64,000 nucleotides of DNA from assembly GCA_964016885.1 (NCBI GenBank), contig OZ024756.1:2480001-2544000 (forward strand), written 5' to 3'. This document shows positions 1 to 64,000 of this stretch, piece after piece. Position numbers and translations under genes: made by a program. This stretch comes from Eledone cirrhosa (lineage: Eukaryota). Every line of letters starts with the position of its first letter. The first letter of the stretch is position 1. The notes under the pieces were generated by a model. It saw nothing but the letters and a program-made list of their open reading frames with translations, made no database searches and had not been told where the DNA came from.

Positions 1-36
1 CTTAAACTTTAATCTGTTATTTTAATAAATAAATAA

Positions 37-82
<46 letters not shown>

Positions 83-153
83 GATATATATATAAGGGTG
101 AAAGCAGCGAATCTTTGCTTAAACTTTAATCTGTTATTTTAATAAATAAATAA

Positions 154-223
<70 letters not shown>

Positions 224-294
224 GATATATATATAAGGGTGAAAGCAGCGAATCTTTGCTTAAACTTTAATCTGTTATTTTAATAAATAAATAA

Positions 295-366
<72 letters not shown>

Positions 367-464
367 GATATATATATAAGGGTGAAAGCAGCGAATCTTT
401 GCTTAAACTTTAATCTGTTATTTTAATAAATAAATAAATAAATATATATATATATATATATATA
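1..464 (+). repeat. Tandem composite minisatellite: 78-bp core (GGGATATATATATAAGGGTGAAAGCAGCGAATCTTTGCTTAAACTTTAATCTGTTATTTTAA(TAAA)n) plus variable (TA)n; 3 full copies and 1 partial, runs off the window edge
   Basis: Identical cores start at 81, 222 and 365 (partial copy at 1-41). Periods are 141 and 143 bp and differ only in (TA)n length. Confidence 0.95.
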
Positions 465-961
465 GGAACCAGTAAGACCCCGACAGCTGAGCTCAAGCCG
501 TTTCGACGGCTAATTCTGGACTAAATGAAAATTTATCCTGGTATTTAAATAGCCGATCTTCTCAAGGGGTAATTCCATATATGGTCAAAGTGATTGTCAA
601 AAATCAGTAGTAATTCTGTGGTTGCAAATTAGTAGGGGAGATGGTGGCTAAACCTGCCAGTAGGAGAAAGAGGGGAGGGGTGGAGTAGACCCAATCAAGC
701 GTTGGTAGTGCCAGCTACAGCTGGGCATGAGGTCAAAGAAGATACAGGGGAGGGGGAGGGGGAGGAAGTCGGAACGGTAGGTAGAACAAAGGGGGGTAGA
801 AATAGGAAAGAAAAAATACTGAGAGTGAAGAAAAGCAAATAAGTGTAAAGAAAAAAGTAAAGTAAATTAAATTCTACGACCTAGGTGTCAGGCTATTGTT
901 AGGCGAGAATAAAATAAAGAAAGAAAGAAAGAAGTAAATAAATAAATAAATAAATAAATAA
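462..961 (-). repeat. Left arm of ~500-bp inverted repeat (hammerhead-bearing, Penelope-like pLTR candidate)
   Basis: Reverse complement of 1354-1856. By eye it differs only by two single-G homopolymer indels, one AAAG unit and (TAAA)n length. Confidence 0.95.
477..570 (-). ncRNA. Type I hammerhead ribozyme (U3-A8 core variant), minus-strand copy
   Basis: Exact reverse complement of 1748-1841. Predicted cleavage after GUC (C at position 482, minus strand). Confidence 0.8.
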
Positions 962-1353
962 GGAAATAAGTAAAAGAACTAGGTGGGACGGATAGGCAAG
1001 GACCCTTTTAAGAGGTATAAGTACGTAAATGATACGGTGACGGGTCAACAAAAGGGGCCAAAATACTAAAGAGACTACCACGAAATAAACAATAAAGGTT
1101 TCCATCCCGGGCCAGCAACGACCCAGTGCAGTAAAGTGAACTTGTACGAGATAATAATTCTGAGTCCCGAGAAAAATATATACTAATGCTAACTCTAAAA
1201 GATCTAAAACATGAAAGTTCGTACGAAATAAAGGTAGAATACGGAGAAATAAATTCAGAATCCACCCCGCCCAGAAGAAAAGCGAAGCAAGAAATACTGA
1301 AACGAAAAAATAAGGCATAAGTGCCACTAAGAAATATAGAGGGCACAGAGAAA

Positions 1354-1354
1354 T

Positions 1355-1389
<35 letters not shown>

Positions 1390-1856
1390 CTTCTTTCTTT
1401 CTTTATTTTATTCTCGCCTAACAATAGCCTGACACCTAGGTCGTAGAATTTAATTTACTTTACTTTTTTCTTTACACTTATTTGCTTTTCTTCACTCTCA
1501 GTATTTTTTCTTTCCTATTTCTACCCCCTTTGTTCTACCTACCGTTCCGACTTCCTCCCCCTCCCCCTCCCCTGTATCTTCTTTGACCTCATGCCCAGCT
1601 GTAGCTGGCACTACCAACGCTTGATTGGGTCTACTCCACCCCTCCCCTCTTTCTCCTACTGGCAGGTTTAGCCACCATCTCCCTACTAATTTGCAACCAC
1701 AGAATTACTACTGATTTTTGACAATCACTTTGACCATATATGGAATTACCCCTTGAGAAGATCGGCTATTTAAATACCAGGATAAATTTTCATTTAGTCC
1801 AGAATTAGCCGTCGAAACGGCTTGAGCTCAGCTGTCGGGGTCTTACTGGTTCCTAT
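1354..1856 (+). repeat. Right arm of ~500-bp inverted repeat
   Basis: Starts in (TTTA)n, ends ...CTGGTTCCTAT; reverse complement of 462-961. Confidence 0.95.
1748..1841 (+). ncRNA. Type I hammerhead ribozyme (U3-A8 core variant), plus-strand copy
   Basis: Helix I ACCCC(1748-52)/GGGGT(1837-41); core TTGAGAA(1753-59); helix II GA(T)CGGCTA(1760-68)/TAGCCGTC(1806-13); GAAA(1814-17); helix III ACGGCT(1817-22)/AGCTGT(1830-35) with loop TGAGCTC; cleavage triplet GTC (C1836). Confidence 0.8.
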
Positions 1857-1959
1857 TACCCACTCTACTACCTCAAGTATTGAGTACTTTGGTGCGTTAT
1901 GGTCCACCTGGTTCCTTACCACATTTCCTTCGTTATATATAACGATAATTTTTGTTATC

Positions 1960-1961
<2 letters not shown>

Positions 1962-2043
<82 letters not shown>

Positions 2044-2137
2044 TTATTTATTTATTAAAATAACAGATTAAAGTTTAAGCAAAGATTCGCTGCTTTCACC
2101 CTTATATATATATCCCATATATATATATATATATATA
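1962..2137 (-). repeat. (TA)n tract plus inverted copy of the 78-bp minisatellite core (2039-2116) plus (TA)n
   Basis: 2039-2116 is the reverse complement of 81-158 / 365-442. Confidence 0.93.
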
Positions 2138-2223
2138 CAATGATAAAAGACTTGCCGAGTGCTTTGAATCAGTTATAAACATTTATATTTGTTGAATTAC
2201 CAACAAATTGAATATCCCTTTTG

Positions 2224-2225
<2 letters not shown>

Positions 2226-2270
<45 letters not shown>

Positions 2271-2284
2271 TTGTGTGTGTATAT
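2226..2284. repeat. Compound microsatellite (TA)n(TG)n
   Basis: Directly visible. Confidence 0.95.
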
Positions 2285-2377
2285 AGGGTCAGACTGTCTG
2301 GGTGAATGAAATACATAGATACTGTGCAGATAAGCAGATTGATATATTTGCAGATATGCAGTTTTAAGTTGTGACTG

Positions 2378-2381
<4 letters not shown>

Positions 2382-2459
<78 letters not shown>

Positions 2460-2549
2460 TATTATGTGCGTGTATATATGTATGTGTATGTATATATGTG
2501 TATATATGCATACGTATATATGAATGTGTATATATGTATTTATGTATGT

Positions 2550-2598
<49 letters not shown>
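2382..2598. repeat. Compound microsatellite: (TA)n, degenerate TA/TG mix, (TA)n
   Basis: Directly visible; source of the IYIY ORFs. Confidence 0.95.
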
Positions 2599-2601
<3 letters not shown>

Positions 2602-3135
2602 TGTGGGTGAACAGAGATGATTGGAATGCATTTAAGTACATATATAGGTATACAGATATACATGTAGACAGATAAGCAGAATGAATGTAGTGGAATGGAA
2701 ACAACCATTCAGATGAGTATTCAGTGATTAAGACTGGCGGCAGGTAGATAGAGAAGAAACCTATAAAGAAGGAAGCTAGAAAGATAGATATATTGACTTA
2801 GAAATAGACTAGTAGTGAGATATCAGAATTGATAGACAACCGTATTACATGCCTCAATCAGATCTAAGAAGAAGAAGTAAAGAGAAAGAAGGAAGAAATG
2901 AAGAACTGAATGCCTAATTAATTGGAGTCGGCTTTCAACTTCCTCTCATTAACTACAAAAGCTGATGTTAAACTCATCAAAAATTATTTAATAAGTGCCA
3001 GATTCCTCCTTATCGTTGACATTACCATCACATCACATATTTCTCCTATTTGACCTCTAACAAATCAAATCTAGACTAGATTCACTCGAAATTAATGTTC
3101 GGCCATTTTGATTTATTTTAATGTTACATACGAAT

Positions 3136-3360
3136 ATAATAATAATTCCTAGTATAGGCACAAGGCCAGTAATTTGGGCGGAGGGAAATGTCGATTAAAG
3201 CGACCCCGGTGTGTGACTGGTACTTTATTTTCTCGACCCCGTAGGGAAGAAAGACAAAGCTAACCTCGCTGGGATTTTAACTTAGAACGTAAAAGGCCGT
3301 AACTCCATACTACGAAGTATGGTGTCCGACGATCTACCGATACTGCCAATCCACTCCACT
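3136..3360 (-). mobile_element. tRNA-derived SINE with Meta-like central domain, near full length (copy 1, long form)
   Basis: Minus strand reads A box TGGCAGTATCGG, degenerate B box GTTAAAATCC, core ...CTTTGTCTTTCTTCCCTACGGGGTCGAGAAAATAAAGTACCAG, 3' GGCCTTGTGCC and (ATT)n tail. Resembles octopus SINE/MetaSINE consensus from memory. Confidence 0.8.
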
Positions 3361-3364
3361 CAAA

Positions 3365-3409
<45 letters not shown>

Positions 3410-3548
3410 TATAATAATTGTTTCTACTTTTGGCACAAGGCCAGCAATTACCCAGTACATTATTTTACTAGTACTTTATTTTATCGACCCCGTAAGGATG
3501 AAAGGCAAAGTTAACCTCGGCGGGATTTGAACTCAGACCATAACGGGC
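3365..3548 (-). mobile_element. SINE copy 2 (short form, 5'-truncated) with expanded (ATT)n tail at 3365-3419
   Basis: Minus strand: B box GTTCAAATCC, GCCTTTCATCCTTACGGGGTCGATAAAATAAAGTAC; similarity stops at ~3548, A box missing. Confidence 0.8.
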
Positions 3549-3551
3549 TCT

Positions 3552-3960
3552 CCCTCTAATAGTGATAATAAATCTAAAGGCTTCCGAAAGCTCAATAAAT
3601 ATAAAAATCTTGCAATTGAAATTGAGAAAATGTTGGATCTTAAAAGCCTGTCTAAATACCAGTGATAGTCAGTGAACTTGGAATGATAGAAACAGGAAAC
3701 TGAAAATATTTGGTCCGGATACCTGGAAAGCCGTCTCTGCTGCAAGAGATACAGAAAATGGTGCTGACTGGTACTGTCCATGTAGGACATTATCAATTTA
3801 TATACCTTGCAAAGACATTTACTGTTATGTGTACCTTTGTGGTATCATTTGTGTGACAGTTGATTGAAAATTGTGTGGATTATCAAATTTGTCTCAGGTC
3901 TCACGTGGTTTTATATGGGAAAGAAGCAGAATTTGAAAGGAATTTTCAAATAATAATAAT
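3552..3960 (+). mobile_element. Decayed 3' end of R4/Dong-like non-LTR retrotransposon (restriction-like endonuclease C-terminus, 3' UTR, (TAA)n)
   Basis: Manual translation: PSNSDNKSKGFRKLNKYKNLAIEIEKMLDLK (3552-3644), frameshift, IPVIVSELGMIETGN*KYLVRIPGKPSLLQEIQKMVLTGTVH (3656-3781). Matches the recalled R4/Dong motif KxxKYxDLxxEIxxMW...IPVIVGALG...EIQKxxLxGTAH. Ends in TAATAATAAT. Confidence 0.75.
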
Positions 3961-4143
3961 TGTTTCTACTTTTGGCACAAGGCCAGCAATTACCCCAGTG
4001 TATTACTGGTACTTTATGTTATCGACCTCGTAAGGATGAAAGGCAAAGTTAACCATGACGGGATTTGAACTCAGACCCTAAAGGGCCGTAACTCTATGAT
4101 GCTAAGCATGTCATCCGACCCTCTACCGATACTGCCAATTCAC
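3949..4143 (-). mobile_element. SINE copy 3 (short form)
   Basis: A box TGGCAGTATCGG, B box GTTCAAATCC, Meta-like core and (ATT)n tail on minus strand; shares an internal deletion with copy 2. Confidence 0.8.
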
Positions 4144-4355
4144 AATAGTTTCTGATTTAGGCTCAAGGCCAGCCATCGGGGGGAGGGGAAAGTCGATTAA
4201 ATCGAGTCCAGTGTGTGACTGGTACTTTATTTTATCGACCCCGTATGGATGAAAGGCAAAGCTAACCAAGGCGGGATTTGAAATCAGAACTTAAAGGACC
4301 GTAACTCTATGCTGAAAAGCGTGGTGTCTGACGCTCTACCGATACTGCTAATTCA
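4144..4355 (-). mobile_element. SINE copy 4 (long form)
   Basis: A box TAGCAGTATCGG, B-box-like ATTTCAAATCC, GCCTTTCATCCATACGGGGTCGATAAAATAAAGTACCAG; abuts copy 3 head-to-tail. Confidence 0.8.
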
Positions 4356-4485
4356 GTACGGGCCCAGAGTAACATTGCAAACACTATCAATATAGGGGTT
4401 ACAATACATACAATACATGTGTTGCTGGACAAAGCTATACAGAAACGAGAACAACAACAAGGACGACTTAGATAGATAGAAAGAA

Positions 4486-4549
4486 CCGAAGTACACTTTG
4501 CTTTCAATCCTTTCATGTTCGTAAGAAAAGTAACAGTCAAGTACTAGAG
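4486..4549 (+). mobile_element. Highly degraded SINE core fragment (copy 5, opposite orientation)
   Basis: CCGAAGTACACTTTGCTTTCAATCCTTTCATGTTCGTAAGAAAAGTAACAGTC aligns to the SINE sense core CCGAGGTTAACTTTGCCTTTCATCCTTACGGGGTCGATAAAATAAAGTACCAGTC. Confidence 0.55.
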
Positions 4550-4567
4550 ATAATTCATTGTCTATAT

Positions 4568-4777
4568 CAGGCATGTCAAACTGAGGGTCATCCGAGAGCC
4601 AGATGGGTCACATATGTATTGTTTGAGGGCCTAATTGCGCACATTACAACTAATGCATTATATATTTTATATTACGAAGATAAAATATGCTGCCGCTGTA
4701 AAAAACCTTTTTGCGGGCCGCAGGTGTGTTTGCAAAGGGTCGCATTCGGCGCGCGGACCGCATGCTTGACGTGCCTG
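4568..4777. mobile_element. Non-autonomous hAT (Charlie-like) MITE, 210 bp
   Basis: TIRs CAGGCATGTCAAAC / GCTTGACGTGCCTG (12/14 match), subterminal GCGGGCCGCA-type motifs, degenerate TSD GTCTATAT / (G)TCTATCT resembling the Charlie NTCTANAN target. Confidence 0.75.
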
Positions 4778-4896
4778 TCTATCTCCTTCGAACATTCCCT
4801 CAATCGCACTCTTTTTCTCTGGAAGACGGGGAGATGGGATGGGCTCCGCTATTTGGGACGGGCTCTGCCACTTGTGATGGGTTAAATTACCCATTA

Positions 4897-7800
4897 AGTG
4901 CATGTCAAGTCGGTGTCACTACTACTGCAGTGCATGTCAAGTCAGTGTCCCTACTACTGAAGTGTATGTCAAGTCAGTATCACTACTACTGCAGTGTATG
5001 TCAACTCACTGTCACTACTACTGCAGTGTATGTCAAGTCAGTGTCACTACTACTGCAGTGTATGTCAAGTCAGTGTCAGTACTACTGAAGTGTATGTCAA
5101 GTCAGTACCACTACTACTAAAGTGTATGTCAAGTCGGTGTCACTACTACTGCAGTCCATGTCAAGTCGGTGTCACTACTACTGCAGAGTATGTCAAGAAA
5201 GTGTCACTACTACTGAAGTGTATGTCAAGTCGGTGTCACTACTACTGCAGTGTATGTCAAGTCAGTGTCACTACTACTGCAGTGTATGTCAAGTCAGTAC
5301 CACTACTATTGAAGTGTATGTCAAGTCTGTACCACTACTACTGCAGTGTATGTCAAGTCAGTGTCACTACTACTGCAGTGCATGTCAAGTCAGTGTCACT
5401 ACTACTGCAGTGTATGTCAAGTCAGTGTCACTACTACTGCAGTGTATGTCAAGTCAGTGTCACTACTACTGCAGTGTATGTCAAGTCAGTGTCACTACTA
5501 CTGCAGTGTATGTCAAGTCAGTGTCACTACTACTGCAGTGTATGTCAAGTCAGTGTCACTACTACTGGAGTGTATGTCAAGTCGGTGTCACTACTACTGC
5601 AGTGTATGTCAAGTCAGTACCACTACTACTGCAGTGTATGTGAAGTCAGTACCACTACTACTGCAGTGTATGTCAAGTCAGTGTCACTACTACTGCAGTG
5701 TATGTCAAGTCAGTGCCACTACTACTGCAGTGTATGTCAAGTCAGTGTCACTACTACTGCAGTGTATGTCAAGTCAGTACCACTACTACTGCAGTGTATG
5801 TCAAGTCAGTGTCACTACTACTGCAGTGTATGTCAAGTCAGTGTCACTACTACTGCAGTGTATGTCAAGTCGGTGTCAATACTACTGCAGTCCATGTCAA
5901 GTCAGTGTCACTACTACTGCAGTGTATGTCAAGTCAGTGTCACTACTACTGCAGTGTATGTCAAGTCAGTACCACTACTACTGCAGTGTATGTCAAGTCA
6001 GTGTCACTACTACTGAAGTGTATGTGAAGTCACTGTCACTACTACTGCAGTGTAAGTCAAGTCAGTGTCACTACTACTGCAGTGTATGTCAAGTCAGTAT
6101 CACTACTACTGCAGTGCATGTCAAGTCAGTGTCACTACTACTGAAGTGTATGTCAAGTCAGTGCCACTACTACTGCAGTGTATGTCAAGTCAGTGTCACT
6201 ACTACTGAAGTGTATGTCAAGTGAGTGCCACTACTACTGCAGTGTATGTCAAGTCAGTACCACTACTACTGCAGTGTATGTCAAGTCAGTGTCACCACTA
6301 CTGCAGTGTATGTCAAGTCAGTGCCACTACTACTGCAGTGTATGTCATGTCAGTGTCACTACTACTGCAGTGCATGTCAAGTCAGTGTCACTACTACTGC
6401 AGTGTATGTCAAGTCAGTGTCACTACTACTGCAGTGTATGTCAAGTCAGTGTCACTACTACTGCAGTGTATGTCAAATCAGTGTCACTACTACTGCAGTG
6501 TATGTCAAGTCAGTGTCACTACTACTGAAGTGTATGTCAAGTCAGTGTCACTACTACTGCAGTGTATGTCAAGTCAGTGTCACTACTACTGCAGTGTATG
6601 TCAAGTCAGTACCACTACTACTGCAGTGTATGTCAAGTCAGTGTCACTACTACTGAAGTGTATGTGAAGTCACTGTCACTACTACTGCAGTGTAAGTCAA
6701 GTCAGTGTCACTACTACTGCACTGTATGTCAAGTCAGTATCACTACTAATTGCAGTGCATGTCAAGTCAGTGTCACTACTACTGAAGTGTATGTCAAGTC
6801 AGTGCCACTACTACTGCAGTGTATGTCAAGTCAGTGTCACTACTACTGCAGTGTATGTCAAGTCAGTGTCACTACTACTGAAGTGTATGTCAAGTCAGTG
6901 CCACTACTACTGCAGTGTATGTCAAGTCGGTGTCACTACTACTGCAGTGTATGTCAAGTCAGTGCCACTACTACTGCAGTGTATGTCAAGTCAGTGTCAC
7001 TACTACTGCACTGTATGTCAAGTCAGTATCACTACTAATTGCAGTGCATGTCAAGTCAGTGTCACTACTACTGAAGTGTATGTCAAGTCAGTGCCACTAC
7101 TACTGCAGTGTATGTCTAGTCAGTGTCACTACTACTGCAGTGTATGTCAAGTCAGTGTCACTACTACTGAAGTGTATGTCAAGTCAGTGTCACTACTACT
7201 GAAGTGTATGTCAAGTCAGTGTCACTACTACTGCAGTGCATGTCAAGTCAGTGTCACTACTACTGCAGTGTATGTCAAGTCAGTGTCACTACTACTGCAG
7301 TGTATGTCAAATCAGTGTCACTACTACTGCACTGTATGTCAAGTCAGTATCACTACTAATTGCAGTGCATGTCAAGTCAGTGTCACTACTACTGCAGTGC
7401 ATGTCAAGTCAGTGCCACTACTACTGCAGTGTATGTCAAGTCAGTGTCACTACTACTGCAGTGTATGTCAAGTCAGTGTCACTACTACTGAAGTGTATGT
7501 CAAGTCAGTGTCACTACTACTGAAGTGTATGTCAAGTCAGTGTCACTACTACTGCAGTGTATGTCAAGTCAGTGTCACTACTACTGCAGTGTATGTCAAG
7601 TCAGTGTCACTACTACTGCAGTGTATGTCAAGTCAGTGTCACTACTACTGCAGTGTATGTCAAATCAGTGTCACTACTACTGCAGTGTATGTCAAGTCAG
7701 TGTCACTACTACTGCAGTGTATGTCAAGTCAGTGTCACTACTACTGCAGTGCATGTCAAGTCAGTGTCACTACTACTGAAGTGTATGTCAAGTCGGTGTC

Positions 7801-10800
7801 ACTACTACTGCAGTGTATGTCAAGTCAGTCTCACTACTACTGCAGTGTATGTCAAGTCAGTGTCACTACTACTGCAGTGTATGTCAAGTCAGTGTCACCA
7901 CTACTGCAGTGTATGTCAAGTCAGTGCCACTACTACTGCAGTGTATGTCAAGTCAGTGTCAGTACTACTGCAGTGCATGTCAAGTCAGTGTCACTACTGC
8001 TGCAGTGTATGTCAAGTCAGTGTCACTAATACTGCAGTGTATGTCAAGTCGGTGTCATTACTACTGAAGTGTATCTCAAGTCAGTGTCACTACTACTGCA
8101 GTGTATGTCAAGTCAGTGTCACTACTACTGCAGTGTATGTCAAGTCAGTGTCACTACTACTGCAGTGTATGTCAAGTCAGTGTCACTACTACTGAAGTGT
8201 ATGTCAAGTCAGTGTCACTACTACTGCAGTGTATGTCAAGTCAGTGTCACTACTACTGCAGTGTATGTCAAGTCGGTGTCACTACTACTGCAGTGTATGT
8301 CAAATCAGTACCACTACTACTGCAGTGTATGTCAAGTCAGTGTCACTACTACTGCAGTGTATGTCAAGTCAGTGTCACTACTACTGCAGTGTATGTCAAG
8401 TCAGTGCCACTACTACTGCAGTGTATGTCAAGTCAGTGTCACTACTACTGCAGTGTATATCAAGTCAGTACCACTATTACTGCAGTGTATGTCAAGTCAG
8501 TGTCACTACTACTGCAGTGTATGTCAAGTCAGTGCCACTACTACTGCAGTGTATGTCAAGTCGGTGTCACTACTACTGCAGTCCATGTCAAGTCGGTGTC
8601 ACTACTACTGCAGTGCATGTCAAGTCAGCGTCACTACTACTGAAGTGTATGTCAAGTCAGTGCCACTACTACTGCAGTGTATGTCAAGTCAGTGTCACTA
8701 CTACTGCAGTGCATGTCAAGTCAGTGTCACTACTACTGCAGTGTATGTCAAGTCAGTGTCACTACTACTGAAGTGTATGTCAAGTCAGTGCCACTACTAC
8801 TGCAGTTTATGTCAAGTCAGTACCACTACTACTGCAGTGTATGTCAAGTCAGTGTCACCACTACTGCAGTGTATGTCAAGTCAGTGCCACTACTACTGCA
8901 ATGTATGTCAAGTCAGTGTCACTACTACTGCAGTGCATGTCAAGTCAGTGTCACTACTACGGCAGTGTATGTCAAGTCAGTGTCACTACTACTGCAGTGT
9001 ATGTGAAGTCAGTGTCACTACTACTGAAGTGTATGTCAAGTGAGTGTCACTGCTACTGCAGTGCATGTGAAGTCAGTGTCACTACTACTGAAGTGTATGT
9101 CAAGTCAGTGTCACTACTACTGAAGTGTATGTCAAGTCAGTGTCACTACTACTGCAGTGTATGTCAAGTCAGTGCCACTACTACTGCAGTGTATGTCAAG
9201 TCGGTGTCACTACTACTGCAGTGTATGTCAAGTCAGTACCACTACTACTGCAGTGTATGTCAAGTCAGTGTCACTACTACTGCAGTGTATGTCAAGTCAG
9301 TGTCACTACTACTGCAGTGCATGTCAAGTCAGTGTCACTACTACTGCAGTGTATGTCAAGTCAGTGTCACTACTACTGCAGTGTATGTCGAGTCAGTGTC
9401 ACTACTACTGCAGTGTATGTCAAGTCAGTGTCACTACTACTGCAGTGTATGTCAAGTCAGTGTCACTACTACTGAAGTGTATGTCAAGTCAGTGTCACTA
9501 CTACTGCAGTGTATGTCAAGTCAGTGTCACTACTACTGGAGTGTATGTCAAGTCGGTGTCACTACTACTGCAGTGTATGTCAAGTCAGTACCACTACTAC
9601 TGCAGTGTATGTGAAGTCAGTACCACTACTACTGCAGTGTATGTCAAGTCAGTGTCACTACTACTGCAGTGTATGTCAAGTCAGTGCCACTACTACTGCA
9701 GTGTATGTCAAGTCAGTGTCACTACTACTGCAGTGTATGTCAAGTCAGTACCACTACTACTGCAGTGTATGTCAAGTCAGTGTCACTACTACTGCAGTGT
9801 ATGTCAAGTCAGTGCCACTACTACTGCAGTGTATGTCAAGTCGGTGTCACTACTACTGCAGTCCATGTCAAGTCAGTGTCACTACTACTGCAGTGTATGT
9901 CAAGTCAGTGTCACTACTACTGCAGTGTATGTCAAGTCAGTACCACTACTACTGCAGTGTATGTCAAGTCAGTGTCACTACTACTGAAGTGTATGTGAAG
10001 TCAGTGTCACTACTACTGCAGTGTATGTCAAGTCAGTGTCACTACTACTGCAGTGTATGTCAAGTCAGTATCACTACTACTGCAGTGTATGTCAAGTCAG
10101 TGTCACTACTACTGCAGTGTATGTCAAGTCAGTGTCACCACTACTGCAGTGTATGTCAAGTCAGTGCCACTACTACTGCAGTGTATGTCAAGTCAGTGTC
10201 AGTACTACTGCAGTGCATGTCAAGTCAGTGTCACTACTGCTGCAGTGTATGTCAAGTCAGTGTCACTAATACTGCAGTGTATGTCAAGTCAGTGTCATTA
10301 CTACTGCAGTGTATCTCAATTCAGTGTCACTACTACTGCAGTGTATGTCAAGTCAGTGTCACTACTACTGCATGTCAAGTCAGTGTCACTACTACTGCAG
10401 TGTATGTCAAGTCAGTGTCACTACTACTGCAGTGTATGTCAAGTCGGTGTCACTACTACTGCAGTGTATGTCAAGTCAGGACCACTACTACTGCAGTGTA
10501 TGTCAAGTCAGTGTCACTACTACTGCAGTGTATGTCAAGTCAGTGTCACTACTACTGCAGTGTATGTCAAGTCAGTGCCACTACTACTGCAGTGTATGTC
10601 AAGTCAGTGTCACTACTACTGCAGTGTATGTCAAGTCAGTACCACTATTACTGCAGTGTATGTCAAGTCGGTGTCACTACTACTGCAGTGTATGTCAAGT
10701 CAGTGCCACTACTACTGCAGTGTATGTCAAGTCGGTGTCACTACTACTGCAGTCCATGTCAAGTCGGTGTCACTACTACTGAAGTGTATGTCAAGTCAGT

Positions 10801-13800
10801 GCCACTACTACTGCAGTGTATGTCAAGTCAGTGCCACTACTACTGCAGTGTATGTCAAGTCGGTGTCACTACTACTGCAGTCCATGTCAAGTCGGTGTCA
10901 CTACTACTGCAGTGCATGTCAAGTCAGCGTCACTACTACTGCAGTGTATGTCAAGTCAGTGTCACTACTACTGCAGTGTATGTCAAGTCAGTGTCACTAC
11001 TACTGCAGTGTATGTCAAGTCAGTGTCACTACTACTGAAGTGTATGTCAAGTCAGTGTCACTACTACTGCAGTGTATGTCAAGTCAGTGTCACTACTACT
11101 GCAGTGTATGTCAAGTCGGTGTCACTACTACTGCAGTGTATGTCAAATCAGTACCACTACTACTGCAGTGTATGTCAAGTCAGTGTCACTACTACTGCAG
11201 TGTATGTCAAGTCAGTGTCACTACTACTGCAGTGTATGTCAAGTCAGTGCCACTACTACTGCAGTGTATGTCAAGTCAGTGTCACTACTACTGCAGTGTA
11301 TATCAAGTCAGTACCACTATTACTGCAGTGTATGTCAAGTCAGTGTCACTACTACTGCAGTGTATGTCAAGTCAGTGCCACTACTACTGCAGTGTATGTC
11401 AAGTCGGTGTCACTACTACTGCAGTCCATGTCAAGTCGGTGTCACTACTACTGCAGTGCATGTCAAGTCAGCGTCACTACTACTGAAGTGTATGTCAAGT
11501 CAGTGCCACTACTACTGCAGTGTATGTCAAGTCAGTGTCACTACTACTGCAGTGCATGTCAAGTCAGTGTCACTACTACTGCAGTGTATGTCAAGTCAGT
11601 GTCACTACTACTGAAGTGTATGTCAAGTCAGTGCCACTACTACTGCAGTTTATGTCAAGTCAGTACCACTACTACTGCAGTGTATGTCAAGTCAGTGTCA
11701 CCACTACTGCAGTGTATGTCAAGTCAGTGCCACTACTACTGCAATGTATGTCAAGTCAGTGTCACTACTACTGCAGTGCATGTCAAGTCAGTGTCACTAC
11801 TACGGCAGTGTATGTCAAGTCAGTGTCACTACTACTGCAGTGTATGTGAAGTCAGTGTCACTACTACTGAAGTGTATGTCAAGTGAGTGTCACTGCTACT
11901 GCAGTGCATGTGAAGTCAGTGTCACTACTACTGAAGTGTATGTCAAGTCAGTGTCACTACTACTGAAGTGTATGTCAAGTCAGTGTCACTACTACTGCAG
12001 TGTATGTCAAGTCAGTGCCACTACTACTGCAGTGTATGTCAAGTCGGTGTCACTACTACTGCAGTGTATGTCAAGTCAGTACCACTACTACTGCAGTGTA
12101 TGTCAAGTCAGTGTCACTACTACTGCAGTGTATGTCAAGTCAGTGTCACTACTACTGCAGTGCATGTCAAGTCAGTGTCACTACTACTGCAGTGTATGTC
12201 AAGTCAGTGTCACTACTACTGCAGTGTATGTCGAGTCAGTGTCACTACTACTGCAGTGTATGTCAAGTCAGTGTCACTACTACTGCAGTGTATGTCAAGT
12301 CAGTGTCACTACTACTGAAGTGTATGTCAAGTCAGTGTCACTACTACTGCAGTGTATGTCAAGTCAGTGTCACTACTACTGGAGTGTATGTCAAGTCGGT
12401 GTCACTACTACTGCAGTGTATGTCAAGTCAGTACCACTACTACTGCAGTGTATGTGAAGTCAGTACCACTACTACTGCAGTGTATGTCAAGTCAGTGTCA
12501 CTACTACTGCAGTGTATGTCAAGTCAGTGCCACTACTACTGCAGTGTATGTCAAGTCAGTGTCACTACTACTGCAGTGTATGTCAAGTCAGTACCACTAC
12601 TACTGCAGTGTATGTCAAGTCAGTGTCACTACTACTGCAGTGTATGTCAAGTCAGTGCCACTACTACTGCAGTGTATGTCAAGTCGGTGTCACTACTACT
12701 GCAGTCCATGTCAAGTCAGTGTCACTACTACTGCAGTGTATGTCAAGTCAGTGTCACTACTACTGCAGTGTATGTCAAGTCAGTACCACTACTACTGCAG
12801 TGTATGTCAAGTCAGTGTCACTACTACTGAAGTGTATGTGAAGTCAGTGTCACTACTACTGCAGTGTATGTCAAGTCAGTGTCACTACTACTGCAGTGTA
12901 TGTCAAGTCAGTATCACTACTACTGCAGTGTATGTCAAGTCAGTGTCACTACTACTGCAGTGTATGTCAAGTCAGTGTCACCACTACTGCAGTGTATGTC
13001 AAGTCAGTGCCACTACTACTGCAGTGTATGTCAAGTCAGTGTCAGTACTACTGCAGTGCATGTCAAGTCAGTGTCACTACTGCTGCAGTGTATGTCAAGT
13101 CAGTGTCACTAATACTGCAGTGTATGTCAAGTCAGTGTCATTACTACTGCAGTGTATCTCAATTCAGTGTCACTACTACTGAAGTGTATGTCAAGTCAGT
13201 GCCACTACTACTGCAGTGTATGTCAAGTCAGTCTCACTACTACTGAAGTGTATGTCAAGTCAGTACCACTACTACTGCAGTTTATATCAAGTCAGTACCA
13301 CTACTACTGCAGTGTATGTCAAGTCAGTGTCACCACTACTGTAGAGTATGTCAAGTCAGTGCCACTACTACTGCAGTGTATGTCAAGTCGGTGTCACTAC
13401 TACTGCAGTCCATGTCAAGTCAGTGTCACTACTACTGCAGTGTATGTCAAGTCAGTGTCACTACTACTGAAGTGTATGTCAAGTCAGTGCCACTACTACT
13501 GCAGTGTATGTCAAGTCAGTACCACTACTACTGCAGTGTATGTCAAGTCAGTGTCACCACTACTGCAGTGTATGTCAAGTCAGTGCCACTACTACTGCAG
13601 TGTATGTCATGTCAGTGTCACTACTACTGCAGTGCATGTCAAGTCAGTGTCACTACTACTGCAGTGTATGTCAAGTCAGTGTCACTACTACTGCAGTGTA
13701 TGTCAAGTCAGTGTCACTACTACTAAAGTGTATGTCAAGTCAGTGTCACTACTACTGCAGTGCATGTCAAGTCAGTGTCACTACTACTGAAGTGTATGTC

Positions 13801-16800
13801 AAGTCAGTGTCACTACTACTGAAGTGTATGTCAAGTCAGTGTCACTACTACTGCAGTGTATGTCAAGTCAGTGTCACTACTACTGCAGTGTATGTCAAGT
13901 CAGTGTCACTACTACTGCAGTGTATGTCAAATCAGTGTCACTACTACTGCAGTGTATGTCAAGTCAGTGTCACTACTACTGCAGTGTATGTCAAGTCAGT
14001 GTCACTACTACTGCAGTGCATGTCAAGTCAGTGTCACTACTACTGAAGTGTATGTCAAGTCGGTGTCACTACTACTGCAGTGTATGTCAAGTCAGTCTCA
14101 CTACTACTGCAGTGTATGTCAAGTCAGTGTCACTACTACTGCAGTGTATGTCAAGTCAGTGTCACCACTACTGCAGTGTATGTCAAGTCAGTGCCACTAC
14201 TACTGCAGTGTATGTCAAGTCAGTGTCAGTACTACTGCAGTGCATGTCAAGTCAGTGTCACTACTGCTGCAGTGTATGTCAAGTCAGTGTCACTAATACT
14301 GCAGTGTATGTCAAGTCAGTGTCATTACTACTGCAGTGTATCTCAAGTCAGTGTCACTACTACTGCAGTGTATGTCAAGTCAGTGTCACTACTACTGCAT
14401 GTCAAGTCAGTGTCACTACTACTGCAGTGTATGTCAAGTCAGTGTCACTACTACTGCAGTATATGTCAAGTCAGTGTCACTACTACTGAAGTGTATGTCA
14501 AGTCAGTGTCACTACTACTGCAGTGTATGTCAAGTCAGTGTCACTACTACTGCAGTGTATGTCAAGTCGGTGTCACTACTACTGCAGTGTACGTCAAGTC
14601 AGTACCACTACTACTGCAGTGTATGTCAAGTCAGCGTCACTACTACTGCAGTGTATGTCAAGTCAGTGTCACTACTACTGCAGTGTATGTCAAGTCAGTG
14701 CCACTACTACTGCAGTGTATGTCAAGTCAGTGTCACTACTACTGCAGTGTATGTCAAGTCAGTACCACTATTACTGCAGTGTATGTCAAGTCGGTGTCAC
14801 TACTACTGCAGTGTATGTCAAGTCAGTGCCACTACTACTGCAGTGTATGTCAAGTCGGTGTCACTACTACTGCAGTCCATGTCAAGTCGGTGTCACTACT
14901 ACTGAAGTGTATGTTAAGTCAGTGCCACTACTACTGCAGTGTATGTCAAGTCAGTGTCACTACTACTGCAGTGCATGTCAAGTCAGTGTCACTACTACTG
15001 CAGTGTATGTCAAGTCAGTCTCACTACTACTGAAGTGTATGTCAAGTCAGTACCACTACTACTGCAGTTTATATCAAGTCAGTACCACTACTACTGCAGT
15101 GTATGTCAAGTCAGTGTCACCACTACTGCAGAGTATGTCAAGTCAGTGCCACTACTACTGCAATGTATGTCAAGTCAGTGTCACTACTACTGCAGTGCAT
15201 GTCAAGTCAGTGTCACTACTACTGCAGTGTATGTCAAGTCAGTGTCACTACTACTGCAGTGTATGTGAAGTCAGTGTCACTACTACTGAAGTGTATGTCA
15301 AGTCAGTGTCACTACTACTGCAGTGCATGTCAAGTCAGTGTCACTACTACTGAAGTGTATGTCAAGTCAGTGTCACTACTACTGAAGTGTATGTCAAGTC
15401 AGTGTCACTACTACTGCAGTGTATGTCAAGTCGGTGTCACTACTACTGCAGTGTATGTCAAGTCAGTACCACTACTACTGCAGTGTATGTCAAGTCAGTG
15501 TCACTACTAATGCAGTGTATGTCAAGTCAGTGTCACTACTACTGCAGTGTATGTCAAGTCAGTGCCACTACTACTGCAGTGTATGTCAAGTCAGTGTCAC
15601 TACTATTGAAGTGTATGTCAAGTCAGTGCCACTACTACTGCAGTGTATGTCAAGTCAGTGTCACTACTACTGAAGTGTATGTCATGTCAGTGCCACTACT
15701 ACTGAAGTGTATGTCAAGTCAGTGCCACTACTACTGCAGTGTATGTCAAGTCAGTGTCACTACTACTGCAGTGTATGTCAAGTCAGTACCACTACTACTG
15801 CAGTGTATGTCAAGTCAGTGTCACTACTACTGCAGTGCATGTCAAGTCAGTGTCACTACTAATGAAGTGTATGTCAAGTCAGTGTCACTTCTACTGCAGT
15901 GTATGTCAAGTCAGTGTGACTACTACTGAAGTGTATGTCAAGTCAGTGTCACTACTACTGCAGTTTATGTCAAGTCAGTGCCACTACTACTGCAGTACAT
16001 GTCAAGTCAGTGTCACTACTACTGAAGTGTATGTCAAGTCAGTGTCACTACTACTGCAGTGCATGTCAAGTCAGTGCCACTACTACTGCAGTGTATGTCA
16101 AGTCAGTGTCACTACTACTGCAGTTATATGTCAAGTCAGTGTCACTACTACTGCAGTGTATGTCAAGTCAGTGTCACTACTACTGCAGTGTATGTCAAGT
16201 CAGTGTCACTACTACTGCAGTGTATGTCAAGTCAGTGTCACTAATACTGCAGTGTATGTCAAGTCAGTGTCATTACTACTGCAGTGTATCTCAAGTCAGT
16301 GTCACTACTACTGCAGTGTATGTCAAGTCAGTGTCACTACTACTGCATGTCAAGTCAGTGTCACTACTACTGCAGTGTATGTCAAGTCAGTGTCACTACT
16401 ACTGCAGTGTATGTCAAGTCAGTGTCACTACTACTGAAGTGTATGTCAAGTCAGTGTCACTACTACTGCAGTGTATGTCAAGTCAGTGTCACTACTACTG
16501 CAGTGTATGTCAAGTCGGTGTCACTACTACTGCAGTGTATGTCAAGTCAGTACCACTACTACTGCAGTGTATGTCAAGTCAGTGTCACTACTACTGCAGT
16601 GTATGTCAAGTCAGTGTCACTACTACTGCAGTGTATGTCAAGTCAGTGCCACTACTACTGCAGTGTATGTCAAGTCAGTGTCACTACTACTGCAGTGTAT
16701 GTCAAGTGAGTACCACTATTACTGCAGTGTATGTCAAGTCGGTGTCACTACTACTGCAGTGTATGTCAAGTCAGTGCCACTACTACTGCAGTGTATGTCA

Positions 16801-19800
16801 AGTCGGTGTCACTACTACTGCAGTCCATGTCAAGTCGGTGTCACTACTACTGAAGTGTATGTCAAGTCAGTGCCACTACTACTGCAGTGTATGTCAAGTC
16901 AGTGTCACTACTACTGCAGTGCATGTCAAGTCAGTGTCACTACTACTGCAGTGTATGTCAAGTCAGTACCACTACTACTGCAGTTTATATCAAGTCAGTA
17001 CCACTACTACTGCAGTGTATGTCAAGTCAGTGTCACCACTACTGCAGAGTATGTCAAGTCAGTGCCACTACTACTGCAATGTATGTCAAGTCAGTGTCAC
17101 TACTACTGCAGTGCATGTCAAGTCAGTGTCACTACTACTGCAGTGTATGTCAAGTCAGTGTCACTACTACTGCAGTGTATGTGAAGTCAGTGTCACTACT
17201 ACTGAAGTGTATGTCAAGTCAGTGTCACTACTACTGCAGTGCATGTCAAGTCAGTGTCACTACTACTGAAGTGTATGTCAAGTCAGTGTCACTACTACTG
17301 AAGTGTATGTCAAGTCAGTGTCACTACTACTGCAGTGTATGTCAAGTCGGTGTCACTACTACTGCAGTGTATGTCAAGTCAGTACCACTACTACTGCAGT
17401 GTATGTCAAGTCAGTGTCACTACTAATGCAGTGTATGTCAAGTCAGTGTCACTACTACTGCAGTGTATGTCAAGTCAGTGCCACTACTACTGCAGTGTAT
17501 GTCAAGTCAGTGTCACTACTATTGAAGTGTATGTCAAGTCAGTGCCACTACTACTGCAGTGTATGTCAAGTCAGTGTCACTACTACTGAAGTGTATGTCA
17601 TGTCAGTGCTACTACTACTGAAGTGTATGTCAAGTCAGTGCCACTACTACTGCAGTGTATGTCAAGTCAGTGTCACTACTACTGCAGTGTATGTCAAGTC
17701 AGTACCACTACTACTGCAGTGTATGTCAAGTCAGTGTCACTACTACTGCAGTGCATGTCAAGTCAGTGTCACTACTACTGAAGTGTATGTCAAGTCAGTG
17801 TCACTTCTACTGCAGTGTATGTCAAGTCAGTGTGACTACTACTGAAGTGTATGTCAAGTCAGTGTCACTACTACTGCAGTTTATGTCAAGTCAGTGCCAC
17901 TACTACTGCAGTACATGTCACGTCAGTGTCACTACTACTGAAGTGTATGTCAAGTCAGTGTCACTACTACTGCAGTGCATGTCAAGTCAGTGCCACTACT
18001 ACTGCAGTGTATGTCATGTCAGTGTCACTACTACTGCAGTTATATGTCAAGTCAGTGTCACTACTACTGCAGTGTATGTCAAGTCAGTGTCACTACTACT
18101 GCAGTGTATGTCAAGTCAGTGTCACTACTACTGCAGTGCATGTCAAGTCAGTGCCACTACTACTGCAGTACATGTCAAGTCAGTGTCACTACTACTGAAG
18201 TATATGTCAAGTCAGTGCCACTACTACTGCAGTGCATGTCAAGTCAGTGCCACTACTACTGCAGTGTATGTCAAGTCAGTGTCACTACTACTGCAGTGTA
18301 TGTCAAGTCAGTGCCACTACTACTGCAGTGTATGTCAAGTCAATGTCACTACAACTGCAGTGCATGTCAAGTCAGTGTCACTACTACTGCAGTGTATGTC
18401 AAGTCAGTGTCACTACTACTGCAGTGTATGTTAAGTCAGTGCCACTACTACTGCAGTGCATGTCAAGTCAGTGCCACTACTACTGCAGTGTATGTCAAGT
18501 CATTGCCACTACTACTGCAGTGCATGTCAAGTCAGTGTCACTACAACTGCAGTGTATCTCAAGTCAGTGCCACTACTACTGCAGTGTATGTTAAGTCAGT
18601 GTCACTACTACTGCAGTGTATGTCAAGTCAGTGTCACTACAACTGCAGAGCATGTCAAGTCAGTGTCACTGCTACTGCAGTGTATGTCAAGTCAGTACCA
18701 CTACTACTGCAGTGTATGTCAAGTCAGTGTCACTACTACTGCAGTGTATGTCAAGTCAGTGCCACTACTACTGCAGTGTATGTCAAGTCAGTGTCACTAC
18801 TACTGAAGTGTATGTCAAGACAGTGTCACTACTACTGCAGTGTATGTGAAGTCAGTGTCACTACTACTGCAGTGTATGTCAAGTCAGTGTCACTACTACT
18901 GCAGTGTATGTCAAGTCAGTGTCACTACTACTGCAGTGTATGTCAAGTCAGTACCACTACTACTGAAGTGTATTTTTAAGTCGGTGTCACTACTACTGCA
19001 GTGTATGTCAAGCCTGTGTCACTACTATTGCAGTGTATGTCTAGTCAGTACCACTACTACTGAATTGTATGTCAAGTCGGTGTCACTACTACTGCAGTCC
19101 ATGTCAAGTCGGTGTCACTACTACTGCAGTGTATGTCAAGTCAGTGCCAGTACTACTGAAGTGTATGTCAAGTCAGTGTCACTACTACTGAAGTGTATGT
19201 CAAATCAGCGTCGCTACTACTGAAGTGTATGTCAAGTCAGTAACACTACTACTGCAGTGCATGTCAAGTCGGTGACACTACTACTGAAGTGTATGTCAAG
19301 TCGGTGTCACTACTACTGCAGTCCATGTCAAGTCGGTGTCACTACTACTGCAGTGTATGTCAAATCAGTGTCACTACTACTGCAGTGTATTTCAAGTCAG
19401 TGTGACTACTACTGAAGTGTATGTCAAGTCAGTGTCACTACTACTGCAGTGTATGTCAAGTCAGTTCCACTACTACTGCAGTACATGTCAAGTCAGTGTT
19501 ACTACTACTGCAGTGTATGTCAAGTCAGTGTCACTACTACTGCAGTGTATGTCAAGTCAGTGTCACTACTACTGAAGTGTATGTCAAGTCAGTGTCACTA
19601 CTACTGCAGTGTATGTCAAGTCAGTGTCACTACTACTGCAGTGTATGTCAAGTCGGTGTCACTACTACTGCAGTGTATGTCAAGTCAGTACCACTACTAC
19701 TGCAGTGTATGTCAAGCCTGTGTCACTACTGAAGTGTATGTCAAGTCAGTGTCACTACTACTGCAGTGCATGTCAAGTCAGTGCCACTACTACTGCAGTG

Positions 19801-22800
19801 TATGTCAAGTCAGTGTCACTACTACTGCAGTTATATGTCAAGTCAGTGTCACTACTACTGCAGTGTATGTCAAGTCAGTGTCACTACTACTGCAGTGTAT
19901 GTCAAGTCAGTGTCACTACTACTGCAGTGCATGTCAAGTCAGTGCCACTACTACTGCAGTACATGTCAAGTCAGTGTCACTACTACTGAAGTATATGTCA
20001 AGTCAGTGCCACTACTACTGCAGTGCATGTCAAGTCAGTGCCACTACTAGTGCAGTGTATGTCAAGTCAGTGCCACTACTACTGCAGTGTATGTCAAGTC
20101 AATGTCACTACAACTGCAGTGCATGTCAAGTCAGTGTCACTACTACTGCAGTGTATGTCAAGTCAGTGTCACTACTACTGCAGTGTATGTTAAGTCAGTG
20201 CCACTACTACTGCAGTGCATGTCAAGTCAGTGCCACTACTACTGCAGTGTATGTCAAGTCAGTGCCACTACTACTGCAGTGCATGTCAAGTCAGTGTCAC
20301 TACAACTGCAGTGTATGTGAAGTCAGTGCCACTACTACTGCAGTGTATGTCAAGTCAGTGTCACTACTACTGCAGTGTATGTCAAGTCAGTGTCACTACT
20401 ACTGAAGTGTATGTCAAGTCAGTGTCACTACTACTGCAGTGTATGTCAAGTCAGTGTCACTACTACTGCAGTGTATGTCAAGTCGGTGTCACTACTACTG
20501 CAGTGTATGTCAAGTCAGTACCACTACTACTGCAGTGTATGTCAAGCCTGTGTCACTACTATTGCAGTGTATGTCTAGTCAGTACCACTACTACTGAATT
20601 GTATGTCAAGTCGGTGTCACTACTACTGCAGTCCATGTCAAGTCGGTGTCACTACTACTGCAGTGTATGTCAAGTCAGTGCCAGTACTACTGAAGTGTAT
20701 GTCAAGTCAGTGTCACTACTACTGAAGTGTATGTCAAATCAGCGTCGCTACTACTGAAGTGTATGTCAAGTCAGTAACACTACTACTGCAGTGTATATCA
20801 AGTCAGTGTCACTACTACTGCAGTGCATGTCAAGTCGGTGACACTACTACTGAAGTGTATGTCAAGTCGGTGTCACTACTACTGCAGTCCATGTCAAGTC
20901 GGTGTCACTACTACTGCAGTGTATGTCAAGTCGGTGTCACTACTACTGCAGTGTATGTCAAGTCGGTAATACTACTACTGCAGTGTATGTCAAGTCAGTG
21001 TCACTACTACTGAAGTGTATGTCAAATCAGCGTCGCTACTACTGAAGTGTATGTCAAGTCAGTACCACTACTACTGCAGTGTATGTCAAGTCAGTGTCAC
21101 TACTACTGCAGTGTATGTCAAGTCAGTGTCACTACTACTGCAGTGTATGTCAAGTCAGTGCCACTACTACTGCAGTGTATGTCAAGTCAGTCTCACTACT
21201 ACTGAAGTGTATGTCAAGTCAGTCTCACTACTACTGAAGTGTATGTCAAGTCAGTACCACTACTACTGCGGTTTATATCAAGTCAGTACCACTACTACTG
21301 CAGTGTATGTCAAGTCAGTGTCACCACTACTGCAGAGTATGTCAAGTCAGTGCCACTACTACTGCAATGTATGTCAAGTCAGTGTCACTACTACTGCAGT
21401 GCATGTCAAGTCAGTGTCACTACTACTGCAGTGTATGTCAAGTCAGTGTCACTACTACTGCAGTGTATGTCAAGTCAGTGTCACTACTACTGAAGTGTAT
21501 GTCAAGTCAGTGTCACTACTACTGCAGTGCATGTCAAGTCAGTGTCACTACTACTGAAGTGTATGTCAAGTCAGTGTCACTACTACTGAAGTGTATGTCA
21601 AGTCAGTGTCACTACTACTGCAGTGTATGTCAAGTCATTGTCACTACTACTGCAGTGTTTGTCAAGTCGGTGTCACTACTACTGCAGTGTATGTCAAGTC
21701 AGTACCACTACTACTGCAGTGTATGTCAAGTCAGTGTCACTACTAATGCAGTGTATGTCAAGTCAGTGTCACTACTACTGCAGTGTATGTCAAGTCAGTG
21801 CCACTACTACTGCAGTGTATGTCAAGTCAGTGTCACTACTATTGAAGTGTATGTCAAGTCAGTGCCACTACTACTGCAGTGTATGTCAAGTCAGTGTCAC
21901 TACTACTGAAGTATATGTCAAGTCAGTGCCACTACTACTGCAGTGCATGTCAAGTCAGTACCACTACTACTGCAGTGTATGTCAAGTCAGTGTCACTACT
22001 ACTGCAGTGTATGTCAAGTCAGTGTCACTACTACTGCAGTGTATGTTAAGTCAGTGCCACTACTACTGCAGTGCATGTCAAGTCAGTGCCACTACTACTG
22101 CAGTGTATGTCAAGTCAGTGCCACTACTACTGCAGTGCATGTCAAGTCAGTGTCACTACAACTGCAGTGTATGTGAAGTCAGTGCCACTACTACTGCAGT
22201 GTATGTCAAGTCAGTGTCACTACTACTGCAGTGTATGTCAAGTCAGTGTCACTACTACTGAAGTGTATGTCAAGTCAGTGTCACTACTACTGCAGTGTAT
22301 GTCAAGTCAGTGTCACTACTACTGCAGTGTATGTCAAGTCGGTGTCACTACTACTGCAGTGTATGTCAAGTCAGTACCACTACTACTGCAGTGTATGTCA
22401 AGCCTGTGTCACTACTATTGCAGTGTATGTCTAGTCAGTACCACTACTACTGAATTGTATGTCAAGTCGGTGTCACTACTACTGCAGTCCATGTCAAGTC
22501 GGTGTCACTACTACTGCAGTGTATGTCAAGTCAGTGCCAGTACTACTGAAGTGTATGTCAAGTCAGTGTCACTACTACTGAAGTGTATGTCAAATCAGCG
22601 TCGCTACTACTGAAGTGTATGTCAAGTCAGTAACACTACTACTGCAGTGTATATCAAGTCAGTGTCACTACTACTGCAGTGCATGTCAAGTCGGTGACAC
22701 TACTACTGAAGTGTATGTCAAGTCAGTGTCACTACTAATGCAGTGTATGTCAAGTCAGTCTCACTACTACTGAAGTGTATGTCAAGTCAGTACCACTACT

Positions 22801-25800
22801 ACTGCGGTTTATATCAAGTCAGTACCACTACTACTGCAGTGTATGTCAAGTCAGTGTCACTACTACTGCAGTCCATGTCAAGTCGGTGTCACTACTACTG
22901 CAGTGCATGTCAAGTCAGTGCCACTACTAGTGCAGTGTATGTCAAGTCAGTGTCACTACTACTGCAGTGTATGTCAAGTCAGTGCCACTACTACTGCAGT
23001 GTATGTCAAGTCAATGTCACTACTACTGAAGTATATGTCAAGTCAGTGCCACTACTACTGCAGTGCATGTCAAGTCAGTGCCACTACTAGTGCAGTGTAT
23101 GTCAAGTCAGTGTCACTACTACTGCAGTGTATGTCAAGTCAGTGCCACTACTACTGCAGTGTATGTCAAGTCAATGTCACTACAACTGCAGTGCATGTCA
23201 AGTCAGTGTCACTACTACTGCAGTGTATGTCAAGTCAGTGTCACTACTACTGCAGTGTATGTTAAGTCAGTGCCACTACTACTGCAGTGCATGTCAAGTC
23301 AGTGCCACTACTACTGCAGTGTATGTCAAGTCAGTGCCACTACTACTGCAGTGCATGTCAAGTCAGTGTCACTACAACTGCAGTGTATGTCAAGTCAGTG
23401 CCACTACTACTGCAGTGTATGTTAAGTCAGTGTCACTACTACTGCAGTGTATGTCAAGTCAGTGTCACTACAACTGCAGAGCATGTCAAGTCAGTGTCAC
23501 TGCTACTGCAGTGTATGTCAAGTCAGTACCACTACTACTGCAGTGTATGTCAAGTCAGTGTCACTACTACTGCAGTGTTTGTCAAGTCAGTGCCACTACT
23601 ACTGCAGTGTATGTCAAGTCAGTGTCACTACTACTGAAGTGTATGTCAAGTCAGTGTCACTACTACTGCAGTGTATGTCAAGTCAGTGTCACTACTACTG
23701 CAGTGTATGTCAAGTCAGTGTCACTACTACTGCAGTGTATGTCAAGTCAGTGTCACTACTACTGCAGTGTCTGTCAAGTCAGTACCACTACTACTGAAGT
23801 GTATTTTTAAGTCGGTGTCACTACTACTGCATTGTATGTCAAGCCTGTGTCACTACTATTGCAGTGTATGTCTAGTCAGTACCACTACTACTGAATTGTA
23901 TGTCAAGTCGGTGTCACTACTACTGCAGTCCATGTCAAGTCGGTGTCACTACTACTGCAGTGTATGTCAAGTCAATGCCAGTACTACTGAAGTGTATGTC
24001 AAGTCAGTGTCACTACTACTGAAGTGTATGTCAAGTCAGTAACACTACTACTGCAGTGTATGTCAAGTCAGTGTCACTACTACTGCAGTGCATGTCAAGT
24101 CGGTGACACTACTACTGAAGTGTATGTCAAGTCGGTGTCACTACTACTGCAGTCCATGTCAAGTCGGTGTCACTACTACTGCAGTGTATGTCAAGTCGGT
24201 GTCACTACTACTGCAGTCCATGTCAAGTCGGTAATACTACTACTGCAGTGTATGTCAAGTCGGTGGCACTACTACTGCAGTCCATGTCAAGTCGGTGTCA
24301 CTACTACTGCAGTGTATGTCAAGTCACTGTCACTACTACTGCAGTGTATGTCAAGTCAGTGTCACTACTACTGCAGTGTATGTCAAGTCAGTGTCACTAC
24401 TACTGCAGTCCATGTCAAGTCGGTGTCACTACTACTGCAGTGTATGTCAAATCAGTGTCACTACTACTGCAGTGTATTTCAAGTCAGTGTGACTACTACT
24501 GAAGTGTATGTCAAGTCAGTGTCACTACTACTGCAGTGCATGTCAAGTCAGTGCCACTACTACTGCAGTGTATGTCAAGTCAGTGTCACTACTACTGCAG
24601 TTATATGTCAAGTCAGTGTCACTACTACTGCAGTGTATGTCAAGTCAGTGTCACTACTACTGCAGTGTATGTCAAGTCAGTGTCACTACTACTGCAGTGC
24701 ATGTCAATCAGTGCCACTACTACTGCAGTACATGTCAAGTCAGTGTCACTACTACTGAAGTATATGTCAAGTCAGTGTCACTACTACTGCAGTGTATGTC
24801 AAGTCAGTGCCACTACTACTGCAGTGTATGTCAAGTCAGTACCACTACTACTGCAGTGTATGTCAAGTCAGTGTCACTACTACTGCAGTGTATGTCAAGT
24901 CAGTGTCACTACTACTGCAGTGTATGTCAAGTCAGTGTCACTACTACTGAAGTGTATGTCAAGTCAGTGTCACTACTACTGCAGTGTATGTCAAGTCAGT
25001 GTCACTACTACTGCAGTGTATGTCAAGTCAGTGTCACTACTACTGCAGTGTATGTCAAGTCAGTGTCACTACTACTGCAGTGTATGTCAAGTCAGTACCA
25101 CTACTACTGAAGTGTATTTTTAAGTCGGTGTCACTACTACTGCAGTGTATGTCAAGTCTGTGTCACTACTATTGCAGTGTATGTCTAGTCAGTACCACTA
25201 CTACTGAATTGTATGTCAAGTCGGTATCACTACTACTGCAGTCCATGTCAAGTCGGTGTCACTACTACTGCAGTGTATGTCAAGTCAGTGCCACTACTAC
25301 TGCAGTGTATGTCAAGTCAGTGTCACTACTACTGAAGTGTATGTCAAGTCAGCGTCACTACTACTGAAGTGTATGTCAAGTCAGTAACACTACTACTGTA
25401 GTGTATGTCAAGTCAGTGTCACTACTACTGCAGTGCATGTCAAGTCGGTGTCACTACTACTGCAGTACATGTCAAGTCAGCGTCACTACTACTGAAGTGT
25501 ATGTCAAGTCAGTGTCACTACTACTGCAGTGTATGTCAAGTCAGTGCCACTACTACTGCAGTGTATGTCAAGTCAATGTCACTACAACTGCAGTGCATGT
25601 CAAGTCAGTGTCACTACTACTGCAGTGTATGTCAAGTCAGTGTCACTACTACTGCAGTGTATGTTAAGTCAGTGCCACTACTACTGCAGTGCATGTCAAG
25701 TCATTGCCACTACTACTGCAGTGCATGTCAAGTCAGTGTCACTACAACTGCAGTGTATGTCAAGTCAGTGCCACTACTACTGCAGTGTATGTTAAGTCAG

Positions 25801-28800
25801 TGTCACTACTACTGCAGTGTATGTCAAGTCAGTGTCACTACAACTGCAGAGCATGTCAAGTCAGTGTCACTGCTACTGCAGTGTATGTCAAGTCAGTACC
25901 ACTACTACTGCAGTGTATGTCAAGTCAGTGTCACTACTACTGCAGTGTATGTCAAGTCAGTGCCACTACTACTGCAGTGTATGTCAAGTCAGTGTCACTA
26001 CTACTGAAGTGTATGTCAAGACAGTGTCACTACTACTGCAGTGTATGTGAAGTCAGTGTCACTACTACTGCAGTGTATGTCAAGTCAGTGTCACTACTAC
26101 TGCAGTGTATGTCAAGTCAGTGTCACTACTACTGCAGTGTATGTCAAGTCAGTACCACTACTACTGAAGTGTATTTTTAAGTCGGTGTCACTACTACTGC
26201 AGTGTATGTTAAGTCAGTGCCACTACTACTGCAGTGCATGTCAAGTCAGTGCCACTACTACTGCAGTGTATGTCAAGTCATTGCCACTACTACTGCAGTG
26301 CATGTCAAGTCAGTGTCACTACAACTGCAGTGTATGTCAAGTCGGTGTCACTACTACTGCAGTACATGTCAAGTCAGCGTCACTACTACTGAAGTGTATG
26401 TCAAGTCAGTGTCACTACTACTGCAGTGTATGTCAAGTCAGTGCCACTACTACTGCAGTGCATGTCAAGTCAGTGTCACTACTACTGCAGTGCATGTCAA
26501 GTCAGTGCCACTACTACTGCAGTGTATGTCAAGTCAGTGTCACTACTACTGCAGTGTATGTCAAGTCAGTGTCACTACTACTGAAGTGTATGTCAAGTCA
26601 GTGTCACTACTACTGAAGTGTATGTCAAGTCAGTGTCACTACTACTGCAGTGTATGTCAAGTCAGTGTCACTACTACTGCAGTGTATGTCAAGTCAGTGT
26701 CACTACTACTGCAGTGTATGTCAAGTCAGTGTCACTACTACTGCAGTGTATGTCAAATCAGTGTCACTACTACTGCAGTGTATGTCAAGTCAGTGTCACT
26801 ACTACTGCAGTGTATGTCAAGTCAGTGTCACTACTACTGCAGTGCATGTCAAGTCAGTGTCACTACTACTGAAGTGTATGTCAAGTCGGTGTCACTACTA
26901 CTGCAGTGTATGTCAAGTCAGTCTCACTACTACTGCAGTGTATGTCAAGTCAGTGTCACTACTATTGCAGTGTATGTCAAGTCAGTGTCACCACTACTGC
27001 AGTGTATGTCAAGTCAGTGCCACTACTACTGCAGTGTATGTCAAGTCAGTGTCAGTACTACTGCAGTGCATGTCAAGTCAGTGTCACTACTGCTGCAGTG
27101 TATGTCAAGTCAGTGTCACTAATACTGCAGTGTATGTCAAGTCGGTGTCATTATTACTGAAGTGTATCTCAAGTCAGTGTCACTACTACTGCAGTGTATG
27201 TCAAGTCAGTGTCACTACTACTGCAGTGTATGTCAAGTCAGTGTCACTACTACTGCAGTGTATGTCAAGTCAGTGTCACTACTACTGAAGTGTATGTCAA
27301 GTCAGTGTCACTACTACTGCAGTGTATGTCAAGTCAGTGTCACTACTACTGCAGTGTATGTCAAGTCGGTGTCACTACTACTGCAGTGTATGTCAAATCA
27401 GTACCACTACTACTGCAGTGTATGTCAAGTCAGTGTCACTACTACTGCAGTGTATGTCAAGTCAATGTCACTACTACTGCAGTGTATGTCAAGTCAGTGC
27501 CACTACTACTGCAGTGTATGTCAAGTCAGTGTCACTACTACTGCAGTGTATATCAAGTCAGTACCACTATTACTGCAGTGTATGTCAAGTCAGTGTCACT
27601 ACTACTGCAGTGTATGTCAAGTCAGTGCCACTACTACTGCAGTGTATGTCAAGTCGGTGTCACTACTACTGCAGTCCATGTCAAGTCGGTGTCACTACTA
27701 CTGCAGTGCATGTCAAGTCAGTGCCACTACTACTGCAGTGTATGTCAAGTCGGTGTCACTACTACTGCAGTGTATGTCAAATCAGTACCACTACTACTGC
27801 AGTGTATGTCAAGTCAGTGTCACTACTACTGCAGTGTATGTCAAGTCAATGTCACTACTACTGCAGTGTATGTCAAGTCAGTGCCACTACTACTGCAGTG
27901 TATGTCAAGTCAGTGTCACTACTACTGCAGTGTATATCAAGTCAGTACCACTATTACTGCAGTGTATGTCAAGTCAGTGTCACTACTACTGCAGTGTATG
28001 TCAAGTCAGTGCCACTACTACTGCAGTGTATGTCAAGTCGGTGTCACTACTACTGCAGTCCATGTCAAGTCGGTGTCACTACTACTGCAGTGCATGTCAA
28101 GTCAGTGCCACTACTACTGCAGTGTATGTCAAGTCAGTGTCACTACTACTGCAGTGCATGTCAAGTCAGTGTCACTACTACTGCAGTGTATGTCAAGTCA
28201 GTGTCACTACTACTGAAGTGTATGTCAAGTCAGTGCCACTACTACTGCAGTTTATGTCAAGTCAGTACCACTACTACTGCAGTGTATGTCAAGTCAGTGT
28301 CACCACTACTGCAGTGTATGTCAAGTCAGTGCCACTACTACTGCAATGTATGTCAAGTCAGTGTCACTACTACTGCCGTGCATGTCAAGTCAGTGTCACT
28401 ACTACTGCAGTGTATGTCAAGTGAGTGTCACTGCTACTGCAGTGCATGTGAAGTCAGTGTCACTACTACTGAAGTGTATGTCAAGTCAGTGTCACTACTA
28501 CTGAAGTGTATGTCAAGTCAGTGTCACTACTACTGCAGTGTATGTCAAGTCAGTGCCACTACTACTGCAGTGTATGTCAAGTCGGTGTCACTACTACTGC
28601 AGTGTATGTCAAGTCAGTACCACTACTACTGCAGTGTATGTCAAGTCAGTGTCACTACTACTGCAGTGTATGTCAAGTCAGTGTCACTACTACTGCAGTG
28701 CATGTCAAGTCAGTGTCACTACTACTGCAGTGTAGGTCAAGTCAGTGTCACTACTACTGCAGTGTATGTCAAGTCAGTGTCACTACTACTGCAGTGTATG

Positions 28801-31800
28801 TCAAGTCAGTGTCACTACTACTGCAGTGTATGTCAAGTCAGTGTCACTACTACTGAAGTGTATGTCAAGTCAGTGTCACTACTACTGCAGTGTATGTCAA
28901 GTCAGTGTCACTACTACTGGAGTGTATGTCAAGTCTGTGTCACTACTACTGCAGTGTATGTCAAGTCAGTACCACTACTACTGCAGTGTATGTGAAGTCA
29001 GTACCACTACTACTGCAGTGTATGTCAAGTCAGTGTCACTACTACTGCAGTGTATGTCAAGTCAGTGCCACTACTACTGCAGTGTATGTCAAGTCAGTGT
29101 CACTACTACTGCAGTGTATGTCAAGTCAGTACCACTACTACTGCAGTGTATGTCAAGTCAGTGTCACTACTACTGCAGTGTATGTCAAATCAGTGCCACT
29201 ACTACTGCAGTGTATGTCAAGTCGGTGTCACTACTACTGCAGTCCATGTCAAGTCAGTGTCACTACTACTGCAGTGTATGTCAAGTCAGTGTCACTACTA
29301 CTGCAGTGTATGTCAAGTCAGTACCACTACTACTGCAGTGTATGTCAAGTCAGTGTCACTACTACTGAAGTGTATGTGAAGTCAGTGTCACTACTACTGC
29401 AGTGTATGTCAAGTCAGTGTCACTACTACTGCAGTGTATGTCAAGTCAGTATCACTACTACTGCAGTGTATGTCAAGTCAGTGTCACTACTACTGCAGTG
29501 TATGTCAAGTCAGTGTCACCACTACTGCAGTGTATGTCAAGTCAATGCCACTACTACTGCAGTGTATGTCAAGTCAGTGTCAGTACTACTGCAGTGCATG
29601 TCAAGTCAGTGTCACTACTGCTGCAGTGTATGTCAAGTCAGTGTCACTAATACTGCAGTGTATGTCAAGTCAGTGTCATTACTACTGCAGTGTATCTCAA
29701 TTCAGTGTCACTACTACTGCAGTGTATGTCAAGTCAGTGTCACTACTACTGCAGGTCAAGTCAGTGTCACTACTACTGCAGTGTATGTCAAGTCAGTGTC
29801 ACTACTACTGCAGTGTATGTCAAGTCGGTGTCACTACTACTGCAGTGAATGTCAAGTCAGTGTCACTACTACTGCAGTGTATGTCAAGTCAGTGCCACTA
29901 CTACTGCAGTGTATGTCAAGTCAGTGTCACTACTACTGCAGTGTATGTCAAGTCAGTACCACTATTACTGCAGTGTATGTCAAGTCGGTGTCACTACTAC
30001 TGCAGTGTATGTCAAGTCAGTGCCACTACTACTGCAGTGTATGTCAAGTCGGTGTCACTACTACTGCAGTCCATGTCAAGTCGGTGTCACTACTACTGAA
30101 GTGTATGTCAAGTCAGTGCCACTACTACTGCAGTGTATGTCAAGTCAGTGTCACTACTACTGCAGTGCATGTCAAGTCAGTGTCACTACTACTGCAGTGT
30201 ATGTCAAGTCAGTCTCACTACTACTGAAGTGTATGTCAAGTCAGTACCACTACTACTGCAGTTTATATCAAGTCAGTACCACTACTACTGCAGTGTATGT
30301 CAAGTCAGTGTCACCACTACTGTAGAGTATGTCAAGTCAGTGCCACTACTACTGCAGTGTATGTCAAGTCGGTGTCACTACTACTGCAGTCCATGTCAAG
30401 TCAGTGTCACTACTACTGCAGTGTATGTCAAGTCAGTGTCACTACTACTGAAGTGTATGTCAAGTCAGTGCCACTACTACTGCAGTGTATGTCAAGTCAG
30501 TACCACTACTACTGCAGTGTATGTCAAGTCAGTGTCACTACTACTGCAGTGTATGTCAAGTCAGTGTCACTACTACTGCAGTGCATGTCAATCAGTGCCA
30601 CTACTACTGCAGTACATGTCAAGTCAGTGTCACTACTACTGAAGTATATGTCAAGTCAGTGTCACTACTACTGCAGTGTATGTCAAGTCAGTGCCACTAC
30701 TACTGCAGTGTATGTCAAGTCAGTACCACTACTACTGCAGTGTATGTCAAGTCAGTGTCACTACTACTGCAGTGTATGTCAAGTCAGTGTCACTACTACT
30801 GCAGTGTATGTCAAGTCAGTGTCACTACTACTGAAGTGTATGTCAAGTCAGTGTCACTACTACTGCAGTGTATGTCAAGTCAGTGTCACTACTACTGCAG
30901 TGTATGTCAAGTCAGTGTCACTACTACTGCAGTGTATGTCAAGTCAGTGTCACTACTACTGCAGTGTATGTCAAGTCAGTACCACTACTACTGAAGTGTA
31001 TTTTTAAGTCGGTGTCACTACTACTGCAGTGTATGTCAAGTCTGTGTCACTACTATTGCAGTGTATGTCTAGTCAGTACCACTACTACTGAATTGTATGT
31101 CAAGTCGGTATCACTACTACTGCAGTCCATGTCAAGTCGGTGTCACTACTACTGCAGTGTATGTCAAGTCAGTGCCACTACTACTGCAGTGTATGTCAAG
31201 TCAGTGTCACTACTACTGAAGTGTATGTCAAGTCAGCGTCACTACTACTGAAGTGTATGTCAAGTCAGTAACACTACTACTGTAGTGTATGTCAAGTCAG
31301 TGTCACTACTACTGCAGTGCATGTCAAGTCGGTGTCACTACTACTGCAGTACATGTCAAGTCAGCGTCACTACTACTGCAGTGTATGTCAAGTCAGTGTC
31401 ACTACTACTGCAGTGTATGTCAAGTCAGTGCCACTACTACTGCAGTGTATGTCAAGTCAATGTCACTACAACTGCAGTGCATGTCAAGTCAGTGTCACTA
31501 CTACTGCAGTGTATGTCAAGTCAGTGTCACTACTACTGCAGTGTATGTTAAGTCAGTGCCACTACTACTGCAGTGCATGTCAAGTCAGTGCCACTACTAC
31601 TGCAGTGTATGTCAAGTCATTGCCACTACTACTGCAGTGCATGTCAAGTCAGTGTCACTACAACTGCAGTGTATGTCAAGTCAGTGCCACTACTACTGCA
31701 GTGTATGTTAAGTCAGTGTCACTACTACTGCAGTGTATGTCAAGTCAGTGTCACTACAACTGCAGAGCATGTCAAGTCAGTGTCACTGCTACTGCAGTGT

Positions 31801-34800
31801 ATGTCAAGTCAGTACCACTACTACTGCAGTGTATGTCAAGTCAGTGTCACTACTACTGCAGTGTATGTCAAGTCAGTGCCACTACTACTGCAGTGTATGT
31901 CAAGTCAGTGTCACTACTACTGAAGTGTATGTCAAGACAGTGTCACTACTACTGCAGTGTATGTGAAGTCAGTGTCACTACTACTGCAGTGTATGTCAAG
32001 TCAGTGTCACTACTACTGCAGTGTATGTCAAGTCAGTGTCACTACTACTGCAGTGTATGTCAAGTCAGTACCACTACTACTGAAGTGTATTTTTAAGTCG
32101 GTGTCACTACTACTGCAGTGTATGTTAAGTCAGTGCCACTACTACTGCAGTGCATGTCAAGTCAGTGCCACTACTACTGCAGTGTATGTCAAGTCATTGC
32201 CACTACTACTGCAGTGCATGTCAAGTCAGTGTCACTACAACTGCAGTGTATGTCAAGTCGGTGTCACTACTACTGCAGTACATGTCAAGTCAGCGTCACT
32301 ACTACTGAAGTGTATGTCAAGTCAGTGTCACTACTACTGCAGTGTATGTCAAGTCAGTGCCACTACTACTGCAGTGCATGTCAAGTCAGTGTCACTACTA
32401 CTGCAGTGCATGTCAAGTCAGTGCCACTACTACTGCAGTGTATGTCAAGTCAGTGTCACTACTACTGCCGTGTATGTCAAGTCAGTGTCACTACTACTGA
32501 AGTGTATGTCAAGTCAGTGTCACTACTACTGAAGTGTATGTCAAGTCAGTGTCACTACTACTGCAGTGTATGTCAAGTCAGTGTCACTACTACTGCAGTG
32601 TATGTCAAGTCAGTGTCACTACTACTGCAGTGTATGTCAAGTCAGTGTCACTACTACTGCAGTGTATGTCAAATCAGTGTCACTACTACTGCAGTGTATG
32701 TCAAGTCAGTGTCACTACTACTGCAGTGTATGTCAAGTCAGTGTCACTACTACTGCAGTGCATGTCAAGTCAGTGTCACTACTACTGAAGTGTATGTCAA
32801 GTCGGTGTCACTACTACTGCAGTGTATGTCAAGTCAGTCTCACTACTACTGCAGTGTATGTCAAGTCAGTGTCACTACTACTGCAGTGTATGTCAAGTCA
32901 GTGTCACCACTACTGCAGTGTATGTCAAGTCAGTGCCACTACTACTGCAGTGTATGTCAAGTCAGTGTCAGTACTACTGCAGTGCATGTCAAGTCAGTGT
33001 CACTACTGCTGCAGTGTATGTCAAGTCAGTGTCACTAATACTGCAGTGTATGTCAAGTCGGTGTCATTACTACTGAAGTGTATCTCAAGTCAGTGTCACT
33101 ACTACTGCAGTGTATGTCAAGTCAGTGTCACTACTACTGCAGTGTATGTCAAGTCAGTGTCACTACTACTGCAGTGTATGTCAAGTCAGTGTCACTACTA
33201 CTGAAGTGTATGTCAAGTCAGTGTCACTACTACTGCAGTGTATGTCAAGTCAGTGTCACTACTACTGCAGTGTATGTCAAGTCGGTGTCACTACTACTGC
33301 AGTGTATGTCAAATCAGTACCACTACTACTGCAGTGTATGTCAAGTCAGTGTCACTACTACTGCAGTGTATGTCAAGTCAGTGTCACTACTACTGCAGTG
33401 TATGTCAAGTCAGTGCCACTACTACTGCAGTGTATGTCAAGTCAGTGTCACTACTACTGCAGTGTATATCAAGTCAGTACCACTATTACTGCAGTGTATG
33501 TCAAGTCAGTGTCACTACTACTGCAGTGTATGTCAAGTCAGTGCCACTACTACTGCAGTGTATGTCAAGTCGGTGTCACTACTACTGCAGTCCATGTCAA
33601 GTCGGTGTCACTACTACTGCAGTGCATGTCAAGTCAGTGTCACTACTACTGAAGTGTATGTCAAGTCAGTGCCACTACTACTGCAGTGTATGTCAAGTCA
33701 GTGTCACTACTACTGCAGTGCATGTCAAGTCAGTGTCACTACTACTGCAGTGTATGTCAAGTCAGTGTCACTACTACTGAAGTGTATGTCAAGTCAGTGC
33801 CACTACTACTGCAGTTTATGTCAAGTCAGTACCACTACTACTGCAGTGTATGTCAAGTCAGTGTCACCACTACTGCAGTGTATGTCAAGTCAGTGCCACT
33901 ACTACTGCAATGTATGTCAAGTCAGTGTCACTACTACTGCCGTGCATGTCAAGTCAGTGTCACTACTACTGCAGTGTATGTCAAGTGAGTGTCACTGCTA
34001 CTGCAGTGCATGTGAAGTCAGTGTCACTACTACTGAAGTGTATGTCAAGTCAGTGTCACTACTACTGAAGTGTATGTCAAGTCAGTGTCACTACTACTGC
34101 AGTGTATGTCAAGTCAGTGCCACTACTACTGCAGTGTATGTCAAGTCGGTGTCACTACTACTGCAGTGTATGTCAAGTCAGTACCACTACTACTGCAGTG
34201 TATGTCAAGTCAGTGTCACTACTACTGCAGTGTATGTCAAGTCAGTGTCACTACTACTGCAGTGCATGTCAAGTCAGTGTCACTACTACTGCAGTGTATG
34301 TCAAGTCAGTGTCACTACTACTGCAGTGTATGTCAAGTCAGTGTCACTACTACTGCAGTGTATGTCAAGTCAGTGTCACTACTACTGCAGTGTATGTCAA
34401 GTCAGTGTCACTACTACTGAAGTGTATGTCAAGTCAGTGTCACTACTACTGCAGTGTATGTCAAGTCAGTGTCACTACTACTGGAGTGTATGTCAAGTCT
34501 GTGTCACTACTACTGCAGTGTATGTCAAGTCAGTACCACTACTACTGCAGTGTATGTGAAGTCAGTACCACTACTACTGCAGTGTATGTCAAGTCAGTGT
34601 CACTACTACTGCAGTGTATGTCAAGTCAGTGCCACTACTACTGCAGTGTATGTCAAGTCAGTGTCACTACTACTGCAGTGTATGTCAAGTCAGTACCACT
34701 ACTACTGCAGTGTATGTCAAGTCAGTGTCACTACTACTGCAGTGTATGTCAAGTCAGTGCCACTACTACTGCAGTGTATGTCAAGTCGGTGTCACTACTA

Positions 34801-37800
34801 CTGCAGTCCATGTCAAGTCAGTGTCACTACTACTGCAGTGTATGTCAAGTCAGTGTCACTACTACTGCAGTGTATGTCAAGTCAGTACCACTACTACTGC
34901 AGTGTATGTCAAGTCAGTGTCACTACTACTGAAGTGTATGTGAAGTCAGTGTCACTACTACTGCAGTGTATGTCAAGTCAGTGTCACTACTACTGCAGTG
35001 TATGTCAAGTCAGTATCACTACTACTGCAGTGTATGTCAAGTCAGTGTCACTACTACTGCAGTGTATGTCAAGTCAGTGTCACCACTACTGCAGTGTATG
35101 TCAAGTCAATGCCACTACTACTGCAGTGTATGTCAAGTCAGTGTCAGTACTACTGCAGTGCATGTCAAGTCAGTGTCACTACTGCTGCAGTGTATGTCAA
35201 GTCAGTGTCACTACTACTGCAGTGTATGTCAAGTCGGTGTCACTACTACTGCAGTGTATGTCAAGTCAGTACCACTACTACTGCAGTGTATGTCAAGTCA
35301 GTGTCACTACTACTGCAGTGTATGTCAAGTCAGTGTCACTACTACTGCAGTGTATGTCAAGTCGGTGTCACTACTACTGCAGTGTATGTCAAGTCAGTAC
35401 CACTACTACTGCAGTGTATGTCAAGTCAGTGTCACTACTACTGCAGTGTATGTCAAGTCAGTGTCACTACTACTGCAGTGTATGTCAAGTCAGTGCCACT
35501 ACTACTGCAGTGTATGTCAAGTCAGTGTCACTACTACTGCAGTGTATGTCAAGTCAGTACCACTATTACTGCAGTGTATGTCAAGTCGGTGTCACTACTA
35601 CTGCAGTGTATGTCAAGTCAGTGCCACTACTACTGCAGTGTATGTCAAGTCGGTGTCACTACTACTGCAGTCCATGTCAAGTCGGTGTCACTACTACTGA
35701 AGTGTATGTCAAGTCAGTGCCACTACTACTGCAGTGTATGTCAAGTCAGTGTCACTACTACTGCAGTGCATGTCAAGTCAGTGTCACTACTACTGCAGTG
35801 TATGTCAAGTCAGTCTCACTACTACTGAAGTGTATGTCAAGTCAGTACCACTACTACTGCAGTTTATATCAAGTCAGTACCACTACTACTGCAGTGTATG
35901 TCAAGTCAGTGTCACCACTACTGTAGAGTATGTCAAGTCAGTGCCACTACTACTGCAGTGTATGTCAAGTCGGTGTCACTACTACTGCAGTCCATGTCAA
36001 GTCAGTGTCACTACTACTGCAGTGTATGTCAAGTCAGTGTCACTACTACTGAAGTGTATGTCAAGTCAGTGTCACCACTACTGCAGTGTATGTCAAGTCA
36101 GTGCCACTACTACTGCAGTGTATGTCATGTCAGTGTCACTACTACTGCAGTGCATGTCAAGTCAGTGTCACTACTACTGCAGTGTATGTCAAGTCAGTGT
36201 CACTAATACTGCAGTGTATGTCAAGTCAGTGTCATTACTACTGCAGTGTATCTCAATTCAGTGTCACTACTACTGCAGTGTATGTCAAGTCAGTGTCACT
36301 ACTACTGCATGTCAAGTCAGTGTCACTACTACTGCAGTGTATGTCAAGTCAGTGTCACTACTACTGCAGTGTATGTCAAGTCGGTGTCACTACTACTGCA
36401 GTGTATGTCAAGTCAGTACCACTACTACTGCAGTGTATGTCAAGTCAGTGTCACTACTACTGCAGTGTATGTCAAGTCAGTGTCACTACTACTGCAGTGT
36501 ATGTCAAGTCAGTGCCACTACTACTGCAGTGTATGTCAAGTCAGTGTCACTACTACTGCAGTGTATGTCAAGTCAGTACCACTATTACTGCAGTGTATGT
36601 CAAGTCGGTGTCACTACTACTGCAGTGTATGTCAAGTCAGTGCCACTACTACTGCAGTGTATGTCAAGTCGGTGTCACTACTACTGCAGTCCATGTCAAG
36701 TCGGTGTCACTACTACTGAAGTGTATGTCAAGTCAGTGCCACTACTACTGCAGTGTATGTCAAGTCAGTGTCACTACTACTGCAGTGCATGTCAAGTCAG
36801 TGTCACTACTACTGCAGTGTATGTCAAGTCAGTCTCACTACTACTGAAGTGTATGTCAAGTCAGTACCACTACTACTGCAGTTTATATCAAGTCAGTACC
36901 ACTACTACTGCAGTGTATGTCAAGTCAGTGTCACCACTACTGTAGAGTATGTCAAGTCAGTGCCACTACTACTGCAGTGTATGTCAAGTCGGTGTCACTA
37001 CTACTGCAGTCCATGTCAAGTCAGTGTCACTACTACTGCAGTGTATGTCAAGTCAGTGTCACTACTACTGAAGTGTATGTCAAGTCAGTGCCACTACTAC
37101 TGCAGTGTATGTCAAGTCAGTACCACTACTACTGCAGTGTATGTCAAGTCAGTGTCACCACTACTGCAGTGTATGTCAAGTCAGTGCCACTACTACTGCA
37201 GTGTATGTCATGTCAGTGTCACTACTACTGCAGTGCATGTCAAGTCAGTGTCACTACTACTGCAGTGTATGTCAAGTCAGTGTCACTACTACTGCAGTGT
37301 ATGTCAAGTCAGTGTCACTACTACTGAAGTGTATGTCAAGTCAGTGTCACTACTACTGCAGTGCATGTCAAGTCAGTGTCACTACTACTGAAGTGTATGT
37401 CAAGTCAGTGTCACTACTACTGAAGTGTATGTCAAGTCAGTGTCACTACTACTGCAGTGTATGTCAAGTCAGTGTCACTACTACTGCAGTGTATGTCAAG
37501 TCAGTGTCACTACTACTGCAGTGTATGTCAAGTCAGTGTCACTACTACTGCAGTGTATGTCAAATCAGTGTCACTACTACTGCAGTGTATGTCAAGTCAG
37601 TGTCACTACTACTGCAGTGTATGTCAAGTCAGTGTCACTACTACTGCAGTGCATGTCAAGTCAGTGTCACTACTACTGAAGTGTATGTCAAGTCGGTGTC
37701 ACTACTACTGCAGTGTATGTCAAGTCAGTCTCACTATTACTGCAGTGTATGTCAAGTCAGTGTCACTACTACTGCAGTGTATGTCAAGTCAGTGTCACCA

Positions 37801-40800
37801 CTACTGCAGTGTATGTCAAGTCAGTGCCACTTCTACTGCAGTGTATGTCAAGTCAGTGTCAGTACTACTGCAGTGCATGTCAAGTCAGTGTCACTACTGC
37901 TGCAGTGTATGTCAAGTCAGTGTCACTAATACTGCAGTGTATGTCAAGTCAGTGTCATTACTACTGCAGTGTATCTCAAGTCAGTGTCACTACTACTGCA
38001 GTGTATGTCAAGTCAGTGTCACTACTACTGCATGTCAAGTCAGTGTCACTACTACTGCAGTGTATGTCAAGTCAGTGTCACTACTACTGCAGTATATGTC
38101 AAGTCAGTGTCACTACTACTGAAGTGTATGTCAAGTCAGTGTCACTACTACTGCAGTGTATGTCAAGTCAGTGTCACTACTACTGCAGTGTATGTCAAGT
38201 CGGTGTCACTTCTACTGCAGTGTACGTCAAGTCAGTACCACTACTACTGCAGTGTATGTCAAGTCAGTGTCACTACTACTGCAGTGTATGTCAAGTCAGT
38301 GTCACTACTACTGCAGTGTATGTCAAGTCAGTGCCACTACTACTGCAGTGTATGTCAAGTCAGTGTCACTACTACTGCAGTGTATGTCAAGTCAGTACCA
38401 CTATTACTGCAGTGTATGTCAAGTCGGTGTCACTACTACTGCAGTGTATGTCAAGTCAGTGCCACTACTACTGCAGTGTATGTCAAGTCGGTGTCACTAC
38501 TACTGCAGTCCATGTCAAGTCGGTGACACTACTACTGAAGTGCATGTCAAGTCAGTGTCACTACTACTGCAGTGCATGTCAAGTCAGTGTCACTACTACT
38601 GCAGTGTATGTCAAGTCAGTCTCACTACTACTGAAGTGTATGTCAAGTCAGTACCACTACTACTGCAGTTTATATCAAGTCAGTACCACTACTACTGCAG
38701 TGTATGTCAAGTCAGTGTCACCACTACTGCAGAGTATGTCAAGTCAGTGCCACTACTACTGCAATGTATGTCAAGTCAGTGTCACTACTACTGCAGTGCA
38801 TGTCAAGTCAGTGTCACTACTACTGCAGTGTATGTCAAGTCAGTGTCACTACTACTGCAGTGTATGTGAAGTCAGTGTCACTACTACTGAAGTGTATGTC
38901 AAGTCAGTGTCACTACTACTGCAGTGCATGTCAAGTCAGTGTCACTACTACTGAAGTGTATGTCAAGTCAGTGTCACTACTACTGAAGTGTATGTCAAGT
39001 CAGTGTCACTACTACTGCAGTGTATGTCAAGTCGGTGTCACTACTACTGCAGTGTATGTCAAGTCAGTACCACTACTACTGCAGTGTATGTCAAGTCAGT
39101 GTCACTACTAATGCAGTGTATGTCAAGTCAGTGTCACTACTACTGCAGTGTATGTCAAGTCAGTGCCACTACTATTGCAGTGTATGTCAAGTCAGTGTCA
39201 CTACTATTGAAGTGTATGTCAAGTCAGTGCCACTACTACTGCAGTGTATGTCAAGTCAGTGTCACTACTACTGAAGTGTATGTCATGTCAGTGCCACTAC
39301 TACTGAAGTGTATGTCAAGTCAGTGCCACTACTACTGCAGTGTATGTCAAGTCAGTGTCACTACTACTGCAGTGTATGTCAAGTCAGTACCACTACTACT
39401 TCAGTGTATGTCAAGTCAGTGTCACTACTACTGCAGTGCATGTCAAGTCAGTGTCACTACTACTGAAGTGTATGTCAAGTCAGTGTCACTTCTACTGCAG
39501 TGTATGTCAAGTCAGTGTGACTACTACTGAAGTGTATGTCAAGTCAGTGTCACTACTACTGCAGTTTATGTCAAGTCAGTGCCACTACTACTGCAGTACA
39601 TGTCAAGTCAGTGTCACTACTACTGAAGTGTATGTCAAGTCAGTGTCACTTCTACTGCAGTGCATGTCAAGTCAGTGCCACTACTACTGCAGTGTATGTC
39701 AAGTCAGTGTCACTACTACTGCAGTTATATGTCAAGTCAGTGTCACTACTACTGCAGTGTATGTCAAGTCAGTGTCACTACTACTGCAGTGTATGTCAAG
39801 TCAGTGTCACTACTACTGCAGTGTATGTCAAGTCAGTGTCACTAATACTGCAGTGTATGTCAAGTCAGTGTCATTACTACTGCAGTGTATCTCAAGTCAG
39901 TGTCACTACTACTGCAGTGTATGTCAAGTCAGTGTCACTACTACTGCATGTCAAGTCAGTGTCACTACTACTGCAGTGTATGTCAAGTCAGTGTCACTAC
40001 TACTGCAGTGTATGTCAAGTCAGTGTCACTACTACTGAAGTGTATGTCAAGTCAGTGTCACTACTACTGCAGTGTATGTCAAGTCAGTGTCACTACTACT
40101 GCAGTGTATGTCAAGTCGGTGTCACTACTACTGCAGTGTATGTCAAGTCAGTACCACTACTACTGCAGTGTATGTCAAGTCAGTGTCACTACTACTGCAG
40201 TGTATGTCAAGTCAGTGTCACTACTACTGCAGTGTATGTCAAGTCAGTGCCACTACTACTGCAGTGTATGTCAAGTCAGTGTCACTACTACTGCAGTGTA
40301 TGTCAAGTCAGTACCACTATTACTGCAGTGTATGTCAAGTCGGTGTCACTACTACTGCAGTGTATGTCAAGTCAGTGCCACTACTACTGCAGTGTATGTC
40401 AAGTCGGTGTCACTACTACTGCAGTCCATGTCAAGTCGGTGTCACTACTACTGAAGTGTATGTCAAGTCAGTGCCACTACTACTGCAGTGTATGTCAAGT
40501 CAGTGTCACTACTACTGCAGTGCATGTCAAGTCAGTGTCACTACTACTGCAGTGTATGTCAAGTCAGTACCACTACTACTGCAGTTTATATCAAGTCAGT
40601 ACCACTACTACTGCAGTGTATGTCAAGTCAGTGTCACCACTACTGCAGAGTATGTCAAGTCAGTGCCACTACTACTGCAATGTATGTCAAGTCAGTGTCA
40701 CTACTACTGCAGTGCATGTCAAGTCAGTGTCACTACTACTGCAGTGTATGTCAAGTCAGTGTCACTACTACTGCAGTGTATGTGAAGTCAGTGTCACTAC

Positions 40801-43800
40801 TACTGAAGTGTATGTCAAGTCAGTGTCACTTCTACTGCAGTGTATGTCAAGTCAGTGTGACTACTACTGAAGTGTATGTCAAGTCAGTGTCACTACTACT
40901 GCAGTTTATGTCAAGTCAGTGCCACTACTACTGCAGTACATGTCAAGTCAGTGTCACTACTACTGAAGTGTATGTCAAGTCAGTGTCACTACTACTGCAG
41001 TGCATGTCAAGTCAGTGCCACTACTACTGCAGTGTATGTCATGTCAGTGTCACTACTTCTGCAGTTATATGTCAAGTCAGTGTCACTACTACTGCAGTGT
41101 ATGTCAAGTCAGTGTCACTACTACTGCAGTGTATGTCAAGTCAGTGTCACTACTACTGCAGTGCATGTCAAGTCAGTGCCACTACTACTGCAGTACATGT
41201 CAAGTCAGTGTCACTACTACTGAAGTATATGTCAAGTCAGTGCCACTACTACTGCAGTGCATGTCAAGTCAGTGCCACTACTACTGCAGTGTATGTCAAG
41301 TCAGTGTCACTACTACTGCAGTGTATGTCAAGTCAGTGCCACTACTACTGCAGTGTATGTCAAGTCAATGTCACTACAACTGCAGTGCATGTCAAGTCAG
41401 TGTCACTACTACAGCAGTGTATGTCAAGTCAGTGTCACTACTACTGCAGTGTATGTTAAGTCAGTGCCACTACTACTGCAGTGCATGTCAAGTCAGTGCC
41501 ACTACTACTGCAGTGTATGTCAAGTCATTGCCACTACTACTGCAGTGCATGTCAAGTCAGTGTCACTACAACTGCAGTGTATGTCAAGTCAGTGCCACTA
41601 CTACTGCAGTGTATGTTAAGTCAGTGTCACTACTACTGCAGTGTATGTCAAGTCAGTGTCACTACAACTGCAGAGCATGTCAAGTCAGTGTCACTGCTAC
41701 TGCAGTGTATGTCAAGTCAATACCACTACTACTGCAGTGTATGTCAAGTCAGTGTCACTACTACTGCAGTGTATGTCAAGTCAGTGCCACTACTACTGCA
41801 GTGTATGTCAAGTCAGTGTCACTACTACTGAAGTGTATGTCAAGACAGTGTCACTACTACTGCAGTGTATGTGAAGTCAGTGTCACTACTACTGCAGTGT
41901 ATGTCAAGTCAGTGTCACTACTACTGCAGTGTATGTCAAGTCAGTGTCACTACTACTGCAGTGTATGTCAAGTCAGTACCACTACTACTGAAGTGTATTT
42001 TTAAGTCGGTGTCACTACTACTGCAGTGTATGTCAAGCCTGTGTCACTACTATTGCAGTGTATGTCTAGTCAGTACCACTACTACTGAATTGTATGTCAA
42101 GTCGGTGTCACTACTACTGCAGTCCATGTCAAGTCGGTGTCACTACTACTGCAGTGTATGTCAAGTCAGTGCCAGTACTACTGAAGTGTATGTCAAGTCA
42201 GTGTCACTACTACTGAAGTGTATGTCAAATCAGCGTCGCTACTACTGAAGTGTATGTCAAGTCAGTAACACTACTACTGCAGTGCATGTCAAGTCGGTGA
42301 CACTACTACTGAAGTGTATGTCAAGTCGGTGTCACTACTACTGCAGTCCATGTCAAGTCGGTGTCACTACTACTGAAGTGTATGTCAAGTCGGTGTCACT
42401 ACTACTGCAGTCCATGTCAAGTCGGTGTCACTACTACTGCAGTCCATGTCAAGTCGGTGTCACTACTACTGCAGTGTATGTCAAGTCAGTGCCAGTACTA
42501 CTGAAGTGTATGTCAAGTCAGTGTCACTACTACTGAAGTGTATGTCAAATCAGCGTCGCTACTACTGAAGTGTATGTCAAGTCAGTAACACTACTACTGC
42601 AGTGCATGTCAAGTCGGTGACACTACTACTGAAGTGTATGTCAAGTCGGTGTCACTACTACTGCAGTCCATGTCAAGTCGGTGTCACTACTACTGCAGTG
42701 TATGTCAAATCAGTGTCACTACTACTGCAGTGTATTTCAAGTCAGTGTGACTACTACTGAAGTGTATGTCAAGTCAGTGTCACTACTACTGCAGTGTATG
42801 TCAAGTCAGTTCCACTACTACTGCAGTGTATGTCAAGTCAGTTCCACTACTACTGCAGTACATGTCAAGTCAGTGTTACTACTACTGCAGTGTATGTCAA
42901 GTCAGTGTCACTACTACTGCAGTGTATGTCAAGTCAGTGTTACTACTACTGCAGTGTATGTCAAGGCAGTGTCACTACTACTGCAGTGTATGTCAAGTCA
43001 GTGTCACTACTACTGAAGTGTATGTCAAGTCAGTGTCACTACTACTGCAGTGTATGTTAAGTCAGTGTCACTACTACTGCAGTGTATGTCAAGTCGGTGT
43101 CACTACTACTGCAGTGTATGTCAAGTCAGTACCACTACTACTGCAGTGTATGTCAAGCCTGTGTCACTACTGAAGTGTATGTCAAGTCAGTGTCACTACT
43201 ACTGCAGTGCATGTCAAGTCGGTGCCACTACTACTGCAGTGTATGTCAAGTCAGTGTCACTTCTACTGCAGTTATATGTCAAGTCAGTGTCACTACTATG
43301 GCAGTGTATGTCAAGTTAGTGTCACTACTACTGCAGTGTATGTCAAGTCAGTGTCACTACTACTGCAGTGCATGTCAAGTCAGTGCCACTACTACTGCAG
43401 TACATGTCAAGTCAGTGTCACTACTACTGAAGTATATGTCAAGTCAGTGCCACTACTACTGCAGTGCATGTCAAGTCAGTGCCACTACTAGTGCAGTGTA
43501 TGTCAAGTCAGTGTTACTACTACTGCAGTGTATGTTAAGTCAGTGCCACTACTACTGCAGTGTATGTCAAGTCAATGTCACTACAACTGCAGTGCATGTC
43601 AAGTCAGTGTCACTACTACTGCAGTGTATGTCAAGTCAGTGTCACTACTACTGCAGTGTATGTTAAGTCAGTGCCACTACTACTGCAGTGCATGTCAAGT
43701 CAGTGCCACTACTACTGCAGTGTATGTCATGTCAGTGCCACTACTACTGCAGTGCATGTCAAGTCAGTGTCACTACAACTGCAGTGTATGTGAAGTCAGT

Positions 43801-46800
43801 GCCACTACTACTGCAGTGTATGTCAAGTCAGTGTCACTACTACTGCAGTGTATGTCAAGTCCGTGTCACTACTACTGAAGTGTATGTCAAGTCAGTGTCA
43901 CTACTACTGCAGTGTATGTCAAGTCAGTGTCACTACTACTGCAGTGTATGTCAAGTCGGTGTCACTACTACTGCAGTGTATGTCAAGTCAGTACCACTAC
44001 TACTGCAGTGTATGTCAAGCCTGTGTCACTACTATTGCAGTGTATGTCTAGTCAGTACCACTACTACTGAATTGTATGTCAAGTCGGTGTCACTACTACT
44101 GCAGTCCATGTCAAGTCGGTGTCACTACTACTGCAGTGTATGTCAAGTCAGTGCCAGTACTACTGAAGTGTATGTCAAGTCAGTGTCACTACTACTGAAG
44201 TGTATGTCAAATCAGCGTCGCTACTACTGAAGTGTATGTCAAATCAGCGTCGCTACTACTGAAGTGTATGTCAAGTCAGTACCACTACTACTGCAGTGTA
44301 TGTCAAGTCAGTGTCACTACTACTGCAGTGCATGTCAAGTCGGTGACACTACTACTGAAGTGTATGTCAAGTCGGTGTCACTACTACTGCAGTCCATGTC
44401 AAGTCGTTGTCACTACTACTGCAGTGTATGTCAAGTCGGTGTCACTACTACTGCAGTGTATGTCAAGTCGGTAATACTACTACTGCAGTGTATGTCAAGT
44501 CAGTGTCACTACTACTGAAGTGTATGTCAAATCAGCGTCGCTACTACTGAAGTGTATGTCAAGTCAGTACCACTACTACTGCAGTGTATGTCAAGTCAGT
44601 GTCACTACTACTGCAGTGTATGTCAAGTCAGTGTCACTACTACTGCAGTGTATGTCAAGTCAGTGCCACTACTACTGCAGTGTATGTCAAGTCAGTGACA
44701 CTACTACTGCAGTGTATGTCAAGTCAGTACCACTATTACTGCAGTGTATGTCAAGTCAGTGTCACTACTACTGCAGTGTATGTCAAGTCAGTGCCACTAC
44801 TACTGCAGTGTATGTCAAGTCAGTCTCACTACTACTGAAGTGTATGTCAAGTCAGTACCACTACTACTGCAGTTTATATCAAGTCAGTACCACTACTACT
44901 GCAGTGTATGTCAAGTCAGTGTCACCACTACTGCAGAGTATGTCAAGTCAGTGCCACTACTACTGCAATGTATGTCAAGTCAGTGTCACTACTACTGCAG
45001 TGCATGTCAAGTCAGTGTCACTACTACTGCAGTGTATGTCAAGTCAGTGTCACTACTACTGCAGTGTATGTCAAGTCAGTGTCACTACTACTGAAGTGTA
45101 TGTCAAGTCAGTGTCACTACTACTGCAGTGCATGTCAAGTCAGTGTCACTACTACTGAAGTGTATGTCAAGTCAGTGTCACTACTACTGAAGTGTATGTC
45201 AAGTCAGTGTCACTACTACTGCAGTGTATGTCAAGTCATTGTCACTACTACTGCAGTGTTTGTCAAGTCGGTGTCACTACTACTGCAGTGTATGTCAAGT
45301 CAGTACCACTACTACTGCAGTGTATGTCAAGTCAGTGTCACTACTAATGCAGTGTATGTCAAGTCAGTGTCACTACTACTGCAGTGTATGTCAAGTCAGT
45401 GCCACTACTACTGCAGTGTATGTCAAGTCAGTGTCACTACTATTGAAGTGTATGTCAAGTCAGTGCCACTACTACTGCAGTGTATGTCAAGTCAGTGTCA
45501 CTATTACTGAAGTATATGTCAAGTCAGTGCCACTACTACTGCAGTGCATGTCAAGTCAGTGCCACTACTACTGCAGTGTATGTCAAGTCAGTGTCACTAC
45601 TACTGCAGTGTATGTCAAGTCAGTGCCACTACTACTGCAGTGTATGTCAAGTCAGTGTCACTACAACTGCAGTGCATGTCAAGTCAGTGTCACTACTACT
45701 GCAGTGTATGTCAAGTCAGTGTCACTACTACTGCAGTGTATGTTAAGTCAGTGCCACTACTACTGCAGTGCATGTCAAGTCAGTGCCACTACTACTGCAG
45801 TGTATGTCAAGTCAGTGCCACTACTACTGCAGTGCATGTCAAGTCAGTGTCACTACAACTGCAGTGTATGTCAAGTCAGTGCCACTACTACTGCAGTGTA
45901 TGTTAAGTCAGTGTCACTACTACTGCAGTGTATGTCAAGTCCGTGTCACTACAACTGCAGAGCATGTCAGGTCAGTGTCACTGCTACTGCAGTGTATGTC
46001 AAGTCAGTACCACTACTACTGCAGTGTATGTCAAGTCAGTGTCACTACTACTGCAGTGTATGTCAAGTCAGTACCACTACTACTGAAGTGTATTTTTAAG
46101 TCGGTGTCACTACTACTGCAGTGTATGTCAAGCCTGTGTCACTACTATTGCAGTGTATGTCTAGTCAGTACCTCTACTACTGAATTGTATGTCAAGTCGG
46201 TGTCACTACTACTGCAGTCCATGTCAAGTCGGTGTCACTACTACTGCAGTGTATGTCAAGTCAATGCCAGTACTACTGAAGTGTATGTCAAATCAGCGTC
46301 GCTACTACTGAAGTGTATGTCAAGTCAGTAACACTACTACTGCAGTGTATGTCAAGTCAGTGTCACTACTACTGCAGTGCATGTCAAGTCGGTGACACTA
46401 CTACTGAAGTGTATGTCAAGTCGGTGTCACTACTACTGCAGTCCATGTCAAGTCGGTGTCACTACTACTGCAGTGTATGTCAAGTCGGTGTCACTACTAC
46501 TGCAGTCCATGTCAAGTCGGTAATACTACTACTGCAGTGTATGTCAAGTCGGTGGCACTACTACTGCAGTCCATGTCAAGTCGGTGTCACTACTACTGCA
46601 GTGTATGTCAAGTCACTGTCACTACTACTGCAGTGTATGTCAAGTCAGTGTCACTACTACTGCAGTGTATGTCAAGTCAGTGTCACTACTACTGCAGTCC
46701 ATGTCAAGTCGGTGTCACTACTACTGCAGTGTATGTCAAATCAGTGTCACTACTACTGCAGTGTATTTCAAGTCAGTGTGACTACTACTGAAGTGTATGT

Positions 46801-49800
46801 CAAGTCAGTGTCACTACTACTGCAGTGCATGTCAAGTCAGTGCCACTACTACTGCAGTGTATGTCAAGTCAGTGTCACTACTACTGCAGTTATATGTCAA
46901 GTCAGTGTCACTACTACTGCAGTGTATGTCAAGTCAGTGTCACTACTACTGCAGTGTATGTCAAGTCAGTGTCACTACTACTGCAGTGCATGTCAATCAG
47001 TGCCACTACTACTGCAGTACATGTCAAGTCAGTGTCACTACTACTGAAGTATATGTCAAGTCAGTGTCACTACTACTGCAGTGGATGTCAAGTCAGTGCC
47101 ACTACTACTGCAGTGTATGTCAAGTCAGTACCACTACTACTGCAGTGTATGTCAAGTCAGTGTCACTACTACTGCAGTGTATGTCAAGTCAGTGTCACTA
47201 CTACTGCAGTGTATGTCAAGTCAGTGTCACTACTACTGAAGTGTATGTCAAGTCAGTGTCACTACTACTGCAGTGTATGTCAAGTCAGTGTCACTACTAC
47301 TGCAGTGTATGTCAAGTCAGTGTCACTACTACTGCAGTGTATGTCAAGTCAGTGTCACTACTACTGCAGTGTATGTCAAGTCAGTACCACTACTACTGAA
47401 GTGTATTTTTAAGTCGGTGTCACTACTACTGCAGTGTATGTCAAGTCTGTGTCACTACTATTGCAGTGTATGTCTAGTCAGTACCACTACTACTGAATTG
47501 TATGTCAAGTCGGTATCACTACTACTGCAGTCCATGTCAAGTCGGTGTCACTACTACTGCAGTGTATGTCAAGTCAGCGTCACTACTACTGAAGTGTATG
47601 TCAAGTCAGTAACACTACTACTGCAGTGTATGTCAAGTCAGTGTCACTACTACTGCAGTGCATGTCAAGTCGGTGTCACTACTACTGCAGTACATGTCAA
47701 GTCAGCGTCACTACTACTGAAGTGTATGTCAAGTCAGTGTCACTACTACTGCAGTATATGTCAAGTCAGTGTCACTACTACTGCAGTGTATGTCAAGTCA
47801 GTGTCACTACTACTGCAGTGTATGTCAAGTCAGTGCCACTACTACTGCAGTGTATGTCAAGTCAATGTCACTACAACTGCAGTGCATGTCAAGTCAGCGT
47901 CACTACTACTGAAGTGTATGTCAAGTCGGTATCACTACTACTGCAGTCCATGTCAAGTCGGTGTCACTACTACTGCAGTGTATGTCAAGTCAGTGACACT
48001 ACTACTGCAGTGTATGTCAAGTCAGTGTCACTACTACTGCAGTGTATGTCAAGTCAGTGTCACTACTACTGAAGTGTATGTCAAGTCAGTGTCACTACTA
48101 CTGCAGTGTGTGTCAAGTCAGTGTCACTACTACTGCAGTGTATGTCAAGTCAGTGCCACTACTACTGCAGTGTATGTCAAGTCAATGTCACTACAACTGC
48201 AGTGCATGTCAAGTCAGTGTCACTACTACTGCAGTGTATGTCAAGTCAGTGTCACTACTACTGCAGTGTATGTCAAGTCAGTGCCACTACTACTGCAGTG
48301 TATGTCAAGTCAATGTCACTACAACTGCAGTGTATGTCAAGTCTGTGTCACTACTATTGCAGTGTATGTCTAGTCAGTACCACTACTACTGAATTGTATG
48401 TCAAGTCGGTATCACTACTACTGCAGTCCATGTCAAGTCGGTGTCACTACTACTGCAGTGTATGTCAAGTCAGTGCCACTACTACTGCAGTGTATGTCAA
48501 GTCAGTGTCACTACTACTGAAGTGTATGTCAAGTCAGCGTCACTACTACTGAAGTGTATGTCAAGTCAGTAACACTACTACTGCAGTGCATGTCAAGTCG
48601 GTGTCACTACTACTGCAGTACATGTCAAGTCAGCGTCACTACTACTGAAGTGTATGTCAAGTCAGTGTCACTACTACTGAAGTGTATGTCAAGTCAGCGT
48701 CACTACTACTGAAGTGTATGTCAAGTCAGTAACACTACTACTGCAGTGTATGTCAAGTCAGTGTCACTACTACTGCAGTCCATGTCAAGTCGGTAACACT
48801 ACTACTGCAGTGTATGTCAAGTCGGTGTCACTACTACTGCAGTCCATGTCAAGTCGGTGTCACTACTACTGCAGTGTATGTCAAGTCACTGTCACTACTA
48901 CTGCAGTGCATGTCAAGTCACTGTCACTACTACTGAAGTGCATGTCAAGTCGGTGTCACTACTACTGCAGTCCATGTCAAGTCGGTGTCACTACTACTGC
49001 AGTGTATGTCAAGTCAGTGTCACTACTACTGCAGCCATGTCAAGTCGGTGTCACTACTACTGCAGTGTATGTCAAGTCAGTGTCACTACTACTGCAGTCC
49101 ATGTCAAGTCGGTGTCACTACTACTGCAGTGTATGTCAAGTCAGTGTCACTACTACTGCAGTCCATGTCAAGTCGGTGTCACTACTACTGCAGTGTATGT
49201 CAAGTCAGTGTCACTACTACTGCAGTGTATGTCAAGTCGGTGTCACTACTACTGCAATGTATGTCAAGTCAGTGTCACTACTACTGCAGTGTATGTCAAG
49301 TCAGTGTCACTACTACTGCAGTGTATGTCAAGTCAGTGTCACTACAACTGCAGAGCATGTCAAGTCAGTGTCACTACTACTGCAGTGTATGTCAAGTCGG
49401 TGTCACTACTACTGCAGTCCATGTCAAGTCTGTGTCACTACTATTGCAGTGTATGTCTAGTCAGTACCACTACTACTGAATTGTATGTCAAGTCGGTGTC
49501 ACTACTACTGCAGTCCATGTCAAGTCGATGTCACTACTACTGCAGTGTATGTCAAGTCAGTGCCACTACTACTGCAGTGTATGTCAAGTCAGTGTCACTA
49601 CTACTGAAGTGTATGTCAAGTCAGCGTCACTACTACTGAAGTGTATGTCAAGTCAGTAACACTACTACTGCAGTGTATGTCAAGTCAGTGTCACTACTAC
49701 TGCAGTGTATGTCAAGTCAGTGCCACTACTACTGCAGTGTATGTCAAGTCAGTGTCACTACTACTGCACTGTATGTCAAGTCAGTGTCACTACTACTGCA

Positions 49801-52800
49801 GTACATGTCAAGTCAGTGTCACTACTACTGCAGTGTATGTCAAGTCAGTACCACTACTACTGCTGTGTATGTCAAGTCAGTGTCACTACTACTGCAGTGT
49901 ATGTCAAGTCAGTGTCACTACTACTGCACTGTATGTCAAGTCAGTGTCACTACTACTGCAGTGTATGTCAAGTCAGTGTCACTACTACTGCACAGTATGT
50001 CAAGTCAGTGTCACTACTACTGCACTGTATGTCAAGTCAGTGTCACTACTACTGCAGTGTATGTCAAGTCAGTGTCACTACTACTGCAGTGTATGTCAAG
50101 TCAGTGTCACTACTACTGCAGTGTATGTCAAGTCAGTGTCACTACTACTGCACTGTATGTCAAGTCAGTGTCACTACTACTGCACTGTATGTCAAGTCAG
50201 TATCACTACTACTGCAGTGTATGTCAAGTCAGTGCCTCTACTACTGCAGTGTATGTCAAGTCAGTGTCACTACTACTGCACTGTATGTCAAGTCAGTGTC
50301 ACTACTACTGCAGTGCATGTCAAGTCAGTCTCACTACTACTGCAGTGTATGTCAAGTCAGTGTCACTACTACTGCAGTACATGTCAAGTCAGTGTCACTA
50401 CTACTGAAGTGCATGTCAAGTCAGTGTCACTACTACTGCAGTGCATGTCAAGTCAGTGCCACTACTACTGCAGTGCATGTCAAGTCAGTGCCTCTACTAC
50501 TGCAGTGCATGTCAAGTCAGTGCCACTACTACTGCAGTGCATGTCAAGTCAGTGTCACTACTACTGCAGTGTATGTCAAGTCCTTGTCACTACTACTGCA
50601 GTGCATGTCAAGTCAGTGTCACTACTACTGCAGTGTATGTCAAGTCAGTGCCACTACTACTGCAGTGTATGTCAAGTCAGTGTCACTACTACTGCATTGT
50701 ATGTCAAGTCAGTGGCACTACTACTGCAGTGTATGTCAAGTCAGTGTCACTACAACTGCAGTGCATGTCAAGTCAGTGTCACTACTACTGCAGTGTATGT
50801 CAAGTCAGTGTCACTACTACTGCAGTGTATGTGAAGTCAGTGTCACTACTACTGCAGTGTATGTCAAGTCAGTGTCACTACAACTGCAGAGCACGTCAAG
50901 TCAGTGTTACTGCTACTGCAGTGTATGTCAAGTCAGTGCCACTACTACTGCAGTGTATGTCAAGTCAGTACCACTACTACTGCAGTGTATTCAAATCAGT
51001 GTCACTGCTACTGCAGTGTATGTCAAGTCAGTGTCACTACTACTGCAGTGTATGTCAAGTCAGTGTCACTACTACTGCAGTGTATGTCAAGTCAGTGTCA
51101 TTACTACTGCAGTGTATGTCAAGTCAGTGTCACTACTACTGCAGTGTATGTCAAGTCAGTACCACTACTACTGAAGTGTATTTTTAAGTCGGTGTCACTA
51201 CTACTGCAGTCCATGTCAAGTCGGTGTCACTACTACTGCAGTGTATGTCAAGTCGGTGTCACTACTACTGCAGTCCATGTCAAGTCGGTGTCACTACTAC
51301 TGCAGTGTATGTAAAGTCAGTGTCACTACTACTGCAGTGAATGTCAAGTCAGTGTCAATACTACTGCAGTGTATGTCAAGTCAGTACCACTACTACTGAA
51401 GCCTATGTCAAGTCGGTGTCACTACTACTGTAGTCCATGTCAAGTCGGTGTCACTACTACTGCAGTGTATGTCAAGTCAGTGCCACTACTACTGCAGTGT
51501 ATGTCAAGTCAGTGTCACTACTACTGCAGTGTATGTCAAGTCAGTGTCACTACTACTGCAGTGTATGTCAAGTCAGTATCACTACTACTGCAGTGCATGT
51601 CAAGTCGGTGTCACTACTACTGCAGTCCATGTCAAGTCGGTGACACTACTACTGCAGTGTATGTCAAGTCGGTGTCACTACTACTGCAGTCCATGTCAAG
51701 TCGGTGTCACTACTACTGCAGTGTATGTCAATTCAGTGTCACTACTACTGCAGTGTATGTCAAGTCAGTGTGACTACTACTGAAGTGTATGTCAAGTCAG
51801 TGTCACTACTACTGCAGTTTATGTCAAGTCAGTGTCACTACTACTGCAGTGTAGGTCAAGACAGTGTCACTACTACTGCAGTGTATGTCAAGTCAGTGTG
51901 ACTACTACTGAAGTGTATGTCAATTCAGTGTCACTACTACTGCAGTGTATGTCAAGTCAGTGCCACTACTACTGCAGTGTATGTCAAGTCAGTGTCACTA
52001 CTACTGCACTGTATGTCAAGTCAGTGTCACTACTACTGCAGTGTATTTCAAGTCAGTGTGACTACTACTGAAGTGTATGTCAAGTCAGTGTCACTACTAC
52101 TGTAGTGTATGTCAAGTCAGTTCCACTACTACTGCAGTACATGTCAAGACAGTGTTACTACTACTGAAGTGTATGTCAAGTCAGTGTCACTACTACTGCA
52201 GTGCATGTCAAGTCAGTGCCACTACTACTGCAGCGTATGTCAAGTCAGTGTCACTACTACTGCAGTTATATGTCAAGTCAGTGTCACTACTACTGCAGTG
52301 TATGTCAAGTCAGTGTCACTACTACTGCAGTGTATGTCAAGTCAGTGTCACTACTACTGCAGTGCATATCAATCAGTGCCACTACTACTGCAGTACATGT
52401 CAAGTCAGTGTCACTACTACTGAAGTATATGTCAAGTCAGTGCCACTACTACTGCAGTGCATGTCAAATCAGTGCCACTACTACTGCAGTGTATGTCAAG
52501 TCAGTGTCACTACTACTGCAGTGTATGTCAAGTCAGTGCCACTACTACTGCAGTGTATGTCAAGTCAGTGTCACTACAACTGCAGTGCATGTCAAGTCAG
52601 TGTCACTACTACTGCAATGTATGTCAAGTCAGTGTCACTACTACTGCAGTGTATGTCAAGTCAGTGTCACTACTACTGCAGTGTATGTCAAGTCAGTGTC
52701 ACTACAACTGCAGAGCATGTCAAGTCAGTGTCACTACAACTGCAGTGCATGTCAAGTCAGTGTCACTACTACTGCAATGTATGTCAAGTCAGTGTCACTA

Positions 52801-55800
52801 CTACTGCAGTGTATGTCATGTCAGTGCCACTACTACTGCAGTGTATGTCAAGTCAGTGTCACTACAACTGCAGTGCATGTCAAGTCAGTGTCACTACTAC
52901 TGCAATGTATGTCAAGTCAGTGCCACTACTACTGCAGTGTATGTCAAGTCAGTGTCACTACTACTGAAGTGTATGTCAAGTCAGTGTCACTACTACTGCA
53001 GTGTATGTCAAGTCAGTGTCACTACTACTGCAGTGTATGTCAAGTCAGTGTCACTACTACTGCAGTGTATGTCAAGTCAGTGTCACTACTACTGCAGTGT
53101 ATGACAAGTCAGTACCACTACTACTGAAGTGTATTTTTAAGTCGGTGTCACTACTACTGCAGTGTATGTCAAGTCTGTGTCACTACTATTGCAGTGTATG
53201 TCTAGTCAGTACCACTACTACTGAATTGTATGTCAAGTCGGTATCACTACTACTGCAGTCCATGTCAAGTCGGTGTCACTACTACTGCAGTGTATGTCAA
53301 GTCAGTGTCACTACTACTGCAGTGTATGTCAAGTCAGCGTCACTACTACTGAAGTGTATGTCAAGTCAGTAACACTACTACTGCAGTGTATGTCAAGTCA
53401 GTGTCACTACTACTGCAGTCCATGTCAAGTCTGTGTCACTACTATTGCAGTGTATGTCTAGTCAGTACCACTACTACTGAATTGTATGTCAAGTCGGTGT
53501 CACTACTACTGCAGTCCATGTCAAGTCGATGTCACTACTACTGCAGTGTATGTCAAGTCAGTGCCACTACTACTGCAGTGTATGTCAAGTCAGTGTCACT
53601 ACTACTGAAGTGTATGTCAAGTCAGCGTCACTACTACTGAAGTGTATGTCAAGTCAGTAACACTACTACTGCAGTGTATGTCAAGTCAGTGTCACTACTA
53701 CTGCAGTGTATGTCAAGTCAGTGCCACTACTACTGCAGTGTATGTCAAGTCAGTGTCACTACTACTGCACTGTATGTCAAGTCAGTGTCACTACTACTGC
53801 AGTACATGTCAAGTCAGTGTCACTACTACTGCAGTGTATGTCAAGTCAGTACCACTACTACTGCTGTGTATGTCAAGTCAGTGTCACTACTACTGCAGTG
53901 TATGTCAAGTCAGTGTCACTACTACTGCACTGTATGTCAAGTCAGTGTCACTACTACTGCAGTGTATGTCAAGTCAGTGTCACTACTACTGCACAGTATG
54001 TCAAGTCAGTGTCACTACTACTGCACTGTATGTCAAGTCAGTGTCACTACTACTGCAGTGTATGTCAAGTCAGTGTCACTACTACTGCAGTGTATGTCAA
54101 GTCAGTGTCACTACTACTGCAGTGTATGTCAAGTCAGTGTCACTACTACTGCACTGTATGTCAAGTCAGTGTCACTACTACTGCACTGTATGTCAAGTCA
54201 GTATCACTACTACTGCAGTGTATGTCAAGTCAGTGCCTCTACTACTGCAGTGTATGTCAAGTCAGTGTCACTACTACTGCACTGTATGTCAAGTCAGTGT
54301 CACTACTACTGCAGTGCATGTCAAGTCAGTCTCACTACTACTGCAGTGTATGTCAAGTCAGTGTCACTACTACTGCAGTACATGTCAAGTCAGTGTCACT
54401 ACTACTGAAGTGCATGTCAAGTCAGTGTCACTACTACTGCAGTGCATGTCAAGTCAGTGCCACTACTACTGCAGTGCATGTCAAGTCAGTGCCTCTACTA
54501 CTGCAGTGCATGTCAAGTCAGTGCCACTACTACTGCAGTGCATGTCAAGTCAGTGTCACTACTACTGCAGTGTATGTCAAGTCCTTGTCACTACTACTGC
54601 AGTGCATGTCAAGTCAGTGTCACTACTACTGCAGTGTATGTCAAGTCAGTGCCACTACTACTGCAGTGTATGTCAAGTCAGTGTCACTACTACTGCATTG
54701 TATGTCAAGTCAGTGGCACTACTACTGCAGTGTATGTCAAGTCAGTGTCACTACAACTGCAGTGCATGTCAAGTCAGTGTCACTACTACTGCAGTGTATG
54801 TCAAGTCAGTGTCACTACTACTGCAGTGTATGTGAAGTCAGTGTCACTACTACTGCAGTGTATGTCAAGTCAGTGTCACTACAACTGCAGAGCACGTCAA
54901 GTCAGTGTTACTGCTACTGCAGTGTATGTCAAGTCAGTGCCACTACTACTGCAGTGTATGTCAAGTCAGTACCACTACTACTGCAGTGTATTCAAATCAG
55001 TGTCACTGCTACTGCAGTGTATGTCAAGTCAGTGTCACTACTACTGCAGTGTATGTCAAGTCAGTGTCACTACTACTGCAGTGTATGTCAAGTCAGTGTC
55101 ATTACTACTGCAGTGTATGTCAAGTCAGTGTCACTACTACTGCAGTGTATGTCAAGTCAGTACCACTACTACTGAAGTGTATTTTTAAGTCGGTGTCACT
55201 ACTACTGCAGTCCATGTCAAGTCGGTGTCACTACTACTGCAGTGTATGTCAAGTCGGTGTCACTACTACTGCAGTCCATGTCAAGTCGGTGTCACTACTA
55301 CTGCAGTGTATGTAAAGTCAGTGTCACTACTACTGCAGTGAATGTCAAGTCAGTGTCAATACTACTGCAGTGTATGTCAAGTCAGTACCACTACTACTGA
55401 AGCCTATGTCAAGTCGGTGTCACTACTACTGTAGTCCATGTCAAGTCGGTGTCACTACTACTGCAGTGTATGTCAAGTCAGTGCCACTACTACTGCAGTG
55501 TATGTCAAGTCAGTGTCACTACTACTGCAGTGTATGTCAAGTCAGTGTCACTACTACTGCAGTGTATGTCAAGTCAGTATCACTACTACTGCAGTGCATG
55601 TCAAGTCGGTGTCACTACTACTGCAGTCCATGTCAAGTCGGTGACACTACTACTGCAGTGTATGTCAAGTCGGTGTCACTACTACTGCAGTCCATGTCAA
55701 GTCGGTGTCACTACTACTGCAGTGTATGTCAAGTCACTGTCATACTACTGCAGTGTATGTCAAGTCAGTACCACTACTACTGAAGTGTATGTCAAGTCAG

Positions 55801-58800
55801 TGTCACTACTACTGCAGTCCATGTCAAGTCGGTGTCACTACTACTGCAGTGTATGTCAATTCAGTGTCACTACTACTGCAGTGTATGTCAAGTCAGTGTG
55901 ACTACTACTGAAGTGTATGTCAAGTCAGTGTCACTACTACTGCAGTTTATGTCAAGTCAGTGTCACTACTACTGCAGTGTAGGTCAAGACAGTGTCACTA
56001 CTACTGCAGTGTATGTCAAGTCAGTGTGACTACTACTGAAGTGTATGTCAATTCAGTGTCACTACTACTGCAGTGTATGTCAAGTCAGTGCCACTACTAC
56101 TGCAGTGTATGTCAAGTCAGTGTCACTACTACTGCACTGTATGTCAAGTCAGTGTCACTACTACTGCAGTGTATTTCAAGTCAGTGTGACTACTACTGAA
56201 GTGTATGTCAAGTCAGTGTCACTACTACTGTAGTGTATGTCAAGTCAGTTCCACTACTACTGCAGTACATGTCAAGACAGTGTTACTACTACTGAAGTGT
56301 ATGTCAAGTCAGTGTCACTACTACTGCAGTGCATGTCAAGTCAGTGCCACTACTACTGCAGCGTATGTCAAGTCAGTGTCACTACTACTGCAGTTATATG
56401 TCAAGTCAGTGTCACTACTACTGCAGTGTATGTCAAGTCAGTGTCACTACTACTGCAGTGTATGTCAAGTCAGTGTCACTACTACTGCAGTGCATATCAA
56501 TCAGTGCCACTACTACTGCAGTACATGTCAAGTCAGTGTCACTACTACTGAAGTATATGTCAAGTCAGTGCCACTACTACTGCAGTGCATGTCAAATCAG
56601 TGCCACTACTACTGCAGTGTATGTCAAGTCAGTGTCACTACTACTGCAGTGTATGTCAAGTCAGTGCCACTACTACTGCAGTGTATGTCAAGTCAGTGTC
56701 ACTACAACTGCAGTGCATGTCAAGTCAGTGTCACTACTACTGCAATGTATGTCAAGTCAGTGTCACTACTACTGCAGTGTATGTCAAGTCAGTGTCACTA
56801 CTACTGCAGTGTATGTCAAGTCAGTGTCACTACAACTGCAGAGCATGTCAAGTCAGTGTCACTACAACTGCAGTGCATGTCAAGTCAGTGTCACTACTAC
56901 TGCAATGTATGTCAAGTCAGTGTCACTACTACTGCAGTGTATGTCAAGTCAGTGCCACTACTACTGCAGTGTATGTCAAGTCAGTGTCACTACAACTGCA
57001 GTGCATGTCAAGTCAGTGTCACTACTACTGCAATGTATGTCAAGTCAGTGCCACTACTACTGCAGTGTATGTCAAGTCAGTGTCACTACTACTGAAGTGT
57101 ATGTCAAGTCAGTGTCACTACTACTGCAGTGTATGTCAAGTCAGTGTCACTACTACTGCAGTGTATGTCAAGTCAGTGTCACTACTACTGCAGTGTATGT
57201 CAAGTCAGTGTCACTACTACTGCAGTGTATGACAAGTCAGTACCACTACTACTGAAGTGTATTTTTAAGTCGGTGTCACTACTACTGCAGTGTATGTCAA
57301 GTCTGTGTCACTACTATTGCAGTGTATGTCTAGTCAGTACCACTACTACTGAATTGTATGTCAAGTCGGTATCACTACTACTGCAGTCCATGTCAAGTCG
57401 GTGTCACTACTACTGCAGTGTATGTCAAGTCAGTGTCACTACTACTGCAGTGTATGTCAAGTCAGCGTCACTACTACTGAAGTGTATGTCAAGTCAGTAA
57501 CACTACTACTGCAGTGTATGTCAAGTCAGTGTCACTACTACTGCAGTGTATGTCAAGTCAGCGTCACTACTACTGAAGTGTATGTCAAGTCAGTAACACT
57601 ACTACTGCAGTGTATGTCAAGTCAGTGTCACTACTACTGCAGTGCATGTCAAGTCGGTGTCACTACTACTGTAGTACATGTCAAGTCAGCGTCACTACTA
57701 CTGAAGTGTATGTCAAGTCAGTGTCACTACTACTGAAGTGTATGTCAAGTCAGCGTCACTACTACTGAAGTGTATGTCAAGTCAGTAACACTACTACTGC
57801 AGTGTATGTCAAGTCAGTGTCACTACTACTGCAGTCCATGTCAAGTCGGTGTCACCCACTACTGCAATGTATGTCAAGTCAGTGTCACTACTACTGCAGT
57901 GTATGTCAAGTCAGTGTCACTACTACTGCAGTGTATGTCAAGTCAGTGTCACTACAACTGCAGAGCATGTCAAGTCAGTGTCACTACTACTGCAGTGTAT
58001 GTCAAGTCAGTGTCACTACTACTGCAGTGTATGTCAAGTCAGTGTCACTACTACTGCAGTGTATGTCAAGTCAGTACCACTACTACTGCAGTGTATGTCA
58101 AGTCACTGTCACTACTACTGCAGTGTATGTCAAGTCAGTGCCACTTCTACTGCAGTGTATGTCAAGTCAGTGTCACTACTACTGAAGTGTATGTCAAGTC
58201 AGTGTCACTACTACTGCAGTGTATGTCAAGTCAGTGTCACTACTACTGCAGTGTATGTCAAGTCAGTTTCACTACTACTGCAGTGTATGTCAAGTCAGTG
58301 TCACTACTACTGCAGTGTATGTCTAGTCAGTACCACTACTACCGAATTGTATGTCAAGTCGGTGTCACTACTACTGCAGTCCATGTCAAGTCTGTGTCAC
58401 TACTATTGCAGTGTATGTCTAGTCAGTACCACTACTACTGAATTGTATGTCAAGTCGGTGTCACTACTACTGCAGTCCATGTCAAGTCGGTGTCACTACT
58501 ACTGCAGTGTATGTCAAGTCAGTGCCACTACTACTGCAGTGTATGTCAAGTCAGTGTCACTACTACTGAAGTGTATGTCAAGTCAGCGTCACTACTACTG
58601 AAGTGTATGTCAAGTCAGTAACACTACTACTGCAGTGTATGTCAAGTCAGTAACACTACTACTGCAGTGTATGTCAAGTCAGTGTCACTACTACTGCAGT
58701 GCATGTCAAGTCGGTGTCACTACTACTGCAGTTATATGTCAAGTCAGTGTCACTACTACTGCAGTGTATGTCAAGTCAGTGTCACTACTACTGCAGTGTA

Positions 58801-61800
58801 TGTCAAGTCAGTGTCACTACTACTGCAGTGCATATCAATCAGTGCCACTACTACTGCAGTACATGTCAAGTCAGTGTCACTACTACTGAAGTATATGTCA
58901 AGTCAGTGCCACTACTACTGCAGTGCATGTCAAATCAGTGCCACTACTACTGCAGTGTATGTCAAGTCAGTGTCACTACTACTGCAGTGTATGTCAAGTC
59001 AGTGCCACTACTACTGCAGTGTATGTCAAGTCAGTGTCACTACAACTGCAGTGCATGTCAAGTCAGTGTCACTACTACTGCAATGTATGTCAAGTCAGTG
59101 TCACTACTACTGCAGTGTATGTCAAGTCAGTGTCACTACTACTGCAGTGTATGTCAAGTCAGTGTCACTACAACTGCAGAGCATGTCAAGTCAGTGTCAC
59201 TACAACTGCAGTGCATGTCAAGTCAGTGTCACTACTACTGCAATGTATGTCAAGTCAGTGTCACTACTACTGCAGTGTATGTCAAGTCAGTGCCACTACT
59301 ACTGCAGTGTATGTCAAGTCAGTGTCACTACAACTGCAGTGCATGTCAAGTCAGTGTCACTACTACTGCAATGTATGTCAAGTCAGTGCCACTACTACTG
59401 CAGTGTATGTCAAGTCAGTGTCACTACTACTGAAGTGTATGTCAAGTCAGTGTCACTACTACTGCAGTGTATGTCAAGTCAGTGTCACTACTACTGCAGT
59501 GTATGTCAAGTCAGTGTCACTACTACTGCAGTGTATGTCAAGTCAGTGTCACTACTACTGCAGTGTATGACAAGTCAGTACCACTACTACTGAAGTGTAT
59601 TTTTAAGTCGGTGTCACTACTACTGCAGTGTATGTCAAGTCTGTGTCACTACTATTGCAGTGTATGTCTAGTCAGTACCACTACTACTGAATTGTATGTC
59701 AAGTCGGTATCACTACTACTGCAGTCCATGTCAAGTTGGTGTCACTACTACTGCAGTGTATGTCAAGTCAGTGTCACTACTACTGCAGTGTATGTCAAGT
59801 CAGCGTCACTACTACTGAAGTGTATGTCAAGTCAGTAACACTACTACTGCAGTGTATGTCAAGTCAGTGTCACTACTACTGCAGTGTATGTCAAGTCAGT
59901 ACCACTACTACTGAAGTGTATTTTTAAGTCGGTGTCACTACTACTGCAGTGTATGTCAAGTCTGTGTCACTACTATTGCAGTGTATGTCTAGTCAGTACC
60001 ACTACTACTGAATTGTATGTCAAGTCGGTATCACTACTACTGCAGTCCATGTCAAGTCGGTGTCACTACTACTGCAGTGTATGTCAAGTCAGCGTCACTA
60101 CTACTGAAGTGTATGTCAAGTCAGTAACACTACTACTGCAGTGTATGTCAAGTCAGTGTCACTACTACTGCAGTGCATGTCAAGTCGGTGTCACTACTAC
60201 TGCAGTACATGTCAAGTCAGCGTCACTACTACTGAAGTGTATGTCAAGTCAGTGTCACTACTACTGCAGTATATGTCAAGTCAGTGTCACTACTACTGCA
60301 GTGTATGTCAAGTCAGTGTCACTACTACTGCAGTGTATGTCAAGTCAGTGCCACTACTACTGCAGTGTATGTCAAGTCAATGTCACTACAACTGCAGTGC
60401 ATGTCAAGTCAGCGTCACTACTACTGAAGTGTATGTCAAGTCGGTATCACTACTACTGCAGTCCATGTCAAGTCGGTGTCACTACTACTGCAGTGTATGT
60501 CAAGTCAGTGACACTACTACTGCAGTGTATGTCAAGTCAGTGTCACTACTACTGCAGTGTATGTCAAGTCAGTGTCACTACTACTGAAGTGTATGTCAAG
60601 TCAGTGTCACTACTACTGCAGTGTGTGTCAAGTCAGTGTCACTACTACTGCAGTGTATGTCAAGTCAGTGCCACTACTACTGCAGTGTATGTCAAGTCAA
60701 TGTCACTACAACTGCAGTGCATGTCAAGTCAGTGTCACTACTACTGCAGTGTATGTCAAGTCAGTGTCACTACTACTGCAGTGTATGTCAAGTCAGTGCC
60801 ACTACTACTGCAGTGTATGTCAAGTCAATGTCACTACAACTGCAGTGTATGTCAAGTCTGTGTCACTACTATTGCAGTGTATGTCTAGTCAGTACCACTA
60901 CTACTGAATTGTATGTCAAGTCGGTATCACTACTACTGCAGTCCATGTCAAGTCGGTGTCACTACTACTGCAGTGTATGTCAAGTCAGTGCCACTACTAC
61001 TGCAGTGTATGTCAAGTCAGTGTCACTACTACTGAAGTGTATGTCAAGTCAGCGTCACTACTACTGAAGTGTATGTCAAGTCAGTAACACTACTACTGCA
61101 GTGCATGTCAAGTCGGTGTCACTACTACTGCAGTACATGTCAAGTCTGTGTCACTACTACTGAAGTGTATGTCAAGTCAGTGTCACTACTACTGAAGTGT
61201 ATGTCAAGTCAGCGTCACTACTACTGAAGTGTATGTCAAGTCAGTAACACTACTACTGCAGTGTATGTCAAGTCAGTGTCACTACTACTGCAGTCCATGT
61301 CAAGTCGGTAACACTACTACTGCAGTGTATGTCAAGTCGGTGTCACTACTACTGCAGTCCATGTCAAGTCGGTGTCACTACTACTGCAGTGTATGTCAAG
61401 TCACTGTCACTACTACTGCAGTGCATGTCAAGTCACTGTCACTACTACTGAAGTGCATGTCAAGTCGGTGTCACTACTACTGCAGTCCATGTCAAGTCGG
61501 TGTCACTACTACTGCAGTGTATGTCAAGTCAGTGTCACTACTACTGCAGCCATGTCAAGTCGGTGTCACTACTACTGCAGTGTATGTCAAGTCAGTGTCA
61601 CTACTACTGCAGTCCATGTCAAGTCGGTGTCACTACTACTGCAGTGTATGTCAAGTCAGTGTCACTACTACTGCAGTCCATGTCAAGTCGGTGTCACTAC
61701 TACTGCAGTGTATGTCAAGTCAGTGTCACTACTACTGCAGTGTATGTCAAGTCGGTGTCACTACTACTGCAATGTATGTCAAGTCAGTGTCACTACTACT

Positions 61801-64000
61801 GCAGTGTATGTCAAGTCAGTGTCACTACTACTGCAGTGTATGTCAAGTCAGTGTCACTACAACTGCAGAGCATGTCAAGTCAGTGTCACTACTACTGCAG
61901 TGTATGTCAAGTCGGTGTCACTACTACTGCAGTCCATGTCAAGTCTGTGTCACTACTATTGCAGTGTATGTCTAGTCAGTACCACTACTACTGAATTGTA
62001 TGTCAAGTCGGTGTCACTACTACTGCAGTCCATGTCAAGTCGATGTCACTACTACTGCAGTGTATGTCAAGTCAGTGCCACTACTACTGCAGTGTATGTC
62101 AAGTCAGTGTCACTACTACTGAAGTGTATGTCAAGTCAGCGTCACTACTACTGAAGTGTATGTCAAGTCAGTAACACTACTACTGCAGTGTATGTCAAGT
62201 CAGTGTCACTACTACTGCAGTGTATGTCAAGTCAGTGCCACTACTACTGCAGTGTATGTCAAGTCAGTGTCACTACTACTGCACTGTATGTCAAGTCAGT
62301 GTCACTACTACTGCAGTACATGTCAAGTCAGTGTCACTACTACTGCAGTGTATGTCAAGTCAGTACCACTACTACTGCTGTGTATGTCAAGTCAGTGTCA
62401 CTACTACTGCAGTGTATGTCAAGTCAGTGTCACTACTACTGCACTGTATGTCAAGTCAGTGTCACTACTACTGCAGTGTATGTCAAGTCAGTGTCACTAC
62501 TACTGCACAGTATGTCAAGTCAGTGTCACTACTACTGCACTGTATGCCAAGTCAGTGTCACTACTACTGCAGTGTATGTCAAGTCAGTGTCACTACTACT
62601 GCAGTGTATGTCAAGTCAGTGTCACTACTACTGCAGTGTATGTCAAGTCAGTGTCACTACTACTGCACTGTATGTCAAGTCAGTGTCACTACTACTGCAC
62701 TGTATGTCAAGTCAGTATCACTACTACTGCAGTGTATGTCAAGTCAGTGCCTCTACTACTGCAGTGTATGTCAAGTCAGTGTCACTACTACTGCACTGTA
62801 TGTCAAGTCAGTGTCACTACTACTGCAGTGCATGTCAAGTCAGTCTCACTACTACTGCAGTGTATGTCAAGTCAGTGTCACTACTACTGCAGTACATGTC
62901 AAGTCAGTGTCACTACTACTGAAGTGCATGTCAAGTCAGTGTCACTACTACTGCAGTGCATGTCAAGTCAGTGCCACTACTACTGCAGTGCATGTCAAGT
63001 CAGTGCCTCTACTACTGCAGTGCATGTCAAGTCAGTGCCACTACTACTGCAGTGCATGTCAAGTCAGTGTCACTACTACTGCAGTGTATGTCAAGTCCTT
63101 GTCACTACTACTGCAGTGCATGTCAAGTCAGTGTCACTACTACTGCAGTGTATGTCAAGTCAGTGCCACTACTACTGCAGTGTATGTCAAGTCAGTGTCA
63201 CTACTACTGCATTGTATGTCAAGTCAGTGGCACTACTACTGCAGTGTATGTCAAGTCAGTGTCACTACAACTGCAGTGCATGTCAAGTCAGTGTCACTAC
63301 TACTGCAGTGTATGTCAAGTCAGTGTCACTACTACTGCAGTGTATGTGAAGTCAGTGTCACTACTACTGCAGTGTATGTCAAGTCAGTGTCACTACAACT
63401 GCAGAGCACGTCAAGTCAGTGTTACTGCTACTGCAGTGTATGTCAAGTCAGTGCCACTACTACTGCAGTGTATGTCAAGTCAGTACCACTACTACTGCAG
63501 TGTATTCAAATCAGTGTCACTGCTACTGCAGTGTATGTCAAGTCAGTGTCACTACTACTGCAGTGTATGTCAAGTCAGTGTCACTACTACTGCAGTGTAT
63601 GTCAAGTCAGTGTCATTACTACTGCAGTGTATGTCAAGTCAGTGTCACTACTACTGCAGTGTATGTCAAGTCAGTACCACTACTACTGAAGTGTATTTTT
63701 AAGTCGGTGTCACTACTACTGCAGTCCATGTCAAGTCGGTGTCACTACTACTGCAGTGTATGTCAAGTCGGTGTCACTACTACTGCAGTCCATGTCAAGT
63801 CGGTGTCACTACTACTGCAGTGTATGTAAAGTCAGTGTCACTACTACTGCAGTGAATGTCAAGTCAGTGTCAATACTACTGCAGTGTATGTCAAGTCAGT
63901 ACCACTACTACTGAAGCCTATGTCAAGTCGGTGTCACTACTACTGTAGTCCATGTCAAGTCGGTGTCACTACTACTGCAGTGTATGTCAAGTCAGTGCCA
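4897..64000 (+). repeat. 32-bp satellite DNA array (consensus GTGTATGTCAAGTCAGTGTCACTACTACTGCA), ~59.1 kb, ~1,850 monomers, continues past window end
   Basis: Continuous head-to-tail monomers, typically 0-3 substitutions each, with rare 27/29/31/33-bp indel variants. No inversions or foreign insertions seen; ORF offsets are multiples of 32. Confidence 0.99.

What the first reader, a model, noticed from the sequence alone, without database searches (positions are those of the whole stretch)
477..1841. Pair of divergently oriented hammerhead ribozymes with a compensated U3-A8 core, long helix II and palindromic loop III
Seen: 1748-1841 (+) and its mirror 477-570 (-) fold as complete type I hammerheads. 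All three helices pair, and GAAA and the GUC cleavage triplet are in place. The core reads UUGAGAA instead of CUGANGA, so C3-G8 is replaced by U3-A8. Helix II is capped by an unusually large ~37-nt insert (TAAAT/ATTTA may pair). Loop III holds the self-complementary (U)GAGCUC(A). Known: C3-G8 is a tertiary pair that tolerates compensatory swaps, and type I hammerheads with palindromic helix III loops mark Penelope-like pLTRs and can act as dimers. Inference: an active variant ribozyme that CUGANGA pattern searches would miss, possibly marking an undescribed PLE/retrozyme family in this genome.
Basis: partly seen in the sequence, partly recalled or inferred. Interest (0 to 1): 0.85.

Follow-up and report, generated by a model that had tools for sequence, protein, structure and literature searches.

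The report
Retrotransposon ribozyme split by its promoter
The two mirror-image hammerhead-shaped RNA motifs are the two ends of one truncated insertion of a young Penelope-like jumping gene, and thousands of its shortest copies begin at one base inside the motif's large loop, which likely marks where its RNA starts, so the likely ribozyme would be cut in two by its own promoter.

Summary
Observation confirmed: 1748-1841(+) and 477-570(-) are identical and fold as type I hammerheads with U3-A8, a 37-nt loop II insert and GAGCUC in loop III; Rfam misses them. They are the two head-to-head arms of one 5'-truncated insertion, in (TA)n, of a young Penelope-like element with Hydra-clade motifs (about 3.5-kb unit, 719-aa telomerase-like RT plus GIY-YIG ORF, many intact copies). 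U3-A8, long helix II and opposite-strand pairs are already published for PLE hammerheads. Across subfamilies 60-65% identical the core is kept and helix II covaries, but 3-8 pairing is relaxed (U-A 34, C.A 6, G.A 2 of 42). The new part: most arms lack the 5' core and start at A1796 inside loop II (about 5,200 copies at that base versus 4,212 reading through), in a conserved TYAGT initiator-like motif, often after an untemplated G (20 of 33). This likely marks the capped transcription start. Arms of one insertion stop or read through together, suggesting two template types (capped linear; circular or multimeric). Cleavage and the start site were not tested: no RNA data. New variant of a known kind.

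The parts
465..1352 (-). Short-end (S) arm: 5'-truncated copy of the PLE 3' UTR/pLTR, 888 nt, ending at ...GGTTCCTA against (TA)n
   Evidence: 96% identical to the full-length element in L034
1353..1941 (+). Long-end (L) arm: 5'-truncated pLTR copy with tail, head-to-head with the S arm; true end 1934-1941 (overlaps TA repeat)
   Evidence: 95% identical to L034; 3' ends at 1856 and 1941 in 55 and 56 of 137 arms
1748..1841 (+). Type I hammerhead motif, U3-A8 core, predicted cleavage after C1836
477..570 (-). Identical hammerhead motif on the other arm, predicted cleavage after base 482
1769..1805 (+). 37-nt loop II insert: helix II extension, distal hairpin and the 5' boundary of short copies
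1794..1798 (+). TTAGT initiator-like motif; A1796 is the inferred capped transcription start (base 522 on the minus arm)
   Evidence: the initiator consensus itself is recalled, not from a call
1823..1830 (+). Palindrome TGAGCTCA in loop III; GAGCTC is the commonest sequence in all four subfamilies
1742..1853 (+). Predicted helix I extension: 1742-1747 with 1848-1853 across an internal loop; the short end lies just 3' of it
   Evidence: RNAfold; covariation not tested
1857..1936 (+). About 80-nt PLE 'tail' between the two inferred reverse-transcription start sites; present on the L arm only
   Evidence: loose ends at L034 3908 and 3988 in other runs

Best explanation
The two motifs are identical type I hammerhead-shaped sequences in the pseudo-LTR of a young Penelope-like retrotransposon with Hydra-clade protein motifs, carried on the two head-to-head arms of one truncated insertion, and loop II likely contains the element's capped transcription start at A1796. 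Shown: element identity, two fixed 3' ends (1856 and about 1936), one short-end and one long-end arm per insertion, a pile-up of 5' boundaries at A1796/G1797, and correlated arm lengths. Inferred, by analogy with the Anolis PLE in vitro: the endonuclease cuts both strands in (TA)n and each end primes reverse transcription at one of two internal sites of the same RNA. On a capped linear RNA both cDNAs would run off at A1796 after about 60 and 140 nt and be joined head to head, giving the majority product with only the 3' half of the ribozyme. On a template with no end at A1796 (circle or multimer) both read through, as in this window, in the ORF-bearing copies and in tandem arrays. The ribozyme is likely active but weak or protein-assisted; its likely job is to cut unit-length RNA at C1836. 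At this locus it is likely inert: there is no ORF, an RNA starting at A1796 has half the core, and a read-through RNA would pair the two arms into a 500-bp duplex.
For: Full-length relative L034: pLTR-ORF-pLTR plus inverted copy, 719-aa ORF. Its model (pLDDT 92) matches telomerase RTs best. 150 of 150 scored ORF 5' hits are 92-100% identical, many with open frames of about 784 codons. Same-strand copies are spaced 3,523-3,569 bp in 7 of 8 cases. Exact counts: 3' half 10,134, 5' core 2,129, tail 5,710. 48 of 56 adjacent arm pairs are L+S, 1 is S+S, 7 unclassified; 43 different junctions. 102 of 137 arms start at 1792-1803, 42 at 1796/97, 1 in 1700-1791. 5,799 matches have a non-T before A1796 (8 of 71 inspected were read-through TCAGT copies) versus 4,212 that read 7 nt further. 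Untemplated base before A1796 is G in 20 of 33 (p = 0.001 against 1/3); an extra G marks capped 5' ends in L1 insertions (PMC11702581, passages). In the older subfamily C, 50 of 51 arms lack the 5' core and 25 start at the homologous A or G. TYAGT is in 38 of 40 aligned copies while only 4 of 21 distal loop II columns agree across subfamilies; core 10 of 10, palindrome 6 of 6. Compensatory pairs in helix II: G-C/A-U and U-A/A-U. Both arms carry the 5' core in 28 of 62 clusters versus 11.7% expected if independent. Two internal RT starts and extension of both strands: PMC11167929.
Against: No cleavage assay and no mapped RNA end. 3-8 pairing is relaxed: of 42 core-bearing read-through copies sampled without regard to core, 34 are U-A, 6 C.A, 2 G.A, and 5 of the C.A copies share diagnostic loop II bases, so a sublineage with an unpaired 3.8 still spread. 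0 of 30 tail-selected arms start at 1835-1839, so cleaved RNA is not a common template end. Starts spread over 1792-1803 with a second hump at 1800-1802 (31 of 137). The extra-G set was curated by eye from 71 rows; in subfamily C a G preceded the A in only 1 of 9 arms, and 4 of 4 linker-bearing arms starting at 1801 also had G. Covariation rests on few subfamily-level changes (pairs-with-change measure: 310 of 500 shuffles reach it). In the Anolis PLE, hammerhead mutants do not affect insertion in vitro (PMC11167929). Fold stability is ordinary (z = -0.96).
Confidence: 0.7

Rival explanations
1. Same element, but the boundary at 1792-1803 is a reverse-transcriptase stall or end-joining preference at the loop II hairpin, not a transcription start.
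For: A distal hairpin whose 3' strand covers about 1792-1801 is predicted. Second hump of starts at 1800-1802. One blunt junction (1802|1796) recurs in many rows. 24 of 30 ORF-bearing copies read through A1796.
Against: One base takes about 5,200 copies, with a sharp upstream edge. Untemplated G in 20 of 33. Same base in subfamily C although its loop II sequence and hairpin position differ. A stall would act on each arm separately, yet arm lengths are correlated.
Confidence: 0.2
2. The hammerhead is a weak or non-cleaving relic kept as a structural or protein-binding scaffold; long insertions come from read-through multimeric RNA without any cleavage.
For: Amplified C3.A8, G3.A8 and U3.G8 states. 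No arm starts at the cleavage site (0 of 30). Dispensable in vitro for the Anolis PLE, with no RNA ends at the site (PMC11167929). PLE hammerheads show low activity in vitro (PMC4209133).
Against: All 10 other core columns and GUC keep the same commonest base across subfamilies 60-65% identical while N7 is free. The youngest and commonest family has a Watson-Crick 3-8 pair (100 of 100). U3-A8 is reported as active (PMC3088659, section 8).
Confidence: 0.35
3. One reading: a functional pair of divergent ribozymes, or a non-autonomous retrozyme family.
For: Two complete motifs and a palindromic loop III.
Against: The unit is about 3.5 kb and protein-coding, not a 150-450-bp non-coding repeat (PMC7229834, passages). 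The pair is the usual inverted 5'-truncated copy (PMC8557442; Penelope-13_HM in its File S2).
Confidence: 0.03

Closest known systems
Hydra-clade Penelope-like elements (Craig et al. 2021, PMC8557442; section 11, passages, supplement part 2 and search rows read), e.g. Hydra-1_Obim, Penelope-13_HM
   Same: Single ORF, RT plus C-terminal GIY-YIG, RWK-like and DKT motifs, CxCX5C linker, no CCHH, CxxC/CxH, (TA)n targets, hammerhead near the 3' end, inverted 5'-truncated copy giving two opposite-strand hammerheads
   Different: All Hydra hammerheads listed in File S2 begin CTGA, have loop II of about 3-10 nt and a short helix III; this family has U3-A8, a 37-nt loop II, a 6-bp helix III with a 7-nt loop and a unit of about 3.5 kb (theirs mostly <3 kb). 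It is not Hydra-1_Obim (different hammerhead and protein, compared by eye).
Cercyon PLE min-hammerheads of Schistosoma mansoni (Cervera and de la Pena 2014, PMC4209133; parts 1-2 of 4 read)
   Same: U3-A8 core variant, helix II of 7-8 bp, helix I of 4-5 bp, unpaired base near the start of helix II, palindromic helix III region, close opposite-strand pairs
   Different: Those lack a real helix III and need dimers; here helix III can close as a monomer, and loop II is much larger
Poseidon_Ac (PAc) of Anolis (Frangieh et al. 2024, PMC11167929; parts 1-2 of 4 read)
   Same: Two internal RT start sites that define the tail, both target strands extended, AT-rich target, uncleaved RNA as template
   Different: Poseidon clade; hammerhead overlaps the start codon, RT starts lie in the ORF, tail 30-40 nt. 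Here the hammerhead and both starts lie upstream of the ATG (231 nt from A1796) and the tail is about 80 nt.
Drosophila virilis Penelope promoter (Schostak et al. 2008, PMC2377424; passages read)
   Same: Internal TATA-less promoter with start site in the upstream pLTR; partial tandem needed
   Different: There an intron follows the start and the hammerhead lies downstream of it (PMC4209133); here the inferred start lies inside loop II
Non-LTR retrozymes (PMC7229834, passages; bioRxiv 10.64898/2026.07.22.740005, part 1 of 5)
   Same: Type I hammerhead, possible circular RNA intermediate, PLE-related
   Different: Short non-coding tandem repeats; this element codes for its own RT and endonuclease, and its short copies hold half a ribozyme

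Membership tests
Type I hammerhead ribozyme | Three helices around the core, helix I open | tested here: met
   89.9% of 839 cells paired in 40 copies
Type I hammerhead ribozyme | Core U4 G5 A6 A9, G12 A13 A14, A15.1-U16.1, H17 | tested here: met
Type I hammerhead ribozyme | Watson-Crick pair between positions 3 and 8 | tested here: met
   U3-A8 in the window and in 100 of 100 listed young copies; relaxed in relatives
Type I hammerhead ribozyme | Match to an Rfam hammerhead model | tested here: not met
   no hit at E<=10
Type I hammerhead ribozyme | Self-cleavage after H17 | not testable with these tools
   no assay; no RNA holder listed
Type I hammerhead ribozyme | Tertiary contact between helix I and loop II | not tested
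   an internal loop in helix I is predicted but no contact was modelled
Penelope-like element (EN+) | Telomerase-like reverse transcriptase | tested here: met
   top three Foldseek hits are TERT structures, E 6e-8 to 2e-7, other RTs close behind; no Pfam or PDB sequence hit
Penelope-like element (EN+) | C-terminal GIY-YIG endonuclease in the same ORF | tested here: met
   VIY...AYIG motif near residues 590-607; best homolog P0002 scores Pfam GIY-YIG above cut-off; P0001 itself has no Pfam hit
Penelope-like element (EN+) | pLTRs with hammerhead, partial tandem and inverted copies, tail at one end | tested here: met
Penelope-like element (EN+) | Retained spliceosomal intron | not testable with these tools
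   needs RNA reads
Hydra clade | RWK-like motif, DKT, CxCX5C linker, no CCHH, CxxC and CxH | tested here: met
   RWR, DKT, CNCPDRSIC, one Cys inside GIY-YIG, CNLC and CKH in P0001 against the list
Hydra clade | Insertion into (TA)n | tested here: met
Hydra clade | Length generally <3 kb; canonical hammerhead (descriptive traits) | tested here: not met
   unit about 3.5 kb; variant hammerhead versus File S2
Hydra clade | Phylogenetic placement with reference Hydra proteins | not tested
   reference proteins were seen only in the paper's supplement and compared by eye
Non-LTR retrozyme | Short non-coding tandem units each with a whole hammerhead | tested here: not met
Obligate-dimer minimal PLE hammerhead | Helix III absent or 1-2 bp | tested here: not met
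   6 bp including A15.1-U16.1

The most novel reading that the evidence does not exclude
The promoter splits the ribozyme by design. The capped mRNA starts at A1796, so its 5' end carries only the substrate half (GAAA, helix III, GUC, helix I strand) and its 3' end a whole hammerhead. The 3' hammerhead cuts itself at C1836, then pairs through the loop III palindrome with the mRNA's own 5' end and cuts it in trans (predicted hammerhead-like fold, -60.4 versus -43.9 kcal/mol for the separate parts). Ligation gives a unit-length circle, and rolling-circle reverse transcription regenerates the pLTR and tandem arrays; uncut capped RNA gives the thousands of short palindromic insertions. This would explain how PLEs rebuild their pseudo-LTRs from a monomeric transcript.
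Probability: 0.25. Interest if true: 0.8.

Novelty: new variant of a known kind. Interest (0 to 1): 0.55.

Why it matters
The ribozyme variant alone is a modest addition: U3-A8 is known, though not among the listed Hydra hammerheads, and Rfam misses this family. The useful part is the insertion record. A young family with thousands of near-identical insertions shows two fixed RT starts, one arm from each per insertion, and a single-base 5' boundary inside the ribozyme. That makes two open PLE questions testable: what the hammerhead is for, and how pseudo-LTRs and tandems are regenerated. Natural C3-G8, U3.G8, U3-A8, C3.A8 and G3.A8 versions in one lineage give a ready series for relating cleavage rate to transposition success.

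Tried and rejected
Rfam scans: no hammerhead. DNA search of the own genome with 1735-1860 returned nothing, not even the window, because common words are skipped; uninformative. Pfam on P0001, P0122 and three homologs and a PDB profile search gave no RT hit. No RNA holder listed; the four runs laid are contigs and cannot show RNA ends; runs X5 and X6 hold small shares and were not used as evidence. Three look-ups of earlier findings returned nothing. Lunse et al. (PMC5785218) is not held. Splice-acceptor reading of TTTAG|TCC rejected: arms include A1796 and G1797, only 5 of 137 start at T1798 and no constant upstream exon was seen. One master short element rejected: 43 different junctions in 56 pairs. 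Cleavage site as template end rejected: 0 of 137 and 0 of 30 tail-selected arms start at 1835-1839. U3.G8 as a proven intermediate not accepted: it occurs in all three subgroups of subfamily C and the sample was drawn with a U3.G8 query. Alternative core register (C3 with an inserted U) not needed: relatives align without a gap. Literature searches for a start site inside a PLE hammerhead, strong-stop products or cephalopod PLE hammerheads listed no paper whose title or abstract start reports it; only open-access texts were searched, and not all listed papers were read. Searches for a citation of the TCAGT/TTAGT initiator gave nothing used.

Full report
Observation. Its minimum-energy fold is the hammerhead fold, although the energy is ordinary (z = -0.96). 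A relaxed descriptor finds it once and finds nothing in 3000 resamples. Rfam has no hammerhead hit. Both motifs lie inside one inverted repeat of about 504 bp, 465-967 against 1353-1856, flanked by (TA)n, so they count as one observation.

What it belongs to. The window is G000:C17:2480001-2544000 of a 3.0-Gb assembly; the host was not identified. The 3' half of the motif has 10,134 exact copies, the 5' core half 2,129, with TTGAGAA in 100 of 100 listed, and the tail 5,710. Locus L034 holds an inverted copy, a partial copy and a full element: pLTR with hammerhead, a 719-aa ORF, pLTR with hammerhead. The window is the 3' 888 nt of that element on the minus strand, head to head with a 589-nt copy on the plus strand. 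The predicted protein structure is confident (pLDDT 92) and matches telomerase RTs best, with other RTs close behind; Pfam and PDB sequence searches were blank. The protein has the motifs given for the Hydra clade in PMC8557442 section 11: RWR, DKT, CxCX5C, no CCHH, CxxC and CxH, and (TA)n targets. It has 2,054 homologs, the best mostly about 40% identical. All 150 scored ORF-start hits in the genome are 92-100% identical and many have whole open frames. Same-strand neighbours are 3,523-3,569 bp apart in 7 of 8 cases. The family is young and probably still mobile (inference). No tree with reference proteins was built.

Is the ribozyme under selection? I aligned 40 distinct copies from four subfamilies: A 5, A2 6, B 3, C 26. 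A and C are 65% identical. All 10 fixed core columns, 6 of 6 palindrome columns and 9 of 10 helix I columns keep the same commonest base; N7 varies; only 4 of 21 distal loop II columns agree. Helix II has two subfamily-level compensatory pairs, G-C/A-U and U-A/A-U. This is few events: 310 of 500 shuffles reach the number of pairs with double changes. Positions 3 and 8 read U-A 14, U.G 11, C-G 9, other 6, but the C copies were drawn with a U3.G8 query. A sample not chosen by core, the first 44 read-through matches, gave U-A 34, C.A 6, G.A 2 and 2 without core. Five C.A copies share diagnostic loop bases, so a sublineage with an unpaired 3.8 spread. The core is therefore conserved like a ribozyme, but the compensation is not strict. 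U3-A8 is known in nature and reported active (PMC3088659 section 8) and is known in PLE pLTRs, along with long helix II and opposite-strand pairs (PMC4209133). The Hydra hammerheads in File S2 of PMC8557442 all begin CTGA and have short loop II; Penelope-13_HM has an opposite-strand pair.

Insertion anatomy. I parsed 137 arms in loci from the first 48 Mb of contig C1, after dropping arms under 25 nt and fragments caused by indels. 3' ends fall at 1856 (55) or 1941 (56); other runs show loose ends at the same two places. Of 56 adjacent pairs, 48 are one short-end plus one long-end arm, 1 is short-short and 7 could not be classed; 43 junctions differ. This fits the two internal RT starts and two-strand extension shown for the Anolis PLE (PMC11167929). 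5' starts pile up in loop II: 102 of 137 at 1792-1803, 42 at 1796/97, 1 between 1700 and 1791, 10 long, none at 1835-1839. Most of these arms were found with a pattern spanning the cleavage site; among the 30 found by the tail alone, 18 start at 1792-1803 and none at the cleavage site. Genome-wide, 5,799 matches have a non-T before A1796; 8 of 71 inspected were read-through copies of a TCAGT subfamily, leaving about 5,200, against 4,212 that read 7 nt further.

Why a start site. A1796 sits in TYAGT, present in 38 of 40 aligned copies amid divergent flanks; this resembles the invertebrate initiator TCAGT (recalled; no citation found). After removing read-through rows, blunt joins and rows explained by subfamily differences (curated by eye from 71 rows), the base before A1796 is G 20, C 8, A 5 (p = 0.001). 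In L286 and L290 both arms carry the G. An extra G marks capped 5' ends in L1 insertions (PMC11702581). As a prediction test I sampled subfamily C (1,932 matches): by eye, 50 of 51 arms lack the 5' core, 25 start at the homologous A or G, 15 a few to about 12 nt upstream and 10 downstream; two rows are near-duplicates. The extra G was not evident there (1 of 9), and 4 of 4 linker-bearing arms at 1801 also had G, which weakens that sign. An internal promoter in the pLTR is known for Drosophila Penelope (PMC2377424).

Two kinds of template. Of 30 ORF-bearing copies, some from the same arrays, 24 extend more than 100 nt upstream of A1796, 1 stops 3 nt upstream and 5 start downstream. Where one arm carries the 5' core, both do in 28 of 62 clusters, against 11.7% expected for independent arms (p = 5e-11; the expectation uses counts from two different patterns). 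The simplest reading is that both arms are copied from one RNA that either ends at A1796 or has no end there. The window is a both-read-through insertion. A circle made by hammerhead cleavage, as proposed in PMC4209133, or a multimeric read-through RNA would both serve; my data do not separate them.

Mechanism and odds. Element and origin of the pair: about 0.95. A1796 as capped start: about 0.7-0.75. Cleavage activity under some condition: about 0.6. Trans-cleavage of the mRNA's own 5' end followed by circle formation: about 0.25; cofolding allows it, but the C3.A8 sublineage, the lack of arms at the cleavage site and the Anolis result (hammerhead dispensable in vitro) count against it. The two motifs in this window are likely inert passengers: no ORF, half a core on RNA starting at A1796, and a long duplex on read-through RNA (inference).

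Verdict. A real feature and a new variant of a known kind. The start site inside loop II was not found in the open-access searches run, rests on DNA evidence only, and is cheap to test. Supplements of the bioRxiv preprint and of PMC4209133 were not seen and may list similar hammerheads.

Noticed in passing
window 1-464 (+, tandem) and 2040-2117 (-); full copies in L110-L139, L175, L187: The TA-rich flanking repeat is the 3' end of a second Hydra-like PLE (at least 150 endonuclease hits). Its hammerhead-like motif reads CAGAAGA (A at position 4) with a short loop II; the window copies begin inside loop II. RNAfold did not give the hammerhead fold.
   Followed up: partly
window 4897-64000, continuing in L033: 32-bp satellite array, about 1,770 copies in register, 44% GC, at least 69 kb long.
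   Followed up: no
window 1938-2117 and L031:9730-9977: The right flank repeats, in direct orientation, a stretch lying just left of the window, while 1-464 holds inverted tandem copies of part of it: a local rearrangement around the insertion or an assembly effect.
   Followed up: no
L351, L356, L362, L367, L368 (C3.A8); L352, L364 (G3.A8): Sublineages with an unpaired 3.8 position and shared diagnostic bases still produced read-through copies.
   Followed up: partly
L034:3808-4011 in run X1: Summed contig depth is about 2 million over the hammerhead 3' half and tail versus about 10 thousand in the 5' ORF, suggesting that short arms of all subfamilies far outnumber the exact-match counts (not a copy number).
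   Followed up: no
window about 3150-3550 and 3960-4360: Several copies of a dispersed SINE-like repeat; not identified with a tool.
   Followed up: no
L034:3-1175 (-): 391-codon open frame that looks by eye like the RT of an RTE-type LINE; the PLE is inserted beside it in (TA)n.
   Followed up: no
L031:about 9300-9750: Another element with inverted arms ending in GGGATAAC...GTTATCCC within (TA)n, possibly a further head-to-head PLE insertion.
   Followed up: no
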